A stretch of 39,294 nucleotides of DNA. Origin: a virus. A program made the translations under genes and the position numbers. The stretch lies in UHGV virus genome UHGV-0210057. The stretch is one strand, 5' to 3'. The notes under the pieces are model-generated. The model made no database searches. It was not told where the DNA came from and saw only the letters and a list, made by a program, of their open reading frames with translations. Of the stretch, positions 1-39,294 are shown piece by piece. Position 1 is the first letter of the stretch. Each line of letters starts with the position of its first letter.

Positions 1-12
1 ATTTCCATTTCA

Positions 13-25
13 CGCTCTTTAACAA
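13..25 (+). promoter_or_regulatory. BoxA-like antitermination element in the nutR position (downstream of cro across the window wrap)
   Basis: CGCTCTTTAACAA matches rrn BoxA (TGCTCTTTAACAA) at 12/13 and the lambda nut BoxA core CGCTCTT; no BoxB-like GC hairpin follows before the ATG at 70. Confidence 0.4.
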
Positions 26-69
26 TAAGCAATCAACTTAACAGTCAATTCAAACTAAAGGAGTCAATT

Positions 70-609
70 ATGCAACCACTTACATACCAACAGACTAGCG
101 GATTTAGCCCGACTGCGGTGATAAATCGTTCTCAAATAAAACAGGTGCCAGGCCACGAAAAAATCCGTGATGCCGTTCGCGCCTGGTCGGCTGCAGATAA
201 TCAGGATGTTGTTGCCGCACTCATTGTGAATGAGTATCGGGAGCAGGGCGGCGGCACCATCGATTTCCCTGATGATGTCAGCCGTGCACGCCAGAAGCTG
301 TTCCGCTTCCTCGATAACAAATTCGATTCTGAAAAATACCGAAATAACGTGCGTGAACTGACCCCGGCAATTCTGGCGGTACTACCGCTGGAATATCGCG
401 GCCACCTGGTTGAGCAGGATAGCTTCATGGCTCGGCTGGCTGAAATGGAAAAGGAACTCTGTGAGGCAAAGCAGGCGGTCATTCTCAACGCACCACGCCA
501 CCAGAAACTGAAGGAGATGAGTGAAGGCATTGTGTCGATGTTTCGAGTGGACCCGGATCTGGCTGGTCCATTGATGGCGATGGTCACCACCATGCTGGGG
601 GCAATATGA
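70..609 (+). CDS. Hypothetical early protein in the cII position, possibly YdaT-family
   Basis: 179-aa ORF with AAGGAG RBS 7 nt upstream; sits between cro (window end) and O; family assignment is from memory only. Confidence 0.5.
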   Translation: MQPLTYQQTSGFSPTAVINRSQIKQVPGHEKIRDAVRAWSAADNQDVVAALIVNEYREQGGGTIDFPDDVSRARQKLFRFLDNKFDSEKYRNNVRELTPAILAVLPLEYRGHLVEQDSFMARLAEMEKELCEAKQAVILNAPRHQKLKEMSEGIVSMFRVDPDLAGPLMAMVTTMLGAI

Positions 610-695
610 CAGGTTCAAAAATGGCGAAAGTCGGTCTGCGGGAACAGAACCGACTTTCAGGTGCAAATCGTAACACACTCATTGCGGGAGGAATT

Positions 696-1625
696 ATGGC
701 AAACACTGCTGAGATATTCAATTTTCCAGTGCCGGATGCGGCACAAAAGGAGCGGCGCGTGGCAGATCTCGATGATGGTTATACGCGCATTGCAAATGAG
801 TTGCTGGAAGCTGTGATGCTGGCCGGATTAACACAGCACCAGCTTCTGGTCTTCCTGGCTGTCATGCGCAAAACATATGGCTTTAATAAAAAACTGGATT
901 GGGTGAGCAACGAGCAACTTTCCGAGTTGACCGGGATATTGCCGCACAAGTGTTCTGCTGCAAAAAGTGTTCTGGTAAAGCGTGGGATTTTTATTCAGAG
1001 TGGGCGGAATATCGGCATTAATAATGTGGTCAGTGAATGGTCAACATTACCCGAATCAGGTAAGAAAAATAAAGTTTACCTGAAAGAGGTAAATTTACCT
1101 GAATCAGGTAAGAAAAGTTTACCCAAATCAGGTAAAGGCGTTTACCCGAATCAGGTAAACACAAAAGACAAACTAACAAAAGACAATATAAAACCTTTTT
1201 CGTCCGAGAATTCTGGCGAATCCTCTGACCAGCCAGAAAACGACTTTCCTGTGGAGAAACTGGATGCTGCAATTCAGAGCGGCAGCAAGTGGGGGACAGC
1301 AGAAGACCTGACCGCCGCAGAGTGGATGTTTGACATGGTGAAGACTATCGCGCCATCAGCCAGAAAACCGAATTTTGCAGGGTGGGCTAACGATATCCGC
1401 CTGATGCGTGAACGTGACGGACGTAACCACCGCGACATGTGCGTGCTGTTCCGCTGGGCATGCCAGGACAACTTCTGGTCTGGTAACGTGCTGAGCCCGG
1501 CCAAACTTCGCGATAAGTGGACCCAGCTCGAAATCAACCGTAACAAGCAACAGGCTGGCGTGACAGTCAGCAAACCAAAACTCGACCTGACAAACATTGA
1601 CTGGATTTACGGGGTGGATCTATGA
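696..1625 (+). CDS. O: Lambda O-like replication initiator
   Basis: From MANTAEIFNF the protein aligns with lambda O N-terminus (VADLDDGY..RKTYG..SEW); GGGAGG RBS before ATG at 696; iterons embedded in the linker; stop overlaps P start. Confidence 0.9.
   Translation: MANTAEIFNFPVPDAAQKERRVADLDDGYTRIANELLEAVMLAGLTQHQLLVFLAVMRKTYGFNKKLDWVSNEQLSELTGILPHKCSAAKSVLVKRGIFIQSGRNIGINNVVSEWSTLPESGKKNKVYLKEVNLPESGKKSLPKSGKGVYPNQVNTKDKLTKDNIKPFSSENSGESSDQPENDFPVEKLDAAIQSGSKWGTAEDLTAAEWMFDMVKTIAPSARKPNFAGWANDIRLMRERDGRNHRDMCVLFRWACQDNFWSGNVLSPAKLRDKWTQLEINRNKQQAGVTVSKPKLDLTNIDWIYGVDL
1047..1159. repeat. Origin iterons (ori-lambda-like) inside the O gene
   Basis: Five 17-19 bp repeats of TTTACC(C/T)GAATCAGGTAA(A/G), each an internal palindrome (TTACC..GGTAA), at about 1047-1063, 1075-1093, 1094-1112, 1118-1136, 1141-1159, followed by an AT-rich stretch; they encode the repeated LPESGKK motif. 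Confidence 0.8.
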
Positions 1626-2323
1626 AAAACATCGCCGTACAGATGGTTAACTTTGACCGTGAGCAGATGCGCCGGATCGCCAACAACATGCCGGAACATT
1701 ATGACGAAAAGCCGCAGGTACAGCAGGTAGCGCAGATCATCAACGGTGTGTTCAGCCAGTTGCTGGCAACTTTCCCGGCGAGCCTGGCTAACCGTGACCA
1801 GAACGAACTGAACGAAATTCGCCGCCAGTGGGTTCTGGCTTTCCGGGAAAACGGGATCACCACAATGGAACAGGTTAACGCAGGAATGCGCGTAGCCCGT
1901 CGGCAGAATCGACCATTCCTGCCATCACCCGGGCAGTTTGTCGCCTGGTGCCGGGAAGAAGCATCCGTTAACGCCGGGCTGCCAAACGTCAGCGAGTTGG
2001 TTGATATGGTTTACGAGTATTGCCGGAAGCGTGGCCTGTATCCGGATGCAGAGTCTTATCCGTGGAAATCGAACGCGCATTACTGGTTGGTTACCAACTT
2101 GTACCAGAACATGCGGGCCAATGCGCTGACTGACGCGGAATTACGGCGCAAGGCTGCCGATGAACTGACCTGTATGACAGCGCGAATTAACCGTGGTGAG
2201 ACGATACCTGAACCAGTAAAACAACTTCCTGTTATGGGCGGTAGACCTCTAAATCGTGCACAGGCTCTGGCGAAGATCGCAGAAATCAAAGCTAAGTTTG
2301 GGCTGAAAGGAGCAAGGGTATGA
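1622..2323 (+). CDS. P: Lambda P-like replication protein (DnaB helicase loader)
   Basis: 233 aa, near-identical along its length to lambda P as recalled (MKNIA.QMVNFDREQMRRIANNMPE...); ATGA overlap with O stop. Confidence 0.95.
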   Translation: MKNIAVQMVNFDREQMRRIANNMPEHYDEKPQVQQVAQIINGVFSQLLATFPASLANRDQNELNEIRRQWVLAFRENGITTMEQVNAGMRVARRQNRPFLPSPGQFVAWCREEASVNAGLPNVSELVDMVYEYCRKRGLYPDAESYPWKSNAHYWLVTNLYQNMRANALTDAELRRKAADELTCMTARINRGETIPEPVKQLPVMGGRPLNRAQALAKIAEIKAKFGLKGARV

Positions 2324-2622
2324 CGGGCAAAGAGGCAATTATTCATTACCTGGGGACTCATAAGAACTTCTGTGCGCAGGACGTTGCCGTGGTAACAGGC
2401 GCAACCGTAACCAGCATAAATCAGGCTGCGGCTAAAATGGCACGGGCAGGTCTTCTGGTTATCGAAGGTAAGGTCTGGCGAACGGTGTATTACCGGTTTG
2501 CTACTAGGGAAGAACGGGAAGGAAAGATGAGCACGAACCTGATTTTTAAGGAGTGTCGCCAGAGTGCCGCGATGAAACGGGTATTGAGGGTATATAAAAG
2601 AACATCAATGGGTACACAATGA
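2320..2622 (+). CDS. ren: Ren-like protein
   Basis: 100 aa beginning MTGKEAIIHYLGTH, matching lambda Ren as recalled; directly follows P with overlap. Confidence 0.85.
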   Translation: MTGKEAIIHYLGTHKNFCAQDVAVVTGATVTSINQAAAKMARAGLLVIEGKVWRTVYYRFATREEREGKMSTNLIFKECRQSAAMKRVLRVYKRTSMGTQ

Positions 2623-2689
2623 TGAAACAGATGAGTTGAGTTCAAACTGTAGTACAATTCTCTCCAGTTTGAACAGGAAAGAATATGCT

Positions 2690-3022
2690 ATGAATCCTTA
2701 TATTTATCTTGGTGGTGCAATACTTGCAGAGGTCATTGGTACAACCTTAATGAAGTTTTCAGAAGGTTTTACACGGTTATGGCCATCTGTTGGTACAATT
2801 ATTTGTTATTGTGCATCATTCTGGTTATTAGCTCAGACGCTGGCTTATATTCCTACAGGGATTGCTTATGCTATCTGGTCAGGAGTCGGTATTGTCCTGA
2901 TTAGCTTACTATCATGGGGATTTTTCGGCCAACGGCTGGACCTGCCAGCTATTATAGGCATGATGTTGATTTGTGCCGGTGTGTTGGTTATTAATTTATT
3001 TTCACGAAGCACACCACATTAA
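2690..3022 (+). CDS. emrE: SMR-family multidrug efflux transporter EmrE
   Basis: 110 aa from MNPYIYLGGAILAEVIGTTLMKFSEGF, four predicted TM helices; same position as emrE in the DLP12 prophage; AT-rich relative to neighbours. Confidence 0.85.
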   Translation: MNPYIYLGGAILAEVIGTTLMKFSEGFTRLWPSVGTIICYCASFWLLAQTLAYIPTGIAYAIWSGVGIVLISLLSWGFFGQRLDLPAIIGMMLICAGVLVINLFSRSTPH

Positions 3023-3055
3023 AAATAATTTCTTTTGAATCGAGTGAAATAGGTT

Positions 3056-3082
3056 AGCCCGCATAAGTGCGGGCTGCTTTTT
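3056..3082. terminator. Rho-independent terminator after emrE (bidirectional, shared with the convergent esterase gene)
   Basis: AGCCCGCA-TAAG-TGCGGGCT hairpin followed by GCTTTTT; the T-run overlaps the esterase stop codon. Confidence 0.6.
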
Positions 3083-4124
3083 ACAGGTCAGCGTTTGTTT
3101 TTTGTTGTTGGGTAGCGGTTTTTATGGGGGTTCCCAGTTTTTTAGTAAACCACTCAACAACTCTGTTTATAATAATTGGCTGATACCATGTATTATCGCC
3201 ATGCTCAGCCCCTTCTACCAGAACGTACTCAGCGTTATCGCCGTTCTTCTTCAACATCCTGAATAGTTTGGCGCTTTGCTCAGGTGAAACCAGAGTGTCT
3301 TTGCTACCATGCATAATAAGAAATGGGGGTTTTACTCCTTTCATATGTCCGATTGGACTGGCGTTTAGCGCTTTTTCTTTTGACGCTGTTATGGGGGCTC
3401 CCGCAAAACTTCTGAATGCAGGGCCATTGATCATTAAGGCTTCGGTTACGGCAGGAGATCGATGAACCTCCTGCACAGATTCAGGGAACCCCTCGCCAAT
3501 ATTCAACAAGTCAGAAATCCCATAAAGTGTGGCAACTGCCTGAACATCTGCTGATTGCTGAAGAAAGTCACCTTTATCAAAGGTTTTGTCACCATTTGTA
3601 GTTCCCATCATCTGGGCAAGCCATCCACCGGCAGAGTCACCCAGAACTCCGATTCTTTGAGGATCAATCCCATAATCGCTGGCATGTTCTCTCAAGTAAC
3701 GTATTGCAGCTTTCCCATCCTCAACTGGTGCTGGAAATGTATCAGGAATTGTTCTGTATTCTACAGCGGCCACAACAAAACCAGCTTCAGCCAGAGCCAT
3801 TCTCATTTCAATAAATTTGTCATGTTCAGAAGACATGAATCCGCCGCCGGGATAATAAATAATGGCTGGTTTTAAATCATTTGTTCGTGGGACAAGAACT
3901 GACATGTGAAGCTGTCTGACAGAACGAGTTCCTTTTATCTGGGAATAAACAACATCACCAATGAGATCGACCTGGTTTCTGGTCGGTGAAACACTAATGA
4001 TATCTGCACCCGGGGTGTAACCAGGAAGATTAGTCTGGACAGGTGTTGCACAACTCCCGACCGACATGGCCATTGACATACCATACAATAGTGTTGCAGA
4101 TGATAATATCTTGTTAATTTTCAT
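3081..4124 (-). CDS. Secreted or lipoprotein alpha/beta-hydrolase (esterase/lipase-like)
   Basis: 347 aa; N-terminal signal peptide with possible lipobox (MSMAMSVGSC); GDSAGG nucleophile motif and HGSKD; opposite strand to flanking phage genes with its own terminator (moron organisation). Confidence 0.75.
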   Translation of the reverse strand: MKINKILSSATLLYGMSMAMSVGSCATPVQTNLPGYTPGADIISVSPTRNQVDLIGDVVYSQIKGTRSVRQLHMSVLVPRTNDLKPAIIYYPGGGFMSSEHDKFIEMRMALAEAGFVVAAVEYRTIPDTFPAPVEDGKAAIRYLREHASDYGIDPQRIGVLGDSAGGWLAQMMGTTNGDKTFDKGDFLQQSADVQAVATLYGISDLLNIGEGFPESVQEVHRSPAVTEALMINGPAFRSFAGAPITASKEKALNASPIGHMKGVKPPFLIMHGSKDTLVSPEQSAKLFRMLKKNGDNAEYVLVEGAEHGDNTWYQPIIINRVVEWFTKKLGTPIKTATQQQKTNADL

Positions 4125-4571
4125 GTTTTACATGCCTTGACTTATCGGATGAAATTCTCTTACTGAATTTAACGGCAGTTTAATAGCCGTACAACTCGTG
4201 GTAGCTAGGGAAATATCCCAGTCGTGGTTAAGGTTGTACTTGACGGCTATTATTTCAACAATGCTTAAAGTGAGAGCTTAAGGTTATGCGTATGTTTTAC
4301 AGTCCGAGTAGATTCTGACCAATAGCTTCTTTGTATGATTCTGTCAGAAATAAATCTTGGCTTGCATGAAGTTTGAGACCTTATCTTGTTTGATTATGAA
4401 TAATCAATTCGCCATAATTGTATCACCGGAGCCTGAACAACTTCGGTGACTTCTGCGCTAAACGGGGACGTTTATGCGCACACACAATCCAAACTCTCTT
4501 CTCCCTTCACAGATGCAGAAATGCACCTGCGTTTTTTTGCATCCAGCGTCTGACCTCTGTGGAGGTGAAGC

Positions 4572-5027
4572 GTGAACCTACCACAAGATGGCATCAAACT
4601 GCATCGCGGTAACTTCACCGCTATCGGTCAGCAGATCCAGCCTTATCTGGAGGACGGCAAATGCTTTCGCATGGTGCTTAAACCGTGGCGCGAGAGACGC
4701 AGTCTTTCCCAGAATGCACTTAGCCACATGTGGTACAGCGAAATCAGTGAATACCTCATAAGCAGGGGGAAATCGTTCGCTACTGCAGCATGGGTAAAAG
4801 ATGCTCTCAAACACACATACCTCGGTTATGAAACCAAAGACCTGGTTGATGTCGTAACCGGTGAAATCACCACTATTCAGTCGTTACGCCATACCTCCGA
4901 TCTTGATACCGGAGAGATGTATGTCTTCCTGTGTAAGGTTGAAGCCTGGGCGATGAATATTGGCTGCCACCTGACTATTCCGCCGAGCTGCGAGTTCCAG
5001 CTGCTGCGCGACAAGCAGGAGGCGTAA
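4572..5027 (+). CDS. ybcN: NinB-family recombination protein (YbcN-like)
   Basis: 151 aa, GTG start with GGAGG RBS; [15 protein letters not shown]... and RSLSQN motif match DLP12 YbcN / lambda NinB as recalled. Confidence 0.8.
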
Positions 5028-5197
5028 TGGCTACACCGATTATTCGTGTCATGAACGGGCACATTTACAGAGTACCAAATCGTCGTAAGCGTAAACCTGA
5101 GCTGAAGCCTTCCGAAATACCAACACTGCTCGGATATACCGCCAGCCTGGTTGATAAAAAATGGTTGCGACTGGCAGCAAGGAGGAATCATGGCTGA
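5027..5197 (+). CDS. ninE: NinE-like protein
   Basis: 56-aa ORF (below the ORF-track cutoff) [32 protein letters not shown]..., translated by hand; TAATG overlap with ybcN stop. Confidence 0.7.
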   Translation: MATPIIRVMNGHIYRVPNRRKRKPELKPSEIPTLLGYTASLVDKKWLRLAARRNHG

Positions 5198-5480
5198 TTT
5201 GAGAAAAGCAGCGCGTGGTCGGGAATGCCAGGTAAGAATCCCTGGCGTATGTAATGGCAACCCTGAAACGTCTGTACTGGCACATATCCGGCTGGCTGGA
5301 TTGTGCGGCACCGGTATTAAACCGCCAGACCTTATTGCCACCATTGCCTGTTCTGCCTGTCACGACGAAATCGACCGCCGCACGCATTTTGTCGATGCTG
5401 AGTACGCAAAAGAATGCGCGCTGGAAGGTATGGCGAGAACGCAGGTTATCTGGCTGAAAGAGGGGGTAATCAAGGCGTGA
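5190..5480 (+). CDS. ybcO: YbcO-like (DUF1364) putative nuclease
   Basis: 96 aa from [23 protein letters not shown]... with Cys-rich motif; ATGGCTGA overlap with ninE stop. Confidence 0.75.
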
Positions 5481-5839
5481 ATACTTACCACATCACACTA
5501 CCCTGGCCGCCGAGCAATAACCGCTACTACAGGCATAATCGCGGGCGCACGCACATCAGCGCAGAAGGGCAGGCATACCGTGATAACGTCGCCCGAATCA
5601 TTAAAGGCTCAATGCTGGATATCGGTCTGGCTATGCCTGTGAAAATCCGCATTGAGTGCCACATGCCGGATCGCCGTCGCCGTGACCTGGATAATCTGCA
5701 AAAAGCCGCTTTTGACGCACTCACTAAAGCAGGTTTCTGGCTGGATGATGAGCTGGTCGTTGATTACCGCGTTGTGAAGATGCCTGTTACCAAAGGTGGG
5801 AAGCTGGAACTGACCACTACTGAACTGGGAGATGAATGA
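5477..5839 (+). CDS. rusA: RusA Holliday-junction resolvase
   Basis: 120 aa from a GTG start ([26 protein letters not shown]...), near-identical to E. coli RusA as recalled; GTGA overlap with ybcO stop. Confidence 0.85.
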
Positions 5840-5934
5840 TGTTTGAGTCTTATATGGCAGAACGTCTTCGCCGCCGCTGGGTGCGCCTGCGCTTATATCG
5901 TTTTATTGATTTTTGCTGGCAATTGGCGTGCTAG
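5836..5934 (+). CDS. Small YlcG-like ORF
   Basis: 32-aa [35 protein letters not shown] overlapping the rusA stop, in the DLP12 ylcG position; too short to be certain. Confidence 0.4.
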
Positions 5935-5957
5935 CCTGATTTTTGTGGGGAAAGTTG

Positions 5958-6341
5958 ATGCGTGATATTCAGATGGTTCTTGAGCGTTGGGGGGCATGGG
6001 CGGCTAATAACCACGAGGATGTAACCTGGTCATCCATTGCTGCCGGTTTTAAGGGATTAATTCCTTCAAAAGTAAAGTCTCGCCCACAATGCTGTGATGA
6101 TGACGCGATGATTGTTTGTGGATGTATGGCTCGCCTGAAAAAGAACAATAGCTATTTGCATGATTTACTAGTGGATTATTATGTCGGGGGTATGACATTT
6201 ATGTCACTGGCAAGTAAGCATTGTTGCTCTGATGGTTATATCGGGAAAAAGTTACAGAAGGCTGAGGGAATAATTGAAGGGATGTTAATGGCATTAGATA
6301 TACGGTTAGAGATGGATATCGTTGTTACTAAGTCTAATTAA
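5958..6341 (+). CDS. quuD: Late-gene antiterminator Q (phage 82/21 QuuD-like)
   Basis: 127 aa from [22 protein letters not shown]... with Cys-rich zinc-binding region; located after the nin genes and before the lysis genes. Confidence 0.8.
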
Positions 6342-6366
6342 TACGCTAATTATTTACTAAGTGTTA

Positions 6367-6393
6367 TTAAAAAAGGGGCGTAGAAACGCCCCC
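6367..6393 (-). terminator. Intrinsic terminator for the convergent porin transcript
   Basis: GGGGCG-TAGAAA-CGCCCC hairpin; on the minus strand it is followed by a TTTTTT run. Confidence 0.5.
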
Positions 6394-6482
6394 AAAAATA
6401 AAGGGTAATATATAACAGAAGGTTTATATAGTCAGAAGCAAGGTAGTGCTTCTAAAGGAAGTGGCTTGAGGGAGCCACTTAT

Positions 6483-6520
6483 ATGTTGGGGAGGCAAAGC
6501 CTCCCGCAACATATCTTTTT
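6483..6520 (+). terminator. Intrinsic terminator downstream of Q (tR'-like position)
   Basis: ATGTTGGGGAGGC-AAA-GCCTCCC(G)CAACAT extended hairpin followed by ATCTTTTT, about 140-180 nt after the Q stop, the spacing expected for a PR'-to-tR' leader. Confidence 0.5.
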
Positions 6521-6530
6521 CGTAACCAGA

Positions 6531-7628
6531 TTAGAACTGGTAAACCAGTCCTACGGCAACGATGTCGTCAGTGCTTACACCAAGTGCTTTAGTGAAGTCG
6601 TTTTTGTCAAGCAGGTTGATCTTGTAATCAACGAAAGTAGACATGTTTTTGTTGAAGTAATAAGTTGCACCTACATCAACATATTTGACTAAGTCCTGAT
6701 CGCCCCATACTCCAAGATCCTTACCTTTAGATTGCAGGTAAGCAACGGACGGACGCAGACCGAAATCGAACTGATATTGTGCAACAGCTTCGAAGTTTTG
6801 AGCTTTATTAGCAACGAAGTGATCAGCAAATACAGTCATATTCTGGGTTTCAGAATAGGTAGTGGCCAGGTAAATGTTGTTAGCGTCATATTTCAGACCT
6901 GCGGCCCAAATTTCTGCATTTTTACCGGAAGCAAATACTTCAGGAAGAACTTTGCCTGCATTGACTTGAGTGTCGGTACGATCAGATTTCGCATAAGTCG
7001 CACCAATGCCGAATCCTTCGTATTCATAGGTAGCAGAGAAACCGAATCCATCACCGTTACCTTCGGTGTAGTTATCGAAATCGCTACGATCGTTTTTACC
7101 TTGGTACTGAGCAGCAAAGTTCAGACCATCAACCAGACCAAAGAAGTCGTTGTTACGGTAAGTTGCAACACCAGTTGCACGTTGAGTCATGAACACGTCG
7201 GTTTGAGTCCAAGTATCACCACCGAATTCTGGCAGGACGTCAGTCCACGCACCGATGTCGTATGCTACACCGTAGTTACGACCGTAATCGATGGAACCGT
7301 AGTCACCGAATTTCAGGCCTGCAAATGCAAGACGGGTTTTGTCTTTGGCGGAACCTTGAGATTCAGCGCGGTTGCCTTTGAATTCATATTCCCACTGACC
7401 GAAACCAGTCAGTTGATCGTTGATTTGGGTTTCACCTTTGAAGCCCAGACGAACATAAGTAGTATCACCATCATCTGCATCGTTAGAGGAAAAGTAGTGC
7501 TTGGCATTAACTTTCCCGTACAGATCCAGCTTGTTACTGTCTTTATTATAAATTTCAGCTGCCTGAGCAGACATCGCCATCAGTACTGATGCAGCTACAG
7601 CAGAAATTGCCACTGTTAATTTTTTCAT
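6531..7628 (-). CDS. nmpC: OmpC-family general porin (NmpC/Lc-like), apparently intact
   Basis: 365 aa from [23 protein letters not shown] signal peptide; AEIYNKD..LDLYGK start, porin motifs and C-terminal ...VGLVYQF; same position and orientation as nmpC in DLP12. Confidence 0.9.
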
Positions 7629-7706
7629 CGTGAGCCCTTTTTTTGAACTATTATTAAAAAATGATGTCACTGCGCGATAAATATTCATCTAATCAATATG
7701 ATTATT

Positions 7707-8753
7707 TCAAGATGTTGTATGGGTCCACCACATATTGCAATTTTTATTCTCTTTTAAAATATATTCCACGGGCGTCATTAGTGCGAGCGCCTTGTGGGGT
7801 CTTTTGCTGTTATACAGCACCAGATATTCCGCCAGCTTCTGGTTAAATAGCGCCAGATCTTCAAAGAGTAAAATCTCATTAAATTCAATAAACTGCTCTC
7901 TTAACGTCCGGTTAAAACGTTCACAGATAGCGTTCATTTTTGGCGTGTAGGGATAGGTCCAGAGGTGTTTGATAGCGGCTTCCTGCAGCGTTTTGTCGAA
8001 GTTTCCCAGGAACTCTTTTCCGTTATCTGTGATTATCTGGCTGATACCGACCGGGAACAACCGGGCTGCGCGGCTGAAGAAGTGATTGACGATATCACTG
8101 TTGAGTGACGGCACAGCCAGCGCCAGCGCGTAATTGCTGCATTCGTCGATCATGGTGATGACATAGCGACGCAGTTCGCCCATTCTGAGCTCAATGGCGT
8201 CCATCCCAATGAGCTCACCTGTCTTTACCGGGCGGTAGTGCTTTGGCCTGCGGGGTTTGGCAGACCGCTTTTTGACAAGCAGTGCCTTCCCCCGCGATCC
8301 CAGACGCACAGGTATCATCCGCATTTTATCATGTGCGGCAGCGATCATTCTGCCGATGGTGGAAACACTCGGACAGGCCAGATAGCGCTGTTCGCACCAG
8401 GGCTTCAGGCGAACAAAAATCTGCTCTTTACCGAGGTTCGGCAGCTCTGTCCTGAGGCGTCGAATCTCTTTCAGCACATCGGGATGCCAGTGTTTTTTTC
8501 GTCGCACCAGAGGTGCCTTACTGTGCGGGATTAGCCCCTCAGGTCCTTCCTTGTTCAGTAACTGACGCCACCAGTAAAGCGTGCGGCAGGACACGCCAAA
8601 GGCTTCAGAAGCTGCAGAAATACCGTGTTTATCCCAGAAGTGCAGAGCCTTCATTCTCATTGTTGCTATATCAGCCATCACTGAAAGCCTCAACGCATAA
8701 TCGGCCGTTTGGTAGTACTTAGGATAGCCAACCATCAGATGCTGCATTTGCAT
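7707..8753 (-). CDS. IS transposase (single ORF with N-terminal HTH and rve/DDE integrase core; IS481-family-like)
   Basis: 348 aa; rve-type catalytic region (ITDNGKEF...YTPKMNAICERFNRTLREQ...YNSKRPHKAL); AAGGGGAG RBS before the start. Confidence 0.8.
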   Translation of the reverse strand: MQMQHLMVGYPKYYQTADYALRLSVMADIATMRMKALHFWDKHGISAASEAFGVSCRTLYWWRQLLNKEGPEGLIPHSKAPLVRRKKHWHPDVLKEIRRLRTELPNLGKEQIFVRLKPWCEQRYLACPSVSTIGRMIAAAHDKMRMIPVRLGSRGKALLVKKRSAKPRRPKHYRPVKTGELIGMDAIELRMGELRRYVITMIDECSNYALALAVPSLNSDIVNHFFSRAARLFPVGISQIITDNGKEFLGNFDKTLQEAAIKHLWTYPYTPKMNAICERFNRTLREQFIEFNEILLFEDLALFNQKLAEYLVLYNSKRPHKALALMTPVEYILKENKNCNMWWTHTTS

Positions 8754-8815
8754 AGTGCAATCTCCCCTTACTTATCCGGAGGCAATTGCAATATCTCTGT
8801 GAACTTACACAGATG
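7711..8815 (-). mobile_element. Insertion sequence (IS481-family-like), boundaries approximate
   Basis: Imperfect terminal inverted repeats with identical 11-bp core ATATTGCAATT at 7732-7742 and its reverse complement at 8784-8794; element about 1.1 kb with one transposase ORF; exact ends and target-site duplication not resolved. Confidence 0.55.
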
Positions 8816-9316
8816 TAAGTTTTAGTTTCTCATTTAATTTGTGAAGTAGATCTCTATTTTTATCTGAACTTTTTCTATCGAAACCTATTTATGGCTCTTA
8901 TTTGAACAAAAATAAACCTATTAGCTAATTTATATTAATGGCTGTTATTTATGGTGGTTCTATAATTCGGAAGTTTAATTTAAATCAACTAAAAATAACG
9001 TCGGAAATTATTTATTGGTTATTTGTTGAGGTTTTCTTATGTATTTGTGGTGGTGTTTTGAACACTCGGTAGCATTCTCATAAATATCATTCAGTGGTTT
9101 ACGTACGTAAAAAATTGGTTATGCTGTTAAGAGTGGTTACTTCGTCACACAGCTTAAACCCGCCGTCGAGCTGGTTTTTCCATTTTTTGAGTCTCGATAT
9201 TAGCTGATAACTCAATACCTGAGTTATTCATTGACTCCGAGTCTGTTACGTTTCTGCTTTTTTGCGATACGTTGTATTCCCTCAATTTACACCCGCTTTG
9301 TCTGCGAGGTGGGGTT

Positions 9317-9532
9317 ATGAAATCCATGGATAAGTTAACAACGGGTGTCGCCTATGGCACCTCAGCAGGTAGTGCCGGTTACTGGTTTTTACAGCTGCTC
9401 GATAAAGTCACGCCCTCACAGTGGGCAGCAATAGGTGTGCTGGGTAGCCTGGTATTTGGCCTGCTGACGTACCTGACAAACCTTTATTTCAAGATTAAAG
9501 AAGATAAGCGCAAGGCTGCGAGAGGTGAATAA
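9317..9532 (+). CDS. essD: Class II holin (pinholin, phage 21 S21-like) with dual-start motif
   Basis: 71 aa MKSMDK... with two TM segments; Met1 and Met4 give an antiholin/holin pair; GAGGTGGGG RBS; stop overlaps the endolysin start. Confidence 0.85.
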
Positions 9533-10029
9533 TGCCTCCATCATTACGAAAAGCCGTTGCTGCTGCTATTGGTGGCGGAGCAATTGCTATAGCATCAGTG
9601 TTAATTACTGGCCCAAGTGGTAACGATGGTCTGGAAGGTGTCAGCTACATACCATACAAAGATATTGTTGGTGTATGGACTGTATGTCACGGGCATACAG
9701 GAAAAGACATCATGCTCGGTAAAACGTATACCAAAGCAGAATGCAAAGCACTCTTGAATAAAGACCTTGCCACTGTCGCCAGACAAATTAACCCGTACAT
9801 CAAAGTCGATATACCGGAAACAACGCGCGGCGCTCTTTACTCATTCGTTTACAACGTGGGTGCTGGCAATTTCAGAACATCGACGCTTCTTCGCAAAATA
9901 AACCAGGGTGATATCAAAGGCGCATGTGATCAGCTACGTCGCTGGACATATGCTGGCGGTAAGCAATGGAAAGGTCTCATGACTCGTCGTGAGATTGAGC
10001 GTGAAATCTGTTTGTGGGGTCAGCAATGA
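9532..10029 (+). CDS. rrrD: SAR endolysin (T4-lysozyme-like, phage 21 R-like)
   Basis: 165 aa; N-terminal Gly/Ala-rich signal-anchor-release segment ([18 protein letters not shown]) followed by a lysozyme catalytic region (EG..Y.D..GV.T.C.GHT). Confidence 0.85.
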
Positions 10030-10463
10030 ACAGAGTAACCACGATTATCTCCGCTCTGGTTATCTGCATCATCGTCTGCCTGTCATGGGCTGTTAATCAT
10101 TACCGTGATAACGCCATCGCCTACAAAGAGCAGCGTGATAAGGCCGCATCCATTATCGCTGACATGCAGAAACGGCAACATGATGTAGCAGAACTCGACG
10201 CCAGATACACAAAGGAGCTTGCTGATGCTAACGCGACTATCGAAAGTCTCCGTGCTGATGTTTCTGCTGGTCGTAAACGCCTGCAAGTCGCCGCCACCTG
10301 TGCAAAGTCAACGACCGGAGCCAGCAGCATGGGCGATGGAGAAAGCCCAGGACTTACAGCAGATGCTGAACTCAATTATTACCGTCTCCGAAGTGGAATC
10401 GACAAGATAACCGCGCAGGTTAACTACCTGCAGGAATACATCAGGACGCAATGCCTGAAATAA
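10026..10463 (+). CDS. rzpD: Rz i-spanin
   Basis: 145 aa from [18 protein letters not shown] (N-terminal TM) with coiled-coil periplasmic region; ATGA overlap with the endolysin stop. Confidence 0.8.
10219..10410 (+). CDS. rzoD: Rz1 o-spanin lipoprotein, embedded in the +1 frame of Rz
   Basis: Small ORF wholly inside Rz with lipobox (LLVVNAC) and proline-rich segment ([13 protein letters not shown]); exact start codon uncertain. Confidence 0.65.
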
Positions 10464-10494
10464 TTTTTTTGCAAATCACAAAGTCCATTTAATG

Positions 10495-10517
10495 AGCCTC
10501 GCGATGCGGGGCTTTTT
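10495..10517 (+). terminator. Intrinsic terminator after the lysis cassette (first of a tandem pair)
   Basis: AGCCTCGC-GAT-GCGGGGCT hairpin (one G-U pair) followed by TTTTT. Confidence 0.55.
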
Positions 10518-10524
10518 GCAATAA

Positions 10525-10549
10525 ATGCGTACCGCAACGCATGTTTTTT
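10525..10549 (+). terminator. Intrinsic terminator (second of the tandem pair)
   Basis: ATGCGT-ACCGCA-ACGCAT hairpin followed by GTTTTTT. Confidence 0.55.
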
Positions 10550-10664
10550 ACACCGAACCTGCCCCTTTGGAATGGGCCTTTGAGGATACCAGTTAGTGCT
10601 GGCGAGCCTCGGTGGGCTGGTTTCCTGTGCGGCAAAGGTTCATTTCAAAGAGTAGGTACACGCT

Positions 10665-11435
10665 ATGAAATCATTAACCCTCTTCAATCAACCAATTCGT
10701 ATCGGTGAAGATGGCATGATCTGCCTCACTGATATGTGGAAAGCCAGTGGTAAAAGTGAATCTGAATCGCCTTACCACTACCTGCGAAACAAGCAGACCA
10801 AAGAGTTCTTAGCCGAGCTGGAGAAAAACCACGAATCTGTGGTTTTTACTGAGCGCGGTGTACACGGTGGAACATATGGCGGGAAGTTTGTTGCTTACGA
10901 TTATGCGGCTTGGTTAAACCCCGGGTTCAAGTACGCGGCCTATAAAGTCCTCGATGACTACTTCACCGGAGAACTTCAGCATCGCAACAGCTTAAGTGCG
11001 CAGCTCAACATGAAATGTCATGAGTTTGACCAGAAGAAAGACATGGCGAGCTTCTGCGGACAAGGGCTGGCAGCATGGCGCTATACGAAGCCAGTGTTGG
11101 TCGCTGAGATTAACTCCCTGGCTAACCAGCTGCAGATTACGATCCCCCGGGCTTCCGGGATGAGTGATCGTGTCATTGAATGCGCCTCCAGAGCGGGGCG
11201 CGACTTCTCAGAGTTCATGAAAGGCGAGAAGGGCATGATGGAAGCATTGGCCTCGGTGGATGAGTTTGGCGAGCAGCTGCGCCTCAACGGCTGTGTCAAT
11301 CATCACTTTGTTAGCTACATGATGCGGAACTCGATCATGCAGGCATTCATGGACATGGCAAAAGCCGAGAGGAAAGAAGAGCGCCGGCGTAAGCGAGCGG
11401 AAGCAAAAGCAAAAGCAAAAGCAAAAGTGAAGTAG
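10665..11435 (+). CDS. KilA-N domain protein (antirepressor-like) with C-terminal (AK)n tail
   Basis: 256 aa; N-terminal KilA-N-type motif (ICLTDMWKASGKS..PYHYLRNKQTKEFL); basic C-terminus ending AEAKAKAKAKVK. Confidence 0.7.
   Translation: MKSLTLFNQPIRIGEDGMICLTDMWKASGKSESESPYHYLRNKQTKEFLAELEKNHESVVFTERGVHGGTYGGKFVAYDYAAWLNPGFKYAAYKVLDDYFTGELQHRNSLSAQLNMKCHEFDQKKDMASFCGQGLAAWRYTKPVLVAEINSLANQLQITIPRASGMSDRVIECASRAGRDFSEFMKGEKGMMEALASVDEFGEQLRLNGCVNHHFVSYMMRNSIMQAFMDMAKAERKEERRRKRAEAKAKAKAKVK
11403..11426 (+). repeat. Tandem hexanucleotide repeat (GCAAAA)x4 at the 3' end of the KilA-N gene
   Basis: Four perfect GCAAAA units encoding AKAKAKAK; a 6-nt unit changes length in frame only. Confidence 0.85.
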
Positions 11436-11730
11436 CCATTACAAAGCCCATTTACGGGTGGGCTTGATAATGAAACCGGAATTTATTCTGGGCCACCAGT
11501 TAACGGCAGTACCACGAAACAACCCAAGCCAGTAAGTGGGGAAATAACACTGGCAGCCACTGAAAGATGAAGCTCCTGCCTTAAGGCAAAAAAGATTCTT
11601 TGTGGTGGCGGACTGATGGAAAGACATCGGTTATTGCAGAGGCCATTCAATGAGTGGTCTCGACAATGGCTTATACCCTACACGGGATAACTTAACTGAT
11701 ATCCCTTTTAACGGATAAACGGAGCCAACA

Positions 11731-11973
11731 ATGGCAGAGATTATTCCCATGACTGAAGAACAGAAATTCCAGTTAGAGATTTACAAACTGGTCATGAACC
11801 AGAACGCAGCCGCAGAGGAAGCATTTCAGTTCATTGGCACTGACGAACTGAAGCTTGAGCTATTCAAAATTCACTTCCAGTCAGGCGGCGCTAATTCAGA
11901 TATCACGACCCGTACTATCGAAGCGGTGCGTAAATCGAAGGAAGCGTTAGACCTGTTCACTACCGGAGCATGA
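11731..11973 (+). CDS. Hypothetical small protein
   Basis: 80-aa ORF with GGAG-type RBS (ACGGAGCCAACAATG); no family recognised. Confidence 0.5.
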   Translation: MAEIIPMTEEQKFQLEIYKLVMNQNAAAEEAFQFIGTDELKLELFKIHFQSGGANSDITTRTIEAVRKSKEALDLFTTGA

Positions 11974-11974
11974 T

Positions 11975-12154
11975 GTGAGCCGCGTAATCAATTTGGGTAA
12001 GGAGAAGAAATTCCCAATTACTCAAGAGCTATACGAGAGGCTGGAAAGCGTCATCCATGATTACGATGGTGAAATCAGTTTATGCGAGGCGATTGGTACA
12101 CTCGAATTGCTGAAGCAGTCACTGATTGAAGGCGCGAAAGAGTCCTTAACCTGA
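11975..12154 (+). CDS. Hypothetical small protein (GTG start)
   Basis: 59-aa ORF translated by hand (VSRVINLGKEKKFPITQELYERLESVIHDYDGEISLCEAIGTLELLKQSLIEGAKESLT) immediately after the previous ORF; a terminator follows. Confidence 0.35.
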   Translation: MSRVINLGKEKKFPITQELYERLESVIHDYDGEISLCEAIGTLELLKQSLIEGAKESLT

Positions 12155-12179
12155 AATAACGATTAAGTGAGATGAATAT

Positions 12180-12206
12180 GGCAGCACTCAACATGCTGCC
12201 TTTTAT
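12180..12206 (+). terminator. Intrinsic terminator
   Basis: GGCAGCA-CTCAACA-TGCTGCC hairpin followed by TTTTATCG. Confidence 0.5.
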
Positions 12207-12217
12207 CGTTGATTAGT

Positions 12218-12457
12218 TTAACCGCGAGCTTCACGACCGTTTTCGTCTTCAGGCACACGGAAACGCCAGTACTTGTCTGGCTTAACCCAAACGACATCAT
12301 TGCCACTATCAACTCTAAATGCATTTATAACTTTGGTTGAAAGTACTTGGTTGCCATCTGCATTTTCTTTCAGGTGCTGCTCATTACCTGTCTTTATCAG
12401 GTAATCGACAACATCTTGTTGATAAAGGCATCTGTCAGTTACTAATGCGGACATCAT
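12218..12457 (-). CDS. Hypothetical protein
   Basis: 79-aa ORF on the strand opposite the virion genes; no family recognised. Confidence 0.45.
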   Translation of the reverse strand: MMSALVTDRCLYQQDVVDYLIKTGNEQHLKENADGNQVLSTKVINAFRVDSGNDVVWVKPDKYWRFRVPEDENGREARG

Positions 12458-12501
12458 CCACTTTGTTATATCAGCAACTTTTAAATGAGACGCGCTTGGG
12501 C

Positions 12502-12714
12502 TTATGGCTTTGGGTTTGTGTCCGTTAAAGACTCTTCAGCAAAGTGTCCTTTCTCAAGTTTTTTCCCTGCAAACCATTGGCATGTGTATGTTCCAGTAAA
12601 AGAACCTCCGTATTCGTGGATTTCGTATACAGACATCTCAGGACCGCCTGATTTCAAATATACGGAATCGCCAATTTTAAATAACGCTTTTCTTACAGTT
12701 GAAGATTTGCTCAT
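12502..12714 (-). CDS. DUF2158 (YodC-like) small protein
   Basis: 70 aa with the motif GDSVYLKSGGPEMSV...C.WF.G characteristic of YodC/DUF2158 as recalled. Confidence 0.55.
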   Translation of the reverse strand: MSKSSTVRKALFKIGDSVYLKSGGPEMSVYEIHEYGGSFTGTYTCQWFAGKKLEKGHFAEESLTDTNPKP

Positions 12715-12740
12715 AACTAATCACCTTCATAAGAGAAAAC

Positions 12741-13268
12741 ATGGCACTCACCGACAAGCAAGAGATGTTCTGTCGCGAGTACCTCATCGATTTAAATGCC
12801 ACGCAAGCGGCTATTCGGGCGGGGTACAGCGCAAAGACAGCTAACCGTACCGCATCCGAAAACCTGTCAAAACCTGACATCAAGTTAAGAATCTCCGAAC
12901 TGAAAGCGCAACGCAATGATCTTGTTGGTATTAATGCAGAATATGTACTTAACCGCCTTATTGAAATCGACCAGATGGATGTGCTCGACATTCTCCTGCA
13001 AAACGGTGAGTTAAAGCCCATTAAAGACTGGCCTAAGGTATGGCGCACAACGCTATCAGGAATGGATGTCGTGGAGATGGTATCCGCAGATAGTGCCGCA
13101 CTTCTGAAGAAAATCAAATGGCCTGATAAGGTCAAAAACCTCGAACTTCTTGGTAAGCATGTTTCCGTTCAGGCATTTAAAGAACAAGCTTCTCACGAGC
13201 TAACCGGTAAAGACGGCGGCGCAATCCAGATTGAAACATCACCGATGAGCACTCTATTCGGAAAATGA
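12741..13268 (+). CDS. Terminase small subunit
   Basis: 175 aa; N-terminus MALTDKQEMFCREYLIDLNATQAAIRAGYS is the conserved terminase small-subunit HTH motif; ATGA overlap with TerL. Confidence 0.85.
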   Translation: MALTDKQEMFCREYLIDLNATQAAIRAGYSAKTANRTASENLSKPDIKLRISELKAQRNDLVGINAEYVLNRLIEIDQMDVLDILLQNGELKPIKDWPKVWRTTLSGMDVVEMVSADSAALLKKIKWPDKVKNLELLGKHVSVQAFKEQASHELTGKDGGAIQIETSPMSTLFGK

Positions 13269-14677
13269 CCTCGATTAATCCTATCTTTGAACCGTTCATT
13301 GAGGCGCATCGCTACAAAGTCGCCAAAGGCGGTCGAGGTAGCGGTAAGTCATGGGCAATTGCGAGGCTGCTTGTTGAAGCGGCGCGCCGGCAGCCTGTGC
13401 GCATCCTCTGTGCTCGTGAACTGCAAAACAGTATCAGCGATTCGGTAATCCGGTTGCTTGAAGACACCATAGAGCGGGAAGGGTATTCGGCTGAGTTTGA
13501 AATTCAGCGTTCCATGATTCGTCATCTCGGAACGAATGCCGAATTCATGTTCTACGGCATCAAAAACAACCCGACAAAGATTAAATCGCTCGAAGGTATT
13601 GATATCTGCTGGGTGGAGGAAGCGGAAGCGGTAACGAAGGAATCGTGGGATATCCTGATACCAACCATCCGTAAGCCGTTCTCTGAAATATGGGTAAGCT
13701 TCAACCCGAAAAACATCCTCGACGATACCTATCAGCGATTCGTCGTAAACCCTCCTGATGATATTTGTCTGCTGACGGTGAACTACACCGACAACCCGCA
13801 CTTTCCTGAAGTTCTCCGTCTGGAGATGGAAGAGTGTAAACGCAGAAATCCGACACTGTATCGTCACATCTGGCTTGGTGAGCCAGTAAGCGCAAGTGAT
13901 ATGGCAATCATCAAACGTGAATGGCTTGAAGCCGCAACCGATGCGCACAAGAAACTCGGATGGAAAGCGAAAGGCGCTGTTGTCTCTGCGCATGACCCGT
14001 CAGATACAGGACCAGATGCTAAAGGTTATGCATCGCGTCACGGTTCGGTAGTTAAGCGCATTGCCGAAGGTCTGCTGATGGACATCAACGAGGGTGCTGA
14101 CTGGGCTACTTCGCTGGCGATTGAAGACGGCGCTGACCACTACCTGTGGGATGGTGATGGTGTTGGTGCTGGGCTACGCAGACAGACAACGGAAGCGTTC
14201 TCCGGCAAGAAAATCACCGCCACGATGTTCAAGGGCAGCGAATCGCCATTCGATGAAGATGCTCCGTATCAGGCCGGAGCATGGGCTGATGAAGTCGTAC
14301 AGGGCGACAACGTTCGCACTATTGGCGATGTATTCCGCAATAAGCGAGCGCAATTCTATTACGCGCTCGCTGACAGGCTGTATCTGACATATCGGGCGGT
14401 TGTTCACGGTGAGTATGCAGACCCCGACGACATGCTGAGTTTCGACAAAGAAGCGATAGGCGAGAAGATGCTGGAGAAGCTGTTTGCAGAACTGACGCAG
14501 ATTCAGCGCAAATTCAATAACAACGGGAAGCTGGAGCTAATGACTAAGGTCGAAATGAAGCAGAAGCTCGGCATTCCATCTCCTAACCTGGCTGATGCGC
14601 TAATGATGTGTATGCATTGCCCGGCATTGGTCCGCGAAGAAACTGAAATATACGTTCCCTCATCCTCCGGTTGGTAA
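13265..14677 (+). CDS. Terminase large subunit
   Basis: 470 aa; Walker A ATPase motif KGGRGSGKS near the N-terminus; position between TerS and portal. Confidence 0.9.
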   Translation: MTSINPIFEPFIEAHRYKVAKGGRGSGKSWAIARLLVEAARRQPVRILCARELQNSISDSVIRLLEDTIEREGYSAEFEIQRSMIRHLGTNAEFMFYGIKNNPTKIKSLEGIDICWVEEAEAVTKESWDILIPTIRKPFSEIWVSFNPKNILDDTYQRFVVNPPDDICLLTVNYTDNPHFPEVLRLEMEECKRRNPTLYRHIWLGEPVSASDMAIIKREWLEAATDAHKKLGWKAKGAVVSAHDPSDTGPDAKGYASRHGSVVKRIAEGLLMDINEGADWATSLAIEDGADHYLWDGDGVGAGLRRQTTEAFSGKKITATMFKGSESPFDEDAPYQAGAWADEVVQGDNVRTIGDVFRNKRAQFYYALADRLYLTYRAVVHGEYADPDDMLSFDKEAIGEKMLEKLFAELTQIQRKFNNNGKLELMTKVEMKQKLGIPSPNLADALMMCMHCPALVREETEIYVPSSSGW

Positions 14678-14679
14678 AC

Positions 14680-16806
14680 ATGGCTGAGACATTAGAGAAA
14701 AAACATGAGCGGATCATGCTCAGGTTTGACCGCGCCTATTCTCCACAGCAGGAAGTGCGCGAAAAGTGCATTGAAGCTACGAGGTTTGCTCGTGTCCCCG
14801 GAGGTCAATGGGAAGGAGCAACGGCGGCTGGAACTAAGCTTGATGAGCAGTTCGAGAAGTATCCTAAGTTTGAAATCAATAAGGTAGCAACTGAACTTAA
14901 CCGCATCATTGCAGAATACCGCAATAACAGAATCACCGTTAAGTTTCGTCCTGGTGACAGAGAGGCAAGCGAAGAGTTAGCCAATAAATTAAATGGTCTG
15001 TTCCGTGCTGACTACGAAGAAACTGATGGCGGTGAGGCTTGCGATAATGCATTTGACGACGCTGCTACTGGTGGTTTCGGTTGCTTCCGTTTGACGTCGA
15101 TGCTGGTCAATGAATACGACCCCATGGACGATCGTCAGCGTATTGCTATTGAACCAATATACGACCCGTCGCGCTCTGTGTGGTTTGACCCTGACGCTAA
15201 GAAGTACGACAAATCTGACGCGTTGTGGGCGTTCTGCATGTATTCGTTGTCACCTGAAAAATATGAGGCTGAATACGGAAAGAAACCTCCTGCTTCTCTG
15301 GATGTAACGTCTATGACCAGTTGGGAATATGACTGGTTTGATGCAGATGTTATTTACATAGCGAAGTATTACGAAGTTCGTAAAGAGTCTGTTGACGTCA
15401 TCAGTTATCGACATCCAATCACTGGAGAGATTGCAACATACGACAGTGATCAGGTTGAAGATATTGAAGATGAACTGGCAATAGCTGGATTTCAGGAAGT
15501 GGCAAGGCGCTCAGTGAAGCGCCGTCGTGTGTATGTATCCGTAGTGGATGGTGATGGTTTCCTTGAGAAACCTCGACGTATTCCTGGTGAGCATATCCCC
15601 CTCATCCCGGTTTATGGAAAACGCTGGTTCATTGATGACATTGAGCGTGTCGAAGGACATATTGCAAAAGCAATGGATCCACAGCGTTTGTATAACCTTC
15701 AGGTATCAATGCTGGCTGATACTGCAGCGCAAGACCCCGGTCAGATCCCTATAGTTGGCATGGAGCAAATTCGTGGACTTGAGAAGCACTGGGAGGCTCG
15801 CAACAAGAAACGCCCAGCGTTCTTGCCGTTGCGCGAAGTGAGAGATAAATCTGGCAACATTATCGCTGGAGCTACCCCGGCAGGATATACACAGCCTGCG
15901 GTTATGAATCAGGCATTGGCTGCATTACTACAGCAAACCAGTGCTGATATTCAGGAGGTTACAGGCGGCAGTCAGGCCATGCAGCAGATGCCAAGTAATA
16001 TTGCTCAGGAAACGGTTAACAACTTGATGAACAGAGCAGATATGGCTTCGTTTATCTATCTGGACAATATGGCGAAAAGTCTTAAACGCGCTGGTGAAGT
16101 ATGGCTGTCAATGGCGCGTGAAGTGTACGGTTCAGAGCGTGAAGTGCGCATCGTTAACGAAGATGGAAGTGATGATATCGCTGTCCTGAGCGCACAGGTT
16201 GTTGACAGGCAAACAGGGGCTGTTGTTGCGTTAAATGACCTTTCTGTCGGTCGATACGATGTGACGGTTGATGTTGGACCAAGCTACACAGCACGACGTG
16301 ATGCAACGGTTTCTGTACTGACAAATGTCCTTAGCTCTATGCTTCCAACAGACCCAATGCGCCCGGCAATTCAGGGTATTATTCTGGACAATATCGATGG
16401 CGAAGGCCTTGATGACTTCAAAGAGTACAACCGAAACCAACTGCTGATATCTGGTATTGCAAAACCACGCAATGAGAAAGAGCAGCAGATTGTTCAACAG
16501 GCGCAAATGGCAGCACAAAGCCAGCCAAATCCTGAAATGGTTCTCGCTCAGGCGCAAATGGTAGCAGCGCAGGCAGAAGCGCAAAAAGCAACTAACGAAA
16601 CCGCTCAAACTCAAATCAAAGCATTTACTGCCCAGCAGGATGCGATGGAGAGTCAGGCAAACACTGTCTATAAACTGGCTCAAGCCAGAAACATCGATGA
16701 CAAAGCAGTGATGGAGGCAATACGCCTTCTGAAAGATGTCGCCGAGTCACAACAACAGCAATTCCAGTCACCACCACAGTCACCGGCAGACTTAATGCCG
16801 AGTTAA
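14680..16806 (+). CDS. Portal protein (P22 gp1-like)
   Basis: About 708 aa from MAETLEKK; KRRRVY...GEHIP.IPV.G block matches the P22 portal as recalled; Q/A-rich C-terminal tail. Confidence 0.9.
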   Translation: MAETLEKKHERIMLRFDRAYSPQQEVREKCIEATRFARVPGGQWEGATAAGTKLDEQFEKYPKFEINKVATELNRIIAEYRNNRITVKFRPGDREASEELANKLNGLFRADYEETDGGEACDNAFDDAATGGFGCFRLTSMLVNEYDPMDDRQRIAIEPIYDPSRSVWFDPDAKKYDKSDALWAFCMYSLSPEKYEAEYGKKPPASLDVTSMTSWEYDWFDADVIYIAKYYEVRKESVDVISYRHPITGEIATYDSDQVEDIEDELAIAGFQEVARRSVKRRRVYVSVVDGDGFLEKPRRIPGEHIPLIPVYGKRWFIDDIERVEGHIAKAMDPQRLYNLQVSMLADTAAQDPGQIPIVGMEQIRGLEKHWEARNKKRPAFLPLREVRDKSGNIIAGATPAGYTQPAVMNQALAALLQQTSADIQEVTGGSQAMQQMPSNIAQETVNNLMNRADMASFIYLDNMAKSLKRAGEVWLSMAREVYGSEREVRIVNEDGSDDIAVLSAQVVDRQTGAVVALNDLSVGRYDVTVDVGPSYTARRDATVSVLTNVLSSMLPTDPMRPAIQGIILDNIDGEGLDDFKEYNRNQLLISGIAKPRNEKEQQIVQQAQMAAQSQPNPEMVLAQAQMVAAQAEAQKATNETAQTQIKAFTAQQDAMESQANTVYKLAQARNIDDKAVMEAIRLLKDVAESQQQQFQSPPQSPADLMPS

Positions 16807-16819
16807 CCAGGAGTAATCA

Positions 16820-17704
16820 ATGGAAAACGAACTGATCATCGACGGTCAGGTTATTGACCTGTCTGAAACACAGGAAAATGCAGAAGAAACCATCATCCAA
16901 ACAGAGTCACAGCCTGAGAATGAAAGCCAGGATGACAACGGAAAAGAGATGGCAACTGATCCTGAAAAAACCGAAGAGACACCAGAAGATTACGCCTTGC
17001 GTATTGGTGATGAAGAAATTCAGCTTAACGCTGACGATGATGATCACATTGACGGGCAGCCTGCACCGCAATGGGTGAAAGATCTTCGCAAAGGCTTCAA
17101 AGAAACACAGAAAGAAAACCGTGAGTTGCGCCGCCAGCTTGAGGAAGCATTAGCCAAGCCTGCGGAACATCAGCAACCACAACCAGACGCTATTCCACCA
17201 AAACCGACTCTTGAGTCGTGTGATTATGACGAACAGGCGTTTGAACAGGCATTGACTGATTGGCATGAGAAAAAAGGCCGTGTCGAACAGCAGCAGCAAC
17301 AAAAACTACGTCAGCAACAGGAATACCAACAGCGTTTCCAGCAAAGGGTAGAAGCGCATAAACAACGGGCAGCCAAACTTCCTGTGAAAGATTATCAGGA
17401 AATGGAGGCCATTGTTCTTAGTGAGCTACCACCAATTCAGCAGGAAATCATCATTCACTGTGCAGATGAAGGCTCTGAACTACTCGCCTATGGCTTAGGT
17501 AAGAGCCAGCAATTACGCCAGCGTGTAGCCGCTGAGACAGATCCAATTCGCGCAGCATTCCTCTTGGGGCAGATTAGCAAACAGGTAAGCCTTGCTCCAA
17601 AACCAAAGAAAGCCATCAAGCCAGAGCCGGAAGTACGTGGTGGCGGTGCTGATGCGAAACAAGACGAATTCAACAAATTATGCCCCGGCGCAAAAATCGA
17701 ATAA
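16820..17704 (+). CDS. Scaffolding protein (P22 gp8-like)
   Basis: 294 aa, acidic N-terminus and Q/E-rich predicted coiled coil; position between portal and coat. Confidence 0.7.
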   Translation: MENELIIDGQVIDLSETQENAEETIIQTESQPENESQDDNGKEMATDPEKTEETPEDYALRIGDEEIQLNADDDDHIDGQPAPQWVKDLRKGFKETQKENRELRRQLEEALAKPAEHQQPQPDAIPPKPTLESCDYDEQAFEQALTDWHEKKGRVEQQQQQKLRQQQEYQQRFQQRVEAHKQRAAKLPVKDYQEMEAIVLSELPPIQQEIIIHCADEGSELLAYGLGKSQQLRQRVAAETDPIRAAFLLGQISKQVSLAPKPKKAIKPEPEVRGGGADAKQDEFNKLCPGAKIE

Positions 17705-17715
17705 GGAAAAGATAA

Positions 17716-29714: not shown

Positions 29715-30893
29715 TTACTGAAGTTTTCTTCTTGTGTATGTTAGTACATTAAATTTTTTAAACTTACTACACGGTGTCTCAATATATCTAAAACATAGCA
29801 ATGATATAAGCGTGATAAACCCAGAGAGGATTATAATAATAGCTGAAAATACAAGGCTGTTAATTTGATTAACATAGCTAACCGGAAGTATTATTTTAAA
29901 TGTTATAAAAAGTATAATGCCATGTAGAAGATACATGCTATATGTAGCTTCTCCAAAAACTTGACAGGTTTTTATCTTAAGAACTCCAAAAATATCGCAT
30001 CCATTTGATATCAGAATAAATGCAATACCACAGAGTGATATTGTTATTGGATTGTAAGGATTTGGAATTAAAAAACAAGTTACACATAAGATAACGATAA
30101 CGAATAAGCTTGATAATATTTTATTGAAAGGCAAGCTGTTAGGCAGTTTGTGATTTATTTTTGCTGCCAGATAACCAAAAACAAATGATAAAATATGTAT
30201 TTTTAATGATGGATAGAAAATAAAAGCAAATACACTCGCAATACTAAGAATTGTGTAAGTATTAAATTTGTCTCTTCTCATTATAAAAGCCATAAAAGGA
30301 AGAGATAAATAAAAAAACCATTCATAAACAAGTGACCACGGAACTCCGGCCATGATAAGCGACGTCTTGTGAAGACCGTTAACATCAGGCATTCCAAGGA
30401 AAGAAAAAGGAACCCATCTCGCCATAGATATTATGAGATTGGCAATTCCTGTGTTAATTTTCCAATCAGAAACATAGAACACAATTATGAATAGTAGAGA
30501 TAACGAAACCAGATACATAGGTGTTAGTCTCATTATTCTTGACCAAAATAAATCTTCCCAATTTACTGATTTATTCGAAATCAATTTCCCGAAGAACAAG
30601 AAGCCTGTAATCATAAAAAAGAAAATAACAGCTATTTTCCCAATATTAGTATAAAATAACGAATCAGGATCAGACCAAACTCCAGTATGTATGTATTGCC
30701 ACCAGAAACTGGAATGATGAAGGAAAACCATTAAAGCAAGAAATCCTCTAAGCCCATCAATTGATTCACTCCTTCCTTTGATAGGTGATAAGTGTGTTTC
30801 TGTGACAAATATTCTTGCAACCGAAAGTGAAGTAATCACCGATAAAGAAGCAATTAAAAAGCCATTAAATCCGTCAAACATAGAAATCTCCAT
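29715..30893 (-). CDS. Acyltransferase-3 family membrane protein (O-antigen acetyltransferase-like, Oac/OafA type)
   Basis: 392 aa, multiple TM helices, N-terminal motif R..S.DGLRGFLALMVFLHH typical of acyltransferase-3; strongly AT-rich; located between tailspike and integrase as in Sf6. Confidence 0.85.
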   Translation of the reverse strand: MEISMFDGFNGFLIASLSVITSLSVARIFVTETHLSPIKGRSESIDGLRGFLALMVFLHHSSFWWQYIHTGVWSDPDSLFYTNIGKIAVIFFFMITGFLFFGKLISNKSVNWEDLFWSRIMRLTPMYLVSLSLLFIIVFYVSDWKINTGIANLIISMARWVPFSFLGMPDVNGLHKTSLIMAGVPWSLVYEWFFYLSLPFMAFIMRRDKFNTYTILSIASVFAFIFYPSLKIHILSFVFGYLAAKINHKLPNSLPFNKILSSLFVIVILCVTCFLIPNPYNPITISLCGIAFILISNGCDIFGVLKIKTCQVFGEATYSMYLLHGIILFITFKIILPVSYVNQINSLVFSAIIIILSGFITLISLLCFRYIETPCSKFKKFNVLTYTRRKLQ

Positions 30894-31207
30894 TACCCCT
30901 GTGTTTTTTGTACAATCAAAGATTTTGTGGGCACTAAGAAAATTAGTGTATATAAACCATGCTTAAATTGCATAAATATTGAATATAGCATCGATGGCTC
31001 ACTATCCTTACGTTATCAAAAAAATGTGTATACCGTGATTATGCTTGATAATTATTTGACCGCAGTGTTGTATAGTCTACTGCTTTCTAATCTACAAGCA
31101 TCATGGCATAAATCCAGTATCTAGAACTAATAAGATTAACAATTGGATCACAAGTGATTGGCTTAGTTCACTGAGCCATGCATTGTTACCCTCTGATTAA
31201 AGATTAA

Positions 31208-32401
31208 TTACTCAGCCTTCCCATCAAGCCATTCCGCCCACCACTGCATCATTTCTCTGCGCTTATCTAGATACTGAGCATGGTTGTAAATCCCGCGCAC
31301 AGATCCGCCGTTGGCATGTGCCAGTTGCACTTCAATGGCGTCGGCAGGCCATTCGTGCTCGTTCATAATCGTGCTGAATTCATGCCTGAATCCGTGACCG
31401 CTTTCCAGCCCCTCATAGCCGATTTGTTTGATCACAAGCAATACCGCGTTCTCGCAGATTGGTTTCTTCTTATCGTTGCGCCCGGCAAAAACAAACTCTG
31501 AGACTGGTTTGGTGATTGAGCTTAGCGTAGTAAGAAGTTCAACCACCTGGTCTGACATAGGAACCACATGAATTTTGCGTCCCTTCATCACACTGGCGTC
31601 GATGGTGATAATCCTGTTTTCAAAATCGACGTTCTTCCATTGCATGGAACGAAGCTCTTTCGTTCTTAGGGCTGTGTAGCGTAAGACTTTGGTCGCAATG
31701 AGCGATACGATACTTCCTGAAAATGTTGCCAGTGCTTTGTTGAATGCAGGGATCTGGTCTGCTGGAAGAAACGGGAAGTTCTTCTTGCGGTATCCTTTCA
31801 TGGCGTCTGCAAGGTCAGGTGCCGGGTTATATTTAGCCCTTCCGGTGACAATAGCGTAACGAAAAACCTCGCCGCATCTTCTGCGGGCTTTATTGGCTCG
31901 CTCCATTGCACCGCGATCTTCAAATCTGCGGATTACTTCCAGCAGTTGCATCGGCTCAATATCCTGAATCTCAAGGCCGCCGATGATGGGTAAAATGTCG
32001 TCATCAAACATTTTTGCAAGTTCATTTGCATAGCCTACTGACCAGACTTGCTTCTTGTGCTCGTACCATTCCTTGTAAATGGCGCTAAAGGAATTGTTGT
32101 TAGACGAAGCCTTTTTCGCCTTTACCGGATCGATGCCAACCGAGATGTCTTTCCTCGCGGTCCATGCTTTATCCCTTGCCTCCTGCAAAGTCATAAGCGG
32201 ATATTTTCCGACAGTCAGGATTTTCTCCTTACCGTCAATCTTGTAGCGAAGCTGCCATACCTTTTTCCCTGATACAGGGACATAAAGGTACAGGCCATTA
32301 CCATCGAGAAGGCGGTATGGTTTTTCTTTCGGCTTTGCTGCTTCAATCTGCTTAACGGTGAGCATGGGTAAAAATCCGGTGGGTAAAATTATTTTATCCA
32401 C
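31208..32401 (-). CDS. int: Tyrosine integrase, P4-type (N-terminal DUF4102-like arm-binding domain)
   Basis: 397 aa; N-terminal LTVKQIEAAKPKEKPYRLLDGNGLYLYV..GKKVWQLRY motif, C-terminal catalytic region (HGFRHEF...LAHA......Y). Confidence 0.9.
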   Translation of the reverse strand: MDKIILPTGFLPMLTVKQIEAAKPKEKPYRLLDGNGLYLYVPVSGKKVWQLRYKIDGKEKILTVGKYPLMTLQEARDKAWTARKDISVGIDPVKAKKASSNNNSFSAIYKEWYEHKKQVWSVGYANELAKMFDDDILPIIGGLEIQDIEPMQLLEVIRRFEDRGAMERANKARRRCGEVFRYAIVTGRAKYNPAPDLADAMKGYRKKNFPFLPADQIPAFNKALATFSGSIVSLIATKVLRYTALRTKELRSMQWKNVDFENRIITIDASVMKGRKIHVVPMSDQVVELLTTLSSITKPVSEFVFAGRNDKKKPICENAVLLVIKQIGYEGLESGHGFRHEFSTIMNEHEWPADAIEVQLAHANGGSVRGIYNHAQYLDKRREMMQWWAEWLDGKAE

Positions 32402-32526
32402 TTTTTACCCGTCATGGAGTGCGGCTGTCAACGATCTGACGCGAACCATTACGAACTGTTAATCTACGGAAGACTTGATATTCAGGGGATTTTACGGACT
32501 GGTACGGATGGGAGCGAACTGATAAA

Positions 32527-32541
32527 TGGTGTCCCCTGCAG
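32527..32541 (-). other. Candidate attP core resembling a tRNA 3' end (argW-like)
   Basis: Minus strand reads CTGCAGGGGACACCA (acceptor-stem 3' strand, discriminator and CCA), matching my recollection of the argW tRNA-Arg(CCU) 3' end; lies in the 213-bp gap between alpA and int. Confidence 0.5.
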
Positions 32542-32614
32542 ACATCTACTTGAAGCAGCAGGGGATTGATTGGAATGGTGTTTTTTAGATGTGAAAAATA
32601 TTTTACCCGCTATT

Positions 32615-32815
32615 TTACCCATTGGCGCGGCTTAAGAGCTTATTTTTGAACTCACAATGGTCACGATATAACCATCTTGCTCGCCCGTGGATAACTTTGG
32701 CTTTAGGCAGGTCGCCGGACTTAATCCGGTCATAGATGAAGGTTTTACCAAAGCCAGTATCAGCCATGATGAATTTCAAATCAACCAGGGAATCAGGCTG
32801 TAGTTCGTGTTGCAT
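32615..32815 (-). CDS. alpA: AlpA-family excisionase / transcriptional regulator
   Basis: 66 aa with HTH motif LKFIMADTGFGKTFIYDRIKSGDLPKAKVIHGRARW typical of AlpA/Xis; immediately upstream of int on the same strand. Confidence 0.8.
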   Translation of the reverse strand: MQHELQPDSLVDLKFIMADTGFGKTFIYDRIKSGDLPKAKVIHGRARWLYRDHCEFKNKLLSRANG

Positions 32816-32833
32816 GAGTGCTATCTCCGAATA

Positions 32834-32849
32834 GGGAATCGAACCTGCA
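32834..32849 (-). other. tRNA T-arm-like fragment (degenerate att-related repeat?)
   Basis: Minus strand reads TTGCAGGTTCGATTCC (T-loop consensus GGTTCGATTCC); the 3' half of the T-stem is not complementary, so it is not a functional tRNA. Confidence 0.35.
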
Positions 32850-32857
32850 AATCAGGC

Positions 32858-32880
32858 AATAAAAAACCGCATTGATGCGG
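32858..32880 (-). terminator. Intrinsic terminator separating the early-left operon from alpA-int
   Basis: CCGCA-TTGA-TGCGG hairpin, followed on the minus strand by TTTTTT. Confidence 0.5.
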
Positions 32881-32937
32881 CGATGGTAGGTCTGGATATC
32901 TTGAGAAATGAACTGGCCTCATCGAGTGTGAGGCGGG

Positions 32938-33282
32938 TTAGTCCTTGCGTAGCTCGCTGATTCTTCTGTAAGTCTCTGGTGCTTTGTTCCCGTACGTCTT
33001 CATTTCAGACTTCAACAGAGCAACGAGGGAATCCCATTCGTTGAGGATGCCTTTGAATGCCGGAACGCGCTTTGCAACCTTGTCGAATGAATCCCTGATT
33101 TCTGGAATCTGCTCGACAAGCGCAACGCATCGCCGGAAGTCTGCTGCGTCATGGGGAGCGCCGAAGTGATGACCATAGATATTCTTTTTCAGTCCACATG
33201 CGATTGAGGCAAGAGTTGCGCTACTGATGCCAACATCGCCAGTCGATTGCCATTTCAAAACCTTCATAGCCAAATCTGACAT
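32938..33282 (-). CDS. Hypothetical protein
   Basis: 114-aa ORF with GGAG RBS; preceded by a terminator hairpin (GCCGCC..GGCGG plus T7); no family recognised. Confidence 0.5.
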   Translation of the reverse strand: MSDLAMKVLKWQSTGDVGISSATLASIACGLKKNIYGHHFGAPHDAADFRRCVALVEQIPEIRDSFDKVAKRVPAFKGILNEWDSLVALLKSEMKTYGNKAPETYRRISELRKD

Positions 33283-33383
33283 TTCTTGTCTCCAATAAAA
33301 AAACCGCCATCAGGCGGCTTGGTGTTCTTTCAGTTCTTCAATTCGAATATTGGTTACATTGTTTTCATATATGAATAAATAAA

Positions 33384-33596
33384 TTAGCTTTTTTCGTTGC
33401 CTTCGCTTTCTTTATTAATTTTAACAAACTCGTTTTTACCACGCTCTCCAAATGCGTCTTTAGAGTCGTTGTATCCGCAATCGCAGCACACATAATCATC
33501 AGACCATCCACGCATTGTTTTTTCTTTTGCAATATTTCCAGAACCGCATTTTGGACAAGACATATCACTACCTCCAAAGCATGAGAAAGATGACAA
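33384..33596 (-). CDS. Small zinc-ribbon protein
   Basis: Two CxxC pairs (CPKCG ... CCDCG); start may be Met1 or Met12. Confidence 0.5.
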   Translation of the reverse strand: MSSFSCFGGSDMSCPKCGSGNIAKEKTMRGWSDDYVCCDCGYNDSKDAFGERGKNEFVKINKESEGNEKS

Positions 33597-33659
33597 CGTA
33601 ACATTGATTGGAGATTAACAATAGATTGCTGATGTAAAAGATATGTATAAGCTTAGCTA

Positions 33660-34307
33660 TCAAAGGGGAGGTTCTGGTAGTTGCATCCAGTCGGTTACAT
33701 TGCGACTCTGTGTTTCGAAAAATTCATCACCATTGCGGACAATATCGAAAAACTCTCCGTCTCGATATTGCGCATAAAGAACGAATGCGCCATCACATAA
33801 AATAATTACGTGCTGACCATCATCTGGCATTAGCTCACTACAGCTTATCCAACCATCCGGAGTTACCGGATAGTTGCCGGGTTCTTTAATGTGCAAACGA
33901 GGCTCACCATCTTTTGGTTCAGGCCACTGGCGCTCCATGTTGATCTTCAATTTATTTTCCATAGCAGCGGTAATTTCAGCATCACTGATACCAGCACGGC
34001 GCTGTGCATCCCACAACAGGAACTGCATATCAGCCCACTCGCTGAGATCGTCAGGTTCGGCTGCGGCTTCCAGAGCCTCTTTTGAGAGGTGTTTCAGTGG
34101 ACCAATGGGGCCAACGCAGCCAAATGTGGAGTCAGACCATTTGGCATGCTCGTGGCGAACCCGCTCGCGTTCCAGTGAGGCGAGAGCGATTTTAAATGCT
34201 GTAAGCATGTGTGCTTGATCGTTGTCGAGTCCGAATGGCATTTCATCTCGTGCTGACTCAATACTGGTAATCGTATTTTGTAGCCATTCCATGGTAAAAG
34301 TGCTCAT
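33660..34307 (-). CDS. DUF550/DUF551-type prophage protein
   Basis: 215 aa; C-terminal DUF551-like motif (DGWISCSELMPDDGQHVIIL.DGAFVLYAQY) as recalled from lambdoid prophage proteins. Confidence 0.6.
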   Translation of the reverse strand: MSTFTMEWLQNTITSIESARDEMPFGLDNDQAHMLTAFKIALASLERERVRHEHAKWSDSTFGCVGPIGPLKHLSKEALEAAAEPDDLSEWADMQFLLWDAQRRAGISDAEITAAMENKLKINMERQWPEPKDGEPRLHIKEPGNYPVTPDGWISCSELMPDDGQHVIILCDGAFVLYAQYRDGEFFDIVRNGDEFFETQSRNVTDWMQLPEPPL

Positions 34308-34675
34308 CGTAAAATATCCTCTATACTGGTAAGCCCTTCATTATTTAGCCAGATCATTGCGTCATCCGGCAACTTGCTGTCTGGTTTTGCGTTTTTGAGA
34401 GAGGAACTCAGTCGCTTAATCCACATTGTCAGCTCAGTAATGCGCCTGTGTTTGCCTTCCAGCTCAACGCGCAGCTTCCCTACCGTTAGTGCAATATCCT
34501 CGTTCTCCTGGTCGCGGCGTTTGACGTATTGCTGGTTTCTTTCCCGTTCATCCAGCAGTGCCAGCACAATCGATGGTGTTACCAGCTCATGGAAAAGGTC
34601 CGCGTCAAATCCCCAGTTGTCATGCATTGCCTGCTCTGCCGCTTCACGCAGTGCCTGAGAGTTAATTTCGCTCAC
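34304..34675 (-). CDS. Ea22/Ead-like early protein
   Basis: 123 aa; N-terminus MSEINSQALREAAEQAMHDNWGFDADLFHELVTPSIV resembles the ead/Ea22-like family as recalled. Confidence 0.6.
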   Translation of the reverse strand: MSEINSQALREAAEQAMHDNWGFDADLFHELVTPSIVLALLDERERNQQYVKRRDQENEDIALTVGKLRVELEGKHRRITELTMWIKRLSSSLKNAKPDSKLPDDAMIWLNNEGLTSIEDILR

Positions 34676-34893
34676 TTCGAACCTCTCTGTTTACTGATAA
34701 GCTCCAGATCCTCCTGGCAACTTGCACAAGTCTGACAACCCTGAACGATCAGGCGTCTTCGTTCATCTATCGGATCGCCACACTCACAACAATGAGTGGC
34801 AGATACAGCCTGGTGGTTCAGACGACGCATTTTTATTGCTGTATTGCGCTGTAATTCTTCAATTTCTGATGCTGAATCAATGAGGTCTGCCAT
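34672..34893 (-). CDS. TraR/DksA-family C4 zinc-finger protein
   Basis: 73 aa with CCECGDPIDERRRLIVQGCQTCASC (C4 zinc finger of TraR/DksA type). Confidence 0.7.
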   Translation of the reverse strand: MADLIDSASEIEELQRNTAIKMRRLNHQAVSATHCCECGDPIDERRRLIVQGCQTCASCQEDLELISKQRGSK

Positions 34894-34991
34894 CTTCCAT
34901 TAATCCCTGAATTGTTGGTTAATACGCTTGAGGGTGAATGCGAATAATAAAAAAGGAGCCTGTAGCTCCCTGATGATTTTGCTTTTCATGT

Positions 34992-35273
34992 TCACCGTTC
35001 CTTAAAGACGCCGTTTAACATACCGATTGCCAGACTTAAGTGAGTCGGTGTGAATCCCATCAGCGTTACCGTTTCGCGGTGCTTCTTCAGTACGCTACGG
35101 CAAATGTCATCGACGTTTTTATCCGGAAACTGCTGTCTGGCATTTTTGATTTCAGAATTAGCCTGACGGGCAATGCTGCGAAGGGCGTTTTCTTGCTGAG
35201 GTGTCATTGAACAAGTTCCATGTCGGCAAGCATAAGCACACAGAATATGAAGCCCGCTGCCAGAAAAATGCAT
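34992..35273 (-). CDS. Hypothetical early protein
   Basis: ORF in the lambda orf61 region; the true start may be Met23 (35207). Confidence 0.4.
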   Translation of the reverse strand: MHFSGSGLHILCAYACRHGTCSMTPQQENALRSIARQANSEIKNARQQFPDKNVDDICRSVLKKHRETVTLMGFTPTHLSLAIGMLNGVFKER

Positions 35274-35283
35274 TCAGTGGTTG

Positions 35284-35475
35284 TCATACCTGGTCTCTCT
35301 CATCTGCTTCTGCTTTCGCCACCATCATTTCCAGCTTTTGTGAAAGGGATGTGGCTAACGTATGAAATTCTTCGTCTGTTTCTACTGGTATTGGCACAAA
35401 CCTGACTCCAATTTGAGCAAGGCTATGTGCCATCTCAATACTCGTTCTTAACTTAACAGGAGATGCTTTGTGCAT
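35284..35475 (-). CDS. Lambda orf63-like small protein
   Basis: 63 aa [23 protein letters not shown]...; size and position next to exo match lambda orf63 as recalled. Confidence 0.5.
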   Translation of the reverse strand: MHKASPVKLRTSIEMAHSLAQIGVRFVPIPVETDEEFHTLATSLSQKLEMMVAKAEADERDQV

Positions 35476-35636
35476 ATCGCCTCCCGTTTATTATTTATCT
35501 CCTCAGCCAGCCGCTGTGCTTTCAGTGGATTTCTGATAACAGAAAGGCCGGGAAATAACCAGCCTCGCTTTGTAATGGAGTAGACGAAAGTGATCGCGCC
35601 TACCCGGATATTATCGTGGGGATGCTTCATCGCCAT
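35448..35636 (-). CDS. Lambda orf60a-like small protein
   Basis: 62-aa ORF immediately downstream of exo on the same strand. Confidence 0.45.
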
Positions 35637-36307
35637 TGCTCCCCAAATACAAAACCAATTTCAGCCAGTGCCTCGTCCATTTTTTCGATGAACTCCGGCA
35701 CCATCTCGTCAAAACTCGCAATGTACTTTTCATCCCGCTCAACCACGACATAATGCAGTCCTTCACGCTTCATACGCGGGTCATAGTTGGCAAAGTACCA
35801 GGCATCTTTTCGTGTCACCCACATGCTGTACTGCACCTGGGCCATGTAAGCCGATTTTATGGCCTCGAAACCACCGAGCCGGAACTTCATGAAATCCCGG
35901 GAGGTAAACGGGCATTTCAGTTCAAGGCCGTTGCCGTCACTGCATAAACCATCGGGAGAGCAGGCGGTGCGCATACTTTCGTCGCGATAGATGATCGGGG
36001 ATTCAGTAACATTCACGCCGGAAGTAAACTCAAACAGGGCTCTGGCGTCATTCTCGTACTGTTTTCCCCAGGCCAGCGCCTTAGCGTTAACTTCCGGAGC
36101 CACACCGGTGCAAATCTCAGCCAGCAGGGTGTGAAAGTAGGACATTTTCATGTCAGGCCACTTTTTTCCGGAGCGGGGTTTTGCTATCACATTGTGAACT
36201 TCTGAAGCCGTAATGACGCCGAGTCGTAATTTGTTCCACGCATCATCTCCCTGTTCGACAGCTCTCACGTCGATCCCGGTACGCTGCAGGATAATGTCCG
36301 GTGTCAT
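35627..36307 (-). CDS. exo: Lambda exonuclease (Red-alpha)
   Basis: 226 aa, near-identical to lambda Exo as recalled ([63 protein letters not shown]). Confidence 0.95.
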
Positions 36308-37089
36308 GCAGCCACCTTCTGCTCAGAGGCTTTCTGTTTCAGGAATCCAAGAGCTTTCACTGCTTCGGCCTGTGTCAGTTCTGACGATGCGCGAATGTCG
36401 CGGCGAAATATCTGGGAACAGAGCGGCAATAAGTCGTCATCCCATGTTTTATCCAGGGCAATCAGCAGAGTGTTAATCTCCTGCATGGTTTCATCGTTAA
36501 CCGGAGTGATGTCGCGTTCCGGCTGACGTTCTGCAGTGTATGCGGTATTTTCGACAATGCGCTCGGCTTCATCCTTGTCATAGATACCAGCAAATCCGAA
36601 GGCCAGACGGGCACACTGAATCATGGCTTTATGACGTAACATCCGTTTGGGATGCGACTGCCACGGTCCCGTGATTTCTCTGCCTTCGCGGGTTTTGAAT
36701 GGTTCGCGGCGACATTCATCCATCCACTCGGTAACGCAGATCGGATGATTGCGGTCCTTGCGGTAAATCCGGCATGTACAGGATTCATTGTCCTGCTCAA
36801 AGTCCATGCCATCAAACTGCTGGTTTTCATTGATGATGCGGGACCAGCCATCAACGCCCACCACCGGAACGATGCCGTTCTGCTTATCAGGAAAGGCGTA
36901 AATTTCTTTCGTCCACGGATTAAGGCCGTACTGGTTGGCGACGATCAGCAATGCGATGAACTGCGCATCGCTGGCATCGCCTTTAAATGCCGTCTGGCGA
37001 AGAGTGGTGATCAGTTCCTGTGGGTCGACAGAATCCATGCCGACACGTTCAGCCAGCTTCCCTGCCAGCGTTGCGAGTGCTGTACTCAT
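36304..37089 (-). CDS. bet: Lambda Bet (Red-beta) single-strand annealing protein
   Basis: 261 aa, near-identical to lambda Bet as recalled ([59 protein letters not shown]). Confidence 0.95.
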
Positions 37090-37094
37090 TCGTT

Positions 37095-37391
37095 TTATAC
37101 CTCTGAATCAATATCAACCTGGTGGTGAGCAATGGTTTCAACCATGTACCGGATGTGTTCTGCCATGCGCTCCTGAAACTCAACATCGTCATCAAACGCA
37201 CGGGTAATGGCTTTTTTGCTGGCCCCGTGGCGTTGCAAATGATCGATGCATAGCGATTCAAACAGATGCTGGGGCAGGCCTTTTTCCATGTCGTCTGCCA
37301 GTTCTGCCTCTTTCTCTTCACGGGCGATCTGCTGGTAGTGACGCGCCCAGCTCTGAGCCTCAAGACGATCCTGAATGTAATAAGCGTTCAT
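37095..37391 (-). CDS. gam: Gam RecBCD inhibitor
   Basis: 98 aa, near-identical to the short form of lambda Gam as recalled ([59 protein letters not shown]). Confidence 0.95.
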
Positions 37392-37467
37392 GGCTGAACT
37401 CCTGAAAATGGCTGTGAAAATAGCGCCCGCGAAATGCCAGGCTGATTAGGAAAACAGGAAAGGGGGG

Positions 37468-37674
37468 TTAGTGATTCAGGCCTTTACCGCGTCCGTCGAG
37501 AAAAACTTCCACGAGCAAATCACGGGTATAAGTGCGCTCGATGCCGCGATGCAGATAAAGCCGTCCGCGTAAATTAGCTGATGCAGTCCAGGTACCATCT
37601 TTGTGTTTGACCAGCATTCCTGGCATGACCGCGCCGCGATTAACGGTCTGCGTTCCGTAATGTTGATGAACCAT
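37468..37674 (-). CDS. kil: Kil-like protein (Rac KilR-like FtsZ inhibitor)
   Basis: 68 aa from MVHQHYGTQ...; strong CAGGAG RBS 5-6 nt before this ATG; pattern (H.YGT......V.PG..V.H..G...ASAN..GR.LY.......T.D.LVEVFL.GRG) resembles KilR as recalled; the in-frame upstream extension to 37758 has only a weak RBS. Confidence 0.6.
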   Translation of the reverse strand: MVHQHYGTQTVNRGAVMPGMLVKHKDGTWTASANLRGRLYLHRGIERTYTRDLLVEVFLDGRGKGLNH

Positions 37675-37945
37675 AAAAACTCCTGCCCGTAAGCTGGGCT
37701 GCTGAACATATAGAGACTTCTGCGCGTATTCAGGCGGTGGATGGCCGCCGGTTGCCATAACTAAGCCGCCTCGTTGAAGCGACTAAGGTATGAAATGTTG
37801 AGTTGATTTCAGCTGGTCACACCGACGTTCACGCGTCCGTTTCACCCCTCGCACTCCCCGAAGCCTGCTGAAATTCAAACTGCGGATCTAAGCGGTCATC
37901 GCAACGGTGAATCAGGTGGTTGCCGTATCGTTGTGTTGTTGCGAT
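37675..37945 (-). promoter_or_regulatory. Long (about 270 nt) untranslated, potentially structured PL leader; no N gene
   Basis: No RBS-associated ORF between PL and kil; 9-bp perfect inverted repeat CATCGCAAC/GTTGCGATG (plus coordinates 37897-37905 and 37938-37946) and an 8-bp inverted repeat (37806-37813 / 37867-37874) enclosing GC-rich sub-stems. Confidence 0.4.
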
Positions 37946-37951
37946 GAACTT

Positions 37952-38030
37952 ATTTAAAACTATAGTTGTTTTATCGTCAACAACAAAAGTTGTTTTATTG
38001 GTTGTTTTAGATATAACTGGTTGTATTTAG
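37952..38030 (-). promoter_or_regulatory. PL promoter with OL operators
   Basis: On the minus strand TTGACG-17 bp-TTAAAT, parallel to PR (TTGACT-17 bp-TAATCT); repeated GTTGTT/AACAAC operator half-sites. Confidence 0.5.
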
Positions 38031-38120
38031 GATGGATTTATTTTGTGACTTGAATCGCATAGCGATAACTGAAGCGAGGTTATGGTGGTTTTTTTAACGG
38101 TGTGTGTGATGAGGGGAGGG

Positions 38121-38148
38121 CAAAAGAAAACCCGGCACGGTGACCGGG
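38121..38148 (-). terminator. Intrinsic terminator downstream of cI
   Basis: CCCGG-CACGGTGA-CCGGG hairpin followed on the minus strand by TTTTCTTTT. Confidence 0.5.
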
Positions 38149-38269
38149 ATTCTTACGCCGTTAGGTAAAGATATTATTGCGGTGGCTTAATATTACTACC
38201 TAGAGCAAAGATAGGAATTAGTTCTTTACTGAATGAGCACAATGCCCAGTTGATAATTTTTAATTGGTA

Positions 38270-38959
38270 CTACCCATGCTTCCTATATGTCTGCGGCATG
38301 CTCCCAATAACCTTACCGAAGATGAACACCCGGTTCATCTCGTCTTTCTCGATCGGGTCCCACGGTGAGTAGCTTTTGTTATCAGAGATGACCAGCAGCT
38401 TATCCTTCATCATTTGCAGGCGCTTTACATGGGCTGTGTCGTCGTACAGAAACGCATAGATACCATCACCGTCGAAAGATTTAACTGTGATATCAACGAA
38501 CAGCAGATCACCTGGTTCGATCGTTCCTGACATGCTGTCACCACGCACGTTAATGATGCGGATATTTTCCGCCTTCCTACCATCGAACATGTGACGAGCA
38601 TCGTCAAACGAGTACTCAACCGAGCGTAGAACTTCTACAAACTCACGGTTGATGACTCCCGGCCCAGCACTGACTTCTATATCAAGAACGTCAATCTTAA
38701 AGTATTTGGAATGGCTGACAGTTGATAGTATTGGTTGCACTGTACTGTCTGACATATTTCCAACGCCAGAAGATAACCATTCTGCGCGCACACCCAAAGC
38801 GTTCGCGATCTCCACGATTTTAGTTGTTTGGTTAGCTTTCCCTGTTTCGATTTTCTGAATAGCAGCTTGGCTAACCCCGACCAAATCCCCAAGCGCCTTT
38901 TGTGTAAGGCCTCGCGCTAATCTGGCTTCTTTAAGTCTTTCTGAGAGTGTTGTTTTCAT
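38270..38959 (-). CDS. cI: CI-type prophage repressor (HTH-XRE plus S24 LexA-like peptidase domain)
   Basis: 229 aa from MKTTLSERLKEARLARGLTQKALGDLVGVSQAAIQKIETGK (HTH); C-terminal S24 autocleavage motifs (VRGDSM ... GD.L.VD ... K.L); divergent from cro. Confidence 0.85.
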   Translation of the reverse strand: MKTTLSERLKEARLARGLTQKALGDLVGVSQAAIQKIETGKANQTTKIVEIANALGVRAEWLSSGVGNMSDSTVQPILSTVSHSKYFKIDVLDIEVSAGPGVINREFVEVLRSVEYSFDDARHMFDGRKAENIRIINVRGDSMSGTIEPGDLLFVDITVKSFDGDGIYAFLYDDTAHVKRLQMMKDKLLVISDNKSYSPWDPIEKDEMNRVFIFGKVIGSMPQTYRKHG

Positions 38960-39000
38960 AGTCCAAATGTACAACCAAGGTTTTATTCCATCAAACGAAA

Positions 39001-39036
39001 ATGGTTGTTGACTAAAAACAACCATAGTTTTAATCT
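39001..39036 (+). promoter_or_regulatory. OR operator palindrome overlapping the PR promoter
   Basis: Perfect 9-7-9 palindrome ATGGTTGTT-GACTAAA-AACAACCAT at 39001-39025; -35 TTGACT (39008-39013), 17-bp spacer, -10 TAATCT (39031-39036); GGAGG RBS before the cro ATG at 39064. Confidence 0.6.
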
Positions 39037-39063
39037 TGATTCAAATTAACCACGGAGGTTGTT

Positions 39064-39294
39064 ATGAACCCAGCTATCAAAACAGCGATCAATATCGTTG
39101 GTTCACAAAAGAAACTGGGCGCTGCCTGCGAAGTTTCACAGCAGGCCGTCTATAAGTGGCTTCACAACAAAGCAAAGGTATCCCCTGAACATGTCGGCAG
39201 CATTGTTACGGCTACTGGTGGAGTAGTGAAGGCATACCAGATTCGCCCGGATCTTCCGAAGTTGTTTCCACACACCGAAAAGAACGCAGCTTAA
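39064..39294 (+). CDS. cro: Cro-like repressor (Cro/YdaS-type HTH)
   Basis: 76 aa; HTH motif GSQKKLGAACEVSQQAVYKWL; divergent from cI across the operator; the window ends at its stop codon. Confidence 0.8.
   Translation: MNPAIKTAINIVGSQKKLGAACEVSQQAVYKWLHNKAKVSPEHVGSIVTATGGVVKAYQIRPDLPKLFPHTEKNAA

Follow-up and report, generated by a model that had tools for sequence, protein, structure and literature searches.

Two short tRNA-like sequences lie on either side of a small gene of excisionase type in the window (the whole stretch of phage DNA that was analysed, 39,294 nt), one of them next to the integrase gene. The locus raises the question of which of them, if either, is the site at which the phage recombines with its host, and of what the other one is doing there. 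An earlier note, made from the letters of the sequence, had proposed the first as the core of an attP for integration at the tRNA gene argW, and the second as a possible degenerate att relic. Our results indicate with high confidence that positions 32366-32881 comprise the attP and regulatory region of a recombination module of the KplE1/HK620/Sf6 type, carried by a P22-like phage (Lederbergvirus). The features that define such a module were found, namely a 16-nt argW core, an IntS-type integrase, the gene order RDF-attP-int (RDF, recombination directionality factor), TorI and TAAA motifs, and prophage junctions together with an empty site, and nothing substantial speaks against the assignment.

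The attP at 32526-32541 is in itself nothing new, as it is already known, characterised and experimentally studied, the core, the protein-binding map and the regulation having been published for KplE1, HK620, Sf6 and Kapi1. The call is useful for annotating this phage, because it places integration at argW and the int, O-antigen acetylase and tailspike genes beside the tRNA. The remaining interest of the region lies in the second sequence, a conserved copy of the argW T-loop in the leader of torI, since torI expression is the least understood part of an otherwise well-studied module.

Two fragments of argW and the attP core

The minus strand at 32541-32527 reads CTGCAGGGGACACCA (fragment 1). 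In the genome of E. coli K-12 the argW gene ends in ...TTGCAGGTTCGATTCCTGCAGGGGACACCA (L005 810-884), and fragment 1 is therefore argW gene nt 61-75, an exact match, as the earlier note had proposed. Adding the next T (32526) gives the 16-nt sequence CTGCAGGGGACACCAT (32526..32541, minus strand; argW nt 61-75 plus one base), which has a single exact match, with 0 mismatches, in the whole window, and which was published as the core of the KplE1/HK620/Sf6 recombination module (PMC2951348). The 'attP core' of HK620 (1368-1383) and the integration site of Sf6 (18099-18114) map to window positions 32526-32541, and the GenBank records of Kapi1 and CUS-3 start or finish at this core, so that the published annotations of the four phages lead to the same 16-17 nt.

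The second sequence (fragment 2, TTGCAGGTTCGATTCC; 32835..32850, minus strand) reproduces argW nt 46-61 exactly. The earlier note had described it correctly, although one base off, at 32849-32834 instead of 32850-32835. It comprises the end of the variable loop, the 5' strand of the T-stem, the T-loop and the two first bases of the 3' strand of the T-stem, that is, the stretch of argW directly next to the core in the tRNA. Its T-loop is followed by CCCTA in place of the CCTGC of argW, and because of this replacement only two of the five T-stem pairs are possible; the statement that it cannot form a T-stem thus holds. Fragments 1 and 2 are the top two argW matches in the 39.3-kb window (blastn-short, E 5e-4 and 2e-3), and they lie on one strand and in tRNA order, with 292-293 nt between them and an overlap of argW nt 61 alone. 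An exact match to a given 16-mer is expected by chance in the window about 2x10^-5 times (2 x 39,279 / 4^16). A third argW match, of 11 nt (ATTCCTGCAGG, 10427-10437, E 0.49), was taken as chance. ARAGORN detected 0 tRNA genes in the window and a search of 32300-33000 against Rfam (E<=10) rendered nothing tRNA-like, so neither fragment belongs to a complete tRNA cloverleaf, as had been anticipated.

On the P-arm side of the core (32542..32565, minus strand) there is a degenerate T-loop-like sequence, AGTAGATGT in the window and ATTCGATGT(A/C) in most relatives, as well as an 8-nt inverted copy of part of the core (TCCCCTGC, 32558-32565, against GCAGGGGA, 32532-32539). This inverted repeat co-varies with the core, being CCCCTACA/TGTAGGGG in the relative L104 and TCCCTGCA/TGCAGGGA in L105. 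We infer that the T-loop-like stretch may act as the left half-site of the core. The crossover must take place inside the 16-nt core, and probably within TGCAGGG, which is flanked by the imperfect inverted repeats GATGTC and GACACC.

Prophage junctions and the integrated state

Matches to the region were found in 2,234 of 5,426 complete E. coli genomes, mostly at two places in each, and the junctions were read in a spread sample of 60 records. In this sample, of the matches that break off inside the att region, those on the torI side begin at query 226-228, that is, at 32525-32527, at the right end of the prophage, and those at the left end finish at query 242, that is, at 32541, with intS and tRNA-Arg annotated beneath. 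A synthetic empty site, in which the K-12 left flank runs directly into the right one, is uninterrupted in 911 genomes (100% identical in the eight records listed), and excising everything between both copies of the core restores this empty site exactly. The search for attL and attR junctions with this core in lysogens, suggested beforehand as a check, therefore agrees with the HK620 and Sf6 annotations in identifying the core as attP. No prophage junction was found at fragment 2 among the sampled matches from the 2,234 genomes, and for this reason fragment 2 is not an att site.

Experimental work on close relatives points in the same direction. Deletion of attB abolishes integration of Kapi1 at the argW site (PMC8787464), recombination activity has been demonstrated for the near-identical KplE1, HK620 and Kapi1 systems (PMC2951348, PMC8787464), and in vitro recombination of the KplE1-type module has been published (PMC2951348). 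It is established for modules of this type that the IntS-type integrase recombines the core (32526-32541 in the window) with the identical 3' end of the host argW and, since the phage core takes the place of the last 15 nt of the tRNA, argW stays intact. In the integrated state int, the O-antigen acetylase and the tailspike gene adjoin argW at attL, and torI is located at the far end, at attR, beside the displaced 15-nt fragment of argW. That int and the acetylase are left beside the tRNA as in CPS-53/KplE1, as had been proposed, is in line with the argW-core-intS arrangement of K-12.

Integrase and arm sites

The integrase gene (31208..32365, minus strand) encodes, according to Pfam and tblastn results, an ortholog of IntS, a P4-type tyrosine recombinase. 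The Arm-DNA-bind_3, Phage_int_M and Phage_integrase domains all score above the Pfam cut-offs, and identity is 98-99% to the integrases of Sf6, CUS-3 and IME10 and 34.6% to P4 Int (tblastn). The earlier note was right in assigning integration at argW to a P4-type integrase. The int frame is open as far as a GTG at 32401; the ATG at 32365 serves as the start in the HK620 and K-12 records.

By homology to KplE1 it can be considered established that the int promoter, five TorI pentamers and IntS arm sites of the TAAA type are located in the P' arm, and two further IntS arm sites in the P arm, within the 3' end of torI. The P' repeats (32366..32409, minus strand) are GGTAAAA at 32403-32409, GATAAAA at 32392-32398 and the inverted TTTTACC at 32382-32388 and 32367-32373; they overlap the int promoter and are presumed to be IntS arm-type sites, TAAA being common to such P' sites and P'1 overlapping the -10 box (PMC2951348). 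The -35 box of the int promoter, assigned by homology to KplE1, is TTGACA at 32426-32431 (minus strand). The five TorI-type pentamers (32432..32519, minus strand) correspond to sites I5 to I1 of the KplE1 attL and read GATCG (32432-32436), GTTCG (32442-32446), GTTCG (32452-32456), GTCCG (32495-32499) and GTTCG (32515-32519), and TorI sites of the forms GTTCG, GATCG and GTCCG have been described as lying beside the -35 box in two blocks, one of two sites and the other of three (PMC2951348). In the P arm, two direct GGTAAAA repeats (32601..32619, minus strand), equivalent to the attP repeat of the HK620 record (1441-1463), would be the IntS arm-type P sites. As sequence motifs, TorI pentamers and TAAA sites thus occur at the positions expected. 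An assignment of CAGTTCG to Int arm sites and of GGGTAAAA to RDF sites was discarded, as it is the wrong way round according to PMC2951348.

A 46-codon ORF (32482..32622, minus strand), homologous to hkaB of HK620 and to gene 17 of Sf6, both annotated in the respective records, rendered no Pfam or NCBIfam match. Since it crosses the core, integration cuts it in two, and it is doubtful as a real gene.

torI and its leader

The gene between the two fragments (32615..32815, minus strand) had been labelled 'alpA', a name that our results do not sustain. Its product is 100% identical to HkaC of HK620, gp18 of Sf6 and the Kapi1 protein, and it matches the 'Tor inhibition protein' of PDB 1Z4H over its full length (E 6.6e-43). 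The score against the AlpA family (PF05930, Phage_AlpA) is below threshold (12.7 bits, E 0.12; cut-off 21), as is that against HTH_17 (16.9 bits; cut-off 27). The gene works like an RDF of the AlpA/Xis type and its proper name is torI (hkaC in HK620), encoding the excisionase TorI; that excision requires TorI is established for modules of this type. The description 'AlpA family transcriptional regulator' is still used for close TorI homologs in some RefSeq records (e.g. H193).

On the minus strand, an intrinsic-terminator-like hairpin followed by a T-run (GCCGCATCAATGCGG TTTTTT, 32861..32881) lies directly 5' of the torI leader. The leader contains a direct repeat resembling a cII box (TTGCCTGATTTGC, TTGC-N5-TTGC, 32847..32859), which overlaps the 5' end of fragment 2, and a near-pentamer (ATTCGGAG, 32825-32832) located 12 nt 3' of the GTTCG of fragment 2, which overlaps the ribosome-binding site of torI (GGAGATAG, 32821-32828). 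The site equivalent to this near-pentamer is GTTCGGAG in L097 and L106 and GTCCGGAG in L105, and a second pentamer 12 nt downstream, on the ribosome-binding site, is present in several lineages.

Homology to HK022-type phages starts at the cII-like box (query 548), which matches by position TTGCGTGTAATTGC, placed likewise 5' of the xis start of HK022. We take the latter to be the cII box of a lambda-type pI promoter, although the HK022 record carries no such annotation. The HK620 record annotates 'cII protein' binding at 1689-1701 and a 'phage integration' promoter at 1664-1702, whose equivalents in the window cover the cII-like box and fragment 2. A promoter of pI type has TTGC-N6-TTGC straddling the -35 region, a weak -10 box ca. 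13 nt downstream and a start that bypasses the start codon of the excisionase gene. TATTCG lies 13 nt downstream of the box in the window, where the spacing is N5 as against N6. A consensus scan detected no sigma-70-like promoter in the region of fragment 2, and the cII-like box is missing in non-lambdoid relatives that still have GTTCGATTCC. Rho-dependent termination was reportedly implicated in torI control by Menouni in 2013. The torI promoter has been termed 'non-characterized' (PMC2951348).

Comparison with related modules

The closest counterpart in a bacterial chromosome is KplE1 (CPS-53) of E. coli K-12, which has the same 16-nt core, an identical TorI and an IntS-type integrase. Identity to the K-12 attR is 97.2% for the P arm plus core of the window, and identity to the K-12 attL is 96.6%, over 179 nt, for the core plus P' arm. 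The int promoter, the TorI pentamers and the TAAA arm sites are laid out in the same way, and fragment 2 is likewise present 5' of torI. In K-12 one end of CPS-53 reads argW-core-intS and the opposite end torI-core, KplE1 being a 10-kb defective prophage with gtr-type genes beside intS. The window, in contrast, is an intact P22-like phage genome in which both sites are joined as attP and an O-acetylase gene lies beside int. Moreover, K-12 has degraded versions of the terminator and of the first TTGC (TTAC) in the cII-like box, unlike the window.

HK620 (AF335538) and Sf6 (AF547987) show 97.5-97.9% identity over window positions 32300-32870 and the same order hkaC(torI)-hkaB-attP-int. This homology stops at 32870, beyond which the window looks like HK022-type sequence, as in ordinary lambdoid mosaicism, and the conversion and tailspike genes beside int differ from those of the window. 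The satellite phage P4 (int and attP, leuX), prototype of the integrase family, shares with the window the architecture of the integrase, at the low identity given above, and an att site made of a tRNA 3' end upstream of int and oriented as int, whereas its target tRNA differs from argW.

On the other hand, the xis-int region of lambda and HK022, with its cII-dependent pI, is positionally homologous to the window in the terminator, in the sequence preceding it and in the TTGC...TTGC box, which is located directly 5' of the excisionase start codon in both. The spacing within the box is N6 in HK022 and N5 in the window, HK022 lacks the tRNA-like box, and the excisionase and integrase families of lambda and HK022 have no sequence-level relation to those of the window. 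The order in lambda is xis-int-attP, with attP past int, whereas here attP lies between both genes, a difference that the earlier note had pointed out and that is also stated in the literature (PMC8787464, PMC2951348).

A conserved argW T-loop copy upstream of torI

In eight lineages the core of fragment 2, GTTCGATT, does not vary (8 of 8) at positions -29 to -22 relative to the torI ATG, while its flanks do; the excisionases of these lineages are just 36-88% identical and the flanks are unalignable. The box is found in the same register of torI leaders in elements of Escherichia, Enterobacter, Citrobacter, Pantoea, Serratia, Edwardsiella, Erwinia and Salmonella, and it is missing from ca. 10 of ca. 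22 lineages. Its diversity is about tenfold below that of the third-codon sites of torI, as estimated from 44 haplotypes, which are related sequences with few variable sites. GTTCGATT contains GTTCG, an experimentally defined TorI-binding pentamer (PMC2951348). One GTTCG is expected by chance within a few hundred bases.

The TorI-family RDFs found in phage records, in IMG/VR and in one genome per species all go with an argW-type core; the first IMG/VR scan yielded 100%-identical copies only. Relatives of the integrase fall from 60% to 38% identity with none between, and those of VW-6S, YeP4, S1 and vB_AbaSI_5 (33-38%) are encoded without a comparable RDF-attP-int layout and without the T-loop box. 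In F116-type Pseudomonas phages RDF and int are convergent. A pattern scan of IMG/VR for box, Shine-Dalgarno sequence and ATG was unspecific, 45 of the 120 matches being ordinary tRNA 3' ends.

We read fragment 2 as a putative cis-regulatory element for torI expression, located in the stretch of ca. 50 nt between the intrinsic terminator and the torI start codon. An exact 16-mer together with conservation at a fixed distance in distant relatives is more in keeping with a functional element than with a relic. It is probably tRNA-derived in origin and would now be kept because it controls torI expression. Its most likely mode of action is as a candidate operator for TorI, possibly also contacted by the core-binding domain of IntS, because the box repeats the T-loop half of attB; a further possibility is that it forms part of the cII-type integration promoter placed here by the HK620 annotators. 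Against a regulatory role speak the lineages without the box, the negative promoter scan, the chance expectation of a single GTTCG and the few variable sites and related sequences behind the low polymorphism. Moreover, the Erwinia phage phiEt88, which has the box but GTWAC instead of GTTCG as its presumed RDF sites, is a poor fit to a pure TorI operator. We put forward only tentatively, as a possibility derived from sequence comparison, that the box in the torI leader is an exapted copy of the T-loop half of attB, working as a tRNA-mimicking operator for TorI (through GTTCG) and possibly for the core-binding domain of IntS. If this were true, the torI leader would be bound by the very proteins that read argW T-loop DNA in recombination, and the amount of excisionase made would depend on what state the recombination machinery is in. 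The box is kept across enterobacterial argW-targeting modules, lambdoid or not. In any case, a box of 10-13 nt with a TorI pentamer between terminator and ribosome-binding site is a candidate control point of torI that can be tested cheaply.

The proposal of the earlier note, that fragment 2 is a decaying relic, probably does not apply. It could be imagined that an ancestral attP had argW nt 46-75 or more, that a torI cassette was inserted at nt 61 and that the displaced part is now functionless, an explanation that we consider unlikely even though the fragments, placed end to end, cover this part of argW exactly with an overlap of nt 61 only, keep the tRNA order and lie on one strand, and the spacer of 292 bp barely exceeds torI plus its leader. 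The sequence left of the core is already a degenerate T-loop, with ATTCGATGT(A/C) before TGCAGGG in most lineages as against GTTCGATTCC in the tRNA, and because of this the simple insertion of torI into a 30-nt tRNA segment was set aside. Moreover, the invariance of the box at a fixed distance from the start codon, among such divergent RDFs and flanks, and a polymorphism below that of synonymous sites are not what a relic would show. A tRNA-derived origin is possible, but the data argue against lack of function.

It is less probable still that fragment 2 works as RNA, GGUU..AUUCC of a read-through transcript pairing with GGAGAU..AACC and so hiding the torI ribosome-binding site. RNAalifold predicts a 9-pair hairpin across 11 leaders, the L100 variant ATTTCC would pair perfectly with GGAGAT (z = -3.15), and ATTCC would pair perfectly with GGAGT in L102 and phiEt88. 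However, none of the pairs shows a compensatory change in the 11 leaders, z-scores are mostly -0.2 to -1.7, and the leader of the window itself is predicted to fold another way (z = -0.18). Such pairing would also account for ATTCC but not for the conservation of CAGGTTCG.

That fragment 2 is a second, alternative att site for crossover by the integrase is very improbable and has been largely refuted. Its 16 nt are identical to the stretch of argW that adjoins the core, and integrases of the P4 family often use the T-loop, but among the sampled matches from the 2,234 genomes the breaks near it (query 548 and 571) border other phage sequence and not host DNA, it has neither a flanking inverted repeat nor arm sites of its own, and integration at this position would truncate argW. 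Finally, a true attP elsewhere, for instance in the oac-int gap at 30894-31207 in a lambda-like int-attP layout, with the tRNA-like core a coincidence, can practically be discounted, given that no point in its support was found, that the breakpoints in the sampled lysogens and in prophage-derived phage records are at the core, and that removing the DNA between the core copies reconstitutes the empty site exactly.

Two argW fragments in the torI-int region

On the minus strand, 32541-32527 has the sequence CTGCAGGGGACACCA, which the earlier note gave correctly and which together with the next base yields CTGCAGGGGACACCAT; this longer sequence occurs once in the window, with no mismatches. For comparison, the tRNA-Arg gene argW was taken from the E. 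coli K-12 genome (locus L005, 810-884); it is 75 nt long and its 3' end is TTGCAGGTTCGATTCCTGCAGGGGACACCA, so that this first fragment corresponds to argW nt 61-75. The second fragment, TTGCAGGTTCGATTCC, is identical to argW nt 46-61 and lies at 32850-32835, one base away from the 32849-32834 previously assigned to this otherwise correct sequence. Both are the best two argW matches in the full window (E 5e-4 and 2e-3), lie 293 nt apart on the same strand and in tRNA order, and are confirmed as real, well beyond chance. Neither is part of a complete tRNA, since a tRNA gene search of the window and an Rfam search of 32300-33000 detected no tRNA gene. At 10427-10437 (minus strand), a further 11 nt, ATTCCTGCAGG, match argW nt 57-67 exactly; in the tRNA this stretch bridges both fragments, and the match (E 0.49) is most likely due to chance.

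Integration at argW

Fragment 1 is, with high confidence, the attP core of the window phage. The 701 nt around it are 97-98% identical to HK620, Sf6, IME10, HF4s, HK633, N7 and others, and the features annotated as 'attP core' in HK620 (1368-1383) and as 'phage Sf6 integration site ... attP core' in Sf6 (18099-18114) both map to 32526-32541. The Kapi1 record begins at the site, with a 17-nt recombination feature that maps to 32525-32541, and the prophage-derived CUS-3 record terminates at an 'attL core' equivalent to 32541. The defective K-12 prophage CPS-53/KplE1 starts inside argW, followed by the P' arm and intS, and its other end reads torI-core-dsdC, where pawZ, a 15-nt argW pseudogene fragment, is annotated. 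Identity of the window to K-12 is 97.2% over 360 nt for P arm plus core (attR) and 96.6% over 179 nt for core plus P' arm (attL).

A match to the att region was found in 2,234 of 5,426 complete E. coli genomes, at a median of two places per genome. Breakpoints were read from the top 30 matches and an even sample of 60 records: the sampled matches either begin at query 226-228 (32525-32527 in the window, on the torI side) or stop at query 242 (32541), the latter with 'intS | tRNA-Arg' annotated underneath. A synthetic empty site of 600 nt, in which the K-12 flank left of attL is fused to the flank right of attR, occurs unbroken in 911 genomes, where it lies between yfdC and dsdC; the eight listed records match it at 100% identity. 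The phage annotations, the breaks of homology at the core and the empty sites thus sustain the proposal of an attP at argW, and the tRNA-Arg gene underlying the intS-side junctions agrees with int and the acetylase being left next to the tRNA, as in CPS-53/KplE1. This attP is an already known, experimentally characterised feature. HK620, Sf6 and CUS-3 all carry the conserved module, of which CTGCAGGGGACACCAT is the published core, and an in vitro excision reaction has been reconstituted from IntS, TorI and IHF (PMC2951348, PMC3509656); in Kapi1, attP lies between int and xis, and deletion of attB abolished integration at this site (PMC8787464).

An uninterrupted torI-attP-int junction is present in 17 E. 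coli genomes, including NZ_CP100950.1, NZ_CM135826.1 and NZ_CP100996.1. In some it lies on the chromosome, with separate attL-type and attR-type places, as expected for tandem argW prophages; in others it lies on circular contigs of roughly 39 kb, probably phage DNA assembled as a replicon. Enterobacterial-type torI-attR sequences also appear in two metagenomic contigs, labelled Actinomycetes (L098, JAEWEJ010000341.1) and Parachlamydiaceae (L112, JBKEAL010000209.1), with TorI 85-92% identical and, in L098, an argW-type core; both look like mis-binned or contaminant contigs.

The recombination module and its neighbourhood

As a whole, the window is the mosaic genome of a P22-like phage (Lederbergvirus), with 96-97% identity to HK620 and Sf6 in its head and DNA-packaging genes. 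Between the tailspike gene (27319-29655, plus strand) and int lies a gene for a 392-aa membrane O-antigen acyltransferase (29715-30893, minus strand; Pfam Acyl_transf_3), in the position of the oac O-antigen acetylase gene of Sf6, and for this reason the phage is probably serotype-converting. The integrase (31208-32365, minus strand) is of the P4 type, as previously proposed: it has the Arm-DNA-bind_3, Phage_int_M and Phage_integrase domains (Pfam) and shares 98-99% identity with the integrases of Sf6, CUS-3 and IME10 and 34.6% with P4 Int. The 66-codon gene at 32615-32815 (minus strand) encodes TorI/HkaC, 100% identical to the HK620, Sf6 and Kapi1 proteins, with a full-length match to PDB 1Z4H ('Tor inhibition protein'). 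Its former label, alpA, fits its role but not its family, since it scores 12.7 bits against Pfam AlpA, below the threshold of 21. A 46-codon frame at 32482-32622 (minus strand), homologous to hkaB/Sf6 gene 17, is an annotated CDS in the HK620 and Sf6 records; it lacks any family match and, because it spans the attP core, integration cuts it in two. It is probably not a real gene.

In attL, TorI binds GTTCG, GATCG and GTCCG, which form two blocks, one of two sites and one of three, beside the -35 box of the intS promoter, and TAAA is common to the IntS arm-type sites (Panis et al. 2010, PMC2951348). The window shows this layout too, with a TTGACA int promoter -35 box (32426-32431), five TorI-type pentamers (32432-32436, 32442-32446, 32452-32456, 32495-32499 and 32515-32519) and TAAA repeats in the P' arm (32367-32409) and in the P arm (32601-32619), inside the end of torI. 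Given this layout, the mechanism would be the established one: IntS would recombine the core of the phage with its identical counterpart in the host, the phage supplying the last 15 nt of argW; int and torI would then lie at opposite prophage ends, with the int promoter inside attL, controlled by IntS and TorI. Strand exchange, we infer, may take place in TGCAGGG, between the imperfect inverted repeats GATGTC and GACACC, which are perfect (GGTGTC/GACACC) in Erwinia phage 49. An additional 8-nt inverted repeat on the minus strand, TCCCCTGC (32558-32565) and GCAGGGGA (32532-32539), separated by 18 nt, flanks the left half-site of the core and varies in step with the core in two relatives (L104, CCCCTACA/TGTAGGGG; L105, TCCCTGCA/TGCAGGGA), which suggests a functional extra integrase site or DNA structure.

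A conserved box upstream of torI

Fragment 2 is the sole part of the locus without an existing explanation, a modest, testable loose end in an otherwise known module. On one side of it lies an intrinsic-terminator-like hairpin (32861-32881), on the other the ribosome-binding site of torI (32821-32828). The box is also found upstream of torI in K-12 and ahead of the RDF genes of Erwinia phage Midgardsormr38 (as a tandem pair spaced by 16 nt, L006 2459-2490, CAGGTTCGATTCCCGTCAGGTTCGATTCCC), Salmonella phage Emek and many relatives, Erwinia phage phiEt88, and prophages of Enterobacter, Citrobacter, Serratia, Pantoea and Edwardsiella. In these relatives the RDFs are 36-88% identical to TorI and the flanking DNA is unalignable, yet the eight lineages sharing the register all have GTTCGATT unchanged, at positions -29 to -22 relative to the start codon. 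In a set of 44 E. coli-type haplotypes, 2 sites of the 16-mer vary (3 minor-haplotype counts), against 20 (127 counts) among the 67 third-codon positions of torI. The box is wholly absent from about ten of the lineages whose RDF leaders were compared, and is therefore dispensable in some contexts.

Fragment 2 is slightly more likely than not to regulate torI expression in cis, and the most probable form of such an element is an operator bound by a protein. Four leads bear on its role, none of them decisive. It contains the TorI pentamer GTTCG, and the ribosome-binding site holds another pentamer 12 nt further downstream (window, ATTCGGAG; relatives L097 and L106, GTTCGGAG; L105, GTCCGGAG), which suggests a TorI operator and autoregulation; against this, phiEt88 retains the box though its presumed RDF sites are GTWAC. 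Fragment 2 also reproduces the T-loop side of attB exactly, and might act as a copy of the attB half-site that every integrase of the family must recognise, which would explain why the box is invariant while arm and RDF sites differ. It might instead be part of an integration promoter: the HK620 record places a 'phage integration' promoter dependent on cII, along with a cII box, at this position, and HK022 has, directly upstream of xis and in a position homologous to the cII-box region of the window, a TTGC-N6-TTGC box that we take to be a lambda-type pI. The TTGC repeat is missing from non-lambdoid relatives that keep the fragment 2 box, and a consensus scan found no promoter at fragment 2. 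Finally, it might form an anti-Shine-Dalgarno hairpin. Structure prediction gives one for several lineages, though the z-scores are weak and no covariation is seen, and none for the leader of the window itself.

It is unlikely that fragment 2 is a functionless relic. The degenerate att relic suggested in the earlier note agrees poorly with its exact identity to argW, the invariance of GTTCGATT in eight lineages and the few variable sites; the box is probably not a decaying sequence. A simple splitting of attP by insertion of torI does not fit, as the attP sequence directly left of the core is, in most lineages, itself a degenerate T-loop (ATTCGATGT(A/C)|TGCAGGG vs GTTCGATTCC|TGCAGGG in the tRNA). 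All TorI-family RDFs found in phage records, IMG/VR and one genome per species target an argW-type core; the P4-type integrase loci inspected at greater distance are laid out differently. A role as an att site is very unlikely, since no host junction falls at fragment 2 among the sampled E. coli matches and the breaks of homology nearby (query 548 and 571) are borders between phage modules.

A mosaic junction is visible at 32847-32870, where HK022-type homology begins at 32847 and Sf6/HK620 homology ends at 32870. The overlap of 24 nt (the terminator T-run plus TTATTGCCTGATTTGC) corresponds to the upstream end of the 'boundary sequence bsq2' of the Sf6 record.

Follow-up and report, generated by a model that had tools for sequence, protein, structure and literature searches.

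eaG and orf114, two catalogued accessory genes upstream of the excisionase gene of a P22-like coliphage

Between the excisionase gene and the early-left accessory genes of the virus genome UHGV-0210057 lie two small genes with hairpins beside them. What are these genes, what kind of site do they occupy, and what might their products do? We address these questions for the window, by which we mean the whole stretch of 39,294 nucleotides that was analysed. The window phage is a P22/Sf6/HK620-like podophage of E. coli, whose late genes resemble those of Sf6, IME10 and N7 and whose early-left genes resemble those of lambdoid coliphages. A zinc-ribbon gene (eaG) and a gene for a protein of 114 residues (orf114), both on the minus strand, are the final two genes of its leftward early (PL) operon, just ahead of the module for excision and integration. 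Transcription passes from exo and bet through several small ORFs to a DksA/TraR-like gene, and at its promoter-distal end through eaG, a hairpin, orf114, another hairpin, excisionase and integrase:

34672-34893, DksA/TraR-like protein
34304-34675, minus strand, Ead/Ea22-like protein, next after the DksA/TraR-like gene
33660-34307, minus strand, dATP/dGTP-pyrophosphohydrolase and DUF551 protein, directly upstream of the zinc-ribbon ORF
33384-33563, minus strand, eaG, 59-aa zinc-ribbon protein, GGAGG 7-8 nt upstream of the ATG at 33563
33298-33357, minus strand, 60-bp linker with a hairpin
33297-33320, minus strand, predicted intrinsic terminator 1, stem 33320-33301, AAGCCGCC-TGAT-GGCGGTTT then T7, T-tract to 33297
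32938-33282, minus strand, orf114, 114-aa all-alpha protein of PHROG 1229, GGAG 7 nt upstream of the ATG
32885-32967, minus strand, 3' flank of the orf114 cassette, with a hairpin at 32916-32934
32861-32881, minus strand, predicted intrinsic terminator 2, stem 32881-32866, GCCGC-ATCAAT-GCGG then T6, T-tract to 32861
32847-32859, minus strand, putative CII box of the int/xis promoter pI, TTGCCTGATTTGC, assigned by homology to the annotated HK620 site
32615-32815, minus strand, torI-type excisionase (RefSeq TorI; PHROG 66 excisionase), downstream neighbour of orf114
31208-32401, IntS-type integrase, following torI in the gene order

The HK620 record locates attP between torI and int, and in an E. 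coli prophage that shares the torI/int module, torI is the terminal gene and adjoins host DNA. Since torI and int are adjacent in the window, as they are around the HK620 attP, the window is in the phage configuration, torI-attP-int.

Identity of the two genes

The zinc-ribbon ORF is, by profile match and alignment, EaG of P22 and HkaD of HK620, family PHROG 2945 (E 3.9e-31; RefSeq name 'Eag protein'), a gene whose sequence and name date back decades. Over residues 1-59 the protein is 94.9% identical to P22 EaG and 98.3% identical to HkaD, with one to three substitutions that affect residue 22 or the C-terminal tail and amount to nothing substantive. It shares with both copies its ribosome-binding site, its map position in the PL operon and its downstream hairpin linker, and the DNA from the gene through that hairpin is 97-99% identical to P22 and HK620 over 308-325 bp. 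An intact 59-aa ORF with a strong ribosome-binding site is also found in P22, HK620, Sf101 and 327 E. coli genomes, and 329 of 5,426 complete E. coli genomes carry eaG. In the predicted structure (AF2), residues 1-32 form a zinc-ribbon hairpin (pLDDT about 80) and residues 33-42 a helix, after which comes a disordered, Lys/Glu-rich C-terminal tail. The Cys zinc ligands are invariant among the copies compared, and pairs of copies differ at six sites at most, every change sparing the zinc ribbon; because the copies are this conserved, selection on EaG is not measurable. Pfam and NCBIfam gave no match above cut-off, with generic zinc-ribbon matches below threshold only, and a PDB sequence search with EaG returned chance matches only. 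Tables for P22-type genomes give the function of EaG as 'unknown' (PMC4837284).

The protein encoded by orf114 aligns over residues 1-114 with profile positions 1-113 of 116 in PHROG 1229 (E 1.8e-51) and is, on that profile match, a full-length member of the family. Phage EC.P3 encodes the very same protein (100% identity), and mEp043, mEp234 and Stx phages encode proteins that match it at 97-98% identity; 963 of 5,426 complete E. coli genomes (18%) carry the gene, in up to four copies and including the Stx prophages of O157:H7. An exhaustive profile search found relatives in 2,366 cluster representatives at E<=1e-3, extending over Enterobacterales, Vibrio, Burkholderia, Pseudomonas, Mannheimia and actinophages, with one giant-virus match, and homologues down to 30% identity occur in Vibrio, Burkholderia and actinophages. 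A search for related loci with a close orf114 alignment gave three near-identical ones, and no distant homologue was found in Mu, lambda, Rac, HK620 or P22. Every source name in the family is 'hypothetical protein'. The gene is under strong purifying selection, with dN/dS of 0.06-0.19 among five E. coli and phage copies.

What kind of protein is this? AF2 produced a model of seven helices at a pLDDT of 92.9 from only nine sequences. Seven residues are invariant in 48 diverse members (S20, P43, D45, D48, R51, C52 and W83) and six are nearly so (W11, G18, S21, G30, L55 and P60); orf114 carries the resulting family motif, W..G..G.SS.T ... P.D..D..RC..L....PE ... W. The invariant residues lie mostly at helix N-termini (N-caps) and in helix 3, which reads Asp-x-x-Asp-x-x-Arg-Cys. 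Isoelectric points within the family range from 4.6 to 9.8, and this lack of a conserved net charge speaks against a general role in nucleic-acid binding or DNA mimicry. A helix-turn-helix regulator was considered and set aside: Pfam, NCBIfam and PADLOC gave no match for orf114, no HTH or other Pfam family was detected in the 48 diverse members, and no positive charge is conserved. A PDB sequence search with two orf114 profiles (A1 and A2) returned chance matches only. Domain fusions offered little guidance to function, with two exceptions. One metagenomic CCA-adding enzyme, on a single 1.9-kb contig, has an orf114 domain at its C-terminus, and in one protein the domain is duplicated in tandem; for the remaining partners, Pfam, PHROG and PDB gave no match, and the MazG-like impression given by one of them was not supported on checking. 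Apparent E. coli fusions to PF04447, ERF, Kil and Ea22 proved to be chimeras with adjacent genes, produced by recombination or frameshift.

These results modify the initial annotation in several respects. Both ORFs exist on the minus strand where it had placed them, but it had listed the zinc-ribbon ORF too long: the 70-aa form beginning at a TTG (33384-33596) gives way to the ATG at 33563, which P22, HK620, Sf101 and RefSeq all use and which the ribosome-binding site supports. The two CxxC pairs that it had seen in this protein are real (C3-x-x-C6 and C26-x-x-C29). Its statement that neither ORF belongs to a recognisable family holds for the Pfam and NCBIfam cut-offs but not for PHROG, and the ORFs are not novel, given EaG/HkaD on one side and, on the other, an identical EC.P3 protein and a gene found in 18% of E. 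coli genomes. Codon-level conservation, whose absence it had named as a ground for refutation, is evident for orf114 in the dN/dS values and in the reach of its homologues. Both genes were already catalogued in many annotated genomes, and their assignment takes two 'unknown ORFs' off the list of novel features. The orf114 family is among the larger phage protein families without a curated model, structure or phenotype, and as the gene is present in close to one in five complete E. coli genomes, any function found for it would annotate thousands of genes. Our literature search on EaG, PHROG 1229 and the mEp phages found no functional data. What is new is the anatomy of the slot and not the genes themselves.

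Anatomy of the slot between terminator and pI

Both hairpins are predicted intrinsic terminators on the gene strand, with stems of 6-8 bp that contain 4-5 GC pairs and are followed by T6-T7; terminator-like sites number seven in 2 kb, compared with 1.5 +/- 1.4 in shuffled sequence. The initial annotation had correctly recognised both and had placed the second (32858-32880) well, whereas its position for the first (33311-33335) is about 10-15 nt off and overlaps the hairpin in part. Terminator 1 lies within a 60-bp linker (33298-33357) that is 100% identical by blastn to lambda 29106-29165, comprising the 3' end of orf55 (lambdap35) and a hairpin, and the P22 record L06296 has a note to the same effect. 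The hairpin of terminator 1 also immediately precedes pI or eaC in HK620, P22 and lambda; in the P22 record it is marked, on the opposite strand, as terminator of the antisense aI RNA. An Rfam search around the hairpins found no small RNA. By alignment, the predicted terminators belong to a conserved terminator/pI linker that is common to lambda, HK620 and P22.

How does orf114 fit into this linker? In HK620, the eaG terminator leads at once to an annotated cII site and pI promoter and then to torI, so that the sequence across the joint reads ...GCCGCCTGATGGCGGTTTTTTATTG|CCTGATTTGC...ATG. The lambda arrangement is similar: the 60-bp linker ends orf55 and abuts the pI CII box TTGCGTGTAATTGC, with the hairpin followed by TTGC-N6-TTGC. 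In the window, the T-tract of terminator 1 is instead followed by GGAGACAAGAAATG, which is the start of orf114 with its Shine-Dalgarno sequence. Beyond the orf114 stop comes a stretch that resembles P22 eaC/xis (32885-32967, 83% identical by blastn to the junction between the end of eaC and the start of xis), then the second hairpin GCCGCATCAATGCGGTTTTTTATTG, after which homology to HK620 resumes at CCTGATTTGC. The CII box region is 96% identical to HK620, whose record annotates both the cII site and a 'phage integration' promoter, and it was also found by pattern match. In coordinates, window 33600-33293 matches HK620 2464-2770 and window 32881-32600 matches HK620 2746-3027, and the single 25-bp HK620 hairpin (2746-2770) aligns with both window hairpins, terminator 2 being an imperfect direct repeat of terminator 1. 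As one HK620 hairpin corresponds to two window copies, orf114 constitutes a cassette of about 436 bp between imperfect direct repeats. The alignments show that this cassette sits exactly between the hairpin terminator and pI, which are contiguous in HK620 and lambda, and that its second hairpin restores the terminator/pI joint.

P22 holds a different gene in the same slot. Its eaC lies between the eaG terminator and xis, and the 5' junction is identical through ATGTCAG (hairpin, GGAGACAATAAATGTCAG; that is, hairpin, GGAGACAA-AA, ATG TCA G), while the 3' flank is related, with 84 bp of homology. P22 EaC (211 aa) is, however, twice as long as orf114 and uncharacterised, an HMM search against the P22 early-left ORFs revealed no similarity to orf114, and the P22 slot is overlapped by the antisense aI RNA. 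The occurrence of eaC in this slot behind the same junction indicates that the conserved linkers act as recombination joints for swapping cargo genes. An E. coli prophage with a P22-type int at thrW has the order eaG-orf114-xis, with orf114 in place of eaC. Other E. coli prophages lose their similarity to the window at 32904 or 32862 on the xis side of orf114 and at 33303 or 33357 upstream of it, and flanking hairpins of differing sequence still bracket orf114 in all variants examined; a Mannheimia phage has the same layout of terminator, gene, terminator, xis and int. Lambda orf55/Ea8.5 and Rac RcbA likewise lie immediately upstream of xis at the promoter-distal end of the PL operon, but neither has sequence similarity to orf114 or EaG. 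The terminator/pI linker of lambda, P22, HK620 and the window phage is a concrete case of a regulatory junction that serves as a cargo swap point, and its anatomy predicts which cargo genes appear only together with Xis on antiterminated transcripts.

Eight E. coli prophages were sampled, and in every one orf114 directly precedes xis, across four int/xis types (TorI/IntS, the sbcB-site integrase, lambda-type, and P22-type at thrW), and its upstream neighbour is variously EaG, DUF551, a 55-aa ORF, ASCH, DUF4222, Abc2 or IS4. Our analysis shows eaG and orf114 to be two independently mobile accessory genes and not a pair.

Is orf114 then an autonomous moron? It resembles one in being a single cargo gene between two conserved genes, with a 3' terminator (32881-32866, T6) and sharp breaks in homology. 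It differs in that no promoter was found for it and a terminator lies directly upstream: the final base of the terminator 1 stem (33304) and the orf114 ATG are only 15 nt apart, an interval filled by the T-tract, ATT, GGAG and a 7-nt spacer, and the T-tract ends 3 nt before GGAG. A scan of 32400-34400 found no sigma-70-like promoter, as far as a simple consensus search can tell, which weak or activator-dependent promoters could escape. The earlier view that each gene has a terminator of its own is not borne out if it is taken to mean an autonomous moron, for there is no promoter-like site and the upstream T-tract runs into the orf114 Shine-Dalgarno sequence. The lack of a promoter-like site, combined with a strong terminator abutting the ribosome-binding site, suggests that orf114 is made only from PL transcripts that read through the terminators.

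Possible roles of orf114 and EaG

The explanation that we favour overall, and consider somewhat more probable than all others combined, comprises independent accessory genes, an orf114 cassette at the terminator/pI joint, expression by read-through, and products that act as a binder (orf114) and a Lar-type adaptor (EaG). We envision, tentatively, that the orf114 protein would bind a conserved protein of the host or the phage stoichiometrically while the prophage is being induced or the phage grows lytically, serving host takeover or counter-defence, or else some task connected with excision; that it is an enzyme or binds DNA is less likely. A binder for host takeover or counter-defence is quite possible, if short of an even chance, a factor linked to excision or induction is distinctly less probable, and a small-ligand binder or enzyme is less probable still; functions of other kinds make up the remainder. 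EaG most likely is a small zinc-ribbon adaptor of Lar type that would act on the host DNA-processing or restriction machinery, an assignment that we again make with little confidence.

How far does the likeness between EaG and Lar/RalR reach? Both are small (about 60 aa) CPxCG...CxxC zinc-ribbon proteins whose genes stand, in a lambdoid setting, between xis and those for recombination, and the Rac gene order int-xis-rcbA-ralR-recT places lar/ralR in a map position equivalent to that of eaG. The second-best Pfam match of EaG is PF14354 (Lar_restr_allev; E 1.8e-4), a precomputed Pfam table assigns PF14354 to many members of the EaG cluster, blastp aligns EaG with K-12 RalR at 28% identity over 54 aa (E 0.003), and hhalign with Lar gives E 1.6e-4. 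These observations would be expected if EaG were a functional Lar/RalR-type protein that, like Lar/RalR of Rac, relieved type I restriction or was toxic as a DNase. We nevertheless regard this as unlikely. The Pfam score of 22.1 bits falls short of the gathering cut-off of 28.6 bits, the hhalign probability is 51%, and most of the likeness resides in a generic CPxCG...CxxC ribbon that also matches those of HVO_2753, S27ae and TFIIB. Moreover, EaG lacks the W-N-x-R helix, whose W50 is invariant in four aligned Lar sequences, and has K-I-N-K-E in its place, and an Rfam search found no RalA-like antisense antitoxin sRNA near eaG. EaG may work like Lar, but it falls short of two defining features of the Lar family, and membership is not demonstrable.

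Because orf114 stays beside xis whatever the int/xis type, it could conceivably serve excision or integration itself, as an accessory factor that contributes to Xis/Int directionality, protects the excised circle or couples excision to induction. Its invariable place before xis in the eight E. coli prophages fits this idea, as does the position of distant homologues (30-40% identity), which are found ahead of int, at a distance of 0-2 small genes, in Mannheimia, Burkholderia, Pseudomonas (two contexts) and two metagenomic temperate phages; it would also be co-expressed with xis on read-through transcripts, and not from pI. A single protein would, however, have to work with Xis and Int proteins of unrelated families, HK620 and lambda lack it, and its position may be due to nothing more than frequent recombination at the conserved linker. 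Several family members have no integrase within 5 kb, namely those of a Mu-like Vibrio prophage (where the homologue lies in the semi-essential early region), the linear-plasmid prophage PY54, Carvaje, Vibrio phage D53 and three metagenomic contigs, a set that includes apparently virulent phages; such homologues argue against an obligatory role in excision, and we consider an excision factor rather improbable. No more probable is a related reading, by which orf114 would be a structurally unprecedented domain tied to prophage induction or excision and acting on a conserved host component; it might, for example, be made only on antiterminated transcripts together with Xis, and it would act as the prophage leaves the chromosome.

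Could one or both genes instead counteract host immunity, as anti-restriction, anti-CRISPR or other antagonists? Their location is suggestive, in a variable early-left region near genes for DksA/TraR-like, Ea22-like and dATP/dGTP pyrophosphohydrolase proteins and with upstream neighbours that turn over rapidly. Both proteins are small, expressed early and devoid of an enzymatic signature, and orf114 is spread very widely over phage types. This breadth also speaks against the idea, since the Mu-like, lambdoid, Vibrio and actinobacterial phages concerned infect hosts that share few defence systems, and a dN/dS of about 0.07 together with a core that is invariant across phyla resembles a housekeeping phage function and not an arms-race protein. 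Neither sequence was found in the part of the supplementary data of one large accessory-gene screen that was available to us, and our searches found no anti-defence annotation, PADLOC match or characterised homologue for either protein. The anti-restriction and anti-CRISPR variants are speculation, with the sub-threshold likeness of EaG to Lar/RalR as their sole support, and we judge counter-defence as a whole to be unlikely. Scarcely credible, finally, is the notion that the ORFs are non-functional remnants or annotation artefacts in a mosaic joint. The spacers do hold fossils, in the form of the lambda orf55 3' end (33298-33357) and the P22 eaC/xis junction (32885-32967), and several database 'EaG' entries are frameshift chimeras with an overlapping reading frame. 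Yet the dN/dS of orf114, its homologues in thousands of clusters and the confident fold effectively refute this reading for orf114, and the intact EaG ORF with its strong ribosome-binding site and zinc ligands invariant in P22, HK620, Sf101 and E. coli genomes speaks against it for eaG.

Read-through and the PL leader

How might orf114 be expressed under the favoured explanation, with a terminator directly before it? Drawing on the sequence and on the established model of the lambda/P22 PL operon, we infer an antiterminated delayed-early mode, in which orf114 would be made together with xis during lytic growth or induction; antitermination is assumed here. CII-dependent transcription from pI, which belongs to the establishment of lysogeny, should not yield orf114, because pI lies downstream of the gene. 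The first gene of the PL operon is kil (37468-37758, PHROG 294), and no N/gp24-type gene was found between it and cI (38270-39025). Read-through would consequently need a put-like RNA or another mechanism. HK022 uses a promoter-proximal RNA, putL, instead of N (PMC9378689). Comparison of the PL leader with an 8-kb stretch of HK022 (22-30 kb), which may not contain putL, disclosed no put-like similarity, and the leader has no Rfam match and no second copy within the window. A putL-like antitermination by the PL leader is a lead only.

The PL region was also aligned among five related phages. Its promoter/operator part varies with immunity type, and the leader of about 185 nt that follows (about 37950-37760) shows hardly any variation and folds into a series of stem-loops, the first of them close to the likely transcription start.

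Sequence remnants flanking the orf114 cassette

On both sides of orf114 (the 114-aa ORF of PHROG 1229), the window retains short segments that resemble gene ends of other lambdoid phages.

33298-33357: 3' end of lambda orf55 (…VTNIRIEELKEHQAA, stop) and its hairpin; 60 bp, 100% identical to lambda 29106-29165
32885-32967: segment resembling the P22 eaC-end/xis-start junction; final 30 nt of orf114 and the next 53 nt, 83% identity

This makes the spacer between orf114 and eaG, the 59-aa zinc-ribbon gene, the fossil of an orf55-like gene end; in lambda, the same hairpin adjoins the CII box of pI. The P22-like segment, which contains a hairpin with a poor T-tail (32916-32934), is, judging from this resemblance, a relic indicating that the orf114-bearing insert formerly adjoined a P22-type xis.

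Coding content around eaG and relatives of orf114

33365-33604, minus: 79-aa alternative-frame ORF overlapping eaG
33660-34307, minus: 215-aa protein in which DUF551 is fused to a dATP/dGTP pyrophosphohydrolase domain (PF04447)

The orf55-like tail is reached by read-through of one of the two frames in the eaG region. Five database proteins listed as EaG homologues (P0304, P0309, P0314, P0317 and P0318) are chimeras that alternate between the eaG frame and the overlapping one, and such frame switching probably arises from frameshift errors or pseudogenes. Within the neighbouring fusion gene, a mosaic homology break lies at about 33850-33870, and combinations of its two domains vary among related prophages.

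A positional parallel to orf114 and EaG is found in the Rac prophage of E. coli K-12 (locus L019), where the slot between xis and recT contains the following genes.

L019, 2532-2928: rcbA and lar/ralR

There, lar/ralR encodes a zinc-ribbon DNase toxin with an antisense sRNA, RalA; no homology of the Rac slot genes to orf114 was detectable. Orf114-type domains do occur in larger proteins: P0068 (333 aa) carries two in tandem, and a CCA-adding enzyme (PolyA_pol, RNA-binding and HD domains) bears one at its C terminus, a single case on a 1.9-kb metagenomic contig (L002, SRR30503383_221729, 37-1713).

A conserved leader between cI and kil

38270-39025: cI
37760-38130, minus: ORF-free stretch
37468-37758: kil, the first gene of the PL operon

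No N/gp24-type antiterminator gene is present between cI and kil. The entire ORF-free stretch is 83-99% identical across about 16 lambdoid coliphages; its promoter/operator part differs by immunity type, and the leader of about 185 nt that lies 3' of this part (about 37950-37760) is near-invariant in an alignment of five phages. Consecutive stem-loops are predicted in the leader, the z score of -3.9 being that of the wider fold 37760-38270. The leader had no Rfam match, and no sequence similarity to it was found in an 8-kb stretch of HK022 (22-30 kb) that may or may not include putL. The leader may act in cis as a put-like antiterminator RNA.

The torI-int junction

The excisionase gene torI adjoins int with an HK620-type attP in between (32402-32815, compared with loci L001 and L010), so the window represents the excised phage form. 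Once integrated, the prophage has orf114 and torI as the final two genes at one end, beside the host csc/dsd genes. Within int but on its complementary strand, Rfam gives a weak hit to the Hfq-binding sRNA isrK (31803-31893, plus; E 0.24, 20.9 bits where the cut-off is 50), which is most likely due to chance.
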